A stretch of 64,000 nt of DNA from assembly GCA_017441845.1 (NCBI GenBank), contig JAFRVB010000004.1, forward strand, positions 3,684 through 67,683. The letters run 5' to 3'. The notes under the pieces were generated by a model that was not told the origin of the DNA, did no database searches, and was given only the letters and a program-made list of their open reading frames with translations. Position numbers and translations under genes: made by a program. This DNA is from Bacilli bacterium. GTDB lineage: Bacteria; Bacillota_I; Bacilli_A; RF39; UBA660. This document shows, in pieces, positions 1-64,000 of the stretch. The first letter of the stretch is position 1, and the number at the start of each line of letters is the position of its first letter.

Positions 1-381
1 CATAGAAAATATTTAGAAAATATAGATCTATATGAATATGAATTAAAGAAAGAGGCTAATGAAAAAAATAAAAAAGAATATATATTTAATTGCTTATCAG
101 ATATAAATATATTTCCTCAAATACAAGAATACTATATAATGTTAAATTCATTAGGATATGATTATAAGATTGAATATCAAGATAAAACAAGTAAAGAATA
201 TCCTGTTTTCAGGAAAATAATATCCTTCTATGAAAAAGAAAAGAACTATACTGAAGCGATTCGATTATGCGATATTGCAATCAAGTGTGGTATAAAAAAG
301 TACCACGGTAAAACTAGTATTATTGAAAAAAAGAAAAAATTAGAAGAACAAAGTAAGAAGAATAAAAATGAAAAAAAGTAA
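1..381 (+). CDS. 3' end of a CDS that begins upstream of the window; hypothetical protein with a Lys/Glu-rich tail
   Basis: Frame 1 is open from nt 1 to the TAA at 379-381; the track shows only the internal Met at 139. No motif recognised. Confidence 0.5.
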   Translation, partial: HRKYLENIDLYEYELKKEANEKNKKEYIFNCLSDINIFPQIQEYYIMLNSLGYDYKIEYQDKTSKEYPVFRKIISFYEKEKNYTEAIRLCDIAIKCGIKKYHGKTSIIEKKKKLEEQSKKNKNEKK

Positions 382-417
382 TTCGTTTACACTAAACAAA
401 AGAAAAAATTATTTTTA

Positions 418-426
418 TGATATAAT
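418..426 (+). promoter_or_regulatory. Extended -10 promoter element (TGaTATAAT) upstream of the MazG-like gene
   Basis: The sequence tgatataat lies 18 nt upstream of the ATG at 444. No good -35 is visible, which is typical of extended -10 promoters. Confidence 0.45.
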
Positions 427-443
427 TGAATTAGGTGGTAAGG

Positions 444-758
444 ATGAAAGAATTAACTAAAAAAGTAGTTGAGTTTACTCGTGAAAGAGATTGGGATCAG
501 TTCCATTCTCCAGAGAACTTAGCAAAAAGTATTTCAATTGAAGCAGGAGAATTATTGGAATGTTTTCAATGGAATAATGAATATGCTTTGGATGAAGTAA
601 AGGAAGAACTAGCTGATGTTATAAACTATTGTATATTAATGGCTGATAAATTAGGTGTTGACCCAGAAGAAATAGTTCTAGAAAAAATGGATAAAACCGC
701 AAAAAAATATCCGGTGGAGAAAGCAAAAGGAAAAAGTTTAAAGTATGACAAATTATAA
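444..758 (+). CDS. MazG-like (all-alpha, DCTPP1/RS21-C6-type) nucleotide pyrophosphohydrolase
   Basis: About 105 aa. RDWDQFHSPENLAKSISIEAGELLECFQW ... EELADVINYCILMADKLGVD ... KYPVEK matches the small MazG-like family, including its EAxELLE / EELAD metal-binding helices. The track starts at GTG 435; ATG 444 lies behind GGTGG. Confidence 0.75.
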   Translation: MKELTKKVVEFTRERDWDQFHSPENLAKSISIEAGELLECFQWNNEYALDEVKEELADVINYCILMADKLGVDPEEIVLEKMDKTAKKYPVEKAKGKSLKYDKL

Positions 759-1242
759 TATTGACAAAGCTAAAAATGTTTTTAATCAAGCAAATGGTTT
801 TCTAAAATTCATTGATGAAAGTGAATTTATTGCACTTAATCCTATGTATCAAAATCCTTTTTATATTAATTGTTTGCTTTGCTGTGAATTATATTTAAAG
901 GCTCTATTAATATTAGATGGTAAAGATGAAAAATATTGTAAAAAAATGGGGCATAAACTATTAGATTTATTTAGTGGTTTAAAAAAAGAAGATCAAAATC
1001 AAATAAAAACAATATTACAAATAGTAATTGATGAAGATATATTTCAGTATTTAGATAGAATAAATGATGATTTTATAGAAATGAGATATGTTTATGTTAA
1101 TGGGGAAAATATTGATGCTAAAGAATTTAATAATAATTATGCCAAAACAATAGGTTTAATGTATAGATTACAAAACTATACTAGTCTTAAATTATATGGT
1201 AGAGATACCTATGAGGAAGTGAAAAATAATGCTGGTATATGA
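745..1242 (+). CDS. HEPN-like all-helical protein
   Basis: CCELYLKALLILDG...GHKLLDLF and a later EMRY segment resemble classical HEPN helices. The assignment is by pattern only, and no clean Rx4-6H motif was seen. The ATG overlaps the upstream stop by 14 nt. Confidence 0.45.
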   Translation: MTNYNIDKAKNVFNQANGFLKFIDESEFIALNPMYQNPFYINCLLCCELYLKALLILDGKDEKYCKKMGHKLLDLFSGLKKEDQNQIKTILQIVIDEDIFQYLDRINDDFIEMRYVYVNGENIDAKEFNNNYAKTIGLMYRLQNYTSLKLYGRDTYEEVKNNAGI

Positions 1243-3103
1243 AGGTATAAAATCTGGTTTTATTGAAGATGTAGACTTAGGAATAATTGCAGATAAGATT
1301 AGAAATAAATACATTGAAGTCATAAAAAAAAGACCAAGTGCACCTGAATTCAATTCATGGAAAAATTCTATGCAATATATGAGGGGTGTACTAAGTGATA
1401 ATGACATACCAAATAATATTGGTATAGCTATCGAATATAATATTCCGCCAACTGGTTGTAGAATAGATTTTATGATGTCTGGATATAAACAATCTAAATC
1501 AAATGTTGTAATTATTGAGTTAAAACAATGGGATAAAGCAACTGAAGTTGGAGAGATGGATGGGATATATAAAGTTAATACATTCACTGGCGGAGGAATG
1601 AGAGACGTTAATCATCCATCATATCAAGCCATGACATATGCCAACTTAATTAGAGATTACAATGAATCAGTTCAATTAGAAGATATTAACGTAGTACCAT
1701 GTGCGTACCTTCATAATTATTATTTTGATAATGATGATACACTATTATCAAATAATTATAAAGAATATGTAGAAGCAGCTCCATTATTTGGACATAATGA
1801 TGTATTAAAACTAAGAGATTTTATTAAAAGATACATAGAAGATGGGGACGAAGGAAATATTCTCTATGAAATAGATCATGGAAGAATAAGACCATCTAAG
1901 ATGTTACAAGATTCGTTATCACAAATGTTAAAAGGTAATAAAGAATTCTACATGATAGATTCTCAAAAAATTGTATATGAATATGCATTAAGATATGCAA
2001 TAGATACAGTTGCTAGTAATTCTAAAAACGTAATGATAGTTAGAGGCGGACCAGGTACAGGGAAATCAGTCTTAGCCATCAATTTACTCGTAGAATTAAA
2101 CAATAGAAATATGACTTGTTTCTATGTTACTAAGAATGCAGCACCTAGAACTGTTTATGCAGCTAAATTAAGAGGAGAATTTACAGCAACTCACATAAAT
2201 CATCTATTTCAAGGATCAGGAGGATTCTATGAAGAAGAAACAAACAAATTAGATTGTTTAGTAGTAGATGAAGCACATAGATTAAATGAAAAATCAGGAT
2301 TATTTCAAAATAGAGGAGAAAACCAAATTAAGGAAATAATAAATGCTGCTAAATTTTCAATATTTTTTATAGATGAAAACCAAAAAGTAACATTAAAAGA
2401 TATTGGCAGCGAAGATTTAATAAGAAAATTTGCTCAAGAACAAGGAGCAGGTATTTATACATATGAATTAGATAGTCAATTTAGATGTAATGGATCAGAT
2501 GGATATGTTGCTTGGCTAGATAATACTTTAGAAATAAGAGATACAGCAAACTTCGATATAGAGGGATTTGATTATGACTTTAAAGTATTTGATGATCCAA
2601 ATGAAATGAGAAGAGAAATAGAGGAAAAGAACAAGATTAATAATAAATCAAGAATAGTTGCTGGATATTGTTGGGAATGGCCTACAGGTAATACCAGAAA
2701 TGATTCTAATTATCATGAAATCAAAATACCTGAAAAGAAGTTTGAAATTAGCTGGAATCTTGAGTCTGGTGAAGCGTTTGCAATAGGTGAGAATTCTATT
2801 AATGAAGCAGGATGTATTCACACAGTTCAGGGTTTAGAGTTTGACTATGTTGGAGTAATAATTGGTGATGATATGAGATATGAAGATGGACATATTGTTA
2901 CTGATTATACAAAAAGGGCACGAAGTGATAACTCACTAAAGGGAATCAATAGAATAACAAATGAACAAGGAGAAGAAGTGGCTAATAAAATAGCTGATAC
3001 TATAATAAAGAACACATATAGAACATTAATGACTAGAGGAATGAAAGGTTGTTATGTTTATTGCACAGATAAAGAATTACAGGAGTATTTAAAGAATAGT
3101 TAG
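1229..3103 (+). CDS. PD-(D/E)xK nuclease-like N-terminal domain fused to a DUF2075 / Schlafen-group-3-like P-loop helicase
   Basis: N-terminus: GCRIDFMMSG ... VVIIELKQW (D ... ExK). Walker A: RGGPGTGKSVLA. Walker B: CLVVDEAHRL. C-terminus: IHTVQGLEFDYVGVIIG and TLMTRGMKG, typical of the DUF2075 / SF1-like C-terminal domain. The start overlaps the upstream gene by 14 nt and follows GAGGAAGTGA. Confidence 0.75.
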   Translation: MLVYEGIKSGFIEDVDLGIIADKIRNKYIEVIKKRPSAPEFNSWKNSMQYMRGVLSDNDIPNNIGIAIEYNIPPTGCRIDFMMSGYKQSKSNVVIIELKQWDKATEVGEMDGIYKVNTFTGGGMRDVNHPSYQAMTYANLIRDYNESVQLEDINVVPCAYLHNYYFDNDDTLLSNNYKEYVEAAPLFGHNDVLKLRDFIKRYIEDGDEGNILYEIDHGRIRPSKMLQDSLSQMLKGNKEFYMIDSQKIVYEYALRYAIDTVASNSKNVMIVRGGPGTGKSVLAINLLVELNNRNMTCFYVTKNAAPRTVYAAKLRGEFTATHINHLFQGSGGFYEEETNKLDCLVVDEAHRLNEKSGLFQNRGENQIKEIINAAKFSIFFIDENQKVTLKDIGSEDLIRKFAQEQGAGIYTYELDSQFRCNGSDGYVAWLDNTLEIRDTANFDIEGFDYDFKVFDDPNEMRREIEEKNKINNKSRIVAGYCWEWPTGNTRNDSNYHEIKIPEKKFEISWNLESGEAFAIGENSINEAGCIHTVQGLEFDYVGVIIGDDMRYEDGHIVTDYTKRARSDNSLKGINRITNEQGEEVANKIADTIIKNTYRTLMTRGMKGCYVYCTDKELQEYLKNS

Positions 3104-3145
3104 ATACTCTTTTTTCATGGAGATCTATTAAAAAATAATTAAAGC

Positions 3146-3154
3146 TGGTATACT
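3146..3154 (+). promoter_or_regulatory. Extended -10 promoter element (TGgTATACT) upstream of the Nudix gene
   Basis: tggtatact lies in the 70-nt gap after the DUF2075 gene. The RBS AGGTGA is at 3161-3166 and the ATG at 3173. Confidence 0.45.
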
Positions 3155-3172
3155 GTAAATAGGTGATATATT

Positions 3173-3559
3173 ATGATTACAGTAGTAGCTGCTTTAATAA
3201 AAAAAGATAATAAATATTTAATAGCAAGACGTTCTACCGGAGATCCTAATGTATATGGTAAATGGGAGTTTCCAGGAGGGAAAGTAAAAGAAAGTGAATC
3301 AGAAGAACACGCTATTGAAAGAGAAATAAAAGAAGAATTTGAAATGGATATTAAAGCTAAAAAATTTTTGATTAATAGTATCTGTGAGTATCCAACTAAA
3401 ATAATAGATTTGAAATTATATGAATGTGAATATATTTCTGGAGAATTCAATCTTCATGATCATTCAGAATACCAGTTTTTAAATAAAGAGGATATATTAA
3501 AATTAGATTTATGTCCTGCAGATATTCCGTTAGCAAAATATATAAAGGAGAACTTATAA
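3173..3559 (+). CDS. Nudix hydrolase, MutT/NudG-like (deoxy)nucleoside triphosphate pyrophosphohydrolase
   Basis: The Nudix box GGKVKESESEEHAIEREIKEEFEM is near-canonical (GX5EX7REUXEEXGU). The N-terminus VVAALIKKDNKYLIARR..G.WEFPGG is typical of MutT-type enzymes. Confidence 0.85.
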   Translation: MITVVAALIKKDNKYLIARRSTGDPNVYGKWEFPGGKVKESESEEHAIEREIKEEFEMDIKAKKFLINSICEYPTKIIDLKLYECEYISGEFNLHDHSEYQFLNKEDILKLDLCPADIPLAKYIKENL

Positions 3560-3560
3560 T

Positions 3561-6302
3561 ATGAAAAACAAATTTTTATCTAATAAAAACAGCGAGTTTT
3601 TAAATAAAATAAAGGATAATCTTAAAGCATGTAATTCGTTTTATTTTACTGTTAGTTTCATTAAAAAGGCTGGGTTGATATTATTAGAAAGAGAAATAGA
3701 AGAAGCGTTAGAAAGAGGCGCTGTCGGTAAAATAATAACATCAACATATCAAAATTTTACTGATATAAGCTCATTAGAACAATTCTATAATTGGCAAAAA
3801 GAGTTTGATAATTTTGAATGTCACCTAGATTATGAATGTTTTGGTGAAAGTGGATATCATTCTAAGGGATATATGTTTGAATATAATGATTCATTTGAAT
3901 TTGTAGTAGGGTCATCAAATATAACAAGATTTGCACTAACAAAAAACATAGAATGGAATGTTTCTTTAATAGCTAAAGATGATTTTGATTCTTACAAAGA
4001 AGGTTTAAAAGAATTTAATATTTTATGGAATAAAACATTAGAATTAGATTATAAATTAATCGAAAAATATAAACTACAATTAGATTATGCTATTGAAAAA
4101 TGGGATATGGATTATATAAATGCAACTGATACAACTATTAACCCTAATTCTATGCAAAGAAAAGCATTGAGGGAATTAAGAAGATATAGAGATACTGGAG
4201 TGAAGAAAGCATTAATAATTAGTGCAACAGGATCTGGAAAAACATACTTGGCCGCTTTTGATGCTCGTAACTTTGGGGCAAAAAGATTGTTATATATTGT
4301 TCACAGAGAATCAATTCTAAAAGATGCTAGAGATTCGTTTATAAAAATATTTGGAGCTGAAAGAACATATGGCTTTTTCACTGGTAATGAATCAAATCAA
4401 GAGTGTGATTTTATATTTGCAACCAGTAATATGTTAGGGAGACACTTAGATGAATTTGATAGAAATGAATTTGAGTATATTATTTATGATGAAGTGCATC
4501 ACGTGGTAGCTGATACTGGTAAAAAGATTTTTGAATATTTTAAACCAGAATTTATGCTAGGCTTAACGGCTACTCCTGAAAGAATGGATAATCAAAATGT
4601 ATTTGAATTTTTTGACCAAAATGTACCATTTGAATTAAGACTTAGAGACGCGATTAATAATGATTTAGTAGTACCATTTCATTATTATGGTATTAGAGAT
4701 GAATTGGTTGATTATAGTTCTAAAGATAGAATGGTAATAGCGAAAGCAATTGCAGCACAAGATAATATAGAGTTTATTAAAGAACAAATAGAGAAACACA
4801 AAAAAGTAGGAGAAAAATTAAAATGTATTGCTTTCTGTACTAACATACAACATTGTAAGTTAATGGCTGAAGAACTTTATGAAGAAGGGTATAATACAAT
4901 ATCTTTAACAGGTATAAACGATACTGGTGTTAGAATAAAAGCATTTAAAGATTTGCAAGATGATAATAATCCTTTAGAAATAATTTGTACTGTAGATATA
5001 TTAAATGAAGGAGTAGATATACCACAAATAAATATGGTATTATTCCTACGACCAACCGAATCACAAACAGTATTTATCCAACAATTAGGACGCGGTTTAA
5101 GAAAGTACCCAGGAAAAGAATATGTAACAGTACTAGATTTTATTGGAAATAATTATGATAGAGCAGTTCAAATTGCAATGGCGTTAGGAACTTTAAGTAA
5201 TACAACATATATAGAAAAAGCATATTTAAAAGACATGATTAGTACTAATTTTAAGTCTTTAGATATACCTAATGTGTTGATAGATATTGACGATTTATCA
5301 AAAGAAGAAATAATCGAATATATTGATAAAACGAATTTTAATTCTAAAGCATTTTTAGAAAAAGATTATACTAATTTTAAGAATTATATTAATAATGGAT
5401 CATATCCAAGTCACATGGATTTCTTAAATTCAGATGTCGCCCCCGATCTAATTAGAATTATAAAAACTTCATTTAGTGGATCTAAGAATATGTCATATTA
5501 TAATTTTTTAAAAAAGATCAATGAAGAAACAATTCCAATATTCAATGAGATTGAAATAAAAATAATAAACATAGTTGAAGATTTATTACCTATTGCTAGA
5601 TTAGATGAATACCTAATTATAGAACAAGCAATAAAAGAAGGTATTATAGATTTAAAAAGATTAGAAGGACGTAATGCGCACATTACAGAGAAAACCCTTG
5701 AAAATGCATATAATAATCTAGTTAAATTGGGAGTTTTAGAAAACAATAAATTTGATTTGCTAAGAATGAATAATGATGAATTGAAAGATTATTTAATAGA
5801 TACATTGAATTATGGAATAATTAGATATAATAGAGAATTTGGTGAATATGAAGGATTGTTTAAACTATACCGAAATTACTATAAAGAACAAGCATCAAGA
5901 ATTATGCTAAAAAATGGTTTGTTGCAAAAAGGAACTTACTATGAAGATGATGTGGCATACATCTTCGCTGGAATAAAAAAAGATGAAGATGGAAAATTAA
6001 ATTATAAAGATAAATTTTTGAATAGCAAAGTATTCCAATGGGAAAGTATTGCTGATGTATCTGAAAATGAAAAAAGGAATCTAAGAAACGCTAAGAAAGT
6101 TCATTTGTTTATTAGAAAAATGGAATCAGAAGATACAGTTACTTTACCTTATACTTATTTCGGATTAGGGAGCTTTACCAACGAAAGACCATGGTATACA
6201 GAAGAAGATGGAGTAAAACACCCTACATTATTATTTGATATTATCTTGGACAATGAAGTGCCTAAAGAATATTTTGTTGATTTTGAAATATCAAATAATT
6301 AA
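3561..6302 (+). CDS. PLD-nuclease / SF2 helicase / DUF3427 fusion protein with SauUSI-like type IV (modification-dependent) restriction endonuclease architecture
   Basis: N-terminal HKD motif: YHSKGYMFE...VVGSSNIT. Helicase motifs: SATGSGKT (I), IYDEVHH (II), LTATPER (III), QQLGRGLR (VI). The C-terminal region, with FQWES... and KVHLFIRK...PYTYFGLG, is typical of DUF3427. The start is 2 nt after the Nudix stop. Confidence 0.75.
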   Translation: MKNKFLSNKNSEFLNKIKDNLKACNSFYFTVSFIKKAGLILLEREIEEALERGAVGKIITSTYQNFTDISSLEQFYNWQKEFDNFECHLDYECFGESGYHSKGYMFEYNDSFEFVVGSSNITRFALTKNIEWNVSLIAKDDFDSYKEGLKEFNILWNKTLELDYKLIEKYKLQLDYAIEKWDMDYINATDTTINPNSMQRKALRELRRYRDTGVKKALIISATGSGKTYLAAFDARNFGAKRLLYIVHRESILKDARDSFIKIFGAERTYGFFTGNESNQECDFIFATSNMLGRHLDEFDRNEFEYIIYDEVHHVVADTGKKIFEYFKPEFMLGLTATPERMDNQNVFEFFDQNVPFELRLRDAINNDLVVPFHYYGIRDELVDYSSKDRMVIAKAIAAQDNIEFIKEQIEKHKKVGEKLKCIAFCTNIQHCKLMAEELYEEGYNTISLTGINDTGVRIKAFKDLQDDNNPLEIICTVDILNEGVDIPQINMVLFLRPTESQTVFIQQLGRGLRKYPGKEYVTVLDFIGNNYDRAVQIAMALGTLSNTTYIEKAYLKDMISTNFKSLDIPNVLIDIDDLSKEEIIEYIDKTNFNSKAFLEKDYTNFKNYINNGSYPSHMDFLNSDVAPDLIRIIKTSFSGSKNMSYYNFLKKINEETIPIFNEIEIKIINIVEDLLPIARLDEYLIIEQAIKEGIIDLKRLEGRNAHITEKTLENAYNNLVKLGVLENNKFDLLRMNNDELKDYLIDTLNYGIIRYNREFGEYEGLFKLYRNYYKEQASRIMLKNGLLQKGTYYEDDVAYIFAGIKKDEDGKLNYKDKFLNSKVFQWESIADVSENEKRNLRNAKKVHLFIRKMESEDTVTLPYTYFGLGSFTNERPWYTEEDGVKHPTLLFDIILDNEVPKEYFVDFEISNN

Positions 6303-6392
6303 ATTGTTAACAAAAATTGCGAAAGTTCCAATTAAAATTGGTAGAGAATATATTTCAAATAGTATATGATTTATTTGAAAGAAGGGATAATT

Positions 6393-6983
6393 ATGGAAAT
6401 TGGAAAAAAGATAATGGAATTGAGAAAGAAAAATGGTTTTTCTCAAGAAGAGTTAGCTGATAAAGTAGGAGTAACTAGACAAACTATTTCTAAATGGGAA
6501 TTAGGTGAAACTTCACCTGATTTAAAACAAGCTAAAGAGTTATCTAAAATATTTAAAGTAAGTTTAGATGAATTAGTTGATAATGATATAGAAAATATAT
6601 TAATAGAGAAAACATCTAATACTGAAAAATTAGCTGGATTAATATTAAAATTACTTAGATTCTTAATAGTATTTATTATTGTATTACCTATATTAGTAAT
6701 TATATTAAATATTGTAGTCAAAAATTATAGAGAGAATAATTCTGGTAGATTAGTTAATACTTCTATACAATGTACATTACATGATAAAGAATATTCTTAT
6801 GAATTTGAGTATTTTGAAGAAACTGGTCAAATTAAAGCAGCTGGTGGAGATGAATATCTAGCTAATATTACTAATGTTGATAATGAAAGTGATGCTTATG
6901 TAGCATTAGATAAGATAACTGCTTATGTAGAGAATAATAATGGTACCTGTAAAAGAAGTGAACCTAAAGAAGTAAAAGATTAA
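6393..6983 (+). CDS. XRE-family HTH transcriptional regulator with a transmembrane segment and an extracytoplasmic C-terminal domain
   Basis: LRKKNGFSQEELADKVGVTRQTISKWELGETSP is a Cro/C1-type HTH, followed by the hydrophobic helix LLRFLIVFIIVLPILVIILNIVV. The start is chosen at the MEIGKK Met behind GAAGGGA; the track starts at 6366. Confidence 0.8.
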   Translation: MEIGKKIMELRKKNGFSQEELADKVGVTRQTISKWELGETSPDLKQAKELSKIFKVSLDELVDNDIENILIEKTSNTEKLAGLILKLLRFLIVFIIVLPILVIILNIVVKNYRENNSGRLVNTSIQCTLHDKEYSYEFEYFEETGQIKAAGGDEYLANITNVDNESDAYVALDKITAYVENNNGTCKRSEPKEVKD

Positions 6984-6987
6984 TAAT

Positions 6988-7017
6988 AAAAGGCTTAGTT
7001 AAATTAAGTCTTTTTTT
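6988..7017 (+). terminator. Rho-independent terminator
   Basis: aaaggctta / taagtcttt stem (one G-T pair) with a 7-nt loop, followed by a T7 run. Confidence 0.6.
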
Positions 7018-7075
7018 ATTATAAATGATTGTTTTTATTAAAATATGATGTATAATTAATGGGCGAGGGATTAAT

Positions 7076-7912
7076 ATGATAGAGTGTTTATTAGAAGCAT
7101 TAATTGATACATTAAAAGTTATACCTTTTTTATTTTTAACATTTATTGTATTAGAGTATATTGAACATAAATTTACTGATAAGAACAAAAAGATGTTATC
7201 TAAAAATAAAAAGTATGGTCCAGCTATTGGAGGAGTATTAGGCGCAATACCACAATGTGGATTTGGTACAGTCGCAGCTAATTTATTCTCTGCTAGAGTA
7301 ATTACTATGGGTACATTAATAGCTGTTTTCTTATCAACAAGTGATGAAATGTTACCTATAATGATAAGTGAACAAGCTAATATACTATTAATATTAAAAA
7401 TAATAGGTTTTAAATTAATAGTTGGTATTATTATTGGTTATATTATTGATCTAATCTATAGAAAGAATCAAGAAAAAGCAGAAATACATGAATTCTGTGA
7501 ACATGAACATTGTGATTGTGAACATGATGGAATACTTCTTTCTAGTATTAAACATACTATTAAGATTGGATTATTTATTCTTTTAGCTAATATAATTATT
7601 GGATTATTAATCTTCTATATAGGAGAAGATAAAATATCTAGTTTATTACTACATCATAATATTTTAACTTATCTATTATCTAGTTTAGTAGGATTAATAC
7701 CTAACTGTGCTGGTAGTGTTATTATTACTGAGTTATTCTTATCTAATATGATAAGTGTAGGTACACTATTAGCTGGTTTATTAACTGGTAGTGGTATCGG
7801 TATATTAGTATTATTTAGAGTAAATAAAAATTTAAAAGAAAACTTAACTATACTTGGAATACTATACTTTATAGGTGTAGTTATTGGTATATTAGTTGAT
7901 TTCATAATATAA
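7076..7912 (+). CDS. Polytopic membrane protein, ArsP_2-like predicted metal exporter
   Basis: GPAIGGVLGAIPQCGFGTVAANLFSARVITMGTLIAVFLSTSDEMLPIM resembles the predicted 10-TM metal exporter family. The His/Cys-rich loop HEFCEHEHCDCEHDG supports metal binding. Confidence 0.55.
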   Translation: MIECLLEALIDTLKVIPFLFLTFIVLEYIEHKFTDKNKKMLSKNKKYGPAIGGVLGAIPQCGFGTVAANLFSARVITMGTLIAVFLSTSDEMLPIMISEQANILLILKIIGFKLIVGIIIGYIIDLIYRKNQEKAEIHEFCEHEHCDCEHDGILLSSIKHTIKIGLFILLANIIIGLLIFYIGEDKISSLLLHHNILTYLLSSLVGLIPNCAGSVIITELFLSNMISVGTLLAGLLTGSGIGILVLFRVNKNLKENLTILGILYFIGVVIGILVDFII

Positions 7913-7917
7913 TTTAA

Positions 7918-7941
7918 AACAGTCACAAGACTGTTTTTTTG
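7918..7941 (+). terminator. Rho-independent terminator
   Basis: aacagtc-acaa-gactgtt hairpin followed by a T-run. Confidence 0.75.
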
Positions 7942-7994
7942 ACAAAATAAGCAAAAAGTTATAAAATAATGCCTTAACCAAAGGGGAAATAGTT

Positions 7995-8807
7995 ATGAAT
8001 CAAGAAATAAAGTATAAAATTAGAAAAATAGTTACTTCAAATGTTATTATTGTATGTCTTGCTGGAATATCTATTGGTTCAGGTTATGAATTATATCAAA
8101 TAAAAAGTGGTTATGATGATAATCAAAAAGAATATGATGAATTAGCAGAAGAAGTAATAGAAGATAATAATCAAGAAGATAGATATGTTAATTTTGATTT
8201 ATTAAAAGAAATGAATCCCGATACAGAAGGATGGATCAAATATAATGATACGCACATAGATTATCCTGTAGTACAAGGAGAAGATAATAAAAAGTATTTA
8301 ACTGAATCTTTTGAAGGTAATTCTAATACTTTCGGAACTTTATTTATAGATGCAGGATGTAATGATCCATTTAATGATTTTACTACTATAATATATGGAC
8401 ATCATATGAAAGATGGTTCAATGTTTGGAGACATAAAAAAATTAAAAAATGAAGATTTTTGTAAAAATCATCCAGAATTAGAATTATATACTGAAGATAA
8501 AGATTGTACTCTAGAAATATGTGCTTTCTTAAGTCAACCAGCAGACTCAGACATATATAAAATAAATATAAATGATGAACAAGATAAAGAAGATTATATA
8601 AATATGGTTAAAGAATTAGCTTTATATCAAACAGATACTGAGATAAATACAAATGATAAATTAGTATTATTAAGTACTTGTGCTTATGATTTTGAAGATT
8701 GTAGATACATAGTAGTATGTAAGTTAAAAGAAAAGACTAAATACTTAAAAATAGAAGCACCTCTAGTAAGTAAACAAAAAATATTAATAAAAGAAAAGAC
8801 TAGATAA
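7995..8807 (+). CDS. srtB: Class B sortase
   Basis: N-terminal TM anchor; YPVVQGEDNKKYL, IIYGHHMKDGSMFGDIKKL, catalytic LLSTC and a downstream Arg (CRYIVV) match the SrtB pattern. Confidence 0.8.
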   Translation: MNQEIKYKIRKIVTSNVIIVCLAGISIGSGYELYQIKSGYDDNQKEYDELAEEVIEDNNQEDRYVNFDLLKEMNPDTEGWIKYNDTHIDYPVVQGEDNKKYLTESFEGNSNTFGTLFIDAGCNDPFNDFTTIIYGHHMKDGSMFGDIKKLKNEDFCKNHPELELYTEDKDCTLEICAFLSQPADSDIYKININDEQDKEDYINMVKELALYQTDTEINTNDKLVLLSTCAYDFEDCRYIVVCKLKEKTKYLKIEAPLVSKQKILIKEKTR

Positions 8808-8845
8808 AACCAGTCTTTTTATATTATAATTAAATTGGTGATATT

Positions 8846-9721
8846 ATGAGTAAAAGTATTATAGAACTAAAACATCTAAAGAAATATTATGATACTTCTA
8901 GAGGTATAGAAGATGTATCATTAAAAATAGATAAAGGAGATATCTATGGTTTTATTGGTCCTAATGGATCTGGTAAATCTACTACTATAAGAACTATTAT
9001 GACTCTTATTAATAAAACATCTGGTGAGATTTATATTAATGGTAAAGAATTAGAATTTGATGATGTCAAAGTAAAAAGATCTATTGGTTATCTACCTAGT
9101 GAAATAAATCTATATGATGATATGACTACTAAAGAATTATTAGATTATCATGAATCTTTCTATAAAGAAGATTTATCTAAAAGAAGAAAAGAATTAGTTA
9201 AATTATTAAAAGTAGATGAAAATAAAAAAGTAGGAGCTCTATCTCTAGGTAATCAAAAGAAAGTAGGTTTAGTTTTAGCTTTAATGCATGAACCTGAAAT
9301 ATTAATATTAGATGAACCAACTAGTGGTCTAGATCCTATAATGCAAAACACTCTACATGATATCTTATTAAAAGAAAAAGAAAAAGGTACTACAATACTT
9401 TATTCATCACATGTTTTAAATGAAGTATCTAATATCTGTGATAAAGTAGGTTTTATTAAAGATGGAATAATTATAAAAGAAGATTTAATGGAAAATATTA
9501 AGAAAGAAAATTATACTTATTTAAAAATAATATCTAATGAAATAGATAAAATAAAAAAAGATTTAAAACTAAAAGTACATAAAGAGTTAAATAATGAAAT
9601 AGTATTTATTAATACTTTAACTCCTAAAGAATTAATAACTAAATTGAAAGATTATAATATAGAACACTTATTAATAGAAGAAGTACCATTAGAGGACTTA
9701 TTCATTAATTATTATAAGTAG
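8846..9721 (+). CDS. ABC transporter ATP-binding protein (ABC-2 exporter type)
   Basis: Walker A GPNGSGKST, signature LSLGNQKK, Walker B ILILDEPTSGLD. Confidence 0.9.
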   Translation: MSKSIIELKHLKKYYDTSRGIEDVSLKIDKGDIYGFIGPNGSGKSTTIRTIMTLINKTSGEIYINGKELEFDDVKVKRSIGYLPSEINLYDDMTTKELLDYHESFYKEDLSKRRKELVKLLKVDENKKVGALSLGNQKKVGLVLALMHEPEILILDEPTSGLDPIMQNTLHDILLKEKEKGTTILYSSHVLNEVSNICDKVGFIKDGIIIKEDLMENIKKENYTYLKIISNEIDKIKKDLKLKVHKELNNEIVFINTLTPKELITKLKDYNIEHLLIEEVPLEDLFINYYK

Positions 9722-9729
9722 GTGATAAT

Positions 9730-10521
9730 ATGATAAAAAGAGAATTCAAAGTAAATTTAAAAAGTTTTCTAATTTGGTTAACTATCTTAGTACTTATGTT
9801 TTTAGTAGTATATTTAATCTATCCATATATGATTACTGATGAAACTATGAAAGAGTTTGATGAGATGATGAAGATTTTTCCACCAGAAGTTCTAACAGCT
9901 TTCAATATGGATATAGCTTCTATTTCTACTGTTTATGGTTGGTTTAAAACAGAAGGATTTACTTATGTGTTACTAATTATTGGTTTATATGCTTCAATCT
10001 TAGGTGGATCTATTCTATTAAAAGAAGAAGATGATCAAACTATTGAGTATTTAGATTCATTACCTATAAAAAGAAGTAATATAGTTACTAATAAAATAAT
10101 AGTAGGAATTATTTATGTACTATTATTAAATATATTATTATTTATATTTAATTATATATCTTTAACTATAAGTGGAGATTTTAATCAAAAAGAATTTATC
10201 TTATTAAGTATAACTCCTATACTTATAGCGCTACCTTTATTAGCAATTAACTTATTTATCTCAACATTCTTACGTAAGACCAAGGGAACTATAGGAATAG
10301 GTTTAGGAATAGTATTTATATTTTATGTATTAAGTGTATTATCTGAAATAACATCTAAAGTAGAATTCTTAAAGTACTTTACTATTTATACTTTAGCTGA
10401 TGTTAGAAATGTAATAATGGATGTATCAATTAATCCAATAATGATATTAATAAGTTTAGGTATCACAATAATCTTTATTATTGGAACATACTTAAGATAC
10501 AATAAGAAAGAATTAGTATAA
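9730..10521 (+). CDS. ABC-2 family transporter permease
   Basis: Six predicted TM helices. It lies immediately downstream of the ATPase (8-nt gap). Confidence 0.7.
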   Translation: MIKREFKVNLKSFLIWLTILVLMFLVVYLIYPYMITDETMKEFDEMMKIFPPEVLTAFNMDIASISTVYGWFKTEGFTYVLLIIGLYASILGGSILLKEEDDQTIEYLDSLPIKRSNIVTNKIIVGIIYVLLLNILLFIFNYISLTISGDFNQKEFILLSITPILIALPLLAINLFISTFLRKTKGTIGIGLGIVFIFYVLSVLSEITSKVEFLKYFTIYTLADVRNVIMDVSINPIMILISLGITIIFIIGTYLRYNKKELV

Positions 10522-10532
10522 GGGGTGAGAAT

Positions 10533-10802
10533 ATGAACGAGATTCAAGAATTAGAAAGAAGAGTTTCTGCTATCGAAGAAAGAAATAAAAGAGTAGAAGG
10601 AGATAAAGCTTGGGAAACTTCAGCTTTAAGAAAAGGATTAATAGTAATATTGACTTATATATTTGCTGTATTATATTTAAAAGTGGCTGATACAACAAAC
10701 CCATTCTTTGGAGCTGTTGTACCTACAGTAGGTTTTTACTTATCAACACAAACTTTAAAATTAATAAAAGATAAATGGTTAAGTAATAGAAAAAATGATT
10801 AA
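10533..10802 (+). CDS. Small membrane protein, hypothetical
   Basis: Charged N-terminal helix followed by two hydrophobic helices; RBS GGGGTGAG upstream. No family recognised. Confidence 0.5.
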   Translation: MNEIQELERRVSAIEERNKRVEGDKAWETSALRKGLIVILTYIFAVLYLKVADTTNPFFGAVVPTVGFYLSTQTLKLIKDKWLSNRKND

Positions 10803-10815
10803 AATAAGGTGAAAT

Positions 10816-11529
10816 ATGATTTATGTAACTGGAGATACACATCGTAATTTTTATAGATTATTAGCGACTTCTTTTCAAGAAGATGATATCTTAATCATTT
10901 TAGGAGACTCTTGTATTAATTATAATTTAGATATTACTGATAATATGATAAAGCATATATTATCAAAGTATGAAAATAAATTCTTTATAATACAAGGTAA
11001 TCATGAAGAAAGACCAGAAAACATTTCTACCTATAAAGAAGTAGATATGTTTGGAGGAAAAGTCTTTATTGAAGATGACTATCCTAATTTAATATTTGCT
11101 AAAAATGGAGAATTATATAATATTGATGATAATAAAATATTAGTAATTGGAGGAGCTTATTCAGTAGATAAATATTATCGTTTAAGGAATAATTTAAGAT
11201 GGTTTAAAGATGAACAATTAACTAAAAAAGAGGAAAAAGAAATATTAAAAAAGTATACTGGTAAAAAAGTAGATTATATTTTATCTCATACTTGTCCTGA
11301 GAAATATACTCCTGGTGAAGCTTTAATCCCAGGATTAGATGAAACATTAATAGATCATTCTATGGAAAGATTTTTAGATCAAGTAGAAGAAAGTGTAGAG
11401 TATGATAAATGGTATTGTGGACATTTTCATATAGATAAAGAAATAGATAAAATAGAATTTATGTATTATGGTATAAAAGAATTATCAAAAACAAAAAAGA
11501 AGGTAAAGACTAAAAAAAGGACTCAATGA
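10816..11529 (+). CDS. Calcineurin-like metallophosphoesterase
   Basis: Metallophosphoesterase motifs GDTH, GDSCIN, GNHE, SHTCP, GHFH. Confidence 0.75.
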   Translation: MIYVTGDTHRNFYRLLATSFQEDDILIILGDSCINYNLDITDNMIKHILSKYENKFFIIQGNHEERPENISTYKEVDMFGGKVFIEDDYPNLIFAKNGELYNIDDNKILVIGGAYSVDKYYRLRNNLRWFKDEQLTKKEEKEILKKYTGKKVDYILSHTCPEKYTPGEALIPGLDETLIDHSMERFLDQVEESVEYDKWYCGHFHIDKEIDKIEFMYYGIKELSKTKKKVKTKKRTQ

Positions 11530-12356
11530 GTCCTTTTTGTTAGCTTTAATACTTTATCATCTCTATCATGATCAATACCTTCAAATTTAATAACTTCAGT
11601 ATCATCTATTTCATTCACATAATAGTGAATATCTGCATCTTTTCTACCATAGAAGTACGCATAATAGATTTCTCCATTATCAGTTAAATTATTATCTCTA
11701 AGTTTAAGTATTAAATCACGATATCGTTTTAAATTTTCTTGATAATTACATATATTAGATAAGTAAATAGAATCATATTTTTTATCTAATCCATCAAAGA
11801 TATCATAGATATCTCCTAGATAATAAGATTCATATTTATCTTTTATTCTTTCTTGTAGTAATTCATATCCTTCATTAGTTAAATAGAAATTCCTATCAAT
11901 ATAATCCCCACCAGCTACTCTAGGGAAGAATAAAAATGTACTTTGAATACCTCCAACAGAACCAAAACTATTAACATAATTAGACCAAAATACATAAGAG
12001 TTCGCATCTAATAAAGGTTTAACTTTATCAAAATGTTTTCTTGAATTATTAGTTAAAAATTCAAAGAAGTCTCTTTTATTTAAGGATTTAACTGCTGCTT
12101 TCTTAAGTCTTAAATAATATAAGGCAAATTTATTTATATCAAAACAATCTACTGTATTAGCTCCTTTTAATATTAAATTAAGATAATGATCTCCAGAACC
12201 AACTACAGTTAATACATCTTTATCAGTAACATCTTCCATATATCCAGAAATATTTTCTGTTGTATAAGGATAAATCCTATCATATTCAGTAAATTCCTGT
12301 CTATGATCTATTCTATTAGTTATAATGTCTTTCGCTTTATAAAAATCTTCTTTCAT
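11523..12356 (-). CDS. DUF3419/BtaA-like SAM-dependent methyltransferase-fold protein
   Basis: VLTVVGSGDHYLNLILKGANTVDCFDINKFALYYLRLKKAAV resembles the DUF3419 N-terminal Rossmann segment. Pattern-level call only. Confidence 0.5.
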   Translation of the reverse strand: MKEDFYKAKDIITNRIDHRQEFTEYDRIYPYTTENISGYMEDVTDKDVLTVVGSGDHYLNLILKGANTVDCFDINKFALYYLRLKKAAVKSLNKRDFFEFLTNNSRKHFDKVKPLLDANSYVFWSNYVNSFGSVGGIQSTFLFFPRVAGGDYIDRNFYLTNEGYELLQERIKDKYESYYLGDIYDIFDGLDKKYDSIYLSNICNYQENLKRYRDLILKLRDNNLTDNGEIYYAYFYGRKDADIHYYVNEIDDTEVIKFEGIDHDRDDKVLKLTKRTH

Positions 12357-12437
12357 AATATCTCCTTAGTGATTGATTATTATAACACAGATGTATAAAA
12401 AATGATATAATATTAATAGAGTAGAAGAGGTATATAT

Positions 12438-13640
12438 ATGAATAAAAAGATTTTATTAATAATAGTTTTAATATTATTTATACCATGTATAGTTAACGCA
12501 TTAGATTTTCCAAATACTAATTCTAAAATGGTAGAAATATATGACTTAAATGATAACAAATTAATTTATGAAAAAAAATCTAATAAACAAACATCAGTAG
12601 CTTCTCTTACTAAGATAGTTACTAGTATTACTGCGATAGAGAATATCAAAGATTTAGATAAAAAAGTAACTATTACTAATGACATGATGAAAACGGTTAG
12701 TTGGGAAGCATCTAAAGCTGGGTTAAAAACAGGTGATGTTGTGACTTATAGAGATCTACTATATGCATCAATGCTACCTAGTGGAGCTGATGCGACTAAT
12801 TCGATGGCTATCGCAAGTACTGGAAGTATTGATAAATTTGTTTCTAAAATGAATGCTTTGGCTAAAAAGTTAAAATTAAAAAATACTCACTTCGTAAATG
12901 TAACAGGCTTAGATATAAAAGGTCATTATTCTTCCGCTGATGATATGCGTATAATACTAGAATATGCTTTAAATAATGAAACATTTAAAAAGATATATAC
13001 TACTCGTAATTATACTTTATCTAATGGCCTAAAAGTAAAATCAACAGTTTCTAAATATGTTAATGAAGTTAATACATCTAAAATTCTAGGAGCTAAAACT
13101 GGTTTTACTGATGCTGCTGGATATTGTTTATCTTCTTTAAGTAATATTAATTCTCATGAATTTATAATCATCGTTTTAAATGCTAAAGTAGAAAATGGTA
13201 AACACTATAATTTAGTAGATACAGTAAATCTAATAAACTTTTTAAATAAAAACTTTAAGAATGAATACTTAGTAAAAAAGAACGATCTAATCAAAACATT
13301 ACCAGTTAAATTAAGTAAGATAGATAAATATGAAATACGTGCTACTAAAGATGTTATTAAGTATTTACCATCTGATTACAATAAAGACGATTTTAAAATC
13401 AAATATACTGGTTTAAAAGAATTAAGTTTTAAAAATAAAAAAGGTAAAGAAATAGGTACTATCAAATACTATTATGAAAACAAATTAATAGATAAAGAAA
13501 AAGTAATTTTAAATAAAGATATTAAAGTTAGTTTCAAAAAACTATTAAAGAAATATTTCTATATACCATTAATCTTAATAGTAATAATTCTATTCTTGAT
13601 AACAAGAAAAAAGAAAAGAAAAAACATTAAAAAGAGGTAA
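12438..13640 (+). CDS. D-alanyl-D-alanine carboxypeptidase (serine-type, PBP5-like) with a C-terminal membrane anchor
   Basis: Signal peptide; SxxK (SLTK), SxN-like SGAD and KTG (KTGFT) motifs; C-terminal TM helix followed by a basic tail. Confidence 0.8.
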   Translation: MNKKILLIIVLILFIPCIVNALDFPNTNSKMVEIYDLNDNKLIYEKKSNKQTSVASLTKIVTSITAIENIKDLDKKVTITNDMMKTVSWEASKAGLKTGDVVTYRDLLYASMLPSGADATNSMAIASTGSIDKFVSKMNALAKKLKLKNTHFVNVTGLDIKGHYSSADDMRIILEYALNNETFKKIYTTRNYTLSNGLKVKSTVSKYVNEVNTSKILGAKTGFTDAAGYCLSSLSNINSHEFIIIVLNAKVENGKHYNLVDTVNLINFLNKNFKNEYLVKKNDLIKTLPVKLSKIDKYEIRATKDVIKYLPSDYNKDDFKIKYTGLKELSFKNKKGKEIGTIKYYYENKLIDKEKVILNKDIKVSFKKLLKKYFYIPLILIVIILFLITRKKKRKNIKKR

Positions 13641-13654
13641 AAACCTCTTTTTTT
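13631..13654 (+). terminator. Rho-independent terminator
   Basis: aaagaggt-aaaa-acctcttt hairpin followed by a T-run. Confidence 0.8.
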
Positions 13655-13761
13655 GTGCTAAAATAATGTAAATGCAACCAACTTTCTACAAAAAACAACC
13701 TAAAGTTGGTAGAATGCAACCGGTAGAAATTATAAAATTGTATGTGAAAAGGAGGGATTGT

Positions 13762-15252
13762 ATGAACAATCAATTTTCAGAAAATTTGAAAAAAATCAGA
13801 AAAGAGCATAATCTTTCACAAGAACAATTAGCTGATGAACTAGGAGTATCTAGACAAGCAATTTCTAAATGGGAGTCTGCTGTAGCTTATCCTGAAATGG
13901 ATAAGATAATTGCTTTATGTGATAAATTTAATCTTAATATAGATGATTTACTACATAAAGATATTAAAGAAGTAAAAGGAGAAGAAGAATCTAAGAAGAA
14001 ACTAAATGGTTATATCGATGATTTCTTAGAATTTATCACTGATACAGTAAATATGTTCAGTAGTATGAATTTCAAAAGCAAAGTTAAATGTTTATTTGAG
14101 CAATTAATCATTATCTTAATTTTAATTATTGCTGGTAATCTTATAATCTCAATGATTAATTCATTATTTCATACAGTATTTAGTTTTGCTCCAGCAAAGG
14201 TAATGTTTCCAGTTATGAATGTTATAAACTCTTTACTAGGAATCTTCTTAACTATTGTAGCTTTAATAATTTTAGTACACATATTTAAAACAAGATATTT
14301 AGATTATTATAAAGAAGTAAAAAAAGAAAACGAAGTAGAGAAAGAAGAAATTATTGACGAGCAAAAAGACGATTCAAAGAAAGAAACAAAGGAAGAAAAA
14401 TTTTCTAAAGAAGATGAAAAAGTAATAATTAGAGATCCTAAACATAGTGAATATAAATTTATTAATGGTTTAGGTAAAATAGTATTATTAATAGTTAAGT
14501 TCTTCTTATTATGTTTTGCTTTAAATATTATAGCTGTATTAGTATGTTTAGCTATAGGATTTGTAGCTTCATTCTTAGTATATAATACAGGCTCATTCTT
14601 TATAGGTTTACTACTAACGATATTATCTTCAGCAGTTATCTCAGTTATTTTCTTATTATTAATATTAAATTTTGTATTTAATAGAAAAAATGATAAAAAG
14701 AAAATGATATGGGCATTTATCTTATCAATAGTATTCTTTGGAGTAGGTTGTGGATTAATCTCAACTGGAGCACTTCAATTTGATGTAAGTGAAAATGATA
14801 ATAATCTAATAAAAACAGAAGTAAAAGAACATAAAATGAATGATAAATTAATATTGTTTGCTCATAGAGATGATGTTAAATATATTGAAAAAGATATTAA
14901 TAATATAAAAATAGAATATACAGTTAATAAGTATTGTGATTTAAAAGAAAATGATGAAAAGAATGAATTAACTGCTTATACTGAATGTACTAATCCTACT
15001 GCTATGGCTAGAGATGCAATCAAAGAATTAAATAATAAAAAATTAGTTAATATCAGTAGTGATATAAGTACTATTAAAGTTTATGCTTCTAAAGATAATA
15101 TTAAAAAGTTAAAAAATAATAGATCTTCTTATTTTGAAAAAATAGAGAAAGAAAACAAATGGTGTGATGAAAGAATTAATGAATTAGAAGATGAAAATAA
15201 TGAATTATCTGAAGAACTTTCTGAATTAAAAAATAAAGAAGAAAAGGACTAG
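13762..15252 (+). CDS. XRE-family HTH regulator fused to a multi-TM region and a C-terminal coiled coil
   Basis: IRKEHNLSQEQLADELGVSRQAISKWESA is an HTH, followed by several hydrophobic helices and an acidic coiled-coil tail. The start is set at the Met behind GGAGGG; the track's 13672 start runs through the upstream operator-like repeats. Confidence 0.75.
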   Translation: MNNQFSENLKKIRKEHNLSQEQLADELGVSRQAISKWESAVAYPEMDKIIALCDKFNLNIDDLLHKDIKEVKGEEESKKKLNGYIDDFLEFITDTVNMFSSMNFKSKVKCLFEQLIIILILIIAGNLIISMINSLFHTVFSFAPAKVMFPVMNVINSLLGIFLTIVALIILVHIFKTRYLDYYKEVKKENEVEKEEIIDEQKDDSKKETKEEKFSKEDEKVIIRDPKHSEYKFINGLGKIVLLIVKFFLLCFALNIIAVLVCLAIGFVASFLVYNTGSFFIGLLLTILSSAVISVIFLLLILNFVFNRKNDKKKMIWAFILSIVFFGVGCGLISTGALQFDVSENDNNLIKTEVKEHKMNDKLILFAHRDDVKYIEKDINNIKIEYTVNKYCDLKENDEKNELTAYTECTNPTAMARDAIKELNNKKLVNISSDISTIKVYASKDNIKKLKNNRSSYFEKIEKENKWCDERINELEDENNELSEELSELKNKEEKD

Positions 15253-15301
15253 AAATAGTTCTTTTTTAGTTATAAAGTGTTATAATAAAGTCGGTGATAA
15301 T

Positions 15302-16183
15302 ATGAAGACAGAAAAGAATATTTTTATTGCATTTATATTAAATATATCGTTCTCAATATTTGAATTCTTTGGAGGGTTATTTACTAATTCAGTAGCTATT
15401 CTTTCTGATGCGATTCATGATTTAGGAGATGCCCTATCTATTGGAATATCATACTTTCTAGAAAAGAAAAGTAAAAAGAAAGCAGATAAGAAATATACTT
15501 ATGGTTATGTTAGATATTCAGTATTAGGTGGAGTAATTACCACAACCATCCTATTAGTTGGATCAATCTTAGTAATTATTGCGTCTGTTAAAAGATTGTT
15601 TAATCCAGTAGATATTAATTATCATGGTATGATTATCTTTGCTGTAATTGGAGTAATAGTTAACTTTATTGCAGCTTATACTACGAGAGAAGGTAACTCT
15701 ATTAATCAAAAAGCAGTTAATCTTCATATGTTAGAAGATGTTCTAGGATGGGTAGTTGTCCTTGTTGGTGCAATTATCATGAACTTTACTGATATAAAAA
15801 TATTAGATCCAATAATGAGTATTGGAGTAGCTATATTCATATTAGTTAATGCTTTAAAGAATTTAAAGAAAGTATTAGATGTTTTTTTAGAGAAAACACC
15901 TAATGATATAGATATTGATGAATTAAAAGAACATTTATTGAAGATTAATGAAGTAGAAGATATTCATCATATTCATATTTGGAGTATAGATGGATATAAT
16001 AATTACGCAACTATGCATATTGTAACTAAATCTAATAATATAAAAGAAGTTAAAAAGAATATAAGAGAAGAATTAGAAGAACATAATATCTGTCATGCTA
16101 TATTGGAAACAGAAGATGAAGTTTGTGATGATGAAGAATGTCATGTTGATCTAGGAGAACATCATCATCACCATCATCATTAA
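15302..16183 (+). CDS. Cation diffusion facilitator (CzcD/ZitB-like Zn/Co/Cd efflux transporter)
   Basis: AILSDAIHDLGD and HMLEDVLGW are the metal-site motifs in TM2 and TM5. The C-terminus has a cytoplasmic domain and a His7 tail. Confidence 0.85.
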   Translation: MKTEKNIFIAFILNISFSIFEFFGGLFTNSVAILSDAIHDLGDALSIGISYFLEKKSKKKADKKYTYGYVRYSVLGGVITTTILLVGSILVIIASVKRLFNPVDINYHGMIIFAVIGVIVNFIAAYTTREGNSINQKAVNLHMLEDVLGWVVVLVGAIIMNFTDIKILDPIMSIGVAIFILVNALKNLKKVLDVFLEKTPNDIDIDELKEHLLKINEVEDIHHIHIWSIDGYNNYATMHIVTKSNNIKEVKKNIREELEEHNICHAILETEDEVCDDEECHVDLGEHHHHHHH

Positions 16184-16247
16184 TAAAAAATATATGGAAA
16201 AATTAGATTAAATAGTCTATAATCTAATTGTAATTATAGAGGTTAAT

Positions 16248-17483
16248 ATGAAGAAAAAAAGACTTAAAAAGAAATACATAATAATAGTAATAGTCGCAGT
16301 AATTCTACTATTAGTTTTATTGTTCTTTCTTTTTGGAGATAATTTCTTAAAATTAGAGACTAAATCTAAAAAGACTACTGAAGTAGAGTATGCTACTAAA
16401 GATTTTAAATATCCTAAAGTTACTTGTAAGTATTTAGGTATAGATAAATCTAAAAATATTAAGAGACTAAATAATATTGATCTAAAGAAAGTTGGTAAAC
16501 AAGATATTAAATATTCTTGCAAGACTCTAACTTTTAAAAAAGATATTAAAGTTAAATATGATGTAGTTGATAAAGTAGCTCCAGAAATGAAATTAAAAGG
16601 AGATAAATCTTTAACTATCTATGTTGGAGAGAAATATGTAGATAAAGGTGTTACTGCTACAGATAATGTAGATGGTGATATTAGTAAAAAAGTTGTAGTT
16701 GAAGGTACAGTTAATACTAAAAAAGAAGGTAAAACTGAAATAACTTATACTATTACAGATTCTTCTGGTAATAAGACTACTTTAAAAAGAACTGTAACAG
16801 TTAAAAAAAGACCAGTTAATGGACCAAGATATAGCGGTGGTGGATCTAGTATGGGTTGTGGAGAAGCTGGAGTCATCTATCTTACTTTTGATGATGGACC
16901 TAATGGCTTATATACACCTGTAATCTTAGATGCTTTAAAGAAACATGGAGTTAAAGCTACTTTCTTTGTTACTATGGCTGGACCAGATAGCATGATTAAA
17001 AGAGAATATAATGAAGGACATGCGGTTGCTCTACATACTGCCTCACATGATTATGGTTACATCTATAGTTCTAGTGCTAATTATTGGGCTGATTTAAATA
17101 AAGTAAGTGCTAGAGTAGAAAGATTAACTGGTAAGAAATCAATGTTAATGAGATTTCCTGGAGGAGTATCTAATACTATATCTAGACATTATAAAAATGG
17201 TATTATGTCACAACTAGCTAAAGAAGTAGAAGATAAAGGATATACATACTTTGACTGGAATATTTCATCAGGAGATGCTGGGGGTACAACAGATCCTAAT
17301 CAAGAATACAGAAATGTTGTTAATTCATTATCTAAGAGTAGAGGAAATGTTATCTTAATGCATGATATTAAAAAACATACATCACTTGCTATAGATAGTA
17401 TAATTAAATATGGAAAAGATAATGGTTATCAATTTAAAGTTTTAACTAGTGATGTTATATGTCATCAAGGAATAAATAATTAA
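16248..17483 (+). CDS. Membrane-anchored polysaccharide/peptidoglycan deacetylase (NodB domain) with an Ig-like (DUF5011-type) domain
   Basis: N-terminal TM helix; Ig-like segment DKVAPEMKLKG...TATDNVDGDIS...ITYTITDSSGN; NodB motifs TFDDGP, HTASH and LMHD. Confidence 0.8.
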   Translation: MKKKRLKKKYIIIVIVAVILLLVLLFFLFGDNFLKLETKSKKTTEVEYATKDFKYPKVTCKYLGIDKSKNIKRLNNIDLKKVGKQDIKYSCKTLTFKKDIKVKYDVVDKVAPEMKLKGDKSLTIYVGEKYVDKGVTATDNVDGDISKKVVVEGTVNTKKEGKTEITYTITDSSGNKTTLKRTVTVKKRPVNGPRYSGGGSSMGCGEAGVIYLTFDDGPNGLYTPVILDALKKHGVKATFFVTMAGPDSMIKREYNEGHAVALHTASHDYGYIYSSSANYWADLNKVSARVERLTGKKSMLMRFPGGVSNTISRHYKNGIMSQLAKEVEDKGYTYFDWNISSGDAGGTTDPNQEYRNVVNSLSKSRGNVILMHDIKKHTSLAIDSIIKYGKDNGYQFKVLTSDVICHQGINN

Positions 17484-17484
17484 A

Positions 17485-17508
17485 AAGAAGAGACAAATCT
17501 TCTTTTTT
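17485..17508 (+). terminator. Rho-independent terminator
   Basis: aagaaga-gacaaa-tcttctt hairpin followed by a T-run. Confidence 0.75.
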
Positions 17509-17540
17509 GTTATAAAATACTATATCAAGGAAGTGTTATT

Positions 17541-17741
17541 ATGGATATAGATAAACTTATTGAATACATGTATGCTACAGATCAATTAGATGATAACTTT
17601 GGATTAAAAGAAAAATGTCCAGTATGTGGAAAAGAATTAGAAAAGAGTAATGATAGAGATTATCCTTATTATTGTCCTAATTGTGATATGGTAGTTAATA
17701 AAAATAAAACTGAAGGTAAAAAGAAAATATTAGTTCCTTAA
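17541..17741 (+). CDS. Small zinc-ribbon protein, hypothetical
   Basis: CPVCG ... CPNCD are two CxxC pairs within 66 aa. Confidence 0.5.
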   Translation: MDIDKLIEYMYATDQLDDNFGLKEKCPVCGKELEKSNDRDYPYYCPNCDMVVNKNKTEGKKKILVP

Positions 17742-17828
17742 TGTAAACTAATATTTTTTTTATCAAATTAATTCGACAAATTTATTGTTTAATTATATAA
17801 TGATAAGTGAAGATAAGAGGTGTTTACT

Positions 17829-18782
17829 ATGTATTCAATTCTAAGATTAGACCAAGTAGAAGGAAAAGACAGATTAAAAATATTTGATAAGATAGGTGCA
17901 GATGCTGAAGTAACTGATTTTGCTGTTTATAGAGGTGCTGGGGCTTTCCCATTTAAGGGAAAATATTTAGCTGCTAAAGGTATGGAAGTAGAATCGCCAA
18001 TTTTAGATAAAAGAAGTGCTAGATATTGGACTTCAACTAAAGTTCCTGGATCAATTTCTAAATGCTATGCCTATGGTAAATTAGATAAGGAAGAAGTACC
18101 TGCTTGGAGTGATGAAATCGGAGTAAGAATTTGCGTAGACCTTGATAGTATTAGAGATCAATTAACTGATATCAGAACAGTTGACTATGGACATGGAGAA
18201 GTAACAATAGCTAATTTTGGTGAATTCCCACAAGATAGAGTTTTATCAAACTCAGGAAGAAAAAAAAGAGAAGATTTTCATCAGATGTTTCCAAATTCTG
18301 ATGATGAAGTTAGAAGACTTACTGAAGCTTTTGAAAGAGGAGACATGAAACCAACAGCTAAAAGTTATTCAACATGGGGATATAGAACAGAACTTTATAA
18401 TGATGGAACTGAAAGACATTTTGAACAAATAGAGTCACCTGAATATGAATACGAAGGTAGAAAATATGCTCTTGTTCGTCCCGCAACATTCGAAGAATCT
18501 GAAATGTGGGGTAGAGGATTTGCTTGGATAGAAGTAAAACCAATTGAATGGTATATCGATGAAGAAAGTGGATTAGCTATCTCTAAAGACATATTACTTG
18601 GAGGTATGCCAATAAGTAGAAAAGGATTCTATTTAAATAATTTCAACAATACAATTATTCATGAATTCTTAAATGATGAATTTGCTTTAGATATAAAACC
18701 AATTGATAATAAAAAAGAAATGATTGAAGAAATGTTAGAAGAACCTGAAGAAGAAATAGAAAATAAAACAAAAACGTTATAA
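17829..18782 (+). CDS. Hypothetical protein with DUF6273-like segments
   Basis: The C-terminal IEWYIDEESGLAISKDILLGG ... IHEFLNDEF and the N-terminal RYWTST resemble the DUF6273 pattern (low certainty). Start set at ATG 17829, behind AAGAGG; the track uses GTG 17820. Confidence 0.4.
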   Translation: MYSILRLDQVEGKDRLKIFDKIGADAEVTDFAVYRGAGAFPFKGKYLAAKGMEVESPILDKRSARYWTSTKVPGSISKCYAYGKLDKEEVPAWSDEIGVRICVDLDSIRDQLTDIRTVDYGHGEVTIANFGEFPQDRVLSNSGRKKREDFHQMFPNSDDEVRRLTEAFERGDMKPTAKSYSTWGYRTELYNDGTERHFEQIESPEYEYEGRKYALVRPATFEESEMWGRGFAWIEVKPIEWYIDEESGLAISKDILLGGMPISRKGFYLNNFNNTIIHEFLNDEFALDIKPIDNKKEMIEEMLEEPEEEIENKTKTL

Positions 18783-18809
18783 AAAGTAGTCTAATGACTA
18801 CTTTTTTTT
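18781..18809. terminator. Bidirectional rho-independent terminator between convergent genes
   Basis: agtagtc-taat-gactact hairpin flanked by an A-run on the 5' side and a T-run on the 3' side. It overlaps the stop codon of the TetR gene. Confidence 0.75.
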
Positions 18810-19375
18810 CTATTTAATAAATATTTTCTAGCCCCATCTAAACTTAATTTCTGAATTATATCAGCTATCTCTTCTATATCTTTATCAAAATCATTTTTAA
18901 CCCAATAATTCACAATACCTAAAGCTCCATTAAAGATAAAGATTATTGAGTGTTCTACTTCTTCCATATCAGTATCTATTCCTAGTTCTTTACTCCATTT
19001 ATCTAAACATTTTTCATAAGCTAGTTCTAATACTTCATTTAAGAAATATATATTATGGTTAGTATTAAATAATATTTTTACTAACTTTTTATTTTTCTCG
19101 AAGATAGTTAATATCTCTTTAGAAAAAGCATAAACAGATTCTTGTTCATCTAAAGCATCAATAGCTGGAGAATTCATTAACTCTTTTCTGAAATCTTCTT
19201 CTATTTTATCCTTTAAATCATATACATCTAAATAATATCTATAGAAAGTAGCTCTATTAATATCAGCTATCTTACATATTTCAGTAACAGTAATTTTAGA
19301 AATCTCTTTTTCTTCTAGTAAACTTAAAAATGTATCGACGATTATCTTCTTAGTATATTGTACTCTTCTATCCAT
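18791..19375 (-). CDS. TetR/AcrR family transcriptional regulator
   Basis: N-terminal HTH ITVTEICKIADINRATFYRYY, followed by a helical ligand-binding domain. Confidence 0.85.
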   Translation of the reverse strand: MDRRVQYTKKIIVDTFLSLLEEKEISKITVTEICKIADINRATFYRYYLDVYDLKDKIEEDFRKELMNSPAIDALDEQESVYAFSKEILTIFEKNKKLVKILFNTNHNIYFLNEVLELAYEKCLDKWSKELGIDTDMEEVEHSIIFIFNGALGIVNYWVKNDFDKDIEEIADIIQKLSLDGARKYLLNRKKSSH

Positions 19376-19389
19376 AGAACCTCCTTTTT

Positions 19390-19473
19390 AAACAATTATT
19401 ATATTGATTGTTTAATAACTAACATATATCTAATAATTGGTTATTGATATATAAATTACTTAGATTATATAAT
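19390..19473. promoter_or_regulatory. Divergent promoter/operator region between the TetR gene and the acyl-CoA ligase gene
   Basis: IR1: AAACAAT-N10-ATTGTTT (19390-19413). IR2: AATAACTAA-N14-TTGGTTATT (19414-19445, one mismatch). Putative -35 TTGATA (19444-19449) and -10 TATAAT (19468-19473). IR2 abuts the -35. Confidence 0.45.
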
Positions 19474-19515
19474 AAAATCAAGAGATTTTCAACAAGTGTT
19501 TAAAAAGGAGATAAT

Positions 19516-21234
19516 ATGAAAATACTAGATAAAGTAAAAGAAAAACTAAATTATAATAAAAAATGGGATAAATATTATGGTAAAGGTAAAAATAAAATTA
19601 AAGTACCTAATTTATCTTTATATGAATTCATGAATGAATCTAGCCTAAATTATATTAATAATTATGCGATAAATTATTTTGGTAAAAGAATGACTTATAG
19701 AGAATTCTTTTATGAGATAGATAAATGTGCTAAAGCACTTAGAAGTCATGGTATTAGACCAGGTGATGTTGTTAGTATATGTATGGCTAATACTCCTGAA
19801 GCTATTATTTCATTTTACGCTGTTAATAAAATAGGGGCTATCTCTAATATGATTCATCCATTATCAGCAGAAGAAGAAATCAAGGACAGTTTAAATGCTA
19901 CAAATAGTGTAATGTTAATACTTATTAATGTTGCTTACGATAGGGTAAAAAATATTATTGATGAGACTAATGTTTATAAAACAGTCATTGTATCTGCTAT
20001 GGACTCAATGCCTTCGTTTACTGGATTAGGTTACTTTCTTTTAGAAGATAGAAAAGTAAAAATACCTAAGAATGATGGAGAGTTTATTCAATGGAGTGAA
20101 TTTATCAAAAAAGGAGAAAACTCTAATGCTAAAGTATTAGTTAAAACAACTAAAAATCAACCCGCAGTTATCCTTCATTCAGGAGGTACTACAGGTACTC
20201 CTAAAAATATAGTTTTAAATAATGGAAATATTAATGTCGTTATAGAACAAGTTCGTATTGGATTACCAGATCTAGATGAAACTGACAAGATGTTAACGAT
20301 ACTTCCTTTATTTCACTGTTTTGGTTTAGTAGAATGTGTTCATTATCCATTATGTAGTGGTGCTGAAATCATACTAATTCCTAAGTTTGATGCCTCTCGC
20401 TTTGATAAATTATTAACTAAATATAAACCAACAATAGTACCAGGTGTACCTACTCTTTTTGAAGCTTTAATCAATAATAAACATATGAAAAAAGTAGATC
20501 TATCTTTCATAAAATACATAGTATCTGGTGGAGATACTATGAATGCTGAAAAGAATAAGTTGTTAAATGACTTCTTAGCTGAACATAATTGTAATACTGA
20601 ATTAAAACAAGGTTATGGTATGACTGAAACTTCAGGTGGATGTATCTTTGGAGTACTAGGGACAGCTAAATTAGGTAGTGTTGGAATACCACTACCAGGT
20701 AATGAAGTAAAAATAATGGATATTAATTCTGATCAAGAGATGAAAGATGGTGAAATAGGAGAAATCTATATAACTGGACCATCTGTAATGACAGGATATT
20801 TAGATAATATTAAAGAGACCAATGAAATACTTCAAAAAGATAAAGCTGGTAAGATTTGGGTTAAAACAGGAGACTTAGGTTATTTAGATAAAGATGGATT
20901 ATTATACTATGTTCAAAGATTAAAAAGAATGCTTATTGTATCCGGATATAATGTTTATCCTTCTCATATTGAAGAAGTTCTAAATAAACATGAATATATT
21001 CTAAGTTGTGGAGTAGTAGGTATTCCTCATCCATATAAAGTACAAGTACCTAAAGCTTATATAGTATTAAAAGAAGATGTAAAAGCATCTCATAAAGTAA
21101 AAAAAGAAATAAAAGAATATTGTAAGAAAAACCTAGCTCATTACATGTTACCCAAAGAATTTGTCTTTAAAGAATCTCTTCCTAAAACTAAATTAGGTAA
21201 AGTAGATTATCGTGAATTAGAAAAAGATAAATAA
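19516..21234 (+). CDS. AMP-dependent acyl-CoA synthetase/ligase (long-chain fatty-acid-CoA ligase-like)
   Basis: AMP-binding motif ILHSGGTTGTPKNI, plus GYGMTET, TGDLGYLDKDG and the C-terminal LPKTKLGKV. Confidence 0.85.
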   Translation: MKILDKVKEKLNYNKKWDKYYGKGKNKIKVPNLSLYEFMNESSLNYINNYAINYFGKRMTYREFFYEIDKCAKALRSHGIRPGDVVSICMANTPEAIISFYAVNKIGAISNMIHPLSAEEEIKDSLNATNSVMLILINVAYDRVKNIIDETNVYKTVIVSAMDSMPSFTGLGYFLLEDRKVKIPKNDGEFIQWSEFIKKGENSNAKVLVKTTKNQPAVILHSGGTTGTPKNIVLNNGNINVVIEQVRIGLPDLDETDKMLTILPLFHCFGLVECVHYPLCSGAEIILIPKFDASRFDKLLTKYKPTIVPGVPTLFEALINNKHMKKVDLSFIKYIVSGGDTMNAEKNKLLNDFLAEHNCNTELKQGYGMTETSGGCIFGVLGTAKLGSVGIPLPGNEVKIMDINSDQEMKDGEIGEIYITGPSVMTGYLDNIKETNEILQKDKAGKIWVKTGDLGYLDKDGLLYYVQRLKRMLIVSGYNVYPSHIEEVLNKHEYILSCGVVGIPHPYKVQVPKAYIVLKEDVKASHKVKKEIKEYCKKNLAHYMLPKEFVFKESLPKTKLGKVDYRELEKDK

Positions 21235-21236
21235 AA

Positions 21237-21261
21237 AGAGTGTATAATGACACTCTTTTTT
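21237..21261 (+). terminator. Rho-independent terminator
   Basis: agagtgt-ataatg-acactct hairpin followed by a T-run. Confidence 0.8.
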
Positions 21262-21334
21262 ATTAAAAAAGTTTGTATGAATTTTAATAATATTATATAA
21301 TAAGATGAGAGGATTGTATAAAGGAGATGATAAC

Positions 21335-22108
21335 ATGATGCCAGTATTATTTGTCTCACATGGAACTCCAGATTTTGCTAAAGAAGACAGTGAACTAACT
21401 AAAAAACTTAATGATATTGGTAACAAGATTATCGAAAAATATGGTAAACCTAAAGCTATTCTGATGCTATCATCTCATTGGACTACTGTAGGTAATTATG
21501 TTCAAGAAACTGAATATCCTGATCAGATATTTGATATTTATGGTATGCCTGAAGAATTATATCATATATCATATTCAGTTTTAGGAGACTTAGAATTATC
21601 TAAAAAAGTAAAAGCAATCCAAAAATTAAAAGTAAAAACTGATAATAGTTGGGGAATAGATCATGGAGCATGGGCAGTACTTGTTCATATGTTTCCTAAA
21701 AAAGATATTCCAGTAGTACAACTAAGTATCAATGAATTATATAATCCAAAAGACTGCTATGAAGCAGGAAAATTATTAAAAGAATTAAGAGAAGAATATT
21801 TAATTATCGGATCAGGAAGTGTCGTACATAACTTACGTTTAACAGACTGGTCTAGTGATAAAGGTACAGGAGAATGTATTGCTTTTGATAACTACATTAT
21901 GGAAGCAGTAAGAACTAGAAATGATGAAGAAGTAATTGCATTTGATAATAATCCAAATTCAAAATATGCTGTACCAACAACAGAGCACTTGATGCCACTT
22001 CTTTATTGTTTAGGCGCTAGTGTTGATGAAAAAGTAGAAGTATTCAATAATGTTCAAACAAAAAATGCTATTTCAATGACAAGTTATTTAATAGGAAACA
22101 ATGAGTAG
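21335..22108 (+). CDS. Class III extradiol dioxygenase (YgiD / 4,5-DOPA dioxygenase-like, LigB family)
   Basis: MPVLFVSHGTP ... AILMLSSHW ... WGIDHGAW ... GSGSVVHNL fits the family pattern. Start set at the Met pair behind AAGGAG. Confidence 0.7.
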   Translation: MMPVLFVSHGTPDFAKEDSELTKKLNDIGNKIIEKYGKPKAILMLSSHWTTVGNYVQETEYPDQIFDIYGMPEELYHISYSVLGDLELSKKVKAIQKLKVKTDNSWGIDHGAWAVLVHMFPKKDIPVVQLSINELYNPKDCYEAGKLLKELREEYLIIGSGSVVHNLRLTDWSSDKGTGECIAFDNYIMEAVRTRNDEEVIAFDNNPNSKYAVPTTEHLMPLLYCLGASVDEKVEVFNNVQTKNAISMTSYLIGNNE

Positions 22109-22136
22109 GAATTTAGTATTTTGCTAAATTCCTTTT
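22108..22136 (+). terminator. Rho-independent terminator
   Basis: ggaatttag-tattttg-ctaaattcc hairpin followed by TTTT. Confidence 0.75.
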
Positions 22137-22154
22137 ACTTAGAAAGGGAGATAT

Positions 22155-23750
22155 ATGACAACACAAGTAATTATAGCTCAAGTCTTTAGTGTGATTAGCT
22201 GGTGTTTATTACTTTATAGTTATTACAAAGAAGATGTTAAAGACTTAATCAGAATCCAAATATTAGTATCATTAATGGATATACTATGTTATATCTTTTT
22301 AGGTGCAATATCTGGAATCATAGTAGCGACATTTGAACTTATTCAAGGTATAGCTTTCTATAAAACTGATAAAGCCAAAAATATCTTTTTATTAACTATA
22401 CCAATCTATATAGTATATGCTTTATTTACTTATCATACTCCTGTCGCCCTATTACCAGTACTCGCAACATTCATAGATAATTTAAGTTTAACTAGAGGTA
22501 AAACTTTCGCAACTATTGGAGGAATTCTAGCACAAACTTCTTGGGCAGTATATGACTTCTCAGTATACTCATATGTTGGAGCTTTAACAGATATTATTAT
22601 TGTTATATCTAATTTATCTATTTTAATTTTAGGTTACTCTTATATTAAGAGAGTTAATAAACTAAATGTTAATAGATGTAGCTATTTATCTAATAATATT
22701 AATAATGTTCTTCATCAAATAGATAAAACTAATTATCAAGAAGATCTTTTATATGAACCACATCATAATAAAGAATTATTTAATAAAAATAAAGATTCTC
22801 TTCTTCTAATTAATTATAAAAATAAAATAATAGGTTATGTATCATACTATGTAATATCAAAAGAAGAAGTAGATAAAATAATAAATAAACATAAATATGA
22901 TATAAACTATTCTATTGATAATATAATTAATTTTAAAAAGAATAGTAAAAACTATTTAATAATAAATAATATAAGTCTAAATAAAAATTATCAGAATAAG
23001 GATAGTATTGATCTAATTATTGATAATATTAAAAGATATTTAAAAAGAAAATATTATCAAGGATATAAGATAGAACAGATTATTTCTCCTGCTATAAATT
23101 CTTTCGAAAAAAGAGTTTTAGAAGTATCTGGATTTACTAAGTATAAAGATTATTCTAATGATACTACTCTATATACTATGAGTAGAGAAGAATTAGAAAA
23201 TATATTTTTAGGTACTGGTAAATATAAATTATTAGATGAAGATGAAATAACTGATAATGTTTTTGATGAGATATTAAAACTAGATAAGAGAAATCTAACT
23301 AAAGAAGATTTATGGGATACATCTTATCAAAAAGAAGTATTTAATAAGAATAAAGATAGTTTTATAATAATTACTAGGAATAATAAAGTAGTAGCTTATT
23401 TAAATTATTTATCTATTACTAAGAATACTTATAATAATATTAATGAAAAACCTATAGATTTAAAAACTAGAGAGATTAAAGGATATACTAGATATGATTA
23501 TAATTATATAAATATAGAATCCATAGTTATAGGTAAAAAATATCGTAATAATGAAATTAATAATATGTTAATTAATACTTTTATTAATAGGATTAGAGTA
23601 TTAGATAAAGAAGATTATTTTATTAGAGGTATTAATGCTAGACCAAATACTAATACTTGTAGAAGAATAGTTAGAAAAATAGGTCTAAGTAGAAGAAAAA
23701 ATAATTTATATGTATTAGAAGATAATAAGTTATATGAAAAATTAAAATAA
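22155..23750 (+). CDS. YgjV-like membrane domain fused to two tandem GNAT-like (acetyltransferase-fold) repeats
   Basis: The N-terminal ~170 aa form 5-6 TM helices (YgjV-like). Two paralogous soluble modules follow (EDLLYEPHHNKELFNKNKDSLLLINYKNKIIGYVSY vs EDLWDTSYQKEVFNKNKDSFIIITRNNKVVAYLNY). Confidence 0.5.
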   Translation: MTTQVIIAQVFSVISWCLLLYSYYKEDVKDLIRIQILVSLMDILCYIFLGAISGIIVATFELIQGIAFYKTDKAKNIFLLTIPIYIVYALFTYHTPVALLPVLATFIDNLSLTRGKTFATIGGILAQTSWAVYDFSVYSYVGALTDIIIVISNLSILILGYSYIKRVNKLNVNRCSYLSNNINNVLHQIDKTNYQEDLLYEPHHNKELFNKNKDSLLLINYKNKIIGYVSYYVISKEEVDKIINKHKYDINYSIDNIINFKKNSKNYLIINNISLNKNYQNKDSIDLIIDNIKRYLKRKYYQGYKIEQIISPAINSFEKRVLEVSGFTKYKDYSNDTTLYTMSREELENIFLGTGKYKLLDEDEITDNVFDEILKLDKRNLTKEDLWDTSYQKEVFNKNKDSFIIITRNNKVVAYLNYLSITKNTYNNINEKPIDLKTREIKGYTRYDYNYINIESIVIGKKYRNNEINNMLINTFINRIRVLDKEDYFIRGINARPNTNTCRRIVRKIGLSRRKNNLYVLEDNKLYEKLK

Positions 23751-23786
23751 AATGATACAATTATGTTAAGGTAAAGGTGGTTGACT

Positions 23787-24632
23787 ATGTATAAGGTATA
23801 TGAAAACAAACAAATAAGTCCAGATTCTTACTTAATGGAGATAGAAGCTCCATTATCAGTTAAGAAAGCACTTCCTGGTCAATTTGTAATAGTAATGGCT
23901 AAGGAAGATAGTGAGAGAATTCCACTAACTATTTATGATTATAATTCTAAAGATGGTATTTTAAAGGTTATTTATCAAGTTATTGGAGCTTCAACTGAAG
24001 AATTAACTTATGTAAAAAAAGAATTGTTCTCAGTAGCCGGACCATTAGGTAATGCTAATGAAATATGTGCTAATCCTGATAAATTTATGAATAAGAGAAT
24101 TTGTTATGTTGCGGGAGGAGTAGGTATCGCACCTGTTTATCCACAAGTTAAATTCTTACATAGAAGAGGATTAAAGATAGATGTTATTTATGGATCTCGT
24201 CAAGCTAATATGCTTTTAATTAGAGATAAGATTGAAAGAGTTTGTAATAAGATCTATTATGCTACAGATGATGGTTCATTTGGAACACATGGATTTGTTA
24301 CTGATATCTTAGAGAAAAATATTCATCATTATGACATCGTAGTCGCTATCGGACCTATACCTATGATGAAAGCAGTAGCTGAGGTTACTAAGAAATACAA
24401 TAAGAAATGTATAGTTTCAATGAATCCACTAATGGTTGATGGTTCTGGAATGTGCGGAGCTTGCCGTTGTGAAATAGAAGGAAAACCAAAATTTGCTTGT
24501 GTAGATGGACCTGAGTTTGATGGTCACAAAGTTAATTTTGATTTAGCGATGAAAAGAATGAAGATATATAAAGAAGAAGAAGCAATCAAATGGGAAGAAA
24601 TGAAAAAACGTCTTGCCAAGGAGAAGAAATAG
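23787..24632 (+). CDS. Ferredoxin-NADP+ reductase-like FAD/NAD-binding subunit (NfnA / glutamate synthase partner, PyrK-like)
   Basis: FAD/NAD-binding fold (RIPLTIYD, VAGGVGIAP) plus a C-terminal Cys cluster GMCGACRC...FACVDGPEF. Confidence 0.8.
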   Translation: MYKVYENKQISPDSYLMEIEAPLSVKKALPGQFVIVMAKEDSERIPLTIYDYNSKDGILKVIYQVIGASTEELTYVKKELFSVAGPLGNANEICANPDKFMNKRICYVAGGVGIAPVYPQVKFLHRRGLKIDVIYGSRQANMLLIRDKIERVCNKIYYATDDGSFGTHGFVTDILEKNIHHYDIVVAIGPIPMMKAVAEVTKKYNKKCIVSMNPLMVDGSGMCGACRCEIEGKPKFACVDGPEFDGHKVNFDLAMKRMKIYKEEEAIKWEEMKKRLAKEKK

Positions 24633-24642
24633 GGGTGATTTG

Positions 24643-26004
24643 ATGGAAAAGAATGAAAAAGCAAAAATGAGAACTCAAGACCCTAAAGTAAGAGCTAAAA
24701 ACTTTAAAGAAGTAGAACTAGGTTTTACTAGAACACAAGCTTTAAAAGAAGCTAATAGATGTCTTCATTGTGCTGTACCTAAATGTGTTGAGGGATGTCC
24801 TGTTAATATCGCAATACCTGACTTTATTGAACAAATAAAATTAGGTAATATTGAAAAAGCCTATGAAATAATAAGTGATTCATCTAGTTTAGCTGCGATA
24901 TGTGGAAGAGTTTGTCCTCAAGAAAAACAATGTGAAAGTAAATGCGTTCGTGGTCTTAAAGGAGAAGCAATCGCTATTGGTTCACTAGAAAGATATGTCG
25001 CAGATGAAGCTATCAAAAATGGTTTTGAATCATTAAAGAAGAAAAGAAGAAATGGTAAGAAAGTCGCTATTGTTGGAGCTGGACCCTCTGGTCTAACTTG
25101 CGCTGGAGACTTAATCAAAGAAGGCTTTGAAGTAACTATTTATGAAGTTCTTCATCAAGCCGGAGGAGTATTAGTATATGGTATTCCTGAATTTAGACTT
25201 CCAAAAGATATTGTAAAAAAACAAGTTGAATCTCTAGAAAAACTAGGAGTAAAAATAAATTTAAATGTACCTATAGGTAATGCTTTAACTATTGATGATT
25301 TAAAGAAAGAATATGATGCAATTTACTTAGGTACTGGAGCTGGTCTTCCTAAATTTATGGGTATCGAAGGAGAAAATGCTCAAGGAGTATTCTCTGCTAA
25401 TGAGATTTTAACTAGAATTAATCTAATGAAAGCATATAAACCTGACTCTAAAACACCAATCAAATTAGGCAAAAGAGCTTATGTTATTGGTGGAGGAAAT
25501 GTCGCAATGGATGCTGTTAGATCATTGAGACGTTTAGGAGTAGATGCTCACATACTTTATAGAAGAAGTTTAGATGAACTACCTGCTCGTAAGGCAGAAG
25601 TTAATCATGCTCAAGAAGAAGGAGTTAAGTTTAATCTATTAACTAATCCAGTAAAAATATTAGTAGATGAAAATAATAATGTTACTGGTATGGAAGTAGT
25701 AGATATGGTACTTGGTGAACCAGGAGAAGATGGAAGAAGAAGTGTTACAGAAAAACCTGGATCTAATCATGTGGTTGACTGTGATATGGTTGTCATGGCA
25801 CTAGGTACTGGACCAAATCATGCTGCTTTAAAGGATAGTAAAGTAGAACTATCTGATAGAGGCTTAATAGTTGTTAATGGTACAAAAACATCTGATAAGA
25901 AAATATTTGCTGGTGGAGATGCTGTAACAGGAGCCGCAACAGTTATTTTAGCCATGGAAGCAGGTAAGAATGCTGCTAAAGAAATAATTGAATCATTAAG
26001 TTGA
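24643..26004 (+). CDS. NADPH-dependent glutamate synthase small-chain-like oxidoreductase (NfnB/GltA-type)
   Basis: Two Fe-S Cys motifs (CLHCAVPKCVEGCP; CGRVCPQEKQCESKC), dinucleotide folds VAIVGAGPSGL and VIGGGNVAMD, and the C-terminal FAGGD. Start set at the Met behind AGGGGTGA. Confidence 0.85.
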   Translation: MEKNEKAKMRTQDPKVRAKNFKEVELGFTRTQALKEANRCLHCAVPKCVEGCPVNIAIPDFIEQIKLGNIEKAYEIISDSSSLAAICGRVCPQEKQCESKCVRGLKGEAIAIGSLERYVADEAIKNGFESLKKKRRNGKKVAIVGAGPSGLTCAGDLIKEGFEVTIYEVLHQAGGVLVYGIPEFRLPKDIVKKQVESLEKLGVKINLNVPIGNALTIDDLKKEYDAIYLGTGAGLPKFMGIEGENAQGVFSANEILTRINLMKAYKPDSKTPIKLGKRAYVIGGGNVAMDAVRSLRRLGVDAHILYRRSLDELPARKAEVNHAQEEGVKFNLLTNPVKILVDENNNVTGMEVVDMVLGEPGEDGRRSVTEKPGSNHVVDCDMVVMALGTGPNHAALKDSKVELSDRGLIVVNGTKTSDKKIFAGGDAVTGAATVILAMEAGKNAAKEIIESLS

Positions 26005-26049
26005 TTATAATTATTTTTTTTGCTATATTAAACCAAAAGGACTGAGTAT

Positions 26050-27139
26050 ATGGAATTAAGAGAAATAAAAAAAGAACTAGAAGATAATCTAGAAATAATT
26101 AATAATCTATGGAGGGCACTTTGACATAGATTCTATTCAAACTGAAATAGATAAGTTATCTAAAGAAACAGAAAAACCAGATTTTTGGAATGATCGAGAA
26201 GAAGCAGAAACTATAATTAAAGAATTAAATGATAAAAAAGAAGTAGTAGAAAACATCAAAGAATTAAAAACAAAACTAACAGATAACTTAGAATTACTAA
26301 ATCTAGTCGATGAATCTGAACTAAGTGATATAGAAAAAGATACCAAATTATTAACAGAAGCTGTTGAAAAAACAAATTTACTGTTATTGCTGAATGGACC
26401 ATATGATAAAAATAATTGTATTCTAGAAATTCATCCAGGAGCTGGAGGTACTGAATCATGTGATTGGGCATCAATGCTTTATCGGATGTATACTAGGTAT
26501 TGTGAAAAGAAAAACTATAAAGTAGAAATCTTAGACTATCAAGATGGAGAAGAAGCAGGTATAAAGAGTGTATCTATGCTAGTTAAAGGATTGAATGCTT
26601 ATGGTTACCTTAAGAATGAAAAAGGTATTCACAGATTAGTTAGATTATCTCCATTTGATTCAAACAATCGAAGACATACATCATTTGTTTCAGTAGAAGT
26701 AACTCCAGAGATAGAGAAAAATGATGAGATTGAGATCGATGAGAAAGATTTAAAGATAGATGTTTACCGTTCAAGTGGAGCAGGAGGACAAGGAGTTAAT
26801 ACTACAGACTCAGCTGTCAGAATTACTCATCTACCTACTAAGATAGTCGTAACTTGTCAGAATGAAAGAAGTCAAATTCAAAATAAAGAACATGCACTTA
26901 ATGTTCTTAAAAATAAATTATTAATACTAAAAATGGAACAAGAAGAAGATGAATTAAACAAAATAAAAGGAGAATCTAAAGAGATAAACTTTGGTTCTCA
27001 AATTAGAAGTTATGTTCTTCATCCATATTCAATGATTAAAGATCATAGAACTAATGTTGAAACATCTAATACTGATAAAGTATTAGATGGAGACTTAGAT
27101 ATGTTTATAGAAGAAAACTTAAAAAGGAATGTGAGGTAA
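26050..27139 (+). CDS. prfB: Peptide chain release factor 2, expressed via a programmed +1 frameshift
   Basis: ORF0 (26050-26124) ends in CTT TGA C. The +1 frame continues with no stop through to 27139 and carries the SPF (RLSPFDS) and GGQ (SGAGGQGVN) motifs. Confidence 0.9.
26111..26125 (+). promoter_or_regulatory. prfB: prfB +1 frameshift site: internal SD-like GGAGGG followed by the slippery CTT TGA C
   Basis: ggagggcactttgac: the SD-like element is 2 nt upstream of the CTT codon, followed by the in-frame UGA and then C. This is the canonical RF2 autoregulatory arrangement. Confidence 0.9.
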
Positions 27140-27143
27140 TAAT

Positions 27144-28706
27144 ATGAAAAGTTTATTCGCTGTATCAACAATGACATTAGTAGGATTATATGCCCTACTA
27201 TCAATAGTACTTTTAGCGGTCTGCTTAATTTGTGATATCCCAATGATATATGGAGTTGGAGCTGCGATTATTGTTTTAATAATTCAATTCTTAATATCAC
27301 CATTTATCACAGATATTACTATTAAATGGTTTTATAAAGCACACTTCGATGCTGAAATACCAGAATATTTAGAAAATTTCATCAAAGAAGTATGTGCCCA
27401 AGAAAAGATGAAATATCCAAGAGTTGGAGTAATCGATGATGGGGCACCTAATGCTTTTACTTATGGTCATACTAAAAATGATGCTAGAGTTGTTATCACT
27501 AGAGGTTTAATGGAGTTATTAAACGAAGATGAAGTTAAAGCTGTAGTAGGTCACGAACTTGGTCATGCTACTCACTATGATATGTTATTCATGACAGTAG
27601 CTCAATTAGTACCATTAGTTCTATATTTTATCTATCTAACTTTAACAGATAGTGATAATGATAAAGATGGAAAAGCTGCTATCGTTGGAGTAATAGCTTA
27701 TATTCTATATATAATTTCAGAATATATTATTCTATGGTTATCAAGAACAAGAGAATATTATGCTGATGAATTCTCAGTAAAAACAACTAAGAATCCAAAC
27801 TCTCTAGCAAGTGCTCTAGTAAAAGTAGGCTTTGGTTTATCTCTACAAGGAGATAGTAAAAAATCTACTTCTAAATTAGGGGCTCTAGGTATCTTTGATT
27901 CTAAAACATCAAAATCTCTAGTAGTTTCAACAAACAATAATCAAGATGATCATACTATGATTAAAAATGCTATGAAATGGGAGATGTGGAATCCATGGGC
28001 ATTCATTTATCAATTAGGCTCAACTCACCCATTAATTTCAAAAAGATTAATTGCTATATCTAAATATTCACAAGAATTTGGTCAAGAACCATACATAGTA
28101 TTTGATCTTCAAAAACCAGAATCTTATGTAGATGACTTCTTCTTTGAAGTATTTATTAAATATCTACCAGTATTAATAGTAATTGTTACTGTAGCTGCAG
28201 TATTTTTATTACCAAACTTTACTAAATTAGTAATAGGAGTAGGAGGAATACTTCTAATGCTTAGTTTACTTGGTTTATTTAATAGATCACATCGTAAAGG
28301 ATATCAAAAATCTACAGTAAGAGATTTACTAGGAGAAGTAAAAGTATCTGGAGTAACTTCAGTATCTTGTGAAGTAGAAGGAGAAATTATTGGTAAAGGT
28401 AATCCAGGATGTATCTTCTCAGAAGACTTTATTATTAAAGATGAAACAGGAATTATTTTCTTAGATTATAATCAACCATTATGGATAATTAATAAAATAT
28501 TTGCGTTATTTAAATCACAAGAGTATTTTAATAAAATAGTTAAAGTAAAAGGATGGTATCGTAGAAGTCCTGTCCCATATATAGAAATATATGAATATGA
28601 AGTAGATGGTAAGACTAAAAAAGTATTTACTTATGGATTAACTAAAGGAATATATTATGCTTTATTAGTATTATTTATCGCAATATTAATTTTAGGAGTA
28701 CTATAG
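27144..28706 (+). CDS. M48-family (HtpX-like) zinc metalloprotease with an extra C-terminal membrane/soluble extension
   Basis: HELGH zinc motif, a downstream EYYADE, and STHPLISKR. A further ~200 aa carries 2 TM helices and a beta-rich domain. Confidence 0.8.
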   Translation: MKSLFAVSTMTLVGLYALLSIVLLAVCLICDIPMIYGVGAAIIVLIIQFLISPFITDITIKWFYKAHFDAEIPEYLENFIKEVCAQEKMKYPRVGVIDDGAPNAFTYGHTKNDARVVITRGLMELLNEDEVKAVVGHELGHATHYDMLFMTVAQLVPLVLYFIYLTLTDSDNDKDGKAAIVGVIAYILYIISEYIILWLSRTREYYADEFSVKTTKNPNSLASALVKVGFGLSLQGDSKKSTSKLGALGIFDSKTSKSLVVSTNNNQDDHTMIKNAMKWEMWNPWAFIYQLGSTHPLISKRLIAISKYSQEFGQEPYIVFDLQKPESYVDDFFFEVFIKYLPVLIVIVTVAAVFLLPNFTKLVIGVGGILLMLSLLGLFNRSHRKGYQKSTVRDLLGEVKVSGVTSVSCEVEGEIIGKGNPGCIFSEDFIIKDETGIIFLDYNQPLWIINKIFALFKSQEYFNKIVKVKGWYRRSPVPYIEIYEYEVDGKTKKVFTYGLTKGIYYALLVLFIAILILGVL

Positions 28707-28718
28707 TACTCTTTTTTT
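28696..28718 (+). terminator. Rho-independent terminator
   Basis: gagtac-tata-gtactc hairpin followed by T7. It overlaps the stop codon. Confidence 0.7.
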
Positions 28719-28749
28719 GATATAATATAGACAGAAAGGAAGGAATATT

Positions 28750-29355
28750 ATGAATTTTTCAGAATTAAAACAAAATGCTAAACAATCTTTAAAAGGAAAA
28801 TGGGGTCCTACAATTGGAGTATTATTACTATATACTATTATCACTGGATGCGTACAAATATTTGTAACTCCTAAAACAGGACAAGATCCAAATACTACAG
28901 TTCAATTTTCAACTAGTTTAGTAAGCTTAATATTAACAGCACTTTTAGTATTAGGATATAACACATATTTCCTAAAACTATCTAGAAATGAAGAAGTAGA
29001 AGTTGGTATCTTATGGTCAAAAGTAAATCAATTTGGTAGAGCTTTCTTAGCAACATTCTTATTAGGATTAGTTGTAGGATGTGGATTCATCTTATTAATA
29101 ATCCCTGGAATCATTTTTGCTTTAATGTTCTCAATGACTATGTATATTATGTCAGACGATAAAGAAATTTCTGCAATTGACGCTATGAAGAAGAGTGCTG
29201 AAATGATGAAAGGCCATAAAGGTGAATTGTTCCTATTATACTTATCATTCTTTGGTTGGCTAATCTTAGGTTTATTTACTTTTGGTATATTATATCTATG
29301 GTTAATTCCATATATGGAAACAACTATTTGTAATTTCTATAATAAGATTAAATAG
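28750..29355 (+). CDS. DUF975 family membrane protein
   Basis: The N-terminus ELKQNAKQSLKGKWGPTIGVLLLY and the topology match the DUF975 pattern. Confidence 0.7.
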   Translation: MNFSELKQNAKQSLKGKWGPTIGVLLLYTIITGCVQIFVTPKTGQDPNTTVQFSTSLVSLILTALLVLGYNTYFLKLSRNEEVEVGILWSKVNQFGRAFLATFLLGLVVGCGFILLIIPGIIFALMFSMTMYIMSDDKEISAIDAMKKSAEMMKGHKGELFLLYLSFFGWLILGLFTFGILYLWLIPYMETTICNFYNKIK

Positions 29356-29438
29356 AATTTCGAAAGGAATTCTTTTTTCTTGAATAATAATAACAATTTT
29401 TATATAATGATTATAGAATATAAAGGTAGGGGATTTCT

Positions 29439-30170
29439 ATGAACGAAGATACTAGAACAGTAGATGCTAATGTTACTGAAATTAAAGGAAATAAGATTAA
29501 AATTAAAACAGTAGAGGGAGAAGAAAAGACTATAAAGAAAGATCTACTAAGTGAAGAAGTAGATGTAGGAGATACTTTAGAAGTAGTGGTTAAAGATAAA
29601 AAATTATCACATAAAGTTACTAAAGCTAGATTAATTACTAGAGGAGAAAATTCTATTGAATTATTAAAACTATTAGGTCTAGCAAGTATAGTATTAGTAA
29701 TTTGTTTTATTGTAGCTTATTCAGGATTCCTTTCTTATTGGATAAATCAATTTAAAGAAGTAATGATGAATGGTACTCAATCACAAGCTCTACATATTGC
29801 GGATATAATGACTAATTTAATTGGAGTATTCATTATCGCAACAACACTAATCTTAACAATTATTTGGAAATTATTTGTTAGAGATGAAGATATGCAATCA
29901 GATGGAATATTAAAATTATTAGGAATAGTCACAATCGCTACAATCATCTGCTATATAATAGTATATTTAAGTTTCTATAGTAGTTGGTCTCATCTAATAC
30001 ATACTGTAATGATTAATGGAGTAATGACAGATAAACTATTAGTATCAACTATAATGTCTAAATTATTAGGTATATTTGTTATAGGTTCAGTACTAATATT
30101 AAATATTATTTGGGGATTTTATTCTCATCATAAAGAGTTTGTTAAATCTATAGATAGTAAAAAAGAGTAA
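29439..30170 (+). CDS. Hypothetical membrane protein with an internally duplicated 2-TM module
   Basis: The soluble N-terminus is beta-rich. Two paralogous modules follow (LLKLLGLASIVLVICFIVAYSGFLSYW... / ILKLLGIVTIATIICYIIVYLSFYSSW...). Confidence 0.55.
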   Translation: MNEDTRTVDANVTEIKGNKIKIKTVEGEEKTIKKDLLSEEVDVGDTLEVVVKDKKLSHKVTKARLITRGENSIELLKLLGLASIVLVICFIVAYSGFLSYWINQFKEVMMNGTQSQALHIADIMTNLIGVFIIATTLILTIIWKLFVRDEDMQSDGILKLLGIVTIATIICYIIVYLSFYSSWSHLIHTVMINGVMTDKLLVSTIMSKLLGIFVIGSVLILNIIWGFYSHHKEFVKSIDSKKE

Positions 30171-30188
30171 AATTTACTCTTTTTTTTG
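30164..30188 (+). terminator. Rho-independent terminator
   Basis: agagta-aaatt-tactct hairpin followed by T8. Confidence 0.7.
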
Positions 30189-30260
30189 TTTATAACCCTT
30201 GTGAATGTTTATTTATTTATACTTTATATGATATACTTTAAAAGTAAGGATGGTGATTAG

Positions 30261-30959
30261 ATGGATTTAATTAGATTAAAAAATATCACTAAAAGATACA
30301 AAAATGGAGTAACAGCCATCTATGATTTATCTTTAGCAATCGAAAAGGGTTCGTTCACTTTTATAATTGGTGGTTCAGGTTCGGGTAAATCAACATTAAT
30401 TAAGATGTTATATCGTGAAGAAAAACCAACTAGTGGACAAATAATCTTAGGGGGACTTAATGTTGCTAAATTAAGAGATGGAAAAGTATATAAATTAAGA
30501 AGAAAACTAGGAATAGTATTTCAAGATTATAGATTATTAGAAAAACAAACAGTTTATGAAAACGTTGCTTTTGCTTTAGAAGTAATTGGAGCACCTGACT
30601 CAGAAATAAGACCAAAAGTTTTAACAGCTTTAGAAGAAGTAGGTCTAAAGAATAAGGTTCATGAATATCCAGATAAACTATCAGGTGGAGAAAGACAACG
30701 TGTTGCGATCGCTAGAGCTATCGTTAATAATCCAAAATTATTATTATGCGATGAGCCTACAGGTAATCTAGATCCCGAATTAAGTAAAGAAGTTATGGAT
30801 GTTTTAGACTCTATCAATAAAAATAGAGGAACAACTATCATTATGGCTACACATGATAGTGATATAGTTAACAGAATGAAGAAAGATGTTGTAACACTAA
30901 AAGAAGGACATCTAGTAAGCTTCGAAGAGGAAGGGCAGTATAACTATGAAGGCATTTAG
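30261..30959 (+). CDS. ftsE: Cell division ATP-binding protein FtsE
   Basis: Walker A GGSGSGKST, signature LSGGERQR, Walker B LLLCDEPTGNLD. It lies directly upstream of and overlaps ftsX. Confidence 0.9.
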   Translation: MDLIRLKNITKRYKNGVTAIYDLSLAIEKGSFTFIIGGSGSGKSTLIKMLYREEKPTSGQIILGGLNVAKLRDGKVYKLRRKLGIVFQDYRLLEKQTVYENVAFALEVIGAPDSEIRPKVLTALEEVGLKNKVHEYPDKLSGGERQRVAIARAIVNNPKLLLCDEPTGNLDPELSKEVMDVLDSINKNRGTTIIMATHDSDIVNRMKKDVVTLKEGHLVSFEEEGQYNYEGI

Positions 30960-31845
30960 GATGTTAAGAAGAAGCATAAGAGATGCTTTTAAAAGTATAA
31001 TAAGAAACGTTTCATTATCATTTGCTTCAGTAACTTGTATTACCATTACTCTACTTATTGTTGCTGTCGCATTAATAGCTTCAAGAAATGTAGATAATAT
31101 TACAAATGAAATAGAAAAAGATTTAACAATAGTAGCCTTTGTTAAAAAAGAAGCAGATACTAAAGATATTGAAATGATTAAAGATCAATTAGATTCTATG
31201 TCTAATATAGAAAAATATGATTACCAAACAAAACAAGAAGTAAAAGAAAAAATGCAAGCAGAATCAGATGTTTTCGCAACAGTATTAGATGAATGGGATG
31301 ATGATGAATCTCCATTAAAAGATACATTCCAAATAAAAGTAAAAGATGTTAATAAATTAAAAGATACTGCGGAAACTATTAAATCATTAGATAAAATTGA
31401 AACAGTTAAGTATGGAGAAACTCTAGTAGATAAAATGATTAGAGCCTTCAATACTATAAAGAAAGGTACTTATATACTAGTAATTGCTCTAGTAATTGTA
31501 ACTGTATTCTTAATAGTTAATACAATTAAATTAACTATATCTGCTCGTAAGAGAGAAATAGGTATCATGAGAGTAGTTGGTGCTAGTAATTTTAGTATCA
31601 AATTACCATTCGTAATAGAAGGTATGTTCCTAGGACTATTAGGTTCAATAATCCCAATAATATTTATGATTTATGGATATATCTATTTCTATAATAGAAC
31701 TGATGGATATCTATATTCTGAAATAATAAAATTAATTCAACCAGATCCATTCGTATATCAATGTTCATTAATTTTATTAGTAATTGGAATCTTAGTAGGT
31801 ATGTTAGGTTCATTAAGCGCAGTAAGAAGGTATTTAAAGATATGA
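30946..31845 (+). CDS. ftsX: Cell division permease FtsX
   Basis: TM1, an extracellular loop domain and three C-terminal TM helices, with the RREIGIMRVVGAS motif. Confidence 0.85.
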   Translation: MKAFRMLRRSIRDAFKSIIRNVSLSFASVTCITITLLIVAVALIASRNVDNITNEIEKDLTIVAFVKKEADTKDIEMIKDQLDSMSNIEKYDYQTKQEVKEKMQAESDVFATVLDEWDDDESPLKDTFQIKVKDVNKLKDTAETIKSLDKIETVKYGETLVDKMIRAFNTIKKGTYILVIALVIVTVFLIVNTIKLTISARKREIGIMRVVGASNFSIKLPFVIEGMFLGLLGSIIPIIFMIYGYIYFYNRTDGYLYSEIIKLIQPDPFVYQCSLILLVIGILVGMLGSLSAVRRYLKI

Positions 31846-33020
31846 TGAGGGATAAAGTAAAAGGATTTCTAATTTTAATAGCTTTATTACTACCAATAAT
31901 CATACCAGTAAATACAAATGCTAAAACTATAGCTCAGTTTGAAAAAGAAGTACAAAAGTATACTAAAGCTTTAGAAGATAAAGAAAATGCTATCAGTAGA
32001 AATAATCAAAAGATTGATAGTATCGAAACAAAAGTAAAAAATATTCAAGAACAAATAAAAGCTGCTGAAAAGGAAGTAAGAGATTTAGAAATAGAAATTA
32101 AAAAATGTAATAAAGAAATTAAAAGAAAAAAAGAACAATCTAAAAAGTTAATGGAATATTACCAAATATCTAATGGAGAAAACTCTTATTTAGAATATGC
32201 TTTTGGAGCTACATCAATTACTGATTTAATATATAGAATGTCAGTAGTAGAACAATTAACTGAATACAATAGTCAACTAATGAAAGAATTAAAAGAGTTA
32301 ATTAAAAAGAATGAAGAAAGACAAAGGCAACTTGCTCAAAAGCAAAAAGACTTAAAGAAATTAAGAAAAGAGTTAGAAGAAGAACAAGAAAAACTAGAAA
32401 TATCTAATCAAAGAATAAGAGAATCTATGCCTAGTGTAAGAGATCAAATTAAAGCTGCTAAAGCTAATGTCGCTTACTATAAACAACTAGGTTGTGGAAA
32501 GAATGAAGATATTTTAAGATGTCAATATCGTATAGAACAAGCCAGTGGAGGTGGAGGAGGATCTATACCAAGTACTAATGGATTCTATCGACCAATGCAA
32601 CATGGTTACTTAACTCAAGGATATGGTGGATATGGTGGACACTTAGGAGTTGACCTATCAAGTTCTGATAAATCTATACCAATCTATCCAATAGCTTCAG
32701 GTAGAGTATTCTTCAAAGGATATGATTCTTATGGAGCACTAGTAGTTAAGATTAAACATAATTATAATGGTAGATATATCTATTCTACATATGCTCATAT
32801 GAGAAGTTTTGGATCTATCTCAAAAGGACAATTTGTAACAGCCTTCACTAAAATAGGTAATATGGGTTCTACTGGTTGGTCTACTGGACCACATCTACAT
32901 CTAGAAATCACATCATGTGACTGGAATCCAGGAGGAGGATGTTCTTGGTATACATATCAACAATCAACAATCAATCCATTCAGTTTAATAAATATACCAA
33001 GTTCATGGACTAATAGATAA
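31842..33020 (+). CDS. Coiled-coil M23 (LytM-type) peptidoglycan endopeptidase, likely an FtsEX-controlled hydrolase
   Basis: Signal peptide, a ~200-aa coiled coil, then GGHLGVDL (HxxxD) and GPHLHLE (HxH). Start set at ATGATG overlapping the ftsX stop; the track's 31761 start lies inside ftsX. Confidence 0.8.
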   Translation: MMRDKVKGFLILIALLLPIIIPVNTNAKTIAQFEKEVQKYTKALEDKENAISRNNQKIDSIETKVKNIQEQIKAAEKEVRDLEIEIKKCNKEIKRKKEQSKKLMEYYQISNGENSYLEYAFGATSITDLIYRMSVVEQLTEYNSQLMKELKELIKKNEERQRQLAQKQKDLKKLRKELEEEQEKLEISNQRIRESMPSVRDQIKAAKANVAYYKQLGCGKNEDILRCQYRIEQASGGGGGSIPSTNGFYRPMQHGYLTQGYGGYGGHLGVDLSSSDKSIPIYPIASGRVFFKGYDSYGALVVKIKHNYNGRYIYSTYAHMRSFGSISKGQFVTAFTKIGNMGSTGWSTGPHLHLEITSCDWNPGGGCSWYTYQQSTINPFSLINIPSSWTNR

Positions 33021-33023
33021 AAA

Positions 33024-33044
33024 AAGACGGTTTAACCGTCTTTT
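33024..33044 (+). terminator. Rho-independent terminator
   Basis: aagacgg-tttaa-ccgtctt hairpin followed by a short T-run. Confidence 0.7.
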
Positions 33045-33070
33045 AATGTTATAATAAAGTAGGTGATACT

Positions 33071-33988
33071 ATGAGTAATGAATTAATAAATTCATTAATA
33101 GAAGAAATAAAAGTATTTATAGATAACGAATTATCTAAATATAATTATTCATCTGATATAAAACATCTATTATATTTAGTAATACCTGCTTTTATTATTA
33201 AATATGATTTAAAAAATAAAAATAAGATACTAACTACTTTTAAAGAAGTACCTTTAATCGAAACAAGCGAAGATGATAAAACTCATCAAGCATTCTACAC
33301 ATCTATTCCTAAACGTATAGATAATAAAATTATTACTAAGAAATATATTGTATTAAAACATTATCAAAATAAAGAATTAATCGAATTAATAGATAATATA
33401 ATACATGAATATAATCATGCGATTAATTCATATGAAAATGAAATAAAAATATCAAATAACTATATATATTTAAGAACAGGTCTATCTTATGCTAGATATG
33501 ATAAGACTACTTTGAAATATATTGGTTTAGATGATAGAGAGATTCTAGAAGAAATACTTAATACTAAACAAACAGAAGAAGTAATGGATATTCTAAAAGA
33601 GATGTCTAACTATGAAATAGAAGATTATTCATCTAAAACAACTCTATATTCTATAAATAATATTATAGATTCTAAATATTCATCAAAAGCTTATTCTCTA
33701 CAAACTACATTCTTAAAGAATCTAAGTAATAATAAAACATTTATAAATACATTATCTAATCTTAGATTTACTGGTAATATTGAAGAAATATCATATATAT
33801 TTGATAATTCAGTAGGTAAAGAAGGAAGTTATAATAAATTAATAACTATATTAAATGAAGTAACTAAATTAGAAAAAGAATATTCTAAAACTATATTTAA
33901 GAAGATTAAATTAAATAAGATTAAATCTCTATATAATGAAATTAATAGATTAATAGATACTTTTAATAATAATTATCATTATAAGTGA
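33071..33988 (+). CDS. Hypothetical protein with an HExxH motif (possible zincin-like metallopeptidase)
   Basis: IIHEYNHAINS contains HExxH. No other family signature was recognised. Confidence 0.35.
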   Translation: MSNELINSLIEEIKVFIDNELSKYNYSSDIKHLLYLVIPAFIIKYDLKNKNKILTTFKEVPLIETSEDDKTHQAFYTSIPKRIDNKIITKKYIVLKHYQNKELIELIDNIIHEYNHAINSYENEIKISNNYIYLRTGLSYARYDKTTLKYIGLDDREILEEILNTKQTEEVMDILKEMSNYEIEDYSSKTTLYSINNIIDSKYSSKAYSLQTTFLKNLSNNKTFINTLSNLRFTGNIEEISYIFDNSVGKEGSYNKLITILNEVTKLEKEYSKTIFKKIKLNKIKSLYNEINRLIDTFNNNYHYK

Positions 33989-34047
33989 TGAATGATTGAA
34001 GAAATAACTAATATGATTTATAATTATTATAGTAGGGAGTTGATAAT

Positions 34048-35193
34048 TTGAAGACTAAAATAGGTTATTCAAATCACAAACTTGCTTTTACTTCTAGTAT
34101 AGAAGCTGCCTCAATGGCTAATATAAAAGAAGCTAAGTTAGGATTAGTATTTACTTCTCCTAATCAAGAACAAGATCAAATAATAAAAGGTATTAAATCC
34201 TTAACAAACACTCCAATCATAGGATGTACATCAAGTATGGCAATTATGACACACCATTCATATGAAAATGAAAAGACTGGATATACTGGAATTATTACTT
34301 TTTCGGGAGATATAGTAGTTGGTGTAGCTGGTAAAGAAAAACGTAATATGGAAAATCCTCGTGAGATTGGGAAAGAACTAGCTCTAGAGGCGTTAAAAGA
34401 GATGAAAGGTGAAAAACCAAATCATTTCTTTATGACTGCGACTCCAGGAGATGAAGAAGAGTACATGCAAGGTATCCAAGATATTATTGGCTCTGTTCCA
34501 GTATTTGGAGGTACTGCGGCAGATAATGATGTATCTGGTAACTGGAAAATAATTTGTGAGAATAGAGTTATATCTGATGGTTGTGCCGTTGCGTTAATAA
34601 AATCAGATACTGAAATAGTAAATGTATTAGAAAATGGTTATAATGAAACAGGTCAAGCTGGAATAATAACTGGTGTTCATGAAAGAAGAGAATTAAAATC
34701 AATTGATAATGTAGATGCTTTAAGAAAATATTCTGAGTGGACAAAGTTTAATGAAGATGACCTAATGGGTAATAAAATACTTTCTGAATCGATTTTTGAT
34801 CCACTAGGAGTTAAAGATCCAATAGGTAGATTGATTGCGATACGTCATCCAATGTTTGCTAAAAGTGATGGAACAATTAATGTTGGAGGAGATTTAGTAA
34901 CAAACACAGCTATAATTCATATGAATATGGAACCTAGAGATATGTTAGAATCTATCAAAACAACAATAGAAGAGTTAGGAGATTGTGATTCTTATTTCTT
35001 AGTTCACTGTGGAGGAAGAAGATTAGGTCTATCGATGAAAGGTTTAGAACAAGAAATATTTAATAAAGTAAAAGAAGTAACCAAAGATAAAGAAGTACTA
35101 ATGGTATTCACTTTTGGTGAATATGGTACTTATGATCATTCAGCTAATACAGTTGGAGGATTATCTTTATCATTTACTGGTTTTAAAGAATAA
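34048..35193 (+). CDS. FIST-domain-like sensory protein
   Basis: The pattern GLVFTSPNQEQ...IIGCTSS...GGTAADN...FLVHCGGRR resembles FIST_N/FIST_C. TTG start behind GGGAG. Confidence 0.5.
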   Translation: MKTKIGYSNHKLAFTSSIEAASMANIKEAKLGLVFTSPNQEQDQIIKGIKSLTNTPIIGCTSSMAIMTHHSYENEKTGYTGIITFSGDIVVGVAGKEKRNMENPREIGKELALEALKEMKGEKPNHFFMTATPGDEEEYMQGIQDIIGSVPVFGGTAADNDVSGNWKIICENRVISDGCAVALIKSDTEIVNVLENGYNETGQAGIITGVHERRELKSIDNVDALRKYSEWTKFNEDDLMGNKILSESIFDPLGVKDPIGRLIAIRHPMFAKSDGTINVGGDLVTNTAIIHMNMEPRDMLESIKTTIEELGDCDSYFLVHCGGRRLGLSMKGLEQEIFNKVKEVTKDKEVLMVFTFGEYGTYDHSANTVGGLSLSFTGFKE

Positions 35194-35205
35194 AAGGAGG
35201 CTATT

Positions 35206-36642
35206 ATGAAAAGTTTAATAGGAAATGAATGGAAAGGTTCAAGAGATGGAGAAGTAATAGAAGTAATCAATCCAGCTACTAGAGAGTTGATTGATACCAT
35301 ACCATCTTTAACAAAAGAAGATGTTGATGAAGCAGTAGATTTTGCTTATCGTGCTCAAAAAGGATGGGAAGAGACACCTCTATTAGTTAGATGTGAAATC
35401 TTATCTAAATTTGTAAGATTAGTAGAAGAAAATCTAGATGATTTAGCTACTCTTTTATCACAAGAAACAGGTAAACCTATCAAAGAAGCATATAATGAAA
35501 TCAATAATATCTTTATAGGAGTACCAGCTTACATTGAAAAGGTTAAACATTTATATGGAAATGTTATTCCAAAAGGAACAGAAAAAGGTCAAGAAAATAC
35601 TATTCAATATACAATGAGACAACCTTTAGGTGTAGTAGCTGCGATTATACCATTCAACTTTCCAAGTGATATATTTATAAATAAAGTTCCACCAGCATTA
35701 TTAATGGGTAATGCAGTTATCTTAAAACCTGCTAGTGTTAATCCATTAACTTTATCAAGATATGTTGAATTACTTGTTGAAGCTGGAGTACCTCAAGGAG
35801 TAATAAGCCTAGTTCATGGTAGAGGATCAGTTGCTGGTAGAGCTCTAACTTCAAACCCTAAAGTTAATATGATTACTTTAACAGGTTCAACTGAAGCTGG
35901 ACAAGACGCTGCTAAATGTGCAAGTGAACATTGTGCTCATGTTTCACTAGAATTAGGTGGAAATGATGCAATGATTATCTGTGAAGATGCAGATCTAGAT
36001 TTAGCAGTTGAAGAAGTAGTTTGGGGAAGATTATATAATACTGGTCAAGTATGCTGTGCCTCAAAAAGATTCTTAGTACACAATGATGTAAGACAAGAAT
36101 TTATAAATAAAATGAGAGAAAAACTAGAAACTTTAAGAGTAGGTATGCCACAACAAGAAACTTCTGATATTGGATGTTTAATCTCAGAAGAGGCTGCTTT
36201 AGAAGTGGATCGTCAAGTTAAACAAACAATAGATGAAGGTGCAACTCTAGTATGTGGAGCTAGAAGAAATGGAGCTTTCTTCGAACCATGTATTTTAGAT
36301 AATGTTACTCCTAATATGGAAGTTGCTAAGGATATGGAAATCTTTGGACCAGTAATTCCAGTAATAGGATTTGATACTTTAGAAGATGCTATTAATATAG
36401 CTAATCAATCTAAATATGGATTAAGTGCTGGTATAGTAACAAGAGATATGAATAAAGCTTTCAAAGCTACAGAAAAACTAGAAGCTGGAGGAGTCGTAAT
36501 AAATGGAGCCTCATTCTTCCGTTCTTTTGAACAACCTTTTGGAGGATGGAAATACTCAGGTATTGGTAATGAAGGAATAATGACTACTCTAGAAGAGATG
36601 TCTAGATTAAAAACAGTAATATTAAAAAATGTTTTAAAATAA
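35206..36642 (+). CDS. NAD(P)+-dependent aldehyde dehydrogenase
   Basis: ELGGND catalytic Glu motif, catalytic Cys in GQVCCASKR, the FNFP cofactor-binding segment and EEMSRLK at the C-terminus. Confidence 0.9.
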   Translation: MKSLIGNEWKGSRDGEVIEVINPATRELIDTIPSLTKEDVDEAVDFAYRAQKGWEETPLLVRCEILSKFVRLVEENLDDLATLLSQETGKPIKEAYNEINNIFIGVPAYIEKVKHLYGNVIPKGTEKGQENTIQYTMRQPLGVVAAIIPFNFPSDIFINKVPPALLMGNAVILKPASVNPLTLSRYVELLVEAGVPQGVISLVHGRGSVAGRALTSNPKVNMITLTGSTEAGQDAAKCASEHCAHVSLELGGNDAMIICEDADLDLAVEEVVWGRLYNTGQVCCASKRFLVHNDVRQEFINKMREKLETLRVGMPQQETSDIGCLISEEAALEVDRQVKQTIDEGATLVCGARRNGAFFEPCILDNVTPNMEVAKDMEIFGPVIPVIGFDTLEDAINIANQSKYGLSAGIVTRDMNKAFKATEKLEAGGVVINGASFFRSFEQPFGGWKYSGIGNEGIMTTLEEMSRLKTVILKNVLK

Positions 36643-36669
36643 CAAGGTAAATACAATTACCTTGTTTTT
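36642..36669 (+). terminator. Rho-independent terminator
   Basis: acaaggtaa-atacaa-ttaccttgt hairpin followed by TTTT. Confidence 0.8.
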
Positions 36670-36711
36670 ATTTTATCTTATTATTGATATAATATACGTA
36701 GTGGTGATAAT

Positions 36712-37362
36712 ATGCAAAAAACAATAATATTTGATATGGATGGAACTATGTTTGATACTGAACCTTTATGGGAAAAAGCTTTCATAAGAACAGGTAGAGA
36801 ACTAGGATATCCATTTACTAAAGAATTACATGATAAAACTATAAGTTCAAATAGAGCTGGTCTAACTAGAATATTAAAAGGGGAATTAGGTGAAGACTTC
36901 CCAGTAGAAGAATTTATAGATAAATATGTAGAAAATATGGAATTGACAATAGAAGAAGATGGACTACCTATAAAGAAAGGATTAATGGAATTACTAGATT
37001 ATTTAAAAGATAATGATTATACTATAGCCATTGCTTCTTCATCTGACCTAGAAAGAATATTAAGAAACTTAAAGATAACTAATATAGATGAAAATATCTT
37101 TAATATAATAGTCAGTGGAGATCATTTTAGTAAAGGTAAACCTGATCCAGAAATATTCCTTGTAGCATGTCATTTGCTAAAGACTGATCCAAGAGACGCG
37201 ATAGTTATTGAAGATTCTAATGCTGGTATAAAAGCAGCTTATTCTGCAGGATGCAATCCAATCTTAATACCAGATGTTGATAAAATAACTGATGAAACAA
37301 AAGCTATGACAAATTATCAATTTGATTCATTATTAGAAGTAATAGATTTATTAAAACAATAA
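36712..37362 (+). CDS. HAD-superfamily hydrolase (beta-phosphoglucomutase/phosphatase-like, subfamily IA)
   Basis: Motif I FDMDGTMFDTE, motif II ASSS, motif III/IV KGKPDPEIF...EDSNAG. Confidence 0.8.
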   Translation: MQKTIIFDMDGTMFDTEPLWEKAFIRTGRELGYPFTKELHDKTISSNRAGLTRILKGELGEDFPVEEFIDKYVENMELTIEEDGLPIKKGLMELLDYLKDNDYTIAIASSSDLERILRNLKITNIDENIFNIIVSGDHFSKGKPDPEIFLVACHLLKTDPRDAIVIEDSNAGIKAAYSAGCNPILIPDVDKITDETKAMTNYQFDSLLEVIDLLKQ

Positions 37363-37380
37363 AAGAAAGGAGCTGATACT

Positions 37381-39330
37381 ATGGATACTTTTAAACTTAA
37401 AAGTGATTTTAAACCTTCAGGAGATCAGCCTAAAGCTATAAAAGAATTAGTAGAAGGATTAAATGAAGGAAAACATGAACAAGTATTATTAGGTGCTACC
37501 GGTACTGGTAAAACTTTTACTATCGCAAATGTTATCCAAGAAGTTAATAAACCAACACTAGTATTAGCTCATAATAAAACATTAGCTGGACAACTTTATT
37601 CAGAGTTTAAAGAACTATTTCCAGAAAATCATGTAGAGTATTTTGTATCATATTATGATTATTATCAACCAGAAGCATATGTACCTTCAACAGATACTTA
37701 TATTGAAAAAGATTCATCTATAAATGATGAAATAGATGAATTAAGACATGCTGCTACCTCAGCTTTAATCTCTAATAGAGATACTATTGTAGTAGCATCA
37801 GTATCTTGTATCTATGGTATTGGTGAAGTAGAAGAATATAAAAGTAAAATGTTAACTCTATCTCTAAACCAAACTATCGATAGAAACATCGTTATGAAAA
37901 AACTAATCGATATGTTATATGAAAGAAATGACCTAGATTTTAAAAGAGGTACATTTAGAGTTAGAGGAGATACTTTAGAGATAATCCCAGTTAACCAAAA
38001 TGAAAGTGGTTACAGAATAGAATTCTTTGATGATACAATCGATAGAATATCTGAAATAGATACTTTAACTGGTGCAGTAAAACAAAATAAAAAGAATGTT
38101 TCAATATTCCCAGCTAGTCACTACGTAGTAAGTGATGAAAATCTATCTCGTGGTATAGAAAGAATCAAAAAAGAATTAGAAGAAAGATTAACTGAGTTAA
38201 AAGCTGATAATAAGTTGTTGGCTGCAGAGCGTTTAGAACAAAGAACTAATTATGATTTAGAAATGTTAGAGGAAACTGGTTTCTGCTCAGGAATAGAAAA
38301 CTATTCAGCTCCAATGGCTGGTCGTAAAAAAGGAGAAACGCCAACTACTTTAATGGATTTCTTCCCAGAAGATTACCTATTAGTAGTAGATGAATCACAT
38401 GTAACACTACCTCAAGTTAGAGGTATGTATAATGGAGATAGATCAAGAAAACAAAACCTAGTTGATTATGGCTTTAGATTACCTAGTGCTCTAGATAATA
38501 GACCATTAAAATATGAAGAATTTGAATCTAAAATCAATCAAGCCATCTATATTTCGGCTACTCCAGGAGATTATGAATTAGAACATACTCATAATAAATT
38601 TGTGGAACAAATAATTAGACCAACAGGTCTTCTAGATCCAACAATAGAAGTAAGAAAAACTACTGGCCAAATAGATGATTTAGTAGGTGAAATCAGATCT
38701 CGTCAAGAAAAAGATGAAAGAGTATTAATCACAACTCTAACTATCAGAATGGCAGAAGAATTAACTAATTACTTAAAAGAATTAAATATAAAAGTAGCTT
38801 ATCTACATACAGAAGTTAAAACATTAGAAAGATTACAAATAATTCATGATTTAAGAGAAGGTAAGTATGATGTAGTAGTAGGTATCAATCTGCTTAGAGA
38901 AGGATTGGATATCCCAGAAGTGAGTTTAATCGCAATATTAGATGCTGATAAAGAAGGATTCTTAAGAAGTACCAGAAGTTTAATTCAAACTATTGGTCGT
39001 TGTGCTAGAAATGCTAATGGTCATGTCATAATGTATGCTGATAAAATGACCGATTCAATGAATGAAGCAATTAAAGAAACTGAAAGACGTCGTTCTATTC
39101 AAGAAAAGTTTAATGAAGAAAATAATATAACTCCAAAAACTATTAAGAAAGAAATAAGAGAAGTAATTTCTAATATAGCTGGAGGTAAGAAAACTAAACA
39201 AGAACAAGTTGATATCAAGAATAATATTGAAGATCTAGAAAAAGAAATGAAAGAAGCTGCTAAAAACTTAGACTTTGAAAGAGCTATGGAATTAAGAGAT
39301 ATTATTTTTGAAATAAAAGCATCTTTATAA
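37381..39330 (+). CDS. uvrB: Excinuclease ABC subunit B
   Basis: [39 protein letters not shown] and the C-terminal UVR domain [11 protein letters not shown]. Confidence 0.95.
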
Positions 39331-39344
39331 AGGGAGGGGATCAT

Positions 39345-39506
39345 ATGGATGCAAAAGAAGAAAAAGAATTAAAACCATCAAAAGAATTACAAGAAGCTCT
39401 AGATGAACTAGAGGAAATGGAAAAACATCCTGAAAAGTACAAAAAATATGATAATGTTGAGGAGATGTTTGAAGAAATATTAAACGACAAAAAAACTGCT
39501 ATCTAG
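39345..39506 (+). CDS. Small acidic protein (53 aa), hypothetical; absent from the ORF track (below its size cutoff)
   Basis: The ATG at 39345 is preceded by AGGGAGGGGA. The frame stays open to the TAG at 39504-39506 and is followed directly by a terminator hairpin. Translation: MDAKEEKELKPSKELQEALDELEEMEKHPEKYKKYDNVEEMFEEILNDKKTAI. Confidence 0.5.
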   Translation: MDAKEEKELKPSKELQEALDELEEMEKHPEKYKKYDNVEEMFEEILNDKKTAI

Positions 39507-39514
39507 CAGTTTTT
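39491..39514. terminator. Bidirectional rho-independent terminator
   Basis: aaaaactgct-atct-agcagttttt hairpin with an A-run and a T-run on either side, between convergent genes. Confidence 0.75.
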
Positions 39515-40193
39515 ATTTTAATCTTTGCTTAAAAACATTTAATAGTCTATAAACTGTAAATGAAAGCATTAAAATAACAATAATATATATAGGGGCATAG
39601 CTTGGATATAAAAATATACCTACGAATGCAACAATAATTATAAATACTAAAATAGAAATAACACTAATTACACCATAATAAAGTATGAAATTAGGATCAT
39701 TAAGTATTTTATCCAAATAAGATAATTTTGCTCTATCACTAGATTCATTCAATTCTTCAATAGATACAACTACTTCATTGCATTCTTTTATATATACAGC
39801 ATAGTCTTTATCAACTACAAAAGGATTGTCTTCTTCTGTATAACATACAATTCTTTTATATTTTAAAGCTTTAAATTCAAAACACATAAGGTGAACGCCT
39901 TCATCAGTAACTTCTTTCTTTATTAATGTACCAATAAACTTTTTAGGCTTTTTAATAGCCATAATAGTCACAAAAGGAACTGAAAATACGAAAAGTAAAA
40001 CAAATGGAATAATAGTAACTCTTATTTCAAGCCATTTCCCGATATCTCTTCCCACTTCGTTAAAAGAGTACCAACAAAACCATAATAAAAATATAGTAGC
40101 ACACCAAAAAATAATGAGCGCTAAAACATTTTCCTTTTTAGCTTTATCGATTGTATAAATAGAATTTGGATTTTTAACTGTATATATAGTCAT
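39513..40193 (-). CDS. Hypothetical membrane protein (4 TM helices with a central soluble domain)
   Basis: Hydrophobic helices lie at both ends. No family recognised. Confidence 0.5.
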   Translation of the reverse strand: MTIYTVKNPNSIYTIDKAKKENVLALIIFWCATIFLLWFCWYSFNEVGRDIGKWLEIRVTIIPFVLLFVFSVPFVTIMAIKKPKKFIGTLIKKEVTDEGVHLMCFEFKALKYKRIVCYTEEDNPFVVDKDYAVYIKECNEVVVSIEELNESSDRAKLSYLDKILNDPNFILYYGVISVISILVFIIIVAFVGIFLYPSYAPIYIIVILMLSFTVYRLLNVFKQRLK

Positions 40194-40289
40194 CTAGTAT
40201 CACCTATTTTAATTATATATATGCATTAAAACAAAGTCAAAAAATCATATAGAATAAATGAATAACTTGACAAATTATTGCAACAAAAA

Positions 40290-40306
40290 AACTGCTATAA
40301 GCAGTT
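40290..40306 (-). terminator. Rho-independent terminator of the DUF805 gene
   Basis: aactgc-tataa-gcagtt hairpin. On the - strand it is followed by a long T-run (the A-run at 40284-40290 on the + strand). Confidence 0.7.
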
Positions 40307-40313
40307 CTTTTTA

Positions 40314-40664
40314 TTAATAATTATTACCTTCATTAACAGCAGGTAAACAATAGAATACTATTAATATGATACTTCCAACAAATGGAATTAAAGATATTAA
40401 TACCCACCAACCAGATTTGTTAATATCATGAAGTCTTCTGATTTCTAGACCTAAAGCTGGTAAGAAAGTTGCTAGCATCCAAATAGTAACAATAGGATTA
40501 GTTGTATTAGGATCAGTATTAGTTCCCATAATTAATCCAGCAATAATACCAACAATACAACTAAGAATAAAATATCCTAATATAGCCCACCAGAAATCAG
40601 CTCTTGAAGTACGTCCTTTAAATACTGCATATTTTTGGAACATATCCTTTGTAGCATTAACCAT
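40314..40664 (-). CDS. DUF805 family inner membrane protein
   Basis: FKGRTSRADFWW and RRLHDINKSGWW are signature segments of DUF805. Confidence 0.85.
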   Translation of the reverse strand: MVNATKDMFQKYAVFKGRTSRADFWWAILGYFILSCIVGIIAGLIMGTNTDPNTTNPIVTIWMLATFLPALGLEIRRLHDINKSGWWVLISLIPFVGSIILIVFYCLPAVNEGNNY

Positions 40665-40751
40665 TAATCATCATACTCCTTTCGAATTTATTATATCATT
40701 ATTTTACAAATTTGAATAGAAAATATGTTATAATACACACGAGGCGATAGT

Positions 40752-43565
40752 ATGGATAAAATTATAATTAAAGGAGCTAGAGAGAATAATTTAAAAAATA
40801 TTGATCTTGAACTACCTAAAAACAAATTAATTGTAATGACAGGTTTATCAGGTTCTGGTAAATCTTCTTTAGCGTTCGATACTATCTATGCCGAAGGAGA
40901 AAGACGTTATGTTGAATCTCTTTCAGCTTATGCAAGACAATTCTTAGGTAACTCTAATAAACCAGATGTAGATTCAATTGAAGGATTATCACCAGCTATC
41001 AGTATAGATCAAAAAACCACATCTAATAATCCTCGTTCTACAGTAGGTACTGTAACAGAAATATATGATTATTTAAGACTATTATTTGCTAGGATTGGAG
41101 TTCCTATTTGCCCTAATCATAATATTCCTATAACTTCTCAATCTGTGGAGGAGATGACTAATAAAGTATTAGATTATGATGAAGGATCTAGAATTATAAT
41201 AATGTCTCCTGTAGTACATGGAGAAAAAGGTACTCATAAAGATTTATTAGAAAGATTACAAAAAGATGGCTTCATAAGAATAGAAGTAGATGGAGAAACT
41301 AAAGATTTATCTGAAGAAATAGATTTAGAAAAGAATAAAAAACATAATATCTCAGTCGTAATAGATAGATTAGTAATTAAAGATGGTATTCGTACAAGAC
41401 TTTTTGAAGCTATAGAGCAAGCTACTAAATTATCTCATGGGAAAGTAGTAATCAAATTATTAGGGGATAAAGAGAAAGAAATAGTTATGTCTGAGTCTTT
41501 TGCTTGTCCACATTGTGATTTCTCATTACCAGAATTAGAACCAAGACTATTTAGTTTTAATGCACCTTTCGGAGCATGCCCTGATTGTAAAGGTATTGGA
41601 GTTAAACTACAAATGGATCCAGATTTAGTAATTCCTGATAAAGAATTATCTATTATCGATGGTTGTATTAAACCATATGGAGATGAAGTAGAAAATATTT
41701 ATTACATGACTCTACTATGTCTATGTAAGCATTATAATATTGATACAACTAAACCATTTAAAAAATTAACTGAAAAAGAAAAGAAGCTTATTTATTATGG
41801 TTCAGAAGAACCAATTCATATTAAATATACAACTCGTGGAGGTAATACTACTGATAAATATGATTATTATGAAGGAGTATTATCTAATTTAGAAAGAAGA
41901 TATATGGAAACATCTTCTGAATGGGTAAGAGAATGGTTAGAACACTTCATGATTGAAACAGAATGTGATACTTGTCATGGAGCGAGACTTAATAAAGATG
42001 TTTTACAAGTAAAAGTAGGTAATAAATCTATCTATGATGTTACAAGTATGAGTATTAAAGAATTAATTAAGTTCTTTAAAGACTTAAAATTAACAAAAGA
42101 ACAAGAATCTATCGCAAGATTATTAATAAAAGAGATAACTGATAGACTAGATTTTCTAGCTAATGTAGGATTAGAGTATTTAACTTTAACTAGAAATGCT
42201 GGTACATTATCAGGTGGAGAAGCACAACGTATTAGATTGGCTACTCAAATAGGTTCACGTCTTACAGGAGTTTTATATGTATTAGATGAACCTAGTATAG
42301 GTCTTCATCAAAAAGATAATCAAAAACTAATAAACTCATTAATTCAAATGAGAGATTTAGGTAATACATTGATTGTTGTTGAGCATGATGAAGATACTAT
42401 GAGGGCTAGTGATTATATTGTTGATATTGGTCCAGGTGCCGGAGATGCTGGAGGAGAAGTAGTTGCTATAGGTACACCAAAAGAAATAGAAAAGAATAAA
42501 GAGAGTATTACTGGACAATATCTAAGCGGTAAAAAGAAAATACCTGTTCCTGAAAAAAGAAGAAAAGGTATTGGAAAATACTTAAAAATTAAAGGAGCAG
42601 AAGAACATAATTTAAAAAATATAGATGTAGATATACCTCTAGGTACTTTCACATGCGTAACTGGAGTATCTGGTTCAGGTAAATCATCTTTAATTACTGA
42701 AATTCTTTGCAAGGCTATCTCAAAAGAGTTATATAACTCCAAAGAAAAACCTGGTAAACATAAAAAGATTTTAGGTACTGAAAATATTGATAAAATAGTT
42801 GTAATATCACAATCACCAATCGGAAGAACACCTAGATCGAATCCAGCAACTTATACTGGAGTATTTGATGATATTAGAGCTTTATTCACAACTACTAAAG
42901 AAGCTAAGATGTTAGGCTTTGAAAAGAATAGATTCTCATTTAATGTTAAAGGTGGAAGATGTGAAGCTTGTCGTGGAGATGGTATTAAGAAAATAGAGAT
43001 GCATTTCTTACCAGATGTTTATGTACCATGTGAAGTTTGTCATGGAACAAGATACAATAAAGAAACTCTAAATATTAAATATAAAGGTAAAAATATAGCT
43101 GATGTACTTGATATGAGAGTAACAGAAGCATTAGAGTTCTTCTCAAACATTCCAAAAATTAAACATAAACTACAAGTTCTTAATGATGTTGGACTAGGTT
43201 ATATTAAACTAGGACAATCAGCTCCAACTCTATCAGGAGGAGAAGCAGAACGTGTTAAATTAGCTAAAGAATTACAGAAAAAAGCAACAGGAAAAACGCT
43301 ATTTGTACTAGATGAACCAACAACTGGACTACACACTGATGACATCTCTCGTCTTCTTGCAATTTTACAGAAAATAGTAGATAATAAAGATACAGTAGTA
43401 GTCATAGAACACAACCTAGATGTTATAAAAACAGCAGACTATATCATTGATTTAGGACCAGATGGAGGAGACCTTGGAGGAGAAGTAATTGCCACAGGTA
43501 CTCCAGAAGAAATAACTAAAGTATCTAAATCATATACTGGACAATTTTTAAAGAAAATATTGTGA
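40752..43565 (+). CDS. uvrA: Excinuclease ABC subunit A
   Basis: Two ABC modules (GLSGSGKSSLAFDT; GVSGSGKSSL), signatures LSGGEAQR and LSGGEAER, and zinc-finger Cys clusters. Confidence 0.95.
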   Translation: MDKIIIKGARENNLKNIDLELPKNKLIVMTGLSGSGKSSLAFDTIYAEGERRYVESLSAYARQFLGNSNKPDVDSIEGLSPAISIDQKTTSNNPRSTVGTVTEIYDYLRLLFARIGVPICPNHNIPITSQSVEEMTNKVLDYDEGSRIIIMSPVVHGEKGTHKDLLERLQKDGFIRIEVDGETKDLSEEIDLEKNKKHNISVVIDRLVIKDGIRTRLFEAIEQATKLSHGKVVIKLLGDKEKEIVMSESFACPHCDFSLPELEPRLFSFNAPFGACPDCKGIGVKLQMDPDLVIPDKELSIIDGCIKPYGDEVENIYYMTLLCLCKHYNIDTTKPFKKLTEKEKKLIYYGSEEPIHIKYTTRGGNTTDKYDYYEGVLSNLERRYMETSSEWVREWLEHFMIETECDTCHGARLNKDVLQVKVGNKSIYDVTSMSIKELIKFFKDLKLTKEQESIARLLIKEITDRLDFLANVGLEYLTLTRNAGTLSGGEAQRIRLATQIGSRLTGVLYVLDEPSIGLHQKDNQKLINSLIQMRDLGNTLIVVEHDEDTMRASDYIVDIGPGAGDAGGEVVAIGTPKEIEKNKESITGQYLSGKKKIPVPEKRRKGIGKYLKIKGAEEHNLKNIDVDIPLGTFTCVTGVSGSGKSSLITEILCKAISKELYNSKEKPGKHKKILGTENIDKIVVISQSPIGRTPRSNPATYTGVFDDIRALFTTTKEAKMLGFEKNRFSFNVKGGRCEACRGDGIKKIEMHFLPDVYVPCEVCHGTRYNKETLNIKYKGKNIADVLDMRVTEALEFFSNIPKIKHKLQVLNDVGLGYIKLGQSAPTLSGGEAERVKLAKELQKKATGKTLFVLDEPTTGLHTDDISRLLAILQKIVDNKDTVVVIEHNLDVIKTADYIIDLGPDGGDLGGEVIATGTPEEITKVSKSYTGQFLKKIL

Positions 43566-43572
43566 GGTGCAC

Positions 43573-43998
43573 ATGAAAAAACAAAAACAAAAAATAAGTA
43601 AAGGTATTCAATGGTTAATATATATAGCTATATATATAGTAATAATCATATTAATTAATAATTTATTTGATTCTATTTATATAGAACCAAAACATCAAAT
43701 AATAACAACTTTTGTCTTACTGTTATTATTAACAATTCTTAATCAAACAGTTAAGCCAATCTTAGTAAGATTAACAGTACCAATCATTGGTCTGACTTTA
43801 GGAATATTCTATTTATTCATTAACTTATTTATTTTAAAATTAGTTGATTGGATAATGGGACCAGCCTTTAATATGACTAGTTTCTGGCCAGCATTAGTAT
43901 TCTCAATCTTAATAACAGTGGCTAACTTATTACTAGGTATAGTATTTAAAGATGTTAAAAAGACTGGTAAAAAAATAATAAATAATAAGAAGGATTAA
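43573..43998 (+). CDS. YvlD/DUF360 (phage holin family 4-like) membrane protein
   Basis: LNQTVKPILVRLTVPIIGLTLGIFYLFINLFILKLV ... FWPALVFSILITVANLLL matches the family pattern. The start could instead be GTG 43567. Confidence 0.7.
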   Translation: MKKQKQKISKGIQWLIYIAIYIVIIILINNLFDSIYIEPKHQIITTFVLLLLLTILNQTVKPILVRLTVPIIGLTLGIFYLFINLFILKLVDWIMGPAFNMTSFWPALVFSILITVANLLLGIVFKDVKKTGKKIINNKKD

Positions 43999-44000
43999 AT

Positions 44001-44798
44001 ATGAACAGAGTAGCATTAGATTTAGGAATAATAAAAATATATTGGTATTCAATATTAGTATTTTTAGGTATAGTTGCTGCCTGTTTTCTTATTTATAAAG
44101 AATCTAAAAAACAAAAACTAAATAAGGAAGATTTAATAGATTTAATATTCTATGTATTAATATTTGGTATTATTGGAGCTAGAGTCTATTATGTATTATT
44201 TAATTTAAGTTATTATTTATCTAATCCATTAGAGATATTCGCAGTATGGAACGGAGGATTAGCTATCCATGGAGGATTAATAGGTGGATTGATTACTACC
44301 ATAGTTTTCTGTAAGAAAAGAAAGATTAATCTAACCAAGATGATAGATATCTTAGTAGTAGGTATCATTATTGGACAAGCTATAGGTAGATGGGGTAATT
44401 TCTTCAATGGTGAAGCTTTTGGTCCCGCCACTACACTAGCTTATCTACAATCTATTCATATACCTAAATTTATAATAGATGGAATGTTAATAGATGGAGT
44501 TTATCACATACCAACATTTCTTTATGAATCTACTTGGTGCCTACTAGGATTTATTTCTATGTTGATATTAAGGTCTTTTAAGAAATTACCTTTAGGAGCA
44601 CTAACTAGTTTTTATCTTATTTGGTATGGTATAGCTAGATTCTTTATTGAAGGATTAAGAACAGATTCATTAATGTTATTTAGTTTAAAAGTAGCTCAAT
44701 TAGTTTCAATAATATTTATTATTGCAGGTATAATAATACTAATTTATAATATAAAAAAGAAAAATATTTACTCTAAAACAAAATTACAAAGTAAATAG
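44001..44798 (+). CDS. lgt: Prolipoprotein diacylglyceryl transferase
   Basis: YWYSILVFLG, GARVYYVLF, WNGGLAIHGG, GRWGNFFNGEAFG, YESTW and FFIEGLRTDS. Confidence 0.9.
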   Translation: MNRVALDLGIIKIYWYSILVFLGIVAACFLIYKESKKQKLNKEDLIDLIFYVLIFGIIGARVYYVLFNLSYYLSNPLEIFAVWNGGLAIHGGLIGGLITTIVFCKKRKINLTKMIDILVVGIIIGQAIGRWGNFFNGEAFGPATTLAYLQSIHIPKFIIDGMLIDGVYHIPTFLYESTWCLLGFISMLILRSFKKLPLGALTSFYLIWYGIARFFIEGLRTDSLMLFSLKVAQLVSIIFIIAGIIILIYNIKKKNIYSKTKLQSK

Positions 44799-44809
44799 GA
44801 AGTGATATT

Positions 44810-45763
44810 ATGGATAATAAAAAAGTAGTAGTATTCGGTGGAGGAACAGGATTATCTAGATTATTAAAAGGATTAAAAAAATTCCCATTAGATATAACAG
44901 CTGTTATCACAGTGTCTGATAATGGTAGATCTACTGGTAAATTAAGAAAAGAATTTAATATTCCTGCGGTAGGAGATATTCGCCATGTTATCACAGCTTT
45001 ATCTGAAATAGATCCTACTATAATAGATATGATGTCTTATCGTTTTAAGACATATTCTGATTTAGATGGTCATGCTGTAGGTAACCTAGTTTTAACAGCA
45101 CTACTTGAACAAACAGGATCTTTAACAGAAGCAATTAAAGCTCTAAGTACTTTGCTAGATGTTAAAGCAACCGTTTTACCTATCTCAGAAGATAATTTAA
45201 CTTTAATGGCTGAAGATAAAGATGGAAATATTGTTGAAGGAGAAGAACAAATCTCTGAAGCTAATATGAAAATAAAAAGAATCTTCTATAAAGAAGATGC
45301 TAAAGTATCACGAGATGTAATAAAAGCTATAAATGAAGCAGATTTAATTGTATTAAGTATGGGTAGTTTATATACATCAATTCTACCAAATGTTATTTGT
45401 AAAGATGTTCAATTAGCGATCGCAGACTCTCATGCTAAAATAGTTTATGCTTGTAATGTTGTTACTCAACCAGGCGAAACAGATGGTTATACTGTATCTG
45501 ATCATATTAAAGCTATCAATAGACATCTAAAAGAAAGAAAAGTAGATGCAGTAATAGCTTCTAATAGTAAAATGAATGAAAAAATAGTTGAAAACTATTC
45601 TAAGTTAGAAAATAAAGAACCAGTAGTAATAGATTATAAAGAATTAGAGAAGTTAGGAGTAGAGCTAATAGAAGATGACTTAATCATCTTAGATGATAAT
45701 TATCTAAGACATGATTCTATGAGATTAAGTTTTCTGATATATAGTTATCTAATGAAAAGGTAA
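44810..45763 (+). CDS. YvcK-family gluconeogenesis/cell-shape factor (CofD-like fold)
   Basis: VVVFGGGTGLSRLLKGLK, VSDNGRSTG, GSLYTSILPN. Confidence 0.85.
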   Translation: MDNKKVVVFGGGTGLSRLLKGLKKFPLDITAVITVSDNGRSTGKLRKEFNIPAVGDIRHVITALSEIDPTIIDMMSYRFKTYSDLDGHAVGNLVLTALLEQTGSLTEAIKALSTLLDVKATVLPISEDNLTLMAEDKDGNIVEGEEQISEANMKIKRIFYKEDAKVSRDVIKAINEADLIVLSMGSLYTSILPNVICKDVQLAIADSHAKIVYACNVVTQPGETDGYTVSDHIKAINRHLKERKVDAVIASNSKMNEKIVENYSKLENKEPVVIDYKELEKLGVELIEDDLIILDDNYLRHDSMRLSFLIYSYLMKR

Positions 45764-46707
45764 TGTCATATACTACTAAAATAAAAGATGAAATAGCTTT
45801 ATCTAATGAAGAATATCAAAAACCAGAAATAATTGCTGAAACTTGTGGTTTTATAAGAAATAATAATACTATTACTAAAGGTAAAATAATATTAACTAAT
45901 GAAAATTTAAATATAATTAATAGAATAACTAACCACATGAAAATTCTATATCAAAAGAATGTACAAAGAGATGTAATTGAGAATTTAAATTTCTCAAAGA
46001 AAGAGTTATATCAAATAACTATTATTGATGAAGATAATTATATTTTAAAAGATTTAGGTATCTTAGATGAAAATAATAAGTATTTAGATAATCCTCCTAG
46101 TTATATATTAGATGATATGGAAACAATAAAAGCTTATTTAAAAGGAGTATTTCTAACTACTGGGAGTATTAATGATCCTAAGACTTCTAGATATCATATG
46201 GAATTATTAATATCTAAACCAGAAGAAGCTATATTTGTACAAAGATTATTAAATATGTATGAATTAAATGCTAAGATTCTAAATAGAGATAAAGGTTATA
46301 TGATCTATATAAAAGAAGCAGAAAAGATAAGTGATTTTATTAAAATTCTAGGAGCAAATAACGCAGTACTTTATTATGAAGATATAAGAATCTATAGAGA
46401 TGAAAAGAATCTTACTAATAGATTAAATAACTGTGAACAAGCTAATACAGATAAAATAGTACATACAGCTTCTAAACAATTAAAAGATATTAAATTATTA
46501 GAAGAAACAGCATCACTTTCTCTATTAGATGATAAGTGTATGCAAGTAGTAGAGTACAGGAAAAAATATCCAGAAGCTTCTCTAAAAGAATTAGCTGAAA
46601 TTATCTCTAAAGAAACTAATAAAAAGATAACTAAGTCAGGATTAAATCATAGATTAAGAAAAATAAAAGAACTAGCTGAAAGAATAAGAAAGAATCAAAA
46701 AAGCTAG
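45763..46707 (+). CDS. whiA: DNA-binding protein WhiA
   Basis: SYTTKIKDEI start, degenerate LAGLIDADG-like middle region (LKGVFLTTGSINDP) and C-terminal HTH (SLKELAEIIS...SGLNHRLRKI). Conserved position after yvcK. Confidence 0.85.
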   Translation: MSYTTKIKDEIALSNEEYQKPEIIAETCGFIRNNNTITKGKIILTNENLNIINRITNHMKILYQKNVQRDVIENLNFSKKELYQITIIDEDNYILKDLGILDENNKYLDNPPSYILDDMETIKAYLKGVFLTTGSINDPKTSRYHMELLISKPEEAIFVQRLLNMYELNAKILNRDKGYMIYIKEAEKISDFIKILGANNAVLYYEDIRIYRDEKNLTNRLNNCEQANTDKIVHTASKQLKDIKLLEETASLSLLDDKCMQVVEYRKKYPEASLKELAEIISKETNKKITKSGLNHRLRKIKELAERIRKNQKS

Positions 46708-46768
46708 TCTTTTTTTGTCTAGTACTATGTCAATACTATATATTTGAATAATAACTATTTTATTTTTA

Positions 46769-46777
46769 TGATATAAT
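46769..46777 (+). promoter_or_regulatory. Extended -10 promoter element (TGaTATAAT)
   Basis: tgatataat lies 30 nt upstream of the ATG at 46807. The 17-nt string atttttatgatataatt is identical to the one at 411-427. Confidence 0.4.
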
Positions 46778-46806
46778 TATTATACGAGGTAGAAGGGGTT
46801 GATACT

Positions 46807-48465
46807 ATGATAGAATCAGTAGAAGTAATCATTAATGGTAGAAAGAAAACCTATAATAAAGGAATAGCCTTAGAAGAAATAGCTCAAGATTATCAAGATA
46901 AGTTTAAATATCCAATTATTTTAGCTAGAGTTGAAAATAGATTAAAAGAGCTATCTTTTACTGTGGAAGAACCATGTACTATTGAGTTCTTAGATTTAAC
47001 TTCTAAAGAAGGAAATAATACTCATATCAATGGATTAGTATATGTCATGGTATATGCTGTTAAAAAATTATATGGTAAGAATGCTAATATCATAGTAGAA
47101 CACTCTTTAGATAAAGGTGTTTATATAGAATCAACATTTAAATTAACAGAAGAAAAAGTAAAAGAAATAAAAGATAAAATGAAAGAAATCATCGCAGATA
47201 ATAAACCAATTATTAAGAATAATGTTGATCGTATGGAAGCTATGAAATATTTTGAAAAAGTAGGAGATACTGCTAAAGCAGGAGTAATGAGTTATAGTAC
47301 TAATAATTATGTTACGCTATATCGTTTAGGTAATTTATATAATTATTTCTATAATTTAATGCCCATATCTACAGGATTAGTAAAAGATTTTGATTTAACT
47401 TATATTAAAGGTAATGGATTTATATTAAGATTCCCTACAGTATTTATTCAAGATAAGATTAAGAAGTATGAACACCATGAAAAATTATTTGAAGTATTTA
47501 AAGAATATCGTGATTGGGGTAAAAAATTAAATATATCTACATCAGTAGATTTAAATAGAATAGTTTCACTAGGTAAAACAAGTGATATGATCAAAATAGA
47601 TTCTACAGTACAAGATCATAGAATACTAAGTGTTGCTAGAGAAATAAGTGAAAGAAAAAATGATATAAAAATAGTCCTAATCGCAGGACCATCATCATCA
47701 GGTAAAACTACTACATCAAAGAAACTATGTATGTATCTTCAAATGTTTGGTATAAGACCTAATGTATTAAGTATGGATGATTATTTTAAGGAAAGAGAAG
47801 ATAATCCTAAAAATGAAGATGGTTCATATGATTATGAATGTCTAGAAGCATTAGATTTAAAATTATTTGATAAACAAATAGAAGATCTACTAAAAGGAGA
47901 AGAAGTAGTAGTACCAGATTTTAATTTTACTTTTGGTATAAAAGAATATAATAGAAAAGTAAAATTAGATGATAATGAAATTCTAGTAATAGAAGGAATA
48001 CATGCTTTAGATGATAAAATACTAACTAAGATTCAAAGAAATAAGAAATATAAAATCTATATCTCACCATTAACAGAAGTAAATGTAGATGATCATAATC
48101 GTATTTCAACTGCAGATAACAGATTACTAAGAAGGATAATAAGAGATAACAGAACACGTAGTTATACAGTAGAAGAAACATTAGAAGCATGGCAAAATGT
48201 AAGAAATGGTGAAGAAATATATGTATTCCCATTCCAAGATGATAGTGATGTAATAGTAAATACTGCTTCTGTTTATGAAATAGGAGTATTAAAAACATAT
48301 GTTGAACCATTATTATATTCAGTAGATATTGATTCACCATATTATGAAGAAGCTAAAAGATTATTAGATTTCTTAAAAGTATTTCTTCCAATACCAAGTG
48401 ATGCAATACCAGAAGATGCGATACTTAGAGAATTCATTGGGGGAAGTTATTTCGAATCTAAATAA
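46807..48465 (+). CDS. Uridine-kinase-family nucleoside kinase with an N-terminal TGS/ThrRS-like extension
   Basis: P-loop IAGPSSSGKTTTSKKL in the C-terminal half, followed by LVIEGIH and RLLRRIIRD. The ~280-aa N-terminal domain resembles the TGS plus second-additional-domain arrangement. Confidence 0.65.
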   Translation: MIESVEVIINGRKKTYNKGIALEEIAQDYQDKFKYPIILARVENRLKELSFTVEEPCTIEFLDLTSKEGNNTHINGLVYVMVYAVKKLYGKNANIIVEHSLDKGVYIESTFKLTEEKVKEIKDKMKEIIADNKPIIKNNVDRMEAMKYFEKVGDTAKAGVMSYSTNNYVTLYRLGNLYNYFYNLMPISTGLVKDFDLTYIKGNGFILRFPTVFIQDKIKKYEHHEKLFEVFKEYRDWGKKLNISTSVDLNRIVSLGKTSDMIKIDSTVQDHRILSVAREISERKNDIKIVLIAGPSSSGKTTTSKKLCMYLQMFGIRPNVLSMDDYFKEREDNPKNEDGSYDYECLEALDLKLFDKQIEDLLKGEEVVVPDFNFTFGIKEYNRKVKLDDNEILVIEGIHALDDKILTKIQRNKKYKIYISPLTEVNVDDHNRISTADNRLLRRIIRDNRTRSYTVEETLEAWQNVRNGEEIYVFPFQDDSDVIVNTASVYEIGVLKTYVEPLLYSVDIDSPYYEEAKRLLDFLKVFLPIPSDAIPEDAILREFIGGSYFESK

Positions 48466-48493
48466 TATCCACAACTATTGTGGATATTTTTTT
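48465..48493 (+). terminator. Rho-independent terminator
   Basis: atatccacaa-cta-ttgtggatat hairpin (10-bp stem) followed by T6. Confidence 0.85.
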
Positions 48494-48510
48494 ACATTTA
48501 AAAATGTAAA
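48491..48510. promoter_or_regulatory. Perfect 9-bp inverted repeat upstream of gap (candidate operator)
   Basis: TTTACATTT-aa-AAATGTAAA, about 70 nt upstream of the gap ATG. Confidence 0.3.
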
Positions 48511-48579
48511 AAATACTTTAGTTTATTGATTAGAATTTAATATTTATTTATAATTAATAATGTATAAGGAGGAATAAAA

Positions 48580-49584
48580 ATGGTAAAAGTGGCTATCAAT
48601 GGATTTGGTAGAATCGGAAGATTATGTTTTAGATTAATGGAAGAAGATCCTGATTTTGAAGTTGTTGCTATCAATGATTTAACTGATGCAGAACAACTAG
48701 CTTATCTATTGAAATATGATACTAATCATAGATGTTATAGATTAGATGATATATCATTTAAAGATGATCATATTATTGTAGGAGATAGAGAGATAAAGGT
48801 ATATGCTGAAAAAGAACCAGAAAAACTACCTTGGAAAGATTTAGATGTAGATGTAGTAATGGAATGTACTGGTCATTTCACTGATAAAGATAAAGCTATG
48901 GCTCATATTAATGCTGGAGCTAAAAAAGTAATTATTTCAGCACCTGCTAAAGGAGATTTAAAAACTATAGTTTATAATGTTAATCACAAAACATTAGATG
49001 GAAGTGAACAAATCATTTCAGCAGCATCTTGTACTACTAACTGTTTAGCACCTGTTGTTGCTGTAATTGATAAAGTATTTGGAATTGAAAAAGGATATAT
49101 GACTACAGTTCATGCTTATACTAACGATCAAGCAACACTAGATATTCCACACGCTAAAGGAATTAATGCTCGTCGTGGTAGAGCAGCTGCCGCAAACATT
49201 GTACCAACTTCAACTGGTGCAGCTTCAGCTATTGGTAAAGTTTGTCCTTCTCTAGAAGGTAAGATGAATGGTATAGCTATGCGTGTACCTGTACCAACTG
49301 GTTCAGTTGTAGACTTAGCTTTAGAATTAGGTAGAAAAACAACTGTAGGAGAATTAAATAATGTCTTAAAAACAGCTCAAAATGAAACTCTACAATTCAC
49401 AATGGATCCAGTAGTATCAAGTGATGTTATCGGTAGACGTTGTGGAGCCTTAGTAGATGGACAATTAACTGATGTTTTAGACGTTGATGGAAAACAAATG
49501 GTTAAGGTTGTAGCTTGGTATGATAATGAAATGAGTTATACTGCTCAAATGGTCAGAACAGCTAAATACTTAATGGAAATCTAA
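48580..49584 (+). CDS. gap: Type I glyceraldehyde-3-phosphate dehydrogenase
   Basis: VAINGFGRIGR, catalytic SCTTNCLAP, WYDNEMSY. Confidence 0.95.
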   Translation: MVKVAINGFGRIGRLCFRLMEEDPDFEVVAINDLTDAEQLAYLLKYDTNHRCYRLDDISFKDDHIIVGDREIKVYAEKEPEKLPWKDLDVDVVMECTGHFTDKDKAMAHINAGAKKVIISAPAKGDLKTIVYNVNHKTLDGSEQIISAASCTTNCLAPVVAVIDKVFGIEKGYMTTVHAYTNDQATLDIPHAKGINARRGRAAAANIVPTSTGAASAIGKVCPSLEGKMNGIAMRVPVPTGSVVDLALELGRKTTVGELNNVLKTAQNETLQFTMDPVVSSDVIGRRCGALVDGQLTDVLDVDGKQMVKVVAWYDNEMSYTAQMVRTAKYLMEI

Positions 49585-49603
49585 GAGCCCATGGCTCTTT
49601 TTA
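49584..49603 (+). terminator. Rho-independent terminator (possibly partial) between gap and pgk
   Basis: agagcc-cat-ggctct hairpin followed by TTTTT. Confidence 0.65.
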
Positions 49604-49676
49604 TTTGCATATTTAACAACTTTATGTTAATATAAAACAAAATTTGGGGGAAATATCCCTCAAAATTACGAATTCA

Positions 49677-49685
49677 TGTTATACT
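49677..49685 (+). promoter_or_regulatory. Extended -10 promoter element (TGtTATACT) upstream of pgk
   Basis: tgttatact lies 20 nt upstream of the ATG at 49705, which is preceded by the RBS GAAGGAG. Confidence 0.4.
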
Positions 49686-49704
49686 TAATTAGAAGGAGAA
49701 TAAT

Positions 49705-50877
49705 ATGAAAACATTAAAAGACTTAAATATAGAAAATAAAAAAGTACTACTAAGATGTGACTTCAATGTACCTTTAAAAGACGGAGAAATAACAGATGAT
49801 ACTAGGATTGTGTCATCTCTAAAAACAATTAAATATATAATGGATAAGAACGCTAAGTTAATTATCTTTTCTCATCTAGGAAGAGTTAAGGAAGAAGCTG
49901 ATTTAGAAGCAAATAACTTATTACCAGTAGCTAAAAGATTAGAAGAGTTATTAGGTAAAGAAGTAATCTTTTCTGAGACTACTAGAGGATTAGAAGAGAA
50001 GATAGATAATATGAACTATGGAGATATTTTATTAGTTCAAAATACGAGATATGAAGACTTAGATGGTAAGAAAGAAAGTGGAAATGATCCTGAACTAGGA
50101 GCTTATTGGGCTTCCCTTGGAGATGTTTTCGTAAACGATGCTTTTGGTACTCTACATAGAGCTCATGCATCTAATGTAGGTATAGCTTCTCACATGGAAG
50201 GAAAATCTTGCTTTGGTTTCTTAGTAGAAGAAGAATTAACTGCCCTACAAGTATTAGATAATCCTGAAAGACCATTTATGGTGGTTTTAGGTGGAGCTAA
50301 AGTAGCAGATAAGATTGGATTAATAGATAATCTAGCTAAGAAAGCAGATAAGATCATCATAGGTGGAGGTATGAGCTATACATTCTTAAAAGCTATGGAT
50401 AAAAATATTGGGAAATCTCTATTAGATGAAGAAAGTATAGACTTCTGTAAGGAAGTATTATCTAAATATAATGATAAGATAGTTCTACCAATAGATGCTG
50501 CTGTAACTAATGAATATACAGAAGATGAAGAATATCGTGTTAAAGATATAGATGACCTAACAGATGATGAAATGGGATTAGATATTGGCCCTAAGACAGT
50601 TGAGTTGTTTAATAATACATTGAGTGAAGCTAAAACTGTTATCTGGAATGGACCATTAGGAGTTTATGAATTTGAAAAATATCGAAAAGGTACTGAAGAA
50701 GTGCTTCTTGGTTTAGTAGATAATAACATTAAAACTATTTTAGGTGGAGGAGACGTAGTTGCTGCTGCTTCCGCATGTAATTTAAAAGATAAAGTATATC
50801 ATGCATGTACTGGAGGAGGCGCAACACTAGAATATTTAGAGGGGAAAGTTCTACCAGGAATAGATTGTATTAAATAG
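49705..50877 (+). CDS. pgk: Phosphoglycerate kinase
   Basis: LLRCDFNVP, SHLGRV, FVNDAFGTLHRAHAS, GGAKVADKI, GGGDV. Confidence 0.95.
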   Translation: MKTLKDLNIENKKVLLRCDFNVPLKDGEITDDTRIVSSLKTIKYIMDKNAKLIIFSHLGRVKEEADLEANNLLPVAKRLEELLGKEVIFSETTRGLEEKIDNMNYGDILLVQNTRYEDLDGKKESGNDPELGAYWASLGDVFVNDAFGTLHRAHASNVGIASHMEGKSCFGFLVEEELTALQVLDNPERPFMVVLGGAKVADKIGLIDNLAKKADKIIIGGGMSYTFLKAMDKNIGKSLLDEESIDFCKEVLSKYNDKIVLPIDAAVTNEYTEDEEYRVKDIDDLTDDEMGLDIGPKTVELFNNTLSEAKTVIWNGPLGVYEFEKYRKGTEEVLLGLVDNNIKTILGGGDVVAAASACNLKDKVYHACTGGGATLEYLEGKVLPGIDCIK

Positions 50878-50887
50878 GAGCGTTAAA

Positions 50888-51340
50888 ATGACTAAATCGA
50901 AGATAATTAATATAGCTAATAAAGATAATAAATATCATAAAATTCTATTTAATAAATTAGAAGAAAAAATTGGACCTAATGCGCCCAATTTTCTTAATGA
51001 TTTAGATTCAAAAGATCCAAATATAATAAAAGAAATAATATTTATAACAGATAATGAAGAAATAGAAGATATGTGTTTTATTAAAGGATATAATGATTTA
51101 AAAGATTGTGATATATTATTTGATAAAAATATTCTATTAAAAGAAACATATCTAAGTAATATAGAAGAATATGTTAAAGAGATACTAGATATGAAAACAA
51201 TAAAACTACATATTAAGAATCCTAAAGATATTAATAGATTATCTAAGTATGGATATGAAGATTTAGGAGAAGTAGAAGATGAAATAGTTTTATTAAAAGA
51301 TGTAAGTGAAGAGATTAAAGAAAAGAGGGTGAAAAGATGA
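50888..51340 (+). CDS. Hypothetical protein (150 aa)
   Basis: Coding-like ORF 10 nt after pgk; its end overlaps the start of the next gene by 4 nt. No family recognised. Confidence 0.5.
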   Translation: MTKSKIINIANKDNKYHKILFNKLEEKIGPNAPNFLNDLDSKDPNIIKEIIFITDNEEIEDMCFIKGYNDLKDCDILFDKNILLKETYLSNIEEYVKEILDMKTIKLHIKNPKDINRLSKYGYEDLGEVEDEIVLLKDVSEEIKEKRVKR

Positions 51341-52593
51341 GAATAGGTTTATTTGCTGATACATATCCTCCTCAAATAAATGGAGTTTCCACATCAGTGC
51401 AGATGTTAAAACAAGCTTTAGAGAGAGAAGGACACATAGTCTATGTAATCACATCAAACAATGAATCTGCTTTTAAATATAAGTATGATGAAAAAGAAAG
51501 AGTATTACGTGTACCAGGAATTAAAACAGGTCTATATGATTATAGATTATCTAGAATATACCCAGTACATTTAAGAAAATTTATTAAATCATGGAAACTA
51601 GAAGTAATCCATTCTCATCATGAGTTTAGTATAGGTATTATGGCTAGATTACTTGCTAAAGAATTGAATATTCCTCTAGTACATACACTACATACTATGT
51701 ATGAAGATAATCTAGAGATAATGACTAAAGGTCATTTTGAAAAGACTAGTAAAAAAATCTTAGAGGAATTCACTAATCTATTCTGTGATAAAACATGTAA
51801 TGAGTTAATTGTACCTACTGTTAAAGTATATACATTATTAAAAGATAAATATGGATTCACAAGAAATATTCATGTTATACCTAGTGGTATTGAAATAGAA
51901 AGATTCTATCAAGAAAACTTAGATAAAAAAGTAATAGAACAAATCAAAAAAGAAAATGGTATTAAGAAAAGTGATAGAGTATTAATCTATCTGGGTAGAA
52001 TTGGACCAGAAAAGAGTATTGATTTCTTAATAAAAGCAATGCCTAAGTTAATTAAAAAAGATAAAAATATAAAATTATTAATAGTTGGACCTGGTCCAGA
52101 AGAAGATAATTTAAAGAAATTAGCTAAAGATTTAGATTTAGAAAAAGATGTAATATTCACAGGAGGAGTACATTGGGAAGATGTTCCATACTATTATGCT
52201 TGTGGAGAGATACTAGTAACTGCTTCTACATACGAAACACAAGGATTAACTATGGTAGAAGGTATGGCAACTTCACTTGCCCCTGTATGTATTAATGATC
52301 CAGCTTTAACTAGTTGTGTAACTGATAAAATAGATGGATTAGTATTTAATGATGAAGAAGAATATATAGATGAAATAATGGCTCTAATTAAAGATAAAAA
52401 GTTATTAGAAGAAATTCAAACTAATGCTAGACGTAGAGCTGAAGATTATTCTTCTAAAGCATATGCTTCTAAAGTAATAGAAGTATATAAAGAAGCAATG
52501 GAATCTAAAAAGAAAAAAGATAATAAGAATATAGTTAATAGAATAGTTAATAAGATAAAAGGAGGTAGCAATGATAGTAGCGTTGAACAATAA
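51337..52593 (+). CDS. GT4-family glycosyltransferase (glycolipid / diacylglycerol glucosyltransferase-like)
   Basis: N-terminus MRIGLFADTYPPQINGVSTSV and the EX7E region ETQGLTMVEGMA are typical of GT4 (GT-B fold) glycolipid synthases. Confidence 0.75.
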   Translation: MRIGLFADTYPPQINGVSTSVQMLKQALEREGHIVYVITSNNESAFKYKYDEKERVLRVPGIKTGLYDYRLSRIYPVHLRKFIKSWKLEVIHSHHEFSIGIMARLLAKELNIPLVHTLHTMYEDNLEIMTKGHFEKTSKKILEEFTNLFCDKTCNELIVPTVKVYTLLKDKYGFTRNIHVIPSGIEIERFYQENLDKKVIEQIKKENGIKKSDRVLIYLGRIGPEKSIDFLIKAMPKLIKKDKNIKLLIVGPGPEEDNLKKLAKDLDLEKDVIFTGGVHWEDVPYYYACGEILVTASTYETQGLTMVEGMATSLAPVCINDPALTSCVTDKIDGLVFNDEEEYIDEIMALIKDKKLLEEIQTNARRRAEDYSSKAYASKVIEVYKEAMESKKKKDNKNIVNRIVNKIKGGSNDSSVEQ

Positions 52594-53266
52594 AAGTAAT
52601 TTTACGAAAGAGGAGTTTATTAAGTATTTAGATGAATTAAGTACTATAGAGACTAAACATAAGATTATACTTTGTCCTACAAGTGTTAATATAGCGTTAT
52701 TTGATATAGATAATGTTTCTTTAGGAGCTCAAAATGTTTCTAATAACTTAGCTGGAGCTCATACTGGAGAAGTAAATGCTGATCAATTAGAAAGTTTTAA
52801 AGTAAAATACTGTTTAGTAGGTCACTCTGAAAGAAGAGAAGAACAACATATTACCTCTAAAGATACTAATAAGAAGATTAAACAATTATTAGATAATCAT
52901 ATTACTCCTATTCTATGTGTAGGAGAAACAAAAGAACAAAGAGTTCATAAGAACTATAGAGCTGTTATTAGAGAAGAGTTATTAACTGCTATAAAAGATC
53001 TAGAGGAAGAAGAAATAAAAAGAATAATAATTGCTTATGAACCAATATATTCTATAGGTACAGGTATAGTACCTACTAATGATGAAATAATAGAAGTGTT
53101 AAATATTATTAAGAAGATACTTCCAGATAATAAGATTCTTTATGGAGGAAGTGCTAATGAAGATAATATTGATACTTTAAAAGAAATAAAAGAAATAGAT
53201 GGATTTTTGTTAGGAGGTTTAAGTTTAGAAGTAGAGAAATTAAAGTTATTTTTAGAAAAAATATAA
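52571..53266 (+). CDS. tpiA: Triosephosphate isomerase (short, divergent N-terminus)
   Basis: Catalytic Lys in NNKSN, VGHSERR and AYEPIYSIGTG (catalytic Glu) are present. RBS GGAGGT. The start lies inside the 3' end of the GT4 gene. Confidence 0.85.
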   Translation: MIVALNNKSNFTKEEFIKYLDELSTIETKHKIILCPTSVNIALFDIDNVSLGAQNVSNNLAGAHTGEVNADQLESFKVKYCLVGHSERREEQHITSKDTNKKIKQLLDNHITPILCVGETKEQRVHKNYRAVIREELLTAIKDLEEEEIKRIIIAYEPIYSIGTGIVPTNDEIIEVLNIIKKILPDNKILYGGSANEDNIDTLKEIKEIDGFLLGGLSLEVEKLKLFLEKI

Positions 53267-53292
53267 TCGGATTATAGGGGGTATTCGAGAAT

Positions 53293-53763
53293 ATGGATTT
53301 TAGCGATATAGACGCATACTCGATTAGGGAGTTAACTAACTCCCAAGTAATCGAATTATTAAATAACCTTGATATAAAACCACTACTTGTATTAATTAAA
53401 GAAAACTCATATACATTAGAAGAAGAAATAACGTCTTTATTTAAGAAAATTGGTATTCCAAGTTATTTGAAGGGGTATAATTGCCTTTTAAAAGCAGTAA
53501 TCTTAATGATTGATAATGATTTTGATATATCAATCACTAAGAAATTATATCCAATTATTGCGAAAGACCTACATATGAATATTAACCAAGTTGAGAAGAA
53601 TATTCGGAAGGCTATCGAAGTATCTTGGTCTAATATAGATCCAGATCAAATAGATAAATTATTTGGTTATACCATCAACATAAATAAAGATCATCCAACT
53701 AACTCACATTTCATAATTACTATCGCAAAATATATACTAAAAACTCATAAAAGAATTGACTAA
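53293..53763 (+). CDS. Stand-alone Spo0A C-terminal (DNA-binding) domain protein, lacking a receiver domain
   Basis: IGIPSYLKGYNCLLKAVILMI ... TKKLYPIIAKDLHMNINQVEKNIRKAIEVSWS ... LFGYTININKDHPTNSHFIITIAKYI parallels the Spo0A effector domain (TK.LYP.IAK....T.S.VERAIRHAIEVAWS ... LFGYT....KPTNSEFIA). Confidence 0.8.
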   Translation: MDFSDIDAYSIRELTNSQVIELLNNLDIKPLLVLIKENSYTLEEEITSLFKKIGIPSYLKGYNCLLKAVILMIDNDFDISITKKLYPIIAKDLHMNINQVEKNIRKAIEVSWSNIDPDQIDKLFGYTININKDHPTNSHFIITIAKYILKTHKRID

Positions 53764-53817
53764 ATGAACAAAAAAAAGTATACTTAATTTAGAAAATGTG
53801 TTAGGAGGATACGATTT

Positions 53818-55092
53818 ATGGAACGAAAAATAGATGAATTTTTCCATAAATGGAAGAAAGACCTTATCAGAAAACCACTTATTTTATATGGACCAAAACA
53901 AGTGGGTAAGACTTTTTCTGCGCTAAATTTCGGAGAAAAAGAATATAAAAATATAGCTTATTTTAATACTGATAATAATAAAGAATTATTATCGTTATTT
54001 AAGAAAGAAAGACAAGCAGATAGATTAGTATTAAATCTATCACTTATCTGTGGAGAAACTATTCTAGAAGATGATACTCTATTAATATTTGATAATTTAG
54101 ATGAAGGAATAATTGCTAAAGGATTAAAATCTTTATCTAATCAACAAGTTAATTATCATGTTATAGGTATTACATCTCGTAGAAGTATCCTACAAGAACT
54201 AAAAGGAGAAGAATTCCAATTTAAAGGAATGTATCAATTAGATTTTGAAGAATACTTAATAGCTCATAATGAAAAATCATTAGCTGAGTTAATAAAAGAT
54301 TCATTCGCCAGAAGAAAAACTTGTCCATTTCATAAAGTAGCTATGGATCTATTTCAAAGATATATCATTACTGGTGGAATGCCAGAAGTAGTAAAAGCAG
54401 ATCTAAGAGACGCTACAGATTATGAATTAGATGCTATAAAACAAAAAATAATAGATGTTTATGAAAAAGAAGTAGTATTCAATAAAACATTAATAGATAT
54501 CCCAAGATCTCTAGATGTTATTGAATCTATTCCTAATCAATTAAATAAGAAAAATAAAAAGTTCCAATATGGAACAATCAAAACAGGTAGTAGACAAAAA
54601 GACTATGAAAAATCAATTAAATACCTAGTTGATAATCAATTAGTATATAGATCATTCAAAATAAAAGAAGTTAAATCCCCATTAACTTCATGTAAGATAA
54701 AAGATAGTTTTAAATTATATTTTCCAGATGATGGATTACTATTTACTATGTTACATTTAAATAAGAAAAAAATTATTACTGATGATGATATAAAAGAATT
54801 ATTATATGAAAATCATATAGCTAAAACTTTGACTGAAGGTGGATATTCTCTATATTATTATCAATCTGAAGGTAAAGCTGAAGTTAACTTTGTAGTTCAA
54901 AATAGACAAGGTACAATCATACCTATCGAAATAACTACTAAGAAAGATTCAAAAGCTAAATCATTATCAGTACTAATGTCTAAATATACAGTACCTCAAG
55001 GTATAAGAGTAACTGAGAATAACTTCTCAACTAAAAAGGATATTAGATATATCCCAATATATGCAGTATTCTGCTTAAATGAAAATCAATAA
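53818..55092 (+). CDS. AAA-family ATPase with a DUF4143-type C-terminal domain
   Basis: Walker A LILYGPKQVGKTF, Walker B LLIFDNLDE. Its length and C-terminal beta-rich domain (AEVNFVV...IPIEI) are typical of AAA_14/DUF4143 proteins. Confidence 0.7.
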   Translation: MERKIDEFFHKWKKDLIRKPLILYGPKQVGKTFSALNFGEKEYKNIAYFNTDNNKELLSLFKKERQADRLVLNLSLICGETILEDDTLLIFDNLDEGIIAKGLKSLSNQQVNYHVIGITSRRSILQELKGEEFQFKGMYQLDFEEYLIAHNEKSLAELIKDSFARRKTCPFHKVAMDLFQRYIITGGMPEVVKADLRDATDYELDAIKQKIIDVYEKEVVFNKTLIDIPRSLDVIESIPNQLNKKNKKFQYGTIKTGSRQKDYEKSIKYLVDNQLVYRSFKIKEVKSPLTSCKIKDSFKLYFPDDGLLFTMLHLNKKKIITDDDIKELLYENHIAKTLTEGGYSLYYYQSEGKAEVNFVVQNRQGTIIPIEITTKKDSKAKSLSVLMSKYTVPQGIRVTENNFSTKKDIRYIPIYAVFCLNENQ

Positions 55093-55117
55093 AAAACACT
55101 CACAAGAGTGTTTTTTT
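55091..55117. terminator. Bidirectional rho-independent terminator
   Basis: aacactc-acaa-gagtgtt hairpin flanked by A- and T-runs, between convergent genes. Confidence 0.8.
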
Positions 55118-56072
55118 ATTCATCGCATTTCAATATATAATTATCATAGTCTGGAGTTCTAGCATCTAAAACTAATTTCCCACTAGTATCGCTTACCCAT
55201 GTGCTAAATTTTAAATCGCCAATTTGAATATCAGCTTTTTTTCCTTTGTTTTTAGTAATAAAATCAGTTAGTTTTGCTGAATCCTTACCATTATAATCAA
55301 GCCTATTTAACGCCATAAATGCATTGGTAGGATCAGGTGCTTGTAATTGTGTAATTGTTATATATGCAATTTCATCGGTTTTTTGATAAGCACCAACTTC
55401 TATTTGATAATTAGTATCATAAGAAGAATATTCTATAGTATTACAGAATAAAGCAGATGGATTTTTTTCTCTTAAACCTGTAACACCACATAATGTTTTA
55501 TAAAAATCTTTTGCTTTAGTATTTTTAAGGTAAATAACTTTTGCCTTAGTCTTTTGTTTTTCGGTTTTTTGTTCAACTTGAGCAGAAGGAGTAGGAGTTG
55601 ACTTTGTTGTTGTAGATTCTTCAGTATCAGGAAGTAAACTTCCCCATACACAAATCAAAATAATTGGAAGTACTATTCTTAGAGCAAAAATTGTTTTATC
55701 ACCTAAATTAGTTTTGTCCGATAGTAACGTATATATACATTTAAAACAAGATAAACCTGCAATTATACCTACAATAGATACAAGGATTCCATCTGCAAAA
55801 TCTAAACTTGCTAATATTATTAAACCTCCAAAAATATATAAGGCAACAACACCAATTTTCTTAAATGTTTGCCCAGCACCATTATCAACCTGACTTAAAT
55901 TTACATCAGATTTTTTGTTTTCTATAGGTTTTTCATTTTTGATAGATTCTACAACCTTTTCATCCTTTTCAACTTTTTCAACTTTTTTTGAAGGATCATA
56001 TGGTTTTCCACATTTAGGACAAAAAGTATATTCATCTTTAAATTCATTCTTACATTTTCTACATGTTTTCAT
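55116..56072 (-). CDS. Zinc-ribbon membrane protein with an extracytoplasmic C-terminal domain, hypothetical
   Basis: N-terminus CRKCKN...FCPKCG (zinc ribbon), three TM helices, a Thr/Ser/Pro-rich linker and a ~150-aa C-terminal domain. Confidence 0.6.
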   Translation of the reverse strand: MKTCRKCKNEFKDEYTFCPKCGKPYDPSKKVEKVEKDEKVVESIKNEKPIENKKSDVNLSQVDNGAGQTFKKIGVVALYIFGGLIILASLDFADGILVSIVGIIAGLSCFKCIYTLLSDKTNLGDKTIFALRIVLPIILICVWGSLLPDTEESTTTKSTPTPSAQVEQKTEKQKTKAKVIYLKNTKAKDFYKTLCGVTGLREKNPSALFCNTIEYSSYDTNYQIEVGAYQKTDEIAYITITQLQAPDPTNAFMALNRLDYNGKDSAKLTDFITKNKGKKADIQIGDLKFSTWVSDTSGKLVLDARTPDYDNYILKCDE

Positions 56073-56080
56073 AAAACCTC

Positions 56081-56884
56081 CTATTTAAAATAACTTTCTG
56101 GAATTTCATAATTTGGTTTATCATCAATGGTCTTTTGAAGTTCATTTTTTGCTTCATCAATTTTGGCATCATAATCTAAAACAGATTGTTCCTCTTCGGG
56201 TTTTAAAAAACTACTAGGAACTTTTGTTGTAGATAATTGTTGAAGTTTACTTACAATATTTTGTGCTTCTTCAAGACGTTCATTGTATATGGGACTAGAT
56301 TGTTCAACATTTTGATTTAATACAGGAATTTGTATAAAGAAACCATTTATATCTACATTAACTCCAATAAAATTGCACATTGGAACTTCGTTTGAAACAG
56401 ATTTTCCAGAAGAAGTATTTTTGCCCATAACACCACCAGCAATTGCACCAGCAGGTCCAAGCAAAGCGCCACCAACTACAGCCTTTCCTAGAGATACATG
56501 CTTTTTTGTTTTACCAGTGGACGTTGTAATAGTTTTAAAAGAATCTTCTTTAACTACTTCAGCACCTTTTACATCAGAAAAAATATGCAAATTATCATTA
56601 ATTTTAATTTTTCCTTCAGTCATATTATATTCAAATGGTGCAGATCCACAGTTTTGCCAACGATTTTTAGTGATGGTTTCAATTTCTTTTTCTCTAGCAG
56701 TTTCCAATTCTTTTAATTTATTTTCAGCCATGGAAACTCTATTGTTGTAGTCCTTATCCTGTTCTTTGTGTATTTTTTTGCTAACATTTTCTAAATATTT
56801 AGAAAATTTTGCTTGATTAGTGCCACAGTAACCACAAAATAATTCATCATTACCTATTTCTTTTTTACATTTAACGCACTTCAT
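56081..56884 (-). CDS. Zinc-ribbon protein with a coiled coil, a bacterial PH-like segment and a glycine-zipper helix, hypothetical
   Basis: CVKCKK...FCGYCG zinc ribbon and GKAVVGGALLGPAGAIAGGVMGK glycine zipper. Start set at the Met behind AAGGAGG (revcomp of 56888-56894); the track's 56977 start adds 31 implausible residues. Confidence 0.6.
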   Translation of the reverse strand: MKCVKCKKEIGNDELFCGYCGTNQAKFSKYLENVSKKIHKEQDKDYNNRVSMAENKLKELETAREKEIETITKNRWQNCGSAPFEYNMTEGKIKINDNLHIFSDVKGAEVVKEDSFKTITTSTGKTKKHVSLGKAVVGGALLGPAGAIAGGVMGKNTSSGKSVSNEVPMCNFIGVNVDINGFFIQIPVLNQNVEQSSPIYNERLEEAQNIVSKLQQLSTTKVPSSFLKPEEEQSVLDYDAKIDEAKNELQKTIDDKPNYEIPESYFK

Positions 56885-57031
56885 AATAGCCTCCTTATCA
56901 TAGTTATTATTCCTATATAAATAATAACATAAAGGATAAAAAAAATATATAGATAAGTTTATTAATAAAATAGTCAATAAATTGACTATTTTTTATTATA
57001 AGTTTGATATAATATAAATAGAGGTGATTTT

Positions 57032-57505
57032 GTGTTAGGTTATAATGATAAAGTATTTTTATCAGTATCTAATGTAATGAATAAAGAGGGAGAAAAATAC
57101 CTAATTAATATATCTCTACCCAATAATTTTGAATATATTGGATTTCCAGATGATGTAATAAAAGTATCAGTCTATGAGAAAGAAATCAAACAATATGGAG
57201 AAGGAGATAAAGTTTTCAATATCTTAGTAGGTAAAGTAAGTACAATGGATGACTTATTTGAAGATGAAGAAATTGTTACTTTCTCTGAGATGTTAGCCGA
57301 AACAGATTATGTTAAAACAGATGATCCTGTTTGTTATTATAAAAATGACGATGGTAATTGTGTAATTTTCGCTAAGATTGAAGATGGAGATATCGTTGTT
57401 AAAGATGTAGAAGAATTAGAAGAACAAGTAATGGATATTTCATATGATTTTGAAAAAATCCAAAGAAGTATAAATAAAATAAAAAAATATGTATATAAAA
57501 AATAA
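57032..57505 (+). CDS. Acidic hypothetical protein (157 aa), first gene of the dinB cassette
   Basis: GTG start 4 nt after AGAGGTGA. It ends 13 nt before dinB. No family recognised. Confidence 0.5.
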   Translation: MLGYNDKVFLSVSNVMNKEGEKYLINISLPNNFEYIGFPDDVIKVSVYEKEIKQYGEGDKVFNILVGKVSTMDDLFEDEEIVTFSEMLAETDYVKTDDPVCYYKNDDGNCVIFAKIEDGDIVVKDVEELEEQVMDISYDFEKIQRSINKIKKYVYKK

Positions 57506-57518
57506 TTGAGGTGATAAG

Positions 57519-58721
57519 ATGAAAAGAATTATATTTCATATAGATGTTAATAATGCTTTTCTATCTTGGACTGCAGTTAAAATGTTAAATGAGGGATCCA
57601 AAGTAGATATACGAGAGATCCCTTCTGTAATTGGAGGAGATGAAAAAGCTCGTCATGGTATAGTACTAGCTAAATCTCCTGTAGCTAAAAAAATGGGTAT
57701 AAAGACTGCTATATCTTTATATGAAGCCAGAAAAATATGTCCAAAATTAAAAGTCTTTCAAGCAGACTTTTATTGGTATGGAGAATGTTCTTATAAATTA
57801 ATGAAATATTTAAGTGATTATTCTCCATCACTAGAACAATTCTCAATAGATGAATGTTTTATGGATTTTACTGGTACTAATTATCTATATAAAGACTATA
57901 TAGAATTAGCTAATAAGATAAAAGATGAAATTAAAGAAAAATTTGGTTTTACCGTTAATATAGGTATAGCTAATAATAAACTATGTGCTAAGATGGCATC
58001 TGACTTTGAAAAACCTGATAAAGTACATACTTTGTTTGATGATGAAATAGCTAAAAAACTATGGCCTCTCCCGGTAGGAGAGCTATTTATGGTGGGTAAA
58101 AGTACTACTGAAAAATTAAATAGTATGAATATTAAGACTATTAGAGATTTAGCTAATACTGATATTAAAAAATTAGAAAAAGTCTTTAAAAATCAAGCTA
58201 TTAACTTACATAATGCTGCTTGGGGAAAGGATGATTCACCAGTAGAAAGCGAAAGAAGAAAGAGAAAAAGTATCAGTACTGAGACAACTCTACCTAATGA
58301 TGAAAATGATAGAGATAAATTAAAGAAAATATTATTCTCTCAAAGTGTTGAAGTAGGTAGAAGCCTAAGAAGAAAAAAGATGTATGCTAAAACTATAGGT
58401 ATTATCTATAAAGATTTAAAATTTAGAAGAACATCTAATCAAACTACTATAGATAATCCTACTAATGATGATAAAGAGATATATAAAGTAGTATCAGATC
58501 TATTTGATTCTACTTATAACGATGAATATATACGACTAATTGGTGTAAAATTAGCTAATTTACAAGAATCAAAGGAGAAACAAATCTCAATATTTGATAA
58601 AATAGAAGAAGAGGATGATATATTCCAAGAAACTATAGATAAAATAAACAATAAGTTTGGTAAAAACATAGTTGAACCAGCATCCTTAAAAGTAATCACT
58701 GATAATAAGGAGGAGAAGTAG
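57519..58721 (+). CDS. dinB: Y-family DNA polymerase IV
   Basis: IFHIDVNNAFLSW (N-terminal catalytic Asp), SIDECFMD (DE catalytic pair), NKLCAKMASD, and HhH-like and little-finger regions. Confidence 0.85.
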   Translation: MKRIIFHIDVNNAFLSWTAVKMLNEGSKVDIREIPSVIGGDEKARHGIVLAKSPVAKKMGIKTAISLYEARKICPKLKVFQADFYWYGECSYKLMKYLSDYSPSLEQFSIDECFMDFTGTNYLYKDYIELANKIKDEIKEKFGFTVNIGIANNKLCAKMASDFEKPDKVHTLFDDEIAKKLWPLPVGELFMVGKSTTEKLNSMNIKTIRDLANTDIKKLEKVFKNQAINLHNAAWGKDDSPVESERRKRKSISTETTLPNDENDRDKLKKILFSQSVEVGRSLRRKKMYAKTIGIIYKDLKFRRTSNQTTIDNPTNDDKEIYKVVSDLFDSTYNDEYIRLIGVKLANLQESKEKQISIFDKIEEEDDIFQETIDKINNKFGKNIVEPASLKVITDNKEEK

Positions 58722-59695
58722 TGGAATTTAATTTTTCAGACATAAGTAACCTTTCTGAAGAAGAATTACTAGAAAGATTAGATCATAATCAAAGAACAGC
58801 TGTCTTCAAGAAAAGTGAATTAGAAAAATTAAAAAGTGTTAAAAATAAAAAGAAGATTGTTATCGAAACACCTCCTAAGACTTTTAGTGTGCCTAAAGAA
58901 GTATTAAAAGAAGAAGTAATAAAAGATGATTTAGATGATGAAACAGATGAATTTGAAGATGCTATAGAGTATTATTTATCAAACTTAAGAGAATTAGATA
59001 TTAATAGTATTACTAATTTAGAAGATGAATTACCACCAAGAGAACACTATGATTATAAAAAGATAATCTTAAGATTATTAATAGAATATAAAAAAGAGAT
59101 TAATGAAATAAAAGAGGTTATTGATGAAGATAAATCCTTATCAAAAGAAGAATTAATAGAGTTAAAAGAAGATATTAATAAGAATAATAAGATGATGAAA
59201 CTCTTAAAAAAATCTCTTGAACCAGTTAAAGAAGAGAAAAAAGAGCAAAAACAAAAGAATAATATAATATTTGCTAAAACTCCTGGAGGCAATGTAAGAG
59301 TAATAGAAGAATTAGAAAGTATTCCTTCAGAGTACTATCCATTATTTCAAGAATTATTTGAATCTATTGAAGATGGCACATTCAAAGGAATTAAAAGATT
59401 TACTAATAATGATGCTTTAAAAGGTACATTAGAAGTAAGAGAATTTAAAGTAAGAGTAGTATTTGCTAAATTAAGTAAGAGAGATTATATGGTTATTACA
59501 GCTTTTACTAAGAAAGTAACTAATGATAGGGGTTATTTATTACCAGTTAAAGCAAAAATATCAGAATATAGACAAGAAGAAAAAACTATTAAAGAAAAAG
59601 TAGGAGATCCTTCATTTCAAGAAGAAAATAAAGAATATAGAGATAGATTATTCTCTATGTTAGATACTAAAAAGAAGAAGGAGAAGGCACTATGA
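58721..59695 (+). CDS. Coiled-coil protein with a C-terminal RelE/ParE-superfamily (HigB/Gp49-like) domain
   Basis: Residues 181-285, IIFAKTPGGNVRVIEELESIP...LKGTLEVREFKVRVVFAKLSKRDYMVITAFTKKV...AKISEYR, follow the Gp49/HigB pattern (F..t..G..pv.efl ... L.g..glyElR....yRv.f......ivll.aF.KK). The GTG start shares its G with the dinB stop codon. Confidence 0.5.
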   Translation: MEFNFSDISNLSEEELLERLDHNQRTAVFKKSELEKLKSVKNKKKIVIETPPKTFSVPKEVLKEEVIKDDLDDETDEFEDAIEYYLSNLRELDINSITNLEDELPPREHYDYKKIILRLLIEYKKEINEIKEVIDEDKSLSKEELIELKEDINKNNKMMKLLKKSLEPVKEEKKEQKQKNNIIFAKTPGGNVRVIEELESIPSEYYPLFQELFESIEDGTFKGIKRFTNNDALKGTLEVREFKVRVVFAKLSKRDYMVITAFTKKVTNDRGYLLPVKAKISEYRQEEKTIKEKVGDPSFQEENKEYRDRLFSMLDTKKKKEKAL

Positions 59696-60450
59696 CAATA
59701 GAAGAAATTAAGAAAATAGCCCAAGATAGAATAGAAGTGTTAAAGCTTTCTTTAGAAGAAGAATCTCCATTATATGAATACTATAAAGAGTTTTTTGAAG
59801 AACATCCATTTAATAAAAAAACAGATTTATTAAATATATCAAGAACTGATCTAATGACTGCTTTCTTACTAACAACAGATCGTTTTGATAATATTAGTAA
59901 TTTAAATTTTGATTGTATAACAATGAGTCAACTTTTAGAAAGAGTATCATATGAAAACTTATATGAATGTATTTTAGCTGTAGATAAATATCTAGAAAAT
60001 TCATCAAAAGAAGAAAGACATTATAAAAAAATATTCTCTAAAATGAATAAAGGAGAATCTGATATTTATGGAGTATTTGCTCCATTAGGAGATACTATTA
60101 CTAATCAATCAAGAATAAAACTATTAGCTAAATATATCAATGAATATGAAACAGATATGACAGATGCTCTATTTCTCGCAACTATAGTTAATTATATTGA
60201 AGAATGCAAAGATAATGTAGATAAAGAATATCCAAATATAAGTGATAGAGAAAGAACTAATAAATATATGAGTGAAATTACTCATAAATTAGATCTTAAA
60301 CTATTTAATAAAAGTATAAATATAATTAAAGAATACTATAGAAAACTAAGTAATAAAGAAGTTAATAATAAGAAACAAATCCAAAGAGATATCAGAGGAT
60401 ATGAAAAAGTATTAAATGAAATAGATAGTATATTGATCAAGAAGAAATAA
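59692..60450 (+). CDS. Helical hypothetical protein (252 aa)
   Basis: ATGA overlap with the upstream stop codon. No family recognised. Confidence 0.5.
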   Translation: MTIEEIKKIAQDRIEVLKLSLEEESPLYEYYKEFFEEHPFNKKTDLLNISRTDLMTAFLLTTDRFDNISNLNFDCITMSQLLERVSYENLYECILAVDKYLENSSKEERHYKKIFSKMNKGESDIYGVFAPLGDTITNQSRIKLLAKYINEYETDMTDALFLATIVNYIEECKDNVDKEYPNISDRERTNKYMSEITHKLDLKLFNKSINIIKEYYRKLSNKEVNNKKQIQRDIRGYEKVLNEIDSILIKKK

Positions 60451-60650
60451 AGAATTATAAGAATTTCATCAAGAATATAACAGATGAAACTATAATATTA
60501 GAATTCTTAAAACTAGTTTATAAACATAATAATGAGTATTATGAAAAATTAAATAAAGAACATAAAGTTATCAATGAAGATACTAAACTACATTACTATG
60601 CCTTATTAGAAAAATATGGTATTTCAAAAGATGAAGTAGATTTATTCTCA

Positions 60651-61259
60651 ATGATGGAACACAATCTTGAAGATTTATCTGAAATGTTAAAAGAATTACA
60701 TAAAATAAGTGATAATAAAGACTTTGTTATTAAAGGTATTCAAGAAAGTAATATAGCTAGAATAAAAGACTTAGTATCATTAAAAGATAAAGGATTTATA
60801 TGGAGTCATTCTATTTATGAAAATGCTGATTTATTAGAATTAGATAGTGATAAATATAATAAAATGATTAATAGTATAGACTATGTTAATGAAAAAGGTC
60901 TAAATCCAGGAATATTTATAGATGAAGTAGAACTATTAATGGATGATAATAACATCAAAGAAAAAATAGATCTACTAGAAAAAGAAAACAAACTAATTCA
61001 ATTAAAAAATACTGAGAGTTATGAATTCTTTAATAATGATCATCTAAAAGAAAAAATAAACCTAATACGTAGATTAGATTTAGATAGATTTATGAAGGAT
61101 GATTTAGATTTATTAAATGAAGAAAACCTAGAAAGAGTAATGATACTAGGTGAAATAGACTATGAAATAGAAACTAAAGAAGAATTAATTGGTATACTTA
61201 GAGATGATAAATTCATAGTACCTGATAATAAAATAAATGATTATATCTTTAAAATATAA
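60651..61259 (+). CDS. Helical-repeat hypothetical protein; the reading frame is open from 60429 with no canonical start before 60651
   Basis: The first ATG is at 60651 with no clear SD. The same frame is stop-free for 74 codons upstream and overlaps the end of the preceding ORF, so this may be the 3' part of one larger gene. Confidence 0.4.
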   Translation: MMEHNLEDLSEMLKELHKISDNKDFVIKGIQESNIARIKDLVSLKDKGFIWSHSIYENADLLELDSDKYNKMINSIDYVNEKGLNPGIFIDEVELLMDDNNIKEKIDLLEKENKLIQLKNTESYEFFNNDHLKEKINLIRRLDLDRFMKDDLDLLNEENLERVMILGEIDYEIETKEELIGILRDDKFIVPDNKINDYIFKI

Positions 61260-61261
61260 AA

Positions 61262-61288
61262 AAGTTTGTATAAAGTGCAAACTTTTTT
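61262..61288 (+). terminator. Rho-independent terminator
   Basis: aagtttg-(9-nt loop)-caaactt hairpin followed by a T-run. Confidence 0.7.
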
Positions 61289-61315
61289 ATTTACGAAAAT
61301 TTATTAAAAAAGTCC

Positions 61316-61344
61316 TTGCATTTGTTGATATTACTTGTTATAAT
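61316..61344 (+). promoter_or_regulatory. Near-consensus sigma-A promoter of the S10 ribosomal protein operon
   Basis: -35 TTGCAT (61316-61321), 17-nt spacer ending in TGt, -10 TATAAT (61339-61344). Confidence 0.7.
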
Positions 61345-61500
61345 TAAATACGTATGACTGCATAGATGTGCGAGGTTGTTGATACGCCAGGTTAAGTTGT
61401 TAATTAGTTTAAAGAAAAACTACAAAAATGCTTAAAATGTGTATCAGGTTTTCGTACGGAGCAAGTCTATACTCGATATAGGCGAAAGGAGGATTTTTAC

Positions 61501-61818
61501 ATGTCAAAAGAAAAAGTTCGTATAAAAATCAAAGCTTACGATCACAGAATCTTAGATACAGCAGCTAAAAAAATTGTTGAAACAGTTAAGAGAACTGGTG
61601 GAGAAATATCTGGACCAGTACCACTTCCAACTGAAATTGAAAAGTTCACAATTCTAAGAGCTGTACACAAATATAAAGATTCACGTGAACAATTTGAAAT
61701 GCGTACACACAAAAGATTAATTGATATCAAAAATCCAAGCAAGGAGACTATTGATGCATTAGCTCATTTAGATTTACCAAGCGGAGTAGATATCCAAATT
61801 AAAACAATTACAAAATAA
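61501..61818 (+). CDS. rpsJ: 30S ribosomal protein S10
   Basis: [14 protein letters not shown]...ISGPVPLPT...[28 protein letters not shown]. Confidence 0.97.
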
Positions 61819-61833
61819 TAGGAGGAAATATTA

Positions 61834-62670
61834 ATGAAAGGAATCTTAGGTAGAAAAATCGGAATGACTCAAGTATTTACTGAAGAAGGTAAATTAATTC
61901 CGGTTACTGTAGTTGAAGTGGAACCTAACGTTGTTTCACAAATCAAGACAGTAGAAAAAGATGGTTATGATGCTATTCAATTAGCAACTGGTACTACTAG
62001 AGAAAAACTTAGCAACAAACCAAAGATGGGTCACTTAAAAAAAGCTAATACTGAACCTAAGCGCTTCTTAAAAGAAATTAGAGGAGTTAACGTTAGTGAT
62101 TACACTTTGGGTCAAGTATTAAAAGCTGAAGATGTATTTGTTTCAGGAGAAGCAGTAGATGTAACTGGAACAAGTAAAGGAAAAGGTTTCCAAGGTGCAA
62201 TTAAACGTTGGAACCAATCACGTGGACCAATGGGACATGGTTCTCAATATCATAGAGGTGTTGGTTCACTAGGTACAATGTTACCAATGCATGTTATTAA
62301 AGGTAAAAAGATGCCTGGACATATGGGTAACGTACAAACAACTATTCAAAATCTTGAAATTGTATCAGTAGATACAGAAAATAATGTCATTTTAATAAAA
62401 GGAAATATTCCTGGACCAAAGAAATCATTTGTTATGATTCGTGAAGCTGTTAAAGGTGCTAATAAAAATGATGAATACAAGTTAGTATCATATGTTGAAG
62501 AAGCACCTGAGTCTAAAGAAGTAGTTCAAGAAGAAACTGCTCCTGTAGAAGAGTCAGTTGAAGAAGCTGTTCAAGAAGTAGAAGAAACTGTTGAAGAAAA
62601 AGCTGAAGAAACTGAAGAAGCTGCAGAAGAAGTAAAAGAAGAAACTACTGAAGAAAAACCAGCTGAGTAA
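61834..62670 (+). CDS. rplC: 50S ribosomal protein L3 with a ~65-aa acidic C-terminal extension
   Basis: [15 protein letters not shown] ... [22 protein letters not shown] ... GNIPGPKK, followed by a Glu-rich tail. Confidence 0.95.
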
Positions 62671-62725
62671 AATCATCACACAAGATAATTTGTAGATATT
62701 AAAGTGATGAAAGGAGGATTTACGG

Positions 62726-63352
62726 ATGAAAAAGGCTAAACTTTTTAACTTAAAAGGTGAAGAATTAAAAGACATTAATTTAAAAGATGATATATTTGGA
62801 ATTACTCCAAATCAAAATGTTCTAAGTGATGCTATTATTTTAAATTTAGCGGCATTAAGACAAGGAACACATAAAACTAAAAATCGTTCTGAAGTTCGTG
62901 GTGGTGGTAGAAAACCATACAGACAAAAAGGAACAGGAAATGCTCGTCAAGGTTCAAGAAGAGCAGTTCAATGGGTAGGTGGAGGAAGATATGGTACTCC
63001 AGTACCTAGAGATTATTCTATTAAACAAAATAGAAAAGAAAGTAGATTAGCATTATTAAGTGCATTATCAGAAAAAGCAGCTGATAAAGAGATCATGGTA
63101 GTTGATAATTTCAAATTAGAAACTCCTAAGACTAAAGATATGATTGAAATCTTAACTAACTTAAAAGTTGAAGATAAGAAAGTATTAATAGTAGCTAAAG
63201 AATTAGAAGAAAATTTAATCTTAGCATCTAGAAACTTAGGAAACGTAATCTTATTAGAAGCTGATGAAATTAATGTACTAGATATAGTAGCAACTAATAT
63301 TATGATTGTTACTGAAGATGCATTAAAAGAAATAGAGGAGGTGCTTAAATAA
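62726..63352 (+). CDS. rplD: 50S ribosomal protein L4
   Basis: RQGTHKTKNRSEVRGGGRKPYRQKGTGNARQGS. Confidence 0.95.
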   Translation: MKKAKLFNLKGEELKDINLKDDIFGITPNQNVLSDAIILNLAALRQGTHKTKNRSEVRGGGRKPYRQKGTGNARQGSRRAVQWVGGGRYGTPVPRDYSIKQNRKESRLALLSALSEKAADKEIMVVDNFKLETPKTKDMIEILTNLKVEDKKVLIVAKELEENLILASRNLGNVILLEADEINVLDIVATNIMIVTEDALKEIEEVLK

Positions 63353-63636
63353 TGAAAGACACTAAATATTTAGAAATAATTAAAGCACCAATCGTTACAG
63401 AAAAATCTGAATTATTAAGAAGTGAAGGTAAATATACTTTCTTAGTATCAGAAAAAGCTAACAAGATTGAAATTAAAGAAGCTATTGAAAAGTTATTTGA
63501 TGTTCATGTTAAAACATTGAAAACTATAAATATCAAAACTAAGAAAAGAAGAGTTGGTCGTTATACTGGACTAACTAATCGTGGAAAGAAAGCAATTGTT
63601 ACTCTAGCAGAGGGCGAAACAATTGAACTTGGTTAG
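63352..63636 (+). CDS. rplW: 50S ribosomal protein L23
   Basis: IIKAPIVTEKS...YTFLVSEKANKIEIKEAIEKLFDVHV. The start overlaps the rplD stop codon. Confidence 0.95.
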   Translation: MKDTKYLEIIKAPIVTEKSELLRSEGKYTFLVSEKANKIEIKEAIEKLFDVHVKTLKTINIKTKKRRVGRYTGLTNRGKKAIVTLAEGETIELG

Positions 63637-63651
63637 AAGGAGGATTAAATT

Positions 63652-64000
63652 ATGGCAATTAAAAACTATAAACCTACTACACCAGGTCTAAGAAAAATGA
63701 GTACTCTAGTTAATACTGAAATTACAAAGAGCACACCTGAGAAAAGCTTAACAGTAACTAGAAAGAAAAATTCTGGACGCAATAATCAAGGTAAAATTAC
63801 AGTTCGTCATCAAGGTGGCGGAGTAAAAAGAAAATATCGTATTATTGATTTCAAAAGAAATAAATTCGATGTACCTGGAACAGTAGCAAGCATTGAATAT
63901 GATCCTAATAGAACTGCTAATATAGCATTAATATATTATGCAGATGGAGAAAAGAGATATATCTTAGCTCCAAAGGATTTAAATGTAGGAGACAAAGTTA
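63652..64000 (+). CDS. rplB: 50S ribosomal protein L2, 5' part (runs off the window end)
   Basis: ATG at 63652 behind [24 protein letters not shown]...[28 protein letters not shown]. Confidence 0.95.

Follow-up and report, generated by a model that had tools for sequence, protein, structure and literature searches.

A five-gene block at the edge of a mobile island

The window, as we call the whole 64,000-nucleotide stretch of DNA analyzed here, carries between positions 444 and 6302 five tightly packed genes that lie on a single strand (+) and mostly overlap or abut. Their products are, in order, a DCTPP1-type MazG-like pyrophosphohydrolase, a HEPN-like protein, a DUF2075 nuclease-helicase, a NudG-like Nudix hydrolase and a SauUSI homolog. 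Pfam, NCBIfam, PADLOC and PDB matches confirm the five identities, placements and strand given in the original prediction, which had, however, described the two hydrolases as flanking the restriction enzyme: the pair that they flank is HEPN-DUF2075, and the SauUSI-like gene lies downstream of both.

The MazG/HEPN and HEPN/DUF2075 junctions are 14-nt overlaps, and a single base separates the Nudix stop codon from the SauUSI start. Between DUF2075 and Nudix lies a 69-nt gap in which a scan found no terminator-like site; an extended -10 promoter-like sequence read there (TGgTATACT, 3146..3154, +) may act as an internal promoter ahead of the Nudix gene, and this gap with its promoter-like site counts against reading the block as one joint cassette. 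A comparable site upstream of the MazG gene (TGaTATAAT, 418..426, +) was recognized by consensus match, and because the promoter scan as a whole showed no enrichment over shuffled sequences, we treat it as a candidate.

At the window edge, positions 1..381 (+) hold the C-terminal 126 codons of a TPR-like protein whose full gene lies at 7957-9153 on an identical metagenome contig (L001). The complete protein (398 aa) gives a single weak TPR_12 match in profile searches and no PADLOC match, and is part of the island's cargo. The suggestion that the island may extend upstream proved right: the identical contig carries an integrase, an excisionase and a Mob_Pre relaxase upstream of the block. The block also varies among strains. 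In a sister strain (L185; flanking protein 96% identical) this position is occupied by a LlaJI-type m5C restriction-modification system; a relative (L187; 92%) has neither the block nor that system, so the block is accessory. Alignment with L185 (blastn and pairwise) places the right border of the strain-variable region at 6303..6303: DNA homology starts directly after the SauUSI-like stop codon, and the LlaJI-type system sits across the border, on the other side from the resumed homology. The block thus forms the cargo end of a defense island that is mobile and differs between strains.

A MazG-like pyrophosphohydrolase is paired with a DUF2075 nuclease-helicase

The first gene (444..758, +) encodes an all-alpha MazG-like nucleoside-triphosphate pyrophosphohydrolase of 104 aa (PF12643, 1.2e-21) whose closest solved structures are mouse and human DCTPP1 (5.5e-18). 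Translation probably starts at ATG 444, matching metagenome gene calls; the alternative GTG at 435 falls within the ribosome-binding site. The metal-binding E-x-x-E and E-x-x-D motifs and the aromatic pocket residues align with those of DCTPP1, for which 5-methyl-dCTP is a substrate (PMC4491611), and are conserved across an alignment of 46-47 DUF2075-linked MazG homologs, which retain nearly all residues common to them and the mammalian enzyme.

The next gene (745..1242, +) encodes a HEPN-like helical protein of 165 aa (Pfam HEPN, 9.9e-6; 26.1 bits against a cut-off of 22) that has just nine homologs among 5.8 billion proteins. In the homolog alignment the Rx4-6H RNase motif is absent, and E48, K52, H70, R114-Y115 and R141 are invariant. 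Foldseek searches with its structure model (pLDDT 82.5) gave HEPN proteins as the highest-probability matches, at E-values that are not significant. Its insertion between MazG and DUF2075 is lineage-specific, and the product might act as a non-catalytic adaptor placed between them.

The nuclease-helicase (1229..3103, +; 624 aa; Pfam SLFN-g3_helicase/DUF2075, PF09848, 1.5e-104) combines an N-terminal NERD-like PD-(D/E)xK domain (about residues 40-165) with a C-terminal SF1B helicase of the DUF2075/Schlafen-group-3 type (residues 266-614). E69, R78-x-D80, E97-x-K99, Walker A G276-K279 and Walker B D347-E348 are invariant in 25 diverse homologs; weak NERD matches occur in four of six family members, and the structure model (pLDDT 88) matches SLFN11, RecD2, Dda, Dna2 and Upf1. 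No modified-base reader domain is recognizable in the DUF2075 protein, an observation that also counts against a joint cassette. Many homologs carry a C-terminal LexA-like S24 autoprotease domain.

MazG is the immediate same-strand neighbor of this family in 42 of 79 species-level loci (46 when one intervening gene is allowed), often with a 4-nt overlap. These loci come from Firmicutes, Proteobacteria, Bacteroidota, Verrucomicrobia, Saccharibacteria and Chloroflexi and are spread throughout the DUF2075 tree; an archaeal plasmid also has the pair, annotated as "nucleotide pyrophosphohydrolase" and DUF2075. Neighbors of 28 MazG-DUF2075 loci include many PADLOC families, among them SoFic, PD-Lambda-5, AbiLi, MADS, pAgo and restriction-modification. 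We found no description of the MazG-DUF2075 pairing in the literature.

A Nudix hydrolase precedes a full-length SauUSI homolog

The fourth gene (3173..3559, +) encodes a NudG/MutT-like Nudix hydrolase of 128 aa (Pfam NUDIX) with an intact Nudix box and an invariant GGK...E...RE..EE pattern in the family alignment. It falls in the PADLOC candidate family PDC-S07 (9.4e-42) and matches the NudG structure 2RRK (4.1e-18). The closest NCBIfam model is likewise NudG (2.2e-26), at 92 bits against an equivalog cut-off of 156, so that the protein is not a NudG orthologue by the NCBI criterion and the NudG substrate is not confidently transferable; this score, too, counts against the joint-cassette reading. 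E. coli NudG, the nearest characterized enzyme, prefers 5-methyl-dCTP, with a kcat/Km of 1300 vs 47 for CTP (x10^3 M-1 s-1; PMC5158307).

The last gene (3561..6302, +) encodes a full-length SauUSI homolog (PLD, SF2 helicase, DUF3427) that matches the SauUSI structure 7CLG (1.6e-114) and is colinear with it across residues 5-872, the PLD motif HxK...GSSN included. It also matches PADLOC mREase_IV (1.2e-118) and the domains ResIII (2.6e-35), Helicase_C (2.3e-12) and DUF3427 (1.9e-19). Among the 63 closest Nudix relatives, many of which occur in housekeeping contexts, a SauUSI-like gene is the immediate neighbor in 20, an SRA-like gene in two more and a DUF3427 gene in one. The pairing is real but not new: the linkage was reported in 2011 with at least 60 linked pairs (PMC3141236). 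In S. aureus Newman, deletion of the linked Nudix gene gave a viable mutant and left SauUSI plasmid restriction intact (PMC3312211); that dispensability is a further point against a joint cassette. With MazG beside DUF2075 in 42/79 loci and SauUSI beside Nudix in 20/63, the arrangement is far beyond chance, and the earlier view that each hydrolase is coupled to its own nuclease or helicase holds: these are conserved partners and not stray housekeeping genes.

The two pairs recur as a four-part operon

MazG, DUF2075, Nudix and SauUSI occur together as one operon, in shuffled orders, at about six other loci in unrelated bacteria: Nudix-SauUSI-MazG-DUF2075 (L025), SauUSI-Nudix-MazG-DUF2075 (L064), MazG-SauUSI-Nudix-x-x-DUF2075 (L028, x marking another gene), DUF2075-MazG-SauUSI with Nudix on the opposite strand (L033), and two loci with all four components (L146, L118). 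L029 has DUF2075, Nudix and SauUSI without MazG. In L013, MazG-HEPN-DUF2075-Nudix is followed by SRA-NOV_C, a modified-cytosine reader-nuclease that replaces SauUSI, and all genes overlap. The four genes are spaced by overlaps or by 2-12 nt in L025, L064, L028 and L013, and the four-part loci fall in at least five separate sub-clades of the DUF2075 tree.

Either pair evidently functions in the absence of its counterpart. No SauUSI-like gene lies within 10 kb in 70 of the 79 MazG-DUF2075 loci, most Nudix-SauUSI loci are without DUF2075, and MazG-DUF2075 is present in only 2-3 of the independently found Nudix-SauUSI loci. This prevailing separateness also speaks against a joint cassette.

Two modules that may cooperate against modified DNA

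We see an even chance that 444-6302 comprises two pyrophosphohydrolase plus nuclease-helicase modules cooperating against phages or plasmids with modified cytosine. Both follow a common plan in which a nucleotide pyrophosphohydrolase is tied to a nuclease-helicase: module 1 joins a DCTPP1-type MazG to a NERD/PD-(D/E)xK-SF1B (DUF2075, AbiO/Nhi-like) enzyme, module 2 a NudG-like Nudix to a SauUSI-type enzyme predicted to cut 5mC- or 5hmC-containing DNA, and the two have repeatedly fused into a single operon. Because the four parts recur in unrelated bacteria, joint action against viruses with modified DNA is probable. Substrates, cooperation between modules and any anti-phage effect are inferred. 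The SauUSI-type enzyme would cut incoming modified DNA, while MazG and Nudix would turn 5-modified dCTP, perhaps also dCTP, into monophosphate, thereby starving the replication of modified genomes. The hydrolases may also prevent modified nucleotides, whether phage-made or recovered from DNA breakdown, from entering the host chromosome and exposing it to the Type IV enzyme, and the DUF2075 enzyme could attack replication intermediates. The modified-cytosine theme of the original prediction is thus supported by comparative genomics of the pairs and four-part loci, including the SRA-NOV_C swap, as a genomic association; its mechanism stays at the level of a proposal.

A less probable but still plausible reading is that two independent systems, MazG(-HEPN)-DUF2075 and Nudix-SauUSI, came to lie side by side through hotspot pile-up, each hydrolase serving its own nuclease with no common modified-nucleotide logic. 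The mostly separate occurrence of the pairs, the promoter-like site in the gap between them, the different system at this site in the sister strain, and the many unrelated defense systems that neighbor MazG-DUF2075 elsewhere all fit this reading. Against it, independent systems would not usually have four genes spaced so closely in varied orders, the link recurs across sub-clades, and the replacement of SauUSI is another modified-cytosine reader.

We consider it unlikely that the hydrolases serve as a safety catch or regulator, hydrolyzing an NTP cofactor or activating signal of self-toxic nuclease-helicases (cf. MazG tempering MazF in the mazEFG operon), or that they cause abortive infection by draining canonical dCTP/dNTPs after the helicase has sensed phage DNA. 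In favor, high copy numbers of the related AbiO are toxic (PMC13064643), the frequent 4-nt MazG/DUF2075 overlaps suggest a stoichiometric complex, the S24 domain implies activation by DNA damage, and a MazG-like enzyme of another defense system has been predicted to be an effector that targets and depletes dNTPs (bioRxiv 10.64898/2026.01.15.699771). Yet the S. aureus Nudix mutant is viable with SauUSI intact, the DCTPP1 pocket residues kept in the MazG partners suggest that the substrate is a pyrimidine dNTP and not a signaling nucleotide, and the recurrent link to modified-cytosine readers is left unexplained. That both are ordinary pool sanitizers and chance neighbors of defense genes is very unlikely: both folds include well-known house-cleaning members and many Nudix relatives sit in housekeeping contexts, but MazG adjoins DUF2075 in 53-58% of loci across phyla (expected, well under 1%), SauUSI adjoins 32% of Nudix relatives, the DUF2075 tree argues against sampling of one spreading element, and the whole block is absent from close relatives and lies on an island with integrase and relaxase.

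Comparison with known systems

The window MazG has mammalian DCTPP1 (RS21-C6, dCTP pyrophosphatase) as its best solved-structure match and shares its metal-binding and pocket residues, but is shorter (104 aa) and encoded in a defense operon. The Nudix protein resembles E. coli NudG (Orf135), a pyrimidine (d)NTP/5-methyl-dCTP pyrophosphohydrolase, in top NCBIfam model, a top PDB match, Nudix box and length class, and differs in its sub-cut-off score and PDC-S07 membership. AbiO (Lactococcus), Nhi (S. epidermidis) and Nhi-like (Millman 2022) are single-gene nuclease-helicase defenses that likewise combine an N-terminal PD-(D/E)xK-type nuclease with a DUF2075/SF1B helicase (PMC13064643; bioRxiv 10.1101/776245; bioRxiv 10.1101/2022.05.11.491447). 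PADLOC AbiO/Nhi models cover only about residues 237-421 of the window enzyme (1e-16), which therefore belongs to a different subfamily, one that has MazG as a conserved partner and frequently carries an S24 peptidase at its C-terminus, two features not described for AbiO/Nhi. In the McaZI group of DUF3427-DUF3883 modification-dependent enzymes (Lutz et al. 2019), a DUF2075 NTPase also lies beside a DUF3427-type reader-nuclease in defense islands; in the part of that account available to us (PMC6765204), no MazG or Nudix partner or four-part operon is described, and the reader enzyme is without its own helicase, whereas the window SauUSI homolog has one. The S. aureus SauUSI locus (SAUSA300_2431/2432) shows the same PLD nuclease, SF2 helicase and DUF3427 order, near-full-length alignment and a small MutT/NudG-like Nudix gene directly upstream (PMC3141236). 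Unlike that locus, the window pair, whose 5mC/5hmC specificity is putative, forms a block with a MazG-HEPN-DUF2075 trio on a mobilizable island, and a related locus couples Nudix to an SRA-NOV_C enzyme instead.

Two pyrophosphohydrolases and two predicted nuclease-helicases in one compact block

Six co-oriented ORFs, all on the forward strand, lie within the window's initial 6.3 kb (G+C approximately 25–31%). The leftmost, a TPR-like gene (1-381), is truncated by the window edge to its C-terminal 126 codons and is present in full (398 aa) on a metagenome contig matching the window (L001). It is followed by a MazG-like gene (435/444-758; Pfam PF12643, 1.2e-21, 77.1 bits against a curated cut-off of 27), a HEPN-like gene (745-1242), a gene for a predicted 624-aa nuclease-helicase (1229-3103; DUF2075/Schlafen-group-3 helicase, PF09848, 1.5e-104, over the C-terminal 350 residues), a gene for a 128-aa Nudix hydrolase (3173-3559) and a gene for a 913-aa SauUSI-like enzyme (3561-6302; colinear with the SauUSI crystal structure 7CLG over residues 5-872, 1.6e-114). 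Matches of these last five genes in Pfam, PADLOC, NCBIfam and the PDB bear out the identities given in the original prediction, which had also described the two hydrolases as flanking the restriction enzyme; this arrangement was wrong, and MazG and Nudix in fact flank the HEPN-DUF2075 pair. Catalytic motifs are intact in all four enzymes of the block.

The MazG and HEPN genes overlap by 14 nt, as do the HEPN and DUF2075 genes, and a single base separates Nudix from the SauUSI-like gene. The sole gap in the block, 69 nt between DUF2075 and Nudix, holds no terminator-like site and contains an extended -10-like sequence (TGgTATACT); a TGaTATAAT sequence lies upstream of the MazG gene. Promoter and terminator scans gave no enrichment over shuffled sequences, and both extended -10 sites are consensus matches that serve only as leads.

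A DCTPP1-type MazG adjoins a predicted AbiO/Nhi-like nuclease-helicase across many phyla

We aligned the 624-aa protein with 25 diverse full-length homologues (34–55% identity). Invariant residues are found both in the N-terminal 165 residues (E69, R78-x-D80, E97-x-K99, W101, H129-P130 and H162-N163) and in the helicase (Walker A G276-T-G-K279 and Walker B D347-E348). In an AlphaFold model (pLDDT 88.3), D80 lies on one beta-strand and E97-x-K99 on the next, the arrangement of PD-(D/E)xK nucleases. Sub-threshold NERD matches cover this region in four of six family members, and Foldseek matches the helicase part to SLFN11, RecD2, Dda, Dna2 and Upf1. On these grounds the protein probably has the architecture of AbiO, Nhi and Nhi-like enzymes (PMC13064643; bioRxiv 10.1101/776245; bioRxiv 10.1101/2022.05.11.491447). 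The PADLOC AbiO and Nhi profiles match residues 237-421 only (3e-16 and 1e-15) and neither matches at full length, so we regard it as a distinct subfamily rather than a member of those families. AbiO and Nhi-type nuclease-helicases protect against phages, and at high copy AbiO is toxic (PMC13064643).

Homologues of about 800 aa were considered as possible Nudix or MazG fusions and rejected, the fused part being a Peptidase_S24 domain. This LexA/UmuD-like domain is found at the C-terminus of roughly one in five DUF2075 homologues (15 of 79 loci; proteins of about 790–820 aa), and 11 of these 15 loci retain the MazG partner. The S24-bearing proteins include P0131, P0132, P0135, P0139, P0143, P0203 and P0211, and the loci include L045, L054, L055, L059, L060, L061, L067, L069, L070, L072, L075, L077, L078 and L079. 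The domain suggests that DUF2075 proteins may be controlled or activated by DNA damage or RecA-ssDNA.

In a PDB sequence search, the window MazG comes closest to dCTP pyrophosphatase 1 of mouse and human (5.5e-18). It resembles DCTPP1 in its metal-binding glutamates and aspartate (E-x-x-E ... E-x-x-D: E33, E36, E39, E55 and D58, conserved and aligned with the mouse enzyme) and in its aromatic residues. Nearly every residue shared with mouse DCTPP1 is kept by the 47 DUF2075-linked MazG proteins (R15, W17, F20-H21, E33, E36, E39, W43, E55, D58, Y62, K81 and Y89-P90). DCTPP1 accepts 5-methyl-dCTP as a substrate (PMC4491611), and a predicted preference of the window MazG for dCTP and 5-modified dCTP draws its support from conservation of the pocket residues W17, H21, W43 and Y62.

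An alignment-based scan for DUF2075 over one genome per GTDB species returned 80 loci (44–67% identity) from many phyla, in which ORFs were called and searched with phmmer; DUF2075 was called in 79 of them. In 42 of these 79 loci the gene directly next to DUF2075 on the same strand is MazG-like (29 upstream, 13 downstream), frequently with 4-nt overlaps, and in four more a single gene separates the two; the chance expectation of such adjacency for one particular small family is well below 1%. In 28 loci the neighboring genes match PADLOC models for SoFic, PD-Lambda-5, AbiLi, MADS, pAgo, Type I and II restriction-modification (R-M) and others, which places the pair in defense islands. The module ranges widely over bacteria and reaches at least one archaeon: on a Halalkalicoccus plasmid, a gene annotated by RefSeq as nucleotide pyrophosphohydrolase adjoins DUF2075. 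The family is found, at 51–56% identity, on Halalkalicoccus jeotgali plasmid 1 (L183, 5648-7890, MazG partner present), on the Methanosphaera plasmid pNP174 (L182) and in the Microcystis phage Mwe-JY31 (sequence record H26, 3858-5705). We found no description of the pairing in a literature search for MazG with DUF2075 or Schlafen, nor did we find it in PADLOC v2, and the window MazG has no PADLOC match.

A lineage-specific HEPN-like insert

The HEPN-like protein has just nine homologues in a search of 5.8 billion proteins. Its Pfam HEPN match is marginal though above threshold (26.1 against 22 bits). The predicted structure is a helical bundle whose top-probability Foldseek matches are the HEPN proteins 1wol and 4nqf (probability 0.8, TM 0.43–0.57), with E-values of 0.9–1.0 that are not significant; PDB sequence searches with this protein and with the DUF2075 protein gave no matches. 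Among the nine homologues, E48, K52, H70, R114-Y115 and R141 are invariant, and no conserved R...H pair has the spacing of the Rx4-6H RNase motif. The protein is probably non-catalytic, judging from its sequence, and we treat it as a lineage-specific adaptor.

Elsewhere, small genes with no similarity to the window HEPN fill the position between hydrolase and DUF2075 (191 aa at 9394-9969 in L093; 106 and 327 aa at 4875-6165 in L028), which suggests an exchangeable adaptor slot. Directly 5' of MazG, the window carries the TPR-like gene and the related cassette L013 an unrelated 459-aa protein (7211-8590) with a weak Apea-like HEPN match and an R-x4-H motif (TRNYFTH). Another MazG-HEPN-(DUF2075) copy (L014, 1606-8954) lies 3' of a C5 DNA methyltransferase-HTH_17 fusion, a 737-aa protein matching sigma-70 region 4 and the RNA polymerase alpha-CTD, and a DUF6339 protein; this may be another uncharacterized system.

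The Nudix hydrolase is paired with a predicted modified-cytosine restriction enzyme

The nearest curated model of the window Nudix is NCBIfam NudG, but the protein should be named NudG-like rather than NudG, given that its score (2.2e-26, 92.3 bits) falls below the equivalog cut-off of 156 bits. A match to the PADLOC candidate family PDC-S07 spans essentially its full length (residues 1-126, 9.4e-42). The Nudix box Gx5Ex7REUxEExGU is present (G-KVKES-E-SEEHAIE-RE-I-K-EE-F-E-M), its only deviation being the last G, replaced by E. NudG itself favors 5-methyl-dCTP approximately 28-fold over CTP (PMC5158307).

SauUSI performs ATP-dependent cutting of DNA containing 5mC or 5hmC, and Xu et al. mutated its catalytic H119, K121 and N139 (PMC3141236). 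The corresponding PLD motif (HxK...N) is present in the window enzyme, where HSKGYMF...GSSNIT aligns with HAKGYIF...GSSNLT of SauUSI; Pfam PLDc_2 scores 25.8 bits, under its cut-off of 27. A central SF2 helicase/ATPase follows (ResIII, 2.6e-35; Helicase_C, 2.3e-12), and the C-terminus, scanned alone, matches DUF3427 (PF11907; 1.9e-19, 70.5 bits against 27.7), a predicted reader of modified cytosine. The full-length Pfam scan of the same protein missed DUF3427, and long multidomain proteins of AT-rich genomes may be under-annotated by single-pass scans. In one contig (L003) the gene is split into 617 and 295 aa; we rejected a pseudogene in favor of a scaffolding artifact, the interruption (9517-9696) being GC-rich foreign sequence with an N-run.

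In a metagenome scan with the Nudix alignment, a Nudix ORF was called in 63 loci; its immediate neighbor is SauUSI-like in 20, SRA-like in 2 and DUF3427 in 1, the remainder being housekeeping contexts. This reproduces the linkage of Xu et al. (2011), who listed at least 60 Nudix-SauUSI pairs and did not examine Nudix function (PMC3141236). Together with MazG beside DUF2075, this adjacency supports, as a genomic association, the originally predicted theme behind the coupling of hydrolases to nucleases.

The block is mobile accessory cargo in a defense hotspot

Exact sequences of the DUF2075 and SauUSI-like proteins occur on 16–20 metagenome contigs. One of them, L001, matches the window at 100% identity across its first 7 kb, the part compared, and adds 8.8 kb upstream, confirming that the island extends beyond the 5' edge of the window. 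Leftwards from that edge come the complete TPR-like gene, a pair of genes with no assigned function and two GNAT acetyltransferases, then a 583-aa protein with six treble-clef zinc-finger repeats. Further on, a Mob_Pre relaxase gene overlaps the gene for a tyrosine integrase, followed by an excisionase-like gene (HTH_17) and two HTH regulators. The 583-aa protein (L001 3708-5459), lying between the relaxase and GNAT genes, consists of six DUF4379 repeats, seen as 62–80-nt direct repeats in the DNA, and has no PADLOC match. Of the island features looked for, integrase, excisionase and relaxase were found 6–9 kb upstream; the left end of the island lies past the DNA covered, as the contig stops 706 bp beyond L001. 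Direct-repeat searches revealed no att-type repeats in the 17 kb extended contig, the right-junction sequence has no second copy in the 15 kb upstream of the junction, and the window contains no tRNA gene and no Rfam match.

An exact-protein look-up of the flanking ArsP_2 returned island-bearing contigs only; alternative and empty sites were found through ArsP_2 homologues of 92–96% identity. A sister strain (L185; ArsP_2 96% identical) keeps the right flank (HTH_3, ArsP_2, sortase and ABC transporter), and its DNA homology with the window starts at 6303, directly after the SauUSI stop codon. Left of this junction, the MazG...SauUSI block is replaced by an LlaJI-type R-M system of two C5 DNA methyltransferases, an AAA_5 protein and an RE_LlaJI protein (L185 1112-7117; ENA ERZ28653713 scaffold_4065). 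In a more distant relative (L187; ArsP_2 92% identical), tag and ogt-like repair genes precede ArsP_2 and homology begins at window 7021. The block, missing from both, is accordingly strain-variable accessory cargo in a defense hotspot, not core genome. C5 methyltransferases and a predicted m5C-dependent restriction enzyme alternating at one site is the mutual exclusivity that one would expect.

The HTH_3 regulator (window 6393-6983) is predicted to have a membrane segment and sits immediately beyond the variable region; it adjoins two different defense cargos, in the window and in L185, is missing from L187, and may mark or regulate the hotspot. The closest DUF2075 match in the GTDB scan, 67% identical, has no shared synteny with the window.

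The four components recur in shuffled order

The closest HEPN homologue with genomic context, in L013, sits in a MazG-HEPN-DUF2075-Nudix cassette in which every junction overlaps. Its proteins are 68–83% identical to those of the window, and its flanks are unrelated. After Nudix, the place of SauUSI is taken by a 342-aa SRA + NOV_C protein, another kind of predicted reader-nuclease for modified cytosine.

Loci from the GTDB and metagenome scans combine the same parts differently: Nudix-SauUSI-MazG-DUF2075 in Solobacterium (L025), SauUSI-Nudix-MazG-DUF2075 in Faecalicoccus (L064), MazG-SauUSI-Nudix-two small genes-DUF2075 in L028, and DUF2075-MazG-SauUSI with Nudix on the opposite strand in Niallia (L033). 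Two further loci (L146 and L118) have all four components, and Virgibacillus (L029) has DUF2075, then Nudix-SauUSI, without MazG. On a neighbor-joining tree of DUF2075 proteins, MazG-linked loci spread over the whole tree, and those linked to Nudix/SauUSI are scattered over five or more separate sub-clades, mixed among relatives without them. The four parts recurrently co-occur, each hydrolase is coupled to its own nuclease, and the block is mobile and accessory.

Proposed mechanism and alternatives

From family knowledge and the genomics, which is solid, we infer a mechanism in which MazG and Nudix would remove 5-modified dCTP. This would block replication of phages that make modified cytosine at the nucleotide level, and would keep modified nucleotides out of the host chromosome, sparing it from cutting by the Type IV enzyme; both nuclease-helicases would meanwhile destroy incoming or replicating DNA. 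Deletion of the S. aureus Nudix gene left restriction unaffected (Monk et al., PMC3312211), which fits this model, since plasmid restriction requires no pool sanitation.

In the main rival explanation, the two modules would be independent of each other and share a hotspot as neighbors. Their link is facultative: no SauUSI-like gene lies within 10 kb in 70 of the 79 DUF2075 loci, and MazG-DUF2075 is present in just two or three independently found Nudix-SauUSI loci. Where the parts do meet, shuffled order, conserved content and tight packing are the usual signature of functional linkage. A second rival sees the hydrolases as safety catches, or as canonical-dNTP depletion effectors, for self-toxic helicases; it gains from the LexA-like domain on a fifth or so of DUF2075 homologues and from MazG-like enzymes being predicted dNTP-targeting effectors elsewhere (bioRxiv 10.64898/2026.01.15.699771). 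A simple housekeeping role of the hydrolases is effectively excluded.

A bolder reading, which we advance tentatively and consider somewhat unlikely to hold as a whole, is that MazG and the NERD-SF1B protein may form an ancient, unnamed two-gene immune module with an obligate (modified-)dCTP pyrophosphatase partner, and that, joined to Nudix and a modified-cytosine reader-nuclease, the resulting four-part system may hit both cytosine-modified phage DNA and its precursors. Whatever the mechanism, MazG-DUF2075 resides in defense islands, its two genes being neighbors in over half of the 79 species-level loci, and is a good candidate for experimental validation.

Relation to known systems

Parts of this picture are familiar. 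The Nudix-SauUSI pair is already known and functionally unexplained, the nuclease-DUF2075 architecture is of an already known kind, and a passage in Lutz et al. notes DUF2075 adjoining DUF3427-type enzymes (PMC6765204). In the literature searched we found no description of a DCTPP1-type MazG that regularly partners this DUF2075 family (across bacteria and on an archaeal plasmid), of a four-part operon whose modified-cytosine reader is interchangeable, or of the HEPN-like insert. The MazG system to which DefensePredictor draws attention differs from this pair, as it combines MazG with a MazG-C kinase.

If the proposed mechanism is true, it would offer a testable function for the Nudix gene beside SauUSI, unexplained since 2011. 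SauUSI is the main transformation barrier of S. aureus. The proteins of the first module have human relatives in DCTPP1 and the SLFN11-type helicase domain; under the bolder reading above, this would point to a prokaryotic origin for a connection of nucleotide-pool control with Schlafen-type restriction. Known nucleotide-depletion defenses, such as dCTP deaminase and dGTPase, target canonical dNTPs; pyrophosphohydrolases of non-canonical dNTPs working with nucleases would follow a different defense logic, in which the precursors for modified phage DNA are hit or the host is shielded against the Type IV enzyme that it carries.

Follow-up and report, generated by a model that had tools for sequence, protein, structure and literature searches.

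The question raised by this locus is whether three tightly packed genes near the start of the analysed stretch of Bacilli bacterium DNA (hereafter the window, 64 000 nucleotides in full) act together as a three-gene defence module, as the first-pass annotation had proposed, or whether a smaller unit is conserved and the remainder is exchangeable. The features referred to below are as follows, with position 1 being the first nucleotide of the window.

418–426, + strand: candidate extended −10 promoter element TGATATAAT, a perfect TGnTATAAT 18 nt upstream of the gene 1 start codon
444–758, + strand: gene 1, 104-aa MazG-like/DCTPP1-like all-alpha NTP pyrophosphohydrolase (Pfam PF12643, PDB DCTPP1 match)
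745–1242, + strand: gene 2, 165-aa HEPN-T (PF05168) protein, occupant of a variable slot (Pfam; AF2/Foldseek)
1229–3103, + strand: gene 3, 624-aa Nhi-like nuclease-helicase (Pfam PF09848, invariant nuclease residues)
1229–1993, + strand: PD-(D/E)xK domain of gene 3, residues approximately 1–255 (motifs)
2024–3070, + strand: DUF2075/SLFN-g3 SF1 helicase domain of gene 3, residues 266–614 (PF09848)
3173–3559, + strand: facultative neighbour, 128-aa NUDIX hydrolase (Pfam NUDIX)
3561–6302, + strand: facultative neighbour, 913-aa PLD-like/SF2 helicase/DUF3427 type IV (modification-dependent) restriction enzyme (PADLOC mREase_IV)

Gene coordinates were taken from the ORF list, in which the three genes lie on the + strand at 435/444–758, 745–1242 and 1229–3103; initiation at the ATG at 444 gives gene 1 the length of 104 aa that nearly all its homologues have. 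The overlaps at 745–758 and 1229–1242 are 14 nt each, confirming the identical overlaps described earlier. Both were found again in all gene-2-bearing loci (HEPN identity 54–80%), and a 14-nt overlap was also present at the end of unrelated inserts (L008, L034, L109). The downstream overlap arises in part because the N-terminal codons of gene 3 are conserved (ATG CTG GTA TAT GAA, with an out-of-frame TGA). The extended −10 element reported at 418–426 is present as a perfect motif. TGnTATAAT was not above chance in the window (16 copies found versus 12.3 expected), and a generic promoter scan had no discriminating power in its 25% GC DNA; eight of the ten + strand copies were located 16–30 nt upstream of long-ORF starts, which makes a short-leader promoter at 418–426 plausible.

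The domain calls made for the three proteins were upheld, and the motifs quoted with them (EAGELLE, EELAD, RIDF...IELKQW, GGPGTGKS, VVDEAH and VQGLEFDYVGV) were all located in the translations. Gene 1, called as MazG/DCTPP1-type, matched Pfam MazG-like PF12643 (1.2e-21, 77.1 bits, cut-off 27) and the mouse and human DCTPP1 entries in the PDB (6.5e-18, approximately 100 residues aligned), with EVGELAE and EELSD of DCTPP1 aligned to EAGELLE and EELAD of gene 1. The metal ligands E33, E36, E55 and D58 (ExxE ... ExxD), aligned with E63, E66, E95 and D98 of mouse DCTPP1, were invariant in 113 of 113 helicase-linked homologues, and W17, W43 and Y62 were at least 96% conserved in the same set; mouse His38 aligned to Val8. 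Gene 1 is predicted from these alignments to be a catalytically intact DCTPP1-like pyrophosphatase.

Gene 3 covered the full SLFN-g3_helicase profile PF09848 (formerly DUF2075; 1.5e-104) and carried Walker A (GGPGTGKS) and Walker B (VVDEAH). In its N-terminal part, E69, D80, E97-x-K99 and Q133xxxY137 were invariant in 18 diverse homologues (45–87% identical to the protein of the window), in agreement with the earlier nuclease and DUF2075 helicase call; the AF2 model of this domain had a pLDDT of 38, and the nuclease fold is for that reason assigned from motifs only. The same residues aligned to the E/D/ECK/Q series of the verified Bacillus cereus Nhi-like protein, and Walker A and B were aligned as well. 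BLASTP against that protein gave an E-value of 2e-06 (21% identity, 324 collinear columns), and hhalign on the nuclease domain gave a probability of 71% (E 3.7e-05). These signals are weak but consistent; gene 3 is distantly homologous to the verified protein and does not represent an unknown kind. Among the component HMMs of PADLOC-DB v2.0.0, genes 1 and 2 had no match at E up to 0.1 and gene 3 gave only partial helicase-core matches (AbiO, Nhi and PDC-S41), the Nhi model covering residues 261–421 only (1.1e-15; profile positions 194–331 of 470) and not the full length. The proposal that no named system applies holds for the gene set as searched in PADLOC-DB; gene 3 itself has the Nhi/Nhi-like architecture.

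Gene 2 matched Pfam HEPN PF05168 above the cut-off (9.9e-06, 26.1 bits, cut-off 22), and precomputed Pfam HEPN matches on its homologues were graded weak or faint. The AF2 model was all-helical (pLDDT 82) and its top Foldseek match was the archaeal HEPN structure 1WOL (prob 0.96, E 0.73, TM 0.67 on target); 4NQF, 2HSB, 3O10, 8YUF and AbiV were also listed, with no E-value below 0.7. H70, R114, Y115, R141 and R153 were invariant. The Rx4-6H catalytic pair that had been suggested for this protein was absent throughout its length, R114 being followed by YVYVN. In the HEPN-T/AF0298/AbiV variant described in PMC3710099 the arginine is retained, and a conserved His located upstream may take over from the missing one; gene 2, having H70 and R114, matches this variant by sequence.

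Conservation of the gene set was assessed in a census of 160 loci with gene-3 relatives, of which 141 were scorable. A MazG-like gene abutted the helicase gene in 114 of the 141 (83 upstream, 31 downstream), each gene order being specific to one helicase clade, and the other 27 helicase relatives stood alone; no MazG–DUF2075 fusion was found among the best 150 MazG representatives. Among the hosts were Bacillota and Saccharibacteria; the pair was further seen on a haloarchaeal (Halalkalicoccus) plasmid, with the annotation ‘nucleotide pyrophosphohydrolase’, and in the record of a cyanophage (Microcystis phage). No description of a MazG-like gene paired with a DUF2075 nuclease-helicase was found in the literature searched. 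The conserved unit is thus this pair, a dCTP-pyrophosphatase-like enzyme and an Nhi-like nuclease-helicase. Of the triad put forward at first pass, recurrence beyond the source genome was confirmed, but its HEPN member proved rare.

With MazG upstream, the MazG/helicase junction forms a slot within the operon whose content is hypervariable: 37 loci have nothing there, and the others draw on at least 25 unrelated insert families, of which the gene 2 HEPN family is one. Four Pfam HEPN families were found there, that of the window included. The cargo included HEPN_AbiU2, DUF4145, Hypoth_Ymh, HNH, Mrr_cat, AIPR, a PtuA-like ATPase, a UG13b reverse transcriptase (RT_UG13b, 2.6e-113), a membrane protein and a whole type IV REase + NUDIX pair; many inserts are known anti-phage genes, several carry no known domain, and one (L113) has an ABC-ATPase followed by RNxxxH motifs. 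Spacers were at most 15 nt, or the genes overlapped, at nearly every junction, the one exception being 112 nt in L030. Only nine clusters of gene 2 homologues were found. In all seven homologue contigs examined (L001–L006) gene 2 came after MazG, and the next ORF overlapped gene 2 by the same 14 nt; phmmer identified this ORF as the helicase gene wherever the contig included enough of it (just 35 codons in L002). The HEPN gene is seldom found in the slot and is an interchangeable insert, not part of the core.

The slot also bears on a reading in which all three genes form one integrated system, with the nuclease-helicase sensing foreign nucleic acid, the HEPN protein serving as dedicated RNase effector and MazG adjusting the pools of nucleotides. 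On this view the gene in the middle would be no independent cargo but an effector subunit open to exchange, as known from CBASS, Thoeris and retrons. Tight spacing on both sides of every insert implies translational coupling, and the range of inserts, with HEPN, HNH, Mrr and a membrane protein, is similar to what modular systems use as effectors. Detectable gene 2 homologues were confined to the MazG/helicase slot, yet accompanied divergent helicase lineages (55–68% identical to that of the window), so that gene 2 could instead be a dedicated subunit. Against this stand the 37 MazG-upstream and 31 MazG-downstream loci with no middle gene, the autonomous defence genes or whole pairs among the inserts (RT_UG13b; type IV REase + NUDIX), and a distant Nhi-like relative that defends as a single gene. 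Such an integrated system is considered unlikely.

The setting of the operon agreed with the earlier description of a defence island. Downstream, the product of 3561–6302 matched PADLOC mREase_IV (1.2e-118) and contained Pfam ResIII, Helicase_C and DUF3427, with PLDc_2 just under its cut-off, as expected of the type IV restriction-like neighbour previously noted; the NUDIX gene separates it from gene 3. The NUDIX protein matched PADLOC candidate PDC-S07 (9.4e-42), and its best NCBIfam match was NF007834, a NudG-type pyrimidine (d)NTP diphosphatase (2.2e-26; 92 bits, below the cut-off of 156). In L001 and L009 the NUDIX gene overlaps the gene 3 stop codon by 4 nt. A type IV or NUDIX gene accompanied the module in approximately 23 other loci, on either side or within the slot, and adjacency of the two was kept in other loci in either order. 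The NudG-like NUDIX and type IV REase next door display the same logic of pyrophosphatase plus nuclease. Upstream in the same genome are an integrase, an excisionase-type HTH protein and a Mob_Pre relaxase.

An ordinary operon for DNA repair and nucleotide sanitation, lying near restriction genes by chance, was weighed against this setting. DCTPP1 and MazG are classical house-cleaning enzymes, and SF1 helicase-nucleases act in repair, DNA2 being cited in the discussion of the Nhi paper (Bari et al. 2022). Proteins 54–60% identical were, however, distributed patchily over Bacillota, Saccharibacteria, Actinomycetota, methanogens, a haloarchaeal plasmid and a phage record; the context is that of mobile elements, known defence genes are embedded within the operon itself, and gene 3 has homology to a verified defence protein. 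A housekeeping role is regarded as highly improbable.

On balance, the locus is probably an operon directed against phages, located in an integrative mobilizable element or next to one, with a two-gene core consisting of a modified-dCTP sanitiser and a modification-dependent nuclease-helicase, and with the HEPN gene embedded as a second-line gene. We infer defence function, dependence on DNA modification, and latency or guarding of the HEPN protein along the following lines. The PD-(D/E)xK nuclease of gene 3, driven by its DUF2075 SF1 helicase, would attack invading DNA. Its target is probably DNA with modified (methylated) cytosine, by analogy with the verified Bacillus Nhi-like protein: in SPbeta phages that escape the latter, the cytosine methylase gene mtbP has been inactivated by mutation. 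Acting on such DNA, gene 3 would in effect be a modification-dependent restriction enzyme; being only 21% identical to the verified protein, it may differ in target specificity. A C5-methylase gene was observed approximately 6 kb upstream of the related locus L002, which would be awkward for blanket targeting of 5mC. Gene 1, judged by homology to the eukaryotic enzyme, may hydrolyse 5-modified dCTP (5-methyl- or 5-hydroxymethyl-dCTP). Modified bases from degraded DNA would thereby be kept out of the host chromosome, leaving the host safe from its own nuclease, and phages building modified DNA would be starved of precursors. The verified Nhi-like protein works alone, so MazG is not generally required; moreover, 27 relatives are stand-alone. 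Gene 2 is most likely a second-line, abortive-infection-type effector expressed together with the restriction-like core, which may keep it inactive, like PrrC within the EcoprrI R–M locus. The missing canonical HEPN catalytic residues of gene 2 count against this.

Abortive infection by nucleotide depletion would assign the enzymes differently: the helicase-nuclease would be the sensor and MazG the killing effector, draining canonical dCTP or other dNTPs and stopping phage replication in the manner of the defensive dCTP deaminase, dGTPase or PUA-Cal-HAD. The MazG catalytic residues are strictly conserved, MazG is counted among the predicted but never validated defence domains (2026 listing), and in rare PUA-HAD systems MazG-like domains stand in place of the dNTP-depleting Calcineurin-CE effector. 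The MazG protein here is, on the other hand, nothing more than a catalytic domain of 104 aa and lacks any regulatory module; the nuclease site of gene 3 is fully conserved, so that an effector is already present; and a NUDIX pyrophosphatase is likewise paired with an ordinary type IV nuclease, which sanitising fits better than killing. Depletion is judged decidedly unlikely.

Returning to the sanitiser and nuclease-helicase core, a broader form of the proposal is offered tentatively, as a possibility: in a widely transferred architecture, a DCTPP1-like MazG sanitiser of modified dNTPs would give self-immunity and phage precursor starvation to an Nhi-like nuclease-helicase dependent on DNA modification, the site where the two genes meet would be a dedicated, hypervariable cassette site recruiting second-line effectors, mostly HEPN RNases, and the NUDIX and type IV pair would repeat the logic. 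All this would point to a general principle by which type IV-like restriction escapes the autoimmunity that salvaged modified nucleotides could cause. MazG, as a predicted defence domain, gains from this locus a concrete partner and a role that can be tested. Should the enzyme indeed clean modified dCTP, this would explain how modification-dependent nucleases spare a host chromosome exposed to salvaged modified bases, and would link bacterial immunity to the role proposed for DCTPP1 in animals. The gene 3 helicase domain is that of the animal Schlafen restriction factors, a further link to animal immunity. Two highly conserved genes around a slot with at least 25 alternative inserts constitute a natural experiment in second-line effector swapping, and the slot is a cheap route to new defence genes.

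Among known systems, DCTPP1/RS21-C6, the mammalian all-alpha dCTP pyrophosphatase, has in common with gene 1 the four metal-binding acidic residues and the equivalents of W17, W43 and Y62; gene 1 differs in being prokaryotic, in being an operon-coupled partner of a nuclease-helicase, and in having Val8 in place of mouse His38. The nucleotide-depletion defences (dCTP deaminase, dGTPase, PUA-Cal-HAD and its rare MazG variants) likewise place a nucleotide-triphosphate-hydrolysing enzyme in an anti-phage context, but the MazG of the window has no homology to those enzymes, has no PUA or HAD partner and is coupled to a nuclease-helicase.

A HEPN gene nested in a restriction-type operon is seen here in gene 2, between genes 1 and 3, and in the other HEPN families of the same slot; AbiU2 is likewise linked with R–M systems. 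PMC3710099 describes HEPN genes embedded in R–M operons and the PrrC paradigm, and reports DUF4145, Ymh and HEPN-T in operons or clustered with R–M systems. PrrC in the EcoprrI type Ic R–M locus (Anantharaman et al. 2013) is a HEPN gene nested in this way in a DNA-restriction operon. In contrast to the PrrC host locus, the operon of the window is not a type I R–M system and has no methyltransferase, consisting instead of MazG and a nuclease-helicase, and gene 2, unlike PrrC, has neither an ATPase domain nor Rx4-6H.

DUF2075 NTPase genes were described by Lutz et al. (2019) as neighbours of DUF3427 modification-dependent REases, and a DUF2075 gene beside a PLD-helicase-DUF3427 enzyme is found both here and in approximately 20 related loci; MazG and NUDIX are not mentioned there, and the DUF2075 protein of the window has its own nuclease. 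Nhi of Staphylococcus epidermidis (SERP2475; Bari et al. 2022) shares the PD-(D/E)xK and DUF2075 helicase composition and nuclease-helicase immunity, and that paper makes no mention of DUF2075 together with a MazG partner. Gene 3 matches in architecture the Nhi-like protein (Millman et al. 2022; Bacillus cereus FSL H8-0482, SG141), a single polypeptide with a collinear N-terminal PD-(D/E)xK domain and DUF2075 (PF09848) SF1 helicase. For the Nhi-like protein one cloned gene was enough for defence, whereas in the clade of the window a MazG-like gene nearly always accompanies the helicase gene and the operon contains a slot for cargo.

Three same-strand genes were located, together with a candidate promoter element.

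418-426: TGATATAAT, an extended -10 element
444-758, + strand: gene 1, MazG-like (DCTPP1-like), 104 aa
745-1242, + strand: gene 2, HEPN, 165 aa
1229-3103, + strand: gene 3, Nhi-like nuclease with a DUF2075 helicase, 624 aa

The identical 14-nt overlaps read by the first-pass annotation (745-758 and 1229-1242) were borne out by the ORF coordinates, the peptide motifs that it quoted were all present in the translations, and its extended -10 element was a perfect match. A plausible ribosome-binding site was found 8-13 nt 5' of each of the three start codons. The extended -10 motif was not above chance in the window (16 observed, 12.3 expected). Eight of its 10 + strand copies were located 16-30 nt 5' of long ORF starts, which makes a short-leader promoter at 418-426 credible, and the organism is suggested to rely often on promoters of the extended -10 type whose leaders are very short. 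Perfect TGnTATAAT copies with this spacing were recorded on the + strand at 12403-12411, 15278-15286, 28718-28726, 33047-33055, 36685-36693, 40726-40734 and 46769-46777. A generic promoter and terminator scan gave nothing informative in this 25% GC DNA, no Rfam match was obtained in the window, and base composition over the module showed no clear anomaly.

Relatives of gene 1 and of gene 3 were found in thousands each, many of them 85-92% identical. Loci with gene-3 relatives at 53-88% identity were sampled from genomes (80) and metagenomes (80), and the ORFs of these 160 loci were searched with the window's proteins.

Position of the MazG-like gene in the 160 loci.
37 loci: directly upstream of the helicase gene
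43 loci: upstream, with one or two intervening genes
3 loci: upstream, with an ORF-free gap
31 loci: directly downstream of the helicase gene
27 loci: helicase gene stand-alone, each flank 500 nt or longer
17 loci: flank too short for scoring
2 loci: no usable gene-3 ORF

An adjacent MazG-like gene was present in 114/141 scorable loci, and two intact enzymes are persistently coupled. Helicase proteins formed three clusters, a MazG-upstream clade (73/85), a MazG-downstream clade (28/39) and a mostly stand-alone clade. That the two genes stay adjacent in either order points to a functional link between the MazG-like protein and the helicase. Hosts of the gene-3-relative loci included Bacilli, Clostridia, Saccharibacteria, Actinomycetota, Methanobrevibacter and a nanoarchaeon, a spread that indicates horizontal transfer, and a MazG-like and DUF2075 pair was found on a Halalkalicoccus megaplasmid, the partner being annotated 'nucleotide pyrophosphohydrolase'. 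No confirmed relative of gene 3 was found in a viral contig collection, and the phage GenBank collection gave a single match (51% identity), in a Microcystis phage record. That record (Mwe-JY31, 22 kb, deposited as a phage genome; locus L174) holds at 4657-6863 a MazG-like and DUF2075 pair, both annotated hypothetical; the record represents either a phage with the module or a mobile element. On a Hymenobacter canadensis plasmid (L173, 5001-8987), a restriction island without a MazG-like gene contains two DUF2075 genes in tandem, adjoining a BPTD_3080-family endonuclease, a methyltransferase and a DUF4747 gene.

Where MazG was upstream, the junction between the two core genes was hypervariable, even between loci with flanking genes 80-90% identical. 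The first-pass annotation had proposed the triad as a candidate module; what recurs is the pair, with the middle gene swapped among 25 unrelated insert families. All inserts were on the same strand, with a spacer of at most 15 nt or an overlap at nearly every junction, the sole exception being 112 nt in locus L030. The junction is a variable slot within the operon, in which HEPN and other defence genes are enriched.

Inserts found in the slot (L numbers denote fetched loci).
HEPN_AbiU2: 5 loci
Zn-ribbon + DUF4145: 4 loci
Predicted membrane protein: 5 loci
Hypoth_Ymh
HNH
Two more proteins with RNxxxH-type motifs: L009 (matches PADLOC PDC-S64) and L117
PtuA-like ABC ATPase with C-terminal RNxxxH motifs: L113 2624-3997
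AIPR protein: L102 2307-4007
Mrr_cat endonuclease: L092 2403-3989
Full-length UG13b defence reverse transcriptase: L109 2692-4014 (2.6e-113)
Complete type IV REase and NUDIX pair: L067, L115

The L113 insert, an ABC ATPase followed by RNxxxH motifs, has a PrrC-like layout. The UG13b, PtuA-like, Mrr_cat and AIPR inserts occur in close relatives. No Pfam or PADLOC match was obtained for the inserts at L007 7093-7989, L018 7137-7991, L011 7205-7999, L025 3130-3726, L026 5251-6045, L124 3522-4001 and L008 7793-8014 (for L007/L018, L011, L025, L026, L124 and L008, ~290, 264 (transmembrane), 198, 264, 159 and 74 aa); their position makes them candidates for new defence or regulatory genes.

The occupant of the slot in the window, gene 2, had been called HEPN-like and a possible RNase, in which a catalytic Rx4-6H pair should be looked for. 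The family assignment was upheld by a match to Pfam HEPN PF05168 (26.1 bits, cut-off 22, E 9.9e-06), and the AF2 model was all-helical (pLDDT 82); the Rx4-6H motif was absent from the family alignment, in which H70, R114, Y115, R141 and R153 were invariant. The best PDB fold match of the model was archaeal HEPN 1WOL (probability 0.96), and other HEPN entries were matched (4NQF, 2HSB, sacsin 3O10, HEPN toxins and AbiV), no fold-search E-value being significant; a profile search of the PDB gave nothing meaningful. HEPN-T/AF0298 and AbiV are described by Anantharaman et al. (PMC3710099) as retaining the Arg and losing the His, while a conserved His that precedes the motif might form the active site instead. 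Gene 2, with R114 kept, H70 upstream and no Rx4-6H, is exactly this variant as described there, so RNase activity is possible, if uncertain.

Detectable gene 2 homologues formed only 9 clusters. In 7/7 contigs examined, the homologue was preceded by a MazG-like gene and followed by an ORF with the same 14-nt overlap, and this ORF was confirmed as the helicase gene wherever enough of it was on the contig. Since gene 2 was detected only in the slot between MazG-like and helicase genes, it could be a dedicated subunit rather than embedded cargo. The window-type HEPN was found in 0/160 of the loci fetched for gene-3 relatives, and helicases accompanying gene 2 homologues were only 55-68% identical to gene 3, which indicates that cargo and flanks differ in history. 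This value is for overall identity in gene-2-bearing loci with most or all of the helicase (L001, L004 and L005 compared). In L002 (9935-10039) and L003 (3870-4109), where only the first 35-80 residues of the gene 3 homologue are present, that stretch shares ~91% identity with gene 3 of the window; the contrast hints that recombination breakpoints lie within the 5' end of gene 3.

Gene 1 matched Pfam MazG-like (1.2e-21) and was aligned with mouse and human DCTPP1 over ~100 residues (6.5e-18), its EAGELLE and EELAD being counterparts of the metal-binding EVGELAE and EELSD. Among 113 gene 1 relatives linked to a gene-3 homologue, E33, E36, E55 and D58 were invariant and W17, W43 and Y62 were conserved in at least 96%; judged by this conservation, gene-1-type proteins are probably active enzymes under constraint. 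No MazG-DUF2075 fusion was found among the best 120 or the best 150 MazG relatives. MazG-like domains close to gene 1 were fused to an SNF2/DEAD helicase fragment (protein P0320), a beta-lactamase-fold domain (P0364) and, in gene 1 relative P0288, a response-regulator receiver.

Upstream of the module, in the same genome, an excisionase-type HTH (HTH_17), a tyrosine integrase, a Mob_Pre relaxase and a TPR protein were encoded. The locus reaching upstream of the window start (L087, 1-9153) also holds HTH, MarR and DUF4379 zinc-ribbon proteins and two acetyltransferases, and window ORF 139-381 is the tail of its 398-aa TPR protein. Together with the module, the L087 genes resemble an integrative mobilizable element with defence genes as its cargo; the context is that of a mobile element or a defence island. 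Downstream (3173-6302) lie a NUDIX hydrolase, matching PADLOC candidate PDC-S07 (9.4e-42) and, below cut-off, NudG-type pyrimidine dNTP diphosphatase as its best NCBIfam match, and a PLD-like/SF2 helicase/DUF3427 type IV enzyme (mREase_IV, 1.2e-118). One or both of these genes accompanied the module in ~23 other loci, upstream, downstream or within the slot, and in two loci the NUDIX start overlapped the gene-3 stop by 4 nt. The two were adjacent, in either order, in the window, L009, L015, L060, L067, L078, L115, L126 and L151. NUDIX plus type IV enzyme looks like a two-gene module of its own, parallel to MazG plus nuclease-helicase. The gene directly after the type IV gene (6366-6983) encodes an XRE-type HTH protein that has a transmembrane segment, and its equivalent is kept in all copies of the island (L087-L090).

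The DUF2075/SLFN-g3 helicase domain of gene 3 was complete (1.5e-104) and included both Walker motifs, A and B; the first ~255 residues of the protein had no Pfam match. There, E69, D80, E97-x-K99 and Q133xxxY137 were invariant in 18 diverse homologues, the PD-(D/E)xK/RecB-like signature. An AF2 model of this domain (pLDDT 38; alignment limited to 84-93% identical sequences) was left out of the fold search, so the predicted nuclease fold rests on motifs; PDB searches with the gene 3 sequence and its N-terminal profile gave nothing meaningful. The architecture is that of Nhi from S. epidermidis (Bari 2022) and of the verified single-gene Nhi-like defence from B. cereus (Millman 2022). Most of the latter protein, from the Millman supplement, was used for comparison; BLASTP gave a collinear alignment over 324 columns (21% identity, E 2e-06), and in a nuclease-domain profile comparison (probability 71%, E 3.7e-05) the catalytic residues were aligned. 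Gene 3 adds a new and distant member to the Nhi-like kind. Anaerobium acetethylicum is in the Millman Nhi-like homologue list, but with a contig number differing from that of the window-family locus; Sporosarcina and Fictibacillus are absent from it. PADLOC-DB has no model for gene 1 or gene 2, and its matches to gene 3 were only partial, in the helicase core.

In SPbeta phages that escape the verified Nhi-like protein, the cytosine methylase gene mtbP is inactivated by mutation, so that methylated phage DNA sensitises the phage to Nhi-like, and DUF2075 genes adjoin DUF3427 modification-dependent enzymes (Lutz et al. 2019). HEPN genes that lie within R-M operons are regarded in PMC3710099 as second-line defences, PrrC being the paradigm. 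In the mechanism proposed here, gene 3 would restrict modified DNA; gene 1 would remove modified dCTP, which would keep salvaged modified bases out of host DNA and leave modified-base phages short of precursor; and gene 2 would be an embedded backup effector. The adjoining NUDIX and type IV pair, shaped like MazG and gene 3, makes such a proposed sanitiser more attractive. Against this mechanism stand the low identity of gene 3 to the verified Nhi-like protein, the stand-alone helicase relatives, a C5-methylase gene near one related locus, and the confinement of gene 2 to the slot, which could mean a dedicated subunit.

The first-pass annotation, which proposed a new three-gene defence module, was sound in observation and partly so in interpretation: the unit worth testing is a MazG-like protein and an Nhi-like nuclease-helicase with a swappable middle gene, not a fixed triad. 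In the searchable, non-subscription literature, no paper was found that links MazG with DUF2075, Nhi, Schlafen-type helicases or HEPN, and MazG appears in a 2026 study solely among defence domains that are predicted but unvalidated. Though an earlier description is possible, two features vary the Nhi-like kind in a new way, the obligate-looking MazG partner and the cassette slot.

Follow-up and report, generated by a model that had tools for sequence, protein, structure and literature searches.

In the window (the whole 64,000-nucleotide stretch of DNA that was analysed), a Nudix gene and the SauUSI-family nuclease gene directly downstream of it are a further copy of the already described nudix-sauUSI gene pair. 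The pair may well form a two-gene type IV module in which the Nudix enzyme clears 5-substituted dCTP so that the 5mC-reading nuclease spares the host genome, a reading to which we give about an even chance. Homology, intact catalytic motifs, conserved adjacency, gene fusions and a characterised enzyme within the Nudix clade were all observed directly. The features of the pair are:

3146-3154, + strand, TGGTATACT, claimed as an extended -10 element
3161-3166, + strand, Shine-Dalgarno sequence AGGTGA of the Nudix gene, 6 nt 5' of the ATG at 3173
3173-3559, + strand, Nudix gene, an ORF of 128 aa with its stop codon TAA at 3557-3559
3278-3346, + strand, Nudix box G36-M58, GKVKESESEEHAIEREIKEEFEM, read as G36-x5-E42-x7-R50-E51-I-x-E54-E55
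3546-3550, + strand, Shine-Dalgarno sequence AGGAG of the nuclease gene, within the 3' end of the Nudix gene
3561-6302, + strand, SauUSI-family gene, an ORF of 913 aa with its start codon ATG at 3561
3573-4040, + strand, N-terminal PLD-family nuclease domain (PLDc_2, 25.8 bits, just below the gathering score of 27)
3858-3953, + strand, HKD core H100-E131, from the alignment to SauUSI
4128-5153, + strand, SF2 helicase-like ATPase/translocase (ResIII, E 2.6e-35; Helicase_C, E 2.3e-12)
5154-5744, + strand, helical coupler, by homology to SauUSI residues 618-805 in the 7CLG alignment
5745-6284, + strand, DUF3427 region, aa about 729-908 (67.6-72.4 bits on a C-terminal fragment)

Both ORFs of the preliminary description, a Nudix ORF directly 5' of a 913-aa PLD/SF2-helicase/DUF3427 ORF, were confirmed. 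However, it is wrong in placing a Nudix partner outside the SauUSI system as so far described. A conserved MutT/Nudix neighbour, SAUSA300_2432, linked in at least 60 SauUSI homologues, was noted by Xu et al. 2011 (PMC3141236), a nudix deletion in S. aureus was found by Monk et al. 2012 to be viable with restriction unaffected ('data not shown', PMC3312211) and PADLOC already carries the Nudix as defence candidate PDC-S07. The S. aureus pair (SAUSA300_2432/SAUSA300_2431; Sae2385/Sae2386) matches the window pair in gene order and in its TAA-T-ATG junction, the S. aureus junction being contained in primer IM224 (PMC3312211). The two pairs nevertheless share only about 36-37% identity in either protein, and the window host, a gut anaerobe of about 25% G+C with Finegoldia and uncultured Bacilli as relatives, is unlike S. 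aureus.

At the window junction, read from the sequence at 3557-3563, a single spacer base separates the Nudix stop codon from the nuclease ATG. The AGGAG of the nuclease gene overlaps the final codons of the Nudix ORF, which makes translational coupling plausible. The pair had also been credited with its own extended -10 element. The letters of TGGTATACT are present, but nothing found there points to a promoter role: the class of extended -10 sequences to which it belongs occurs 30 times in the whole window against 34.7 expected, and neither L007 nor L018, the nearest relatives sharing the gene order, preserves this sequence. The gap between its 3' end and the AGGTGA is only 6 nt. A general promoter scan gave no more sites than shuffled sequence, and no terminator-like site was found in the 69 nt between the DUF2075 gene upstream and the Nudix gene.

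The large protein matched the SauUSI structure 7CLG_A over aa 5-872 (E 1.6e-114) and PADLOC mREase_IV (E 1.2e-118); the SauUSI-like family comprised 1804 cluster representatives at E < 1e-30. The PLD/SF2/coupler/SRA architecture is common to both proteins and collinear over nearly the full length, the coupler being delimited with the SauUSI domain limits of PMC7913695. The same four catalytic PLD residues are present: H100, K102, N120 and E131 align with SauUSI H119, K121, N139 and E150, the residues mutated earlier (PMC3141236). All four are unchanged across 45 homologues, and so in that alignment are the Walker A residues G224/K227/T228, the DExH residues D310/E311/H313 and Q507..R514 of motif VI. 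DUF3427 (cut-off 27.7) was absent from the full-length listing and was found by scanning a C-terminal fragment; it is also in the precomputed Pfam list for the protein. By homology, the C-terminal part of this region is probably an SRA-fold target-recognition domain for modified cytosine. SauUSI pocket residues F841, D858 and W868 are retained as F802, D817 and W827, but M829, Y831 (the methyl-contacting residue, PMC7913695) and I842 are not strictly kept (K790, T792 and A803). The window protein may therefore differ from SauUSI in the modification and the sequence context that it reads. The PLD HKD motif, SF2 motifs, DUF3427 region and overall SauUSI architecture of the preliminary description were thus all borne out by Pfam and the 7CLG alignment, and the gene is predicted to encode a SauUSI-family type IV, ATP-dependent, modification-dependent restriction endonuclease.

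The smaller protein matched Pfam NUDIX and NUDIX_4 and, over its full length, PADLOC PDC-S07 (E 9.4e-42). Its top NCBIfam model was NudG at 92 bits, under the equivalog cut-off of 156, and the earlier domain call of a Nudix protein of MutT/NudG type was right. It missed the MutT equivalog models (61.7 bits against a cut-off of 97.9) and matched E. coli MutT weakly (E 1.6e-7) compared with NudG-type proteins; its PDB matches were 5X1X, 2RRK and 3GWY. All of 55 SauUSI-adjacent homologues carry E42, R50, E51, E54 and E55 of the Nudix box. Where the consensus has G, the window Nudix has E57; the S. aureus protein 5X1X likewise has no G there but K. An AlphaFold2 model of the window Nudix (pLDDT 92.6) had 3GWY, the B. 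fragilis protein Q5LBB1, as its best structural match, followed by M. smegmatis MutT2, including its 5mdCTP complex, with NudG (2RRK) also within the top matches. Most likely, to judge from sequence and model, the window Nudix belongs to the NudG/MutT2/Q5LBB1 group acting on cytosine nucleotides. E33 and D118 of E. coli NudG (Orf135), which we take to matter for substrate recognition, correspond to E32 and D117 of the window Nudix and are invariant in the clade, whereas NudG R72 is not conserved and is C71 in the window. Neither NudG nor MutT2 is known to be linked to restriction genes.

A clade profile was built from the 55 SauUSI-adjacent Nudix proteins, whose own scores ranged from 142 to 182 bits. 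Within that range fell 5X1X (170 bits), which shares about 97% identity with the S. aureus partner and places the latter in the clade, and 3GWY (156 bits); NudG (114 bits) and MutT-like proteins (about 92-105) scored outside it. By profile score and tree the window Nudix is in the same clade as Q5LBB1, which is nested among SauUSI-adjacent Nudix sequences in a neighbour-joining tree. Q5LBB1 is a near-diffusion-limited pyrophosphohydrolase with kcat/Km of 6.7e6 for 5-Me-CTP, 4.8e6 for 5-Me-dCTP and 4.4e6 M-1 s-1 for 5-hydroxymethyl-dCTP; it uses canonical NTPs poorly, and 8-oxo-dGTP is not in its reported best substrates (PMC5158307). NudG also prefers 5-methyl-dCTP. The window Nudix shares with Q5LBB1 the invariant E32, the Nudix-box glutamates, Y73-P74 and D117; identity is about 35%, and the activity measured for Q5LBB1 is a prediction for the window protein. 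Counting against the reading proposed for the pair is that the window Nudix, a divergent member with 28-42% identity to most others, branches beside NudG in the tree and yet misses the NudG equivalog cut-off.

The survey of Nudix adjacency at DUF3427/PLD helicase homologues that had been suggested showed enrichment, the Nudix-SauUSI pairing being far above chance. It covered 80 species-level genome loci with SauUSI-like genes, 74 of them informative, from Bacillota, Bacteroidota, Campylobacterota, Fusobacteriota, spirochaetes, Vibrio and three archaeal lineages. A Nudix of the same clade was directly adjacent in 60 of the 74 (81%), lying upstream in 25, downstream on the same strand in 19 and convergent in 16; all three arrangements already occur among the closest relatives of the window nuclease. 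Two further informative loci had a Nudix within 2.2 kb but not adjacent. The remaining 12 had none within 4 kb, and a scan of the neighbours of 8 of these 12 turned up no substitute pyrophosphatase. The Nudix distance matrix co-varies with that of the nuclease (Mantel r 0.33, matched by 0 of 2000 permutations), and the proteins P0260 and P0377 are Nudix-PLD-helicase-DUF3427 fusion polypeptides.

A survey starting from the Nudix (15 dereplicated clusters) found 6 SauUSI-like, 5 McrA-like HNH, 1 HsdR and 3 other neighbours. The McrA-like partners match 6GHC, 5ZMM, 6GHS and PADLOC mREase_IV, Nudix-HNH pairs are carried on Priestia plasmids, and HNH-Nudix fusion polypeptides were found in WP_235330035.1 (a Paenibacillus plasmid) and L131; no description of the pairing was found in the searchable literature. 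These McrA/TagI-type SRA-HNH enzymes, with an adjacent or fused Nudix of the same clade, are ATP-independent HNH nucleases of about 274 aa unrelated to SauUSI, yet the pairs share their logic, a 5mC/5hmC-reading nuclease with a predicted modified-dCTP hydrolase. The common denominator of the Nudix partners thus appears to be that they are 5mC-reading nucleases. The earlier idea of modified-dCTP hydrolysis, whether for self-protection or phage starvation, fits and is better supported by Q5LBB1 in the clade and by this second nuclease family.

Both the substrate of the window Nudix and its physiological role are inferred here. By homology to SauUSI, the SRA-fold C-terminal domain would flip out and read a 5-modified cytosine, switching on the SF2 ATPase for translocation along the DNA, whereupon the dimeric PLD nuclease would cut both strands of modified foreign DNA. 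The Nudix most likely turns 5-methyl- or 5-hydroxymethyl-(d)CTP, possibly arising from degraded restricted methylated DNA, m5C-rRNA/tRNA turnover or salvage, into monophosphate and pyrophosphate. It would keep 5-substituted dCTP from the replication pool and hence the host chromosome free of the mark attacked by its own nuclease; depletion of modified phage precursors may add benefit. With no immunity of the methyltransferase type available to a type IV enzyme, the safeguard would fall to the Nudix. Self-attack is a real danger: SauUSI cuts single-site and hemimethylated DNA (PMC7913695), and the window shows no avoidance of SCNGS sites (171 observed against 91 expected). Removal of methylated-cytosine nucleotides, if true, would explain the wide spread of Nudix-nuclease pairs. 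Counting against a safeguard are the viable S. aureus nudix deletion with its intact restriction, the departures from the SauUSI methyl pocket in the window nuclease, the Nudix-less SauUSI loci and the clade members standing alone: 3 of 7 Q5LBB1 relatives with contigs checked did so, two of them at 87-98% identity to Q5LBB1 with no SauUSI-like neighbour on their contigs.

The main rival, compatible with a safeguard role but in our view rather unlikely, makes the Nudix a second defence arm that hydrolyses phage-made modified dCTP, such as 5-hydroxymethyl-dCTP of T-even-like phages or 5-methyl-dCTP of XP12-like phages, and starves replication of the hypermodified genome while the nuclease cuts incoming modified DNA. 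The locus lies in a defence-type island, the Nudix alone is the PADLOC candidate and is reported in Streptococcus thermophilus defence islands (PMC11514479), and phage DNA carrying 5hmC is restricted by both nuclease families that pair with the Nudix (PMC12707154). Q5LBB1 uses 5-hydroxymethyl-dCTP, which has no known cellular source, as well as 5-methyl-dCTP, but this equal activity could just mean a tolerant pocket, and its Km of about 3-10 uM and kcat of 14-45 s-1 (PMC5158307) fit trace scavenging at least equally. Moreover, in Bacteroides and Parabacteroides its close relatives are solitary genes outside a defence context. The dCTP deaminase and dGTPase defences resemble such starvation but deplete canonical dNTPs and act alone, whereas the window Nudix is nuclease-linked with predicted modified substrates.

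A role as regulatory or physical nuclease subunit, in which the Nudix would for example sense or consume a nucleotide cofactor (ATP/dATP) or clear pyrophosphate and so tune activity, is improbable. The Nudix is found fused to two nuclease families, which suggests that physical closeness does no harm or is of use, translational coupling is possible, and Xu et al. 2011 (PMC3141236) proposed breakdown of the pyrophosphate from ATP/dATP hydrolysis. Against this, the S. aureus deletion left SauUSI restriction intact (PMC3312211) and purified SauUSI is active alone in vitro (PMC3141236, PMC7913695). Further, the 16 convergent pairs of the 60 are not co-transcribed and the nearest characterised Nudix relatives are specific for cytosine nucleotides. 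Nudix enzymes are also not inorganic pyrophosphatases, and helicase-type ATPases yield ADP and phosphate. An ordinary MutT-like 8-oxo-dGTPase antimutator, next to a restriction gene by chance, is very improbable: some sources do label the family '8-oxo-dGTP diphosphatase' or 'mutator MutT', but the MutT scores given above, a characterised clade member specific for 5-substituted (d)CTP, the fusions and an adjacency kept across phyla in three arrangements all argue against it.

Unlike the S. aureus pair, the window pair adjoins a further module, 69 nt 5' of the Nudix gene, whose genes, assigned by Pfam, overlap by 14 nt each:

435-758, + strand, DCTPP1-like MazG pyrophosphatase (best match dCTP pyrophosphatase 1, 2A3Q and 6SQW, E 5.5e-18)
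745-1242, + strand, HEPN protein
1229-3103, + strand, DUF2075/SLFN-g3 nuclease-helicase

Mammalian DCTPP1 (RS21-C6), a homologue of the MazG-like protein, is a sanitiser of 5-modified dCTP including 5-methyl-dCTP. It has an all-alpha MazG fold, not a Nudix fold, so that the function proposed for the Nudix is reached via another fold, and its context is eukaryotic housekeeping and epigenetic, not restriction. By analogy, the MazG-HEPN-DUF2075 module may be a parallel design to the Nudix-nuclease pair, and as such it speaks for the modified-dCTP reading of the pair. MazG and DUF2075 were linked in 57 of 71 informative loci, and Nudix-DUF2075 pairs occur too (L094 and L221).

The preliminary description had reported two adjoining ORFs, a Nudix gene followed by the gene of a large nuclease, and these are present as described. 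Directly upstream of the Nudix gene lie three genes, on the same strand, which overlap one another:

435-758, + strand, MazG-like, DCTPP1-like pyrophosphatase (PDB match to dCTP pyrophosphatase 1)
745-1242, + strand, HEPN protein (domain match)
1229-3103, + strand, DUF2075/SLFN-g3 helicase with an N-terminal nuclease-like region (domain match)
3173-3559, + strand, Nudix protein of 128 aa (ORF reading)
3561-6302, + strand, SauUSI-like protein of 913 aa (ORF reading)

A single nucleotide separates the Nudix ORF from the SauUSI-like gene (junction TAATATG, i.e. the TAA stop, one base and ATG), and an AGGAG is located 10 nt 5' of the ATG of the large gene. The pair had also been credited with an extended -10 element of its own. 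The sequence does exist, TGGTATACT at 3146-3154 (+), its 3' end lying 6 nt before the ribosome-binding site, but motifs of this class occur 30 times in the window versus 34.7 expected and the motif is absent from the nearest relatives that share the gene order. Being unenriched and unconserved, it was rejected as a sign of a separate transcription unit, though it is not disproved. A general promoter scan gave as many sites as shuffled sequence and no terminator-like sites were found on the + strand of window 1-7200. With an own promoter unsupported, transcription may reach the pair from the genes 69 nt upstream. The window sequence was found in gut metagenomes, all of them DNA runs with no RNA runs among them, and an Rfam scan of the window gave zero matches. 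The closest named relatives, uncultured Bacilli and Finegoldia magna, show 82-88% identity.

By homology, which does not fix its exact specificity, the large protein is very probably a modified-cytosine-dependent and ATP-dependent endonuclease. Its residues 5-872 align with the sequence of the SauUSI crystal structure (7CLG_A, 953 aa, E 1.6e-114), it matches the PADLOC model for type IV methyl-directed restriction (E 1.2e-118) and it contains the Pfam domains ResIII and Helicase_C. The N-terminal PLD nuclease shows the HxK...GSxN...E set, with H100, K102, N120 and E131 equivalent to H119, K121, N139 and E150 of SauUSI, residues required for cleavage according to mutagenesis (PMC3141236), while PLDc_2 itself scored 25.8 bits, marginally under the gathering score of 27. 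The PLD catalytic residues, Walker A (GSGKT), DExH (DEVH) and motif VI (QQLGRGLR) show no variation among the 45 diverse homologues that were aligned. DUF3427 scored 67-72 bits on the C-terminal fragment (cut-off 27.7) and is also among the precomputed Pfam domains. It went unreported when the full-length protein was submitted to hmmscan at E up to 0.01, a negative that alone would mislead.

In SauUSI, the C-terminal part of the DUF3427 region has an SRA fold which flips out 5-methylcytosine, and target recognition turns on the ATPase, leading to translocation along the DNA (Tumuluri et al. 2021, PMC7913695). The SauUSI dimer is held by the nuclease domains, and the enzyme is able to cut single-site and hemimethylated DNA (PMC7913695). 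The pocket residues F841, D858 and W868 of SauUSI are retained as F802, D817 and W827 in the large protein, but M829, Y831 and I842 are replaced by K790, T792 and A803 in the alignment to 7CLG, with Y793 and Y794 adjoining T792. With the pocket retained in part, the modification read by the large protein may differ from that of SauUSI.

The SauUSI family comprises 1804 cluster representatives at E < 1e-30. One apparent pseudogene, a SauUSI-like gene seemingly split into 617 and 295 aa in a metagenome scaffold (L002:7714-10613), was discarded as a scaffolding artefact; the split is caused by a foreign insert of 179 nt with higher G+C ending in NNNNNNNNNN, a run of 10 N. No methyltransferase domain was found among the genes neighbouring the pair and a crude regular-expression search for m5C and N6 methyltransferase motifs in those window ORFs that reach 150 aa gave no matches. 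Within the window the SauUSI-like gene thus has no cognate methyltransferase, as in the SauUSI family. Avoidance of target sites in the window was also considered and rejected. The SauUSI recognition pattern SCNGS, which may not be that of this enzyme, occurs 171 times in the 64-kb window versus 91 expected from dinucleotide shuffles and so is over-represented rather than depleted, an excess which probably arises from codon usage (GCTGG, GCTGC, CCAGG).

The window Nudix matches Pfam NUDIX and NUDIX_4 and has an intact Nudix box (G36-x5-E42-x7-R50-E51-I-K-E54-E55) in which the terminal consensus G is E57; this residue is K in 5X1X, the S. aureus structure. Among NCBIfam models it scores highest, at 92.3 bits, with NudG (PRK10546), a pyrimidine (d)NTP diphosphatase. 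As this is below the equivalog cut-off of 156, the protein belongs to a related clade and is not an E. coli NudG equivalog. Assignment as a MutT 8-oxo-dGTPase is unlikely since the equivalog cut-offs were missed (61.7 versus 97.9 bits for TIGR00586 and 56.5 versus 148 bits for PRK10776). PDB sequence matches were 5X1X, 2RRK (NudG) and 3GWY, the last being B. fragilis Q5LBB1. On a clade profile built from 55 SauUSI-adjacent Nudix proteins the clade members scored 142-182 bits, 5X1X, the S. aureus partner, 170 bits and 3GWY 156 bits; E. coli NudG scored 114 bits and MutT-like proteins 92-105 bits. In a neighbour-joining tree 3GWY is nested among SauUSI-adjacent Bacteroidota sequences.

The kinetics of Q5LBB1 have been published: kcat/Km is 6.7e6 M-1 s-1 for 5-Me-CTP, 4.8e6 M-1 s-1 for 5-Me-dCTP, 4.4e6 M-1 s-1 for 5-hydroxymethyl-dCTP and 8.5e4 M-1 s-1 for 5-OH-dCTP, and canonical NTPs are poorly hydrolysed (Nguyen et al. 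2016, PMC5158307). NudG also prefers 5-methyl-dCTP. An AlphaFold2 model of the window Nudix, made from an alignment of database proteins (A4; pLDDT 92.6), gave 3GWY as the best fold match, followed by Mycobacterium smegmatis MutT2 complexes (CMP, dCTP, 5mdCTP), with NudG 2RRK also among the top matches. The closest characterised relatives of the window Nudix are therefore cytosine-nucleotide enzymes, and the protein is predicted to prefer 5-methyl- and 5-hydroxymethyl-(d)CTP. Together with a relative 71% identical to it (L007), the window Nudix is divergent, with 28-42% identity to other members and a branch beside NudG, so this substrate call is drawn from two characterised relatives, Q5LBB1 and NudG, which share the preference.

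The linkage of the two genes was surveyed with a profile of 45 SauUSI-family proteins, taking one genome per species. This gave 80 loci spanning Bacillota, Bacteroidota, Campylobacterota, Fusobacteriota, spirochaetes, Vibrio, Methanobrevibacter, Methanococcoides and a Bathyarchaeote. The Nudix gene was directly upstream on the same strand in 25 loci, directly downstream on the same strand in 19, directly downstream and convergent in 16, and at a distance of 0.5-2.2 kb in two. Twelve loci with full flanks had no Nudix gene and in six the flanks were too short to judge. The survey of DUF3427/PLD helicase homologues for adjacent Nudix genes, proposed as a check in the preliminary description, thus gave an abutting Nudix of ∼130 aa in 60 of the 74 informative loci (81%). 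As a genome has at most a few genes of this clade among thousands, the number of such neighbours expected by chance over all loci is, by a rough estimate rather than a calculation, far below one. All three arrangements, upstream, downstream and convergent, occur among the closest relatives of the window protein (L007-L021, L042), indicating that the adjacency has outlived repeated rearrangement. Distances among the Nudix proteins co-vary with those among the nucleases (Mantel r 0.33, a value attained in none of 2000 permutations), a correlation to which shared species phylogeny contributes. Two of the 150 best family representatives (P0260 and P0377, 1050-1062 aa) have the Nudix fused to the nuclease N-terminus in the order Nudix, PLD, helicase, DUF3427. 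No substitute pyrophosphatase was seen among the 10 neighbouring ORFs of eight of the 12 Nudix-less loci; these ORFs encode MatE, YgjP-like, PGI, DUF2237, histidine kinase and OST-HTH proteins.

According to the preliminary description, the SauUSI system as published has no Nudix partner. This is incorrect. Xu et al. (2011) reported a conserved MutT/Nudix-like gene, SAUSA300_2432, linked to sauUSI, and at least 60 SauUSI-like genes linked to MutT/Nudix genes, with a function that "remains to be examined" (PMC3141236), and in PADLOC the Nudix family already has the status of a defence candidate, PDC-S07, which is matched by the window Nudix (E 9.4e-42, residues 1-126 on positions 6-130 of the 135-position model). 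The window gene pair is one more member of a known and widespread two-gene module and is ordinary in itself. The S. aureus locus was recovered from a phage-labelled public record (L264), in which a 130-aa Nudix precedes sauUSI with the same TAA-T-ATG junction as in the window. The record, GenBank OR845003.1 ('Staphylococcus phage SA 1306 Kay', UNVERIFIED_ORG), bears the chromosomal nudix-sauUSI operon of S. aureus and a phosphoglucomutase-like gene, and at least this stretch of it looks like host DNA. PDB entry 5X1X ("mutator mutT protein") is ∼97% identical to this S. aureus Nudix, so a structure of a SauUSI partner exists. No paper on 5X1X was found in the literature search and its identity was set by comparison with S. 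aureus DNA.

The Nudix clade is not confined to SauUSI-like genes. Q5LBB1 was considered as a possible SauUSI neighbour, but contigs carrying relatives 87-98% identical to it have no SauUSI-like gene beside the Nudix, so the clade also occurs outside restriction loci. Contigs were looked up for seven 3GWY relatives. No partner gene accompanies three of them (two Bacteroides fragilis-type, one Parabacteroides), while two others lie against PLD-helicase-DUF3427 genes. Another has a 4-nt overlap with a DUF2075 helicase (L094:4001-6402, PADLOC PDC-S41, E 1e-240), and the last precedes genes for an HNH_2 endonuclease and an HpaII-type restriction endonuclease and a convergent Vsr gene (L099:4001-6406). 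This is another 5-methylcytosine-related setting of the clade. This contig is Phascolarctobacterium-like, its HNH_2 endonuclease is PADLOC HNH PDLC04132 and Vsr is a very-short-patch repair endonuclease.

A Nudix-profile scan of viral and proviral contigs found 33 loci with a clade-level Nudix, forming 15 clusters at 80% identity. Six clusters abut SauUSI-like genes, five a McrA-like HNH protein of ∼274 aa and one an HsdR-like gene, with other neighbours in the remaining three. The HNH domain of the ∼274-aa partner matches E. coli McrA (6GHC, E 2.9e-17), ScoMcrA and TagI (5ZMM and 6GHS among the PDB entries); the protein matches the PADLOC McrA-type mREase_IV and its N-terminal domain is a weak SRA match. 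The Nudix and HNH genes overlap by 3-6 nt in viral contigs (L102, L107-L129, L156, L162) and in a Priestia plasmid (L182:3501-4708), the overlap in the pairs on Priestia megaterium plasmids being 4 nt. Fusions of HNH and Nudix were also found, of 487 aa on Paenibacillus polymyxa plasmid pSb31l (WP_235330035.1, L183:2421-3884) and, similarly, of 490 aa (L131:2927-4399); in both, a further N-terminal region of ∼300 aa precedes HNH and Nudix. Through adjacency as well as fusion, the clade is thus tied to two nuclease families that are unrelated to each other and have in common the recognition of 5-modified cytosine. The substrate range measured for the characterised clade member fits this property. 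The McrA-like HNH proteins are apparently a second and undescribed type IV partner family, and the literature search found no published description of the wider pattern of Nudix with 5-methylcytosine nucleases.

A comparable linkage was found for the module upstream of the pair. The best solved relatives of the MazG-like protein are mammalian dCTP pyrophosphatase 1 (DCTPP1/RS21-C6, E 5.5e-18), and DCTPP1 acts in 5-methyl-dCTP metabolism (PMC4491611). Among 80 metagenome loci with genes related to that of the DUF2075 protein, a MazG-like gene was directly adjacent in 40 (27 upstream, 13 downstream) and within 2 kb with ORFs between, as in the window, in 17; 14 loci had no MazG-like gene nearby and nine were uninformative. 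The linkage therefore holds in 57 of 71 informative loci. The HEPN insert between MazG and DUF2075 was not found in the other loci examined, and no paper naming DUF2075 together with MazG was found in the literature search. In Solobacterium (L018) and Niallia (L029), too, the MazG-DUF2075 pair lies directly beside the SauUSI/Nudix pair, and Nudix-DUF2075 pairs occur in L094 and in L221, where the order is Nudix-DUF2075-MazG. This suggests that the Nudix and MazG folds are interchangeable partners of DUF2075 proteins. Nuclease-helicase genes are thus accompanied by pyrophosphatases of two unrelated folds, and characterised members of both prefer 5-modified dCTP, which supports hydrolysis of modified dCTP as the selected activity.

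The suggestion that the Nudix may remove modified dCTP, to prevent self-restriction or to deplete phage-made precursors, is reasonable and gains support from this comparative evidence and from the published biochemistry of relatives. Judged by homology, the nuclease would read modified cytosine and cut in an ATP-dependent manner, while the Nudix would hydrolyse 5-methyl- and 5-hydroxymethyl-(d)CTP and so keep 5-substituted cytosine out of the host chromosome. A type IV enzyme lacks a methyltransferase to shield the host, so its sole hazard to the host is the target mark arising in host DNA. The argument draws its force from the ability of SauUSI to cut at single and even hemimethylated sites and from the number of potential SCNGS sites in 64 kb. 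By our own reasoning, plausible sources of the nucleotides would be release from shredded methylated foreign DNA, turnover of rRNA and tRNA that contain m5C (among its substrates, Q5LBB1 works best on 5-Me-CTP) and salvage. The main rival to such a safeguard is that the Nudix starves phages which build their DNA from modified dCTP, and the two roles are compatible. A third reading, that the Nudix is an essential subunit of the SauUSI-type nuclease, is argued against by its deletion in S. aureus strain Newman, where SauUSI restriction was independent of it ("data not shown"; Monk et al. 2012, PMC3312211). As broth-grown S. aureus has no obvious source of 5-methyl-dCTP, this deletion is silent on the safeguard and phage-starving roles.

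The most interesting by-product of the analysis is the broader pattern of modified-dCTP pyrophosphatases of two folds beside modification-reading and DUF2075 nucleases. It may point to a general rule, in which SauUSI-type PLD-helicases, McrA-type SRA-HNH enzymes and DUF2075 nuclease-helicases would each carry a dedicated modified-dCTP hydrolase as a safeguard, taken from two mutually replaceable and unrelated folds (NudG-type Nudix and DCTPP1-type MazG) and forming the type IV counterpart of the restriction-modification methyltransferase. We put this rule forward tentatively and lean, if not strongly, against it. If true, it is undescribed so far and the window shows both versions, Nudix and MazG, side by side.

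In staphylococci and many gut bacteria, type IV enzymes such as SauUSI are the main obstacle both to genetic manipulation and to horizontal gene transfer, and their avoidance of self-harm has so far been taken for granted, the host simply being without the mark. If the Nudix is a sanitiser of modified dCTP, a 15-year-old loose end, the neighbour left "to be examined" since 2011, would be explained and a mechanism provided for PADLOC PDC-S07 and probably for the MazG-DUF2075 pairs. Feeding 5-methyl-deoxycytidine to nudix mutants should then turn the restriction enzyme on the host, and bacteria would police 5-methyl-dCTP as mammals do with DCTPP1.

An integrative mobilisable element may carry the defence genes. 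Contigs with identical genes (L001:1-1490, L003:1-1490) encode a tyrosine integrase and a Mob_Pre relaxase at ∼7-10 kb 5' of the MazG gene, outside the window; after them come genes for a DUF4379 zinc-ribbon protein, two acetyltransferases and a TPR protein. No sharp compositional boundary was found, G+C being 23-31% throughout. On the other side of the pair, 63 nt downstream of the nuclease gene, window 6366-6983 (+) encodes a 205-aa protein with an N-terminal HTH_3 domain and a hydrophobic segment. The N-terminus is similar to PADLOC RmrA and to control proteins, and the gene is kept in place in L001-L006, contigs with identical genes.
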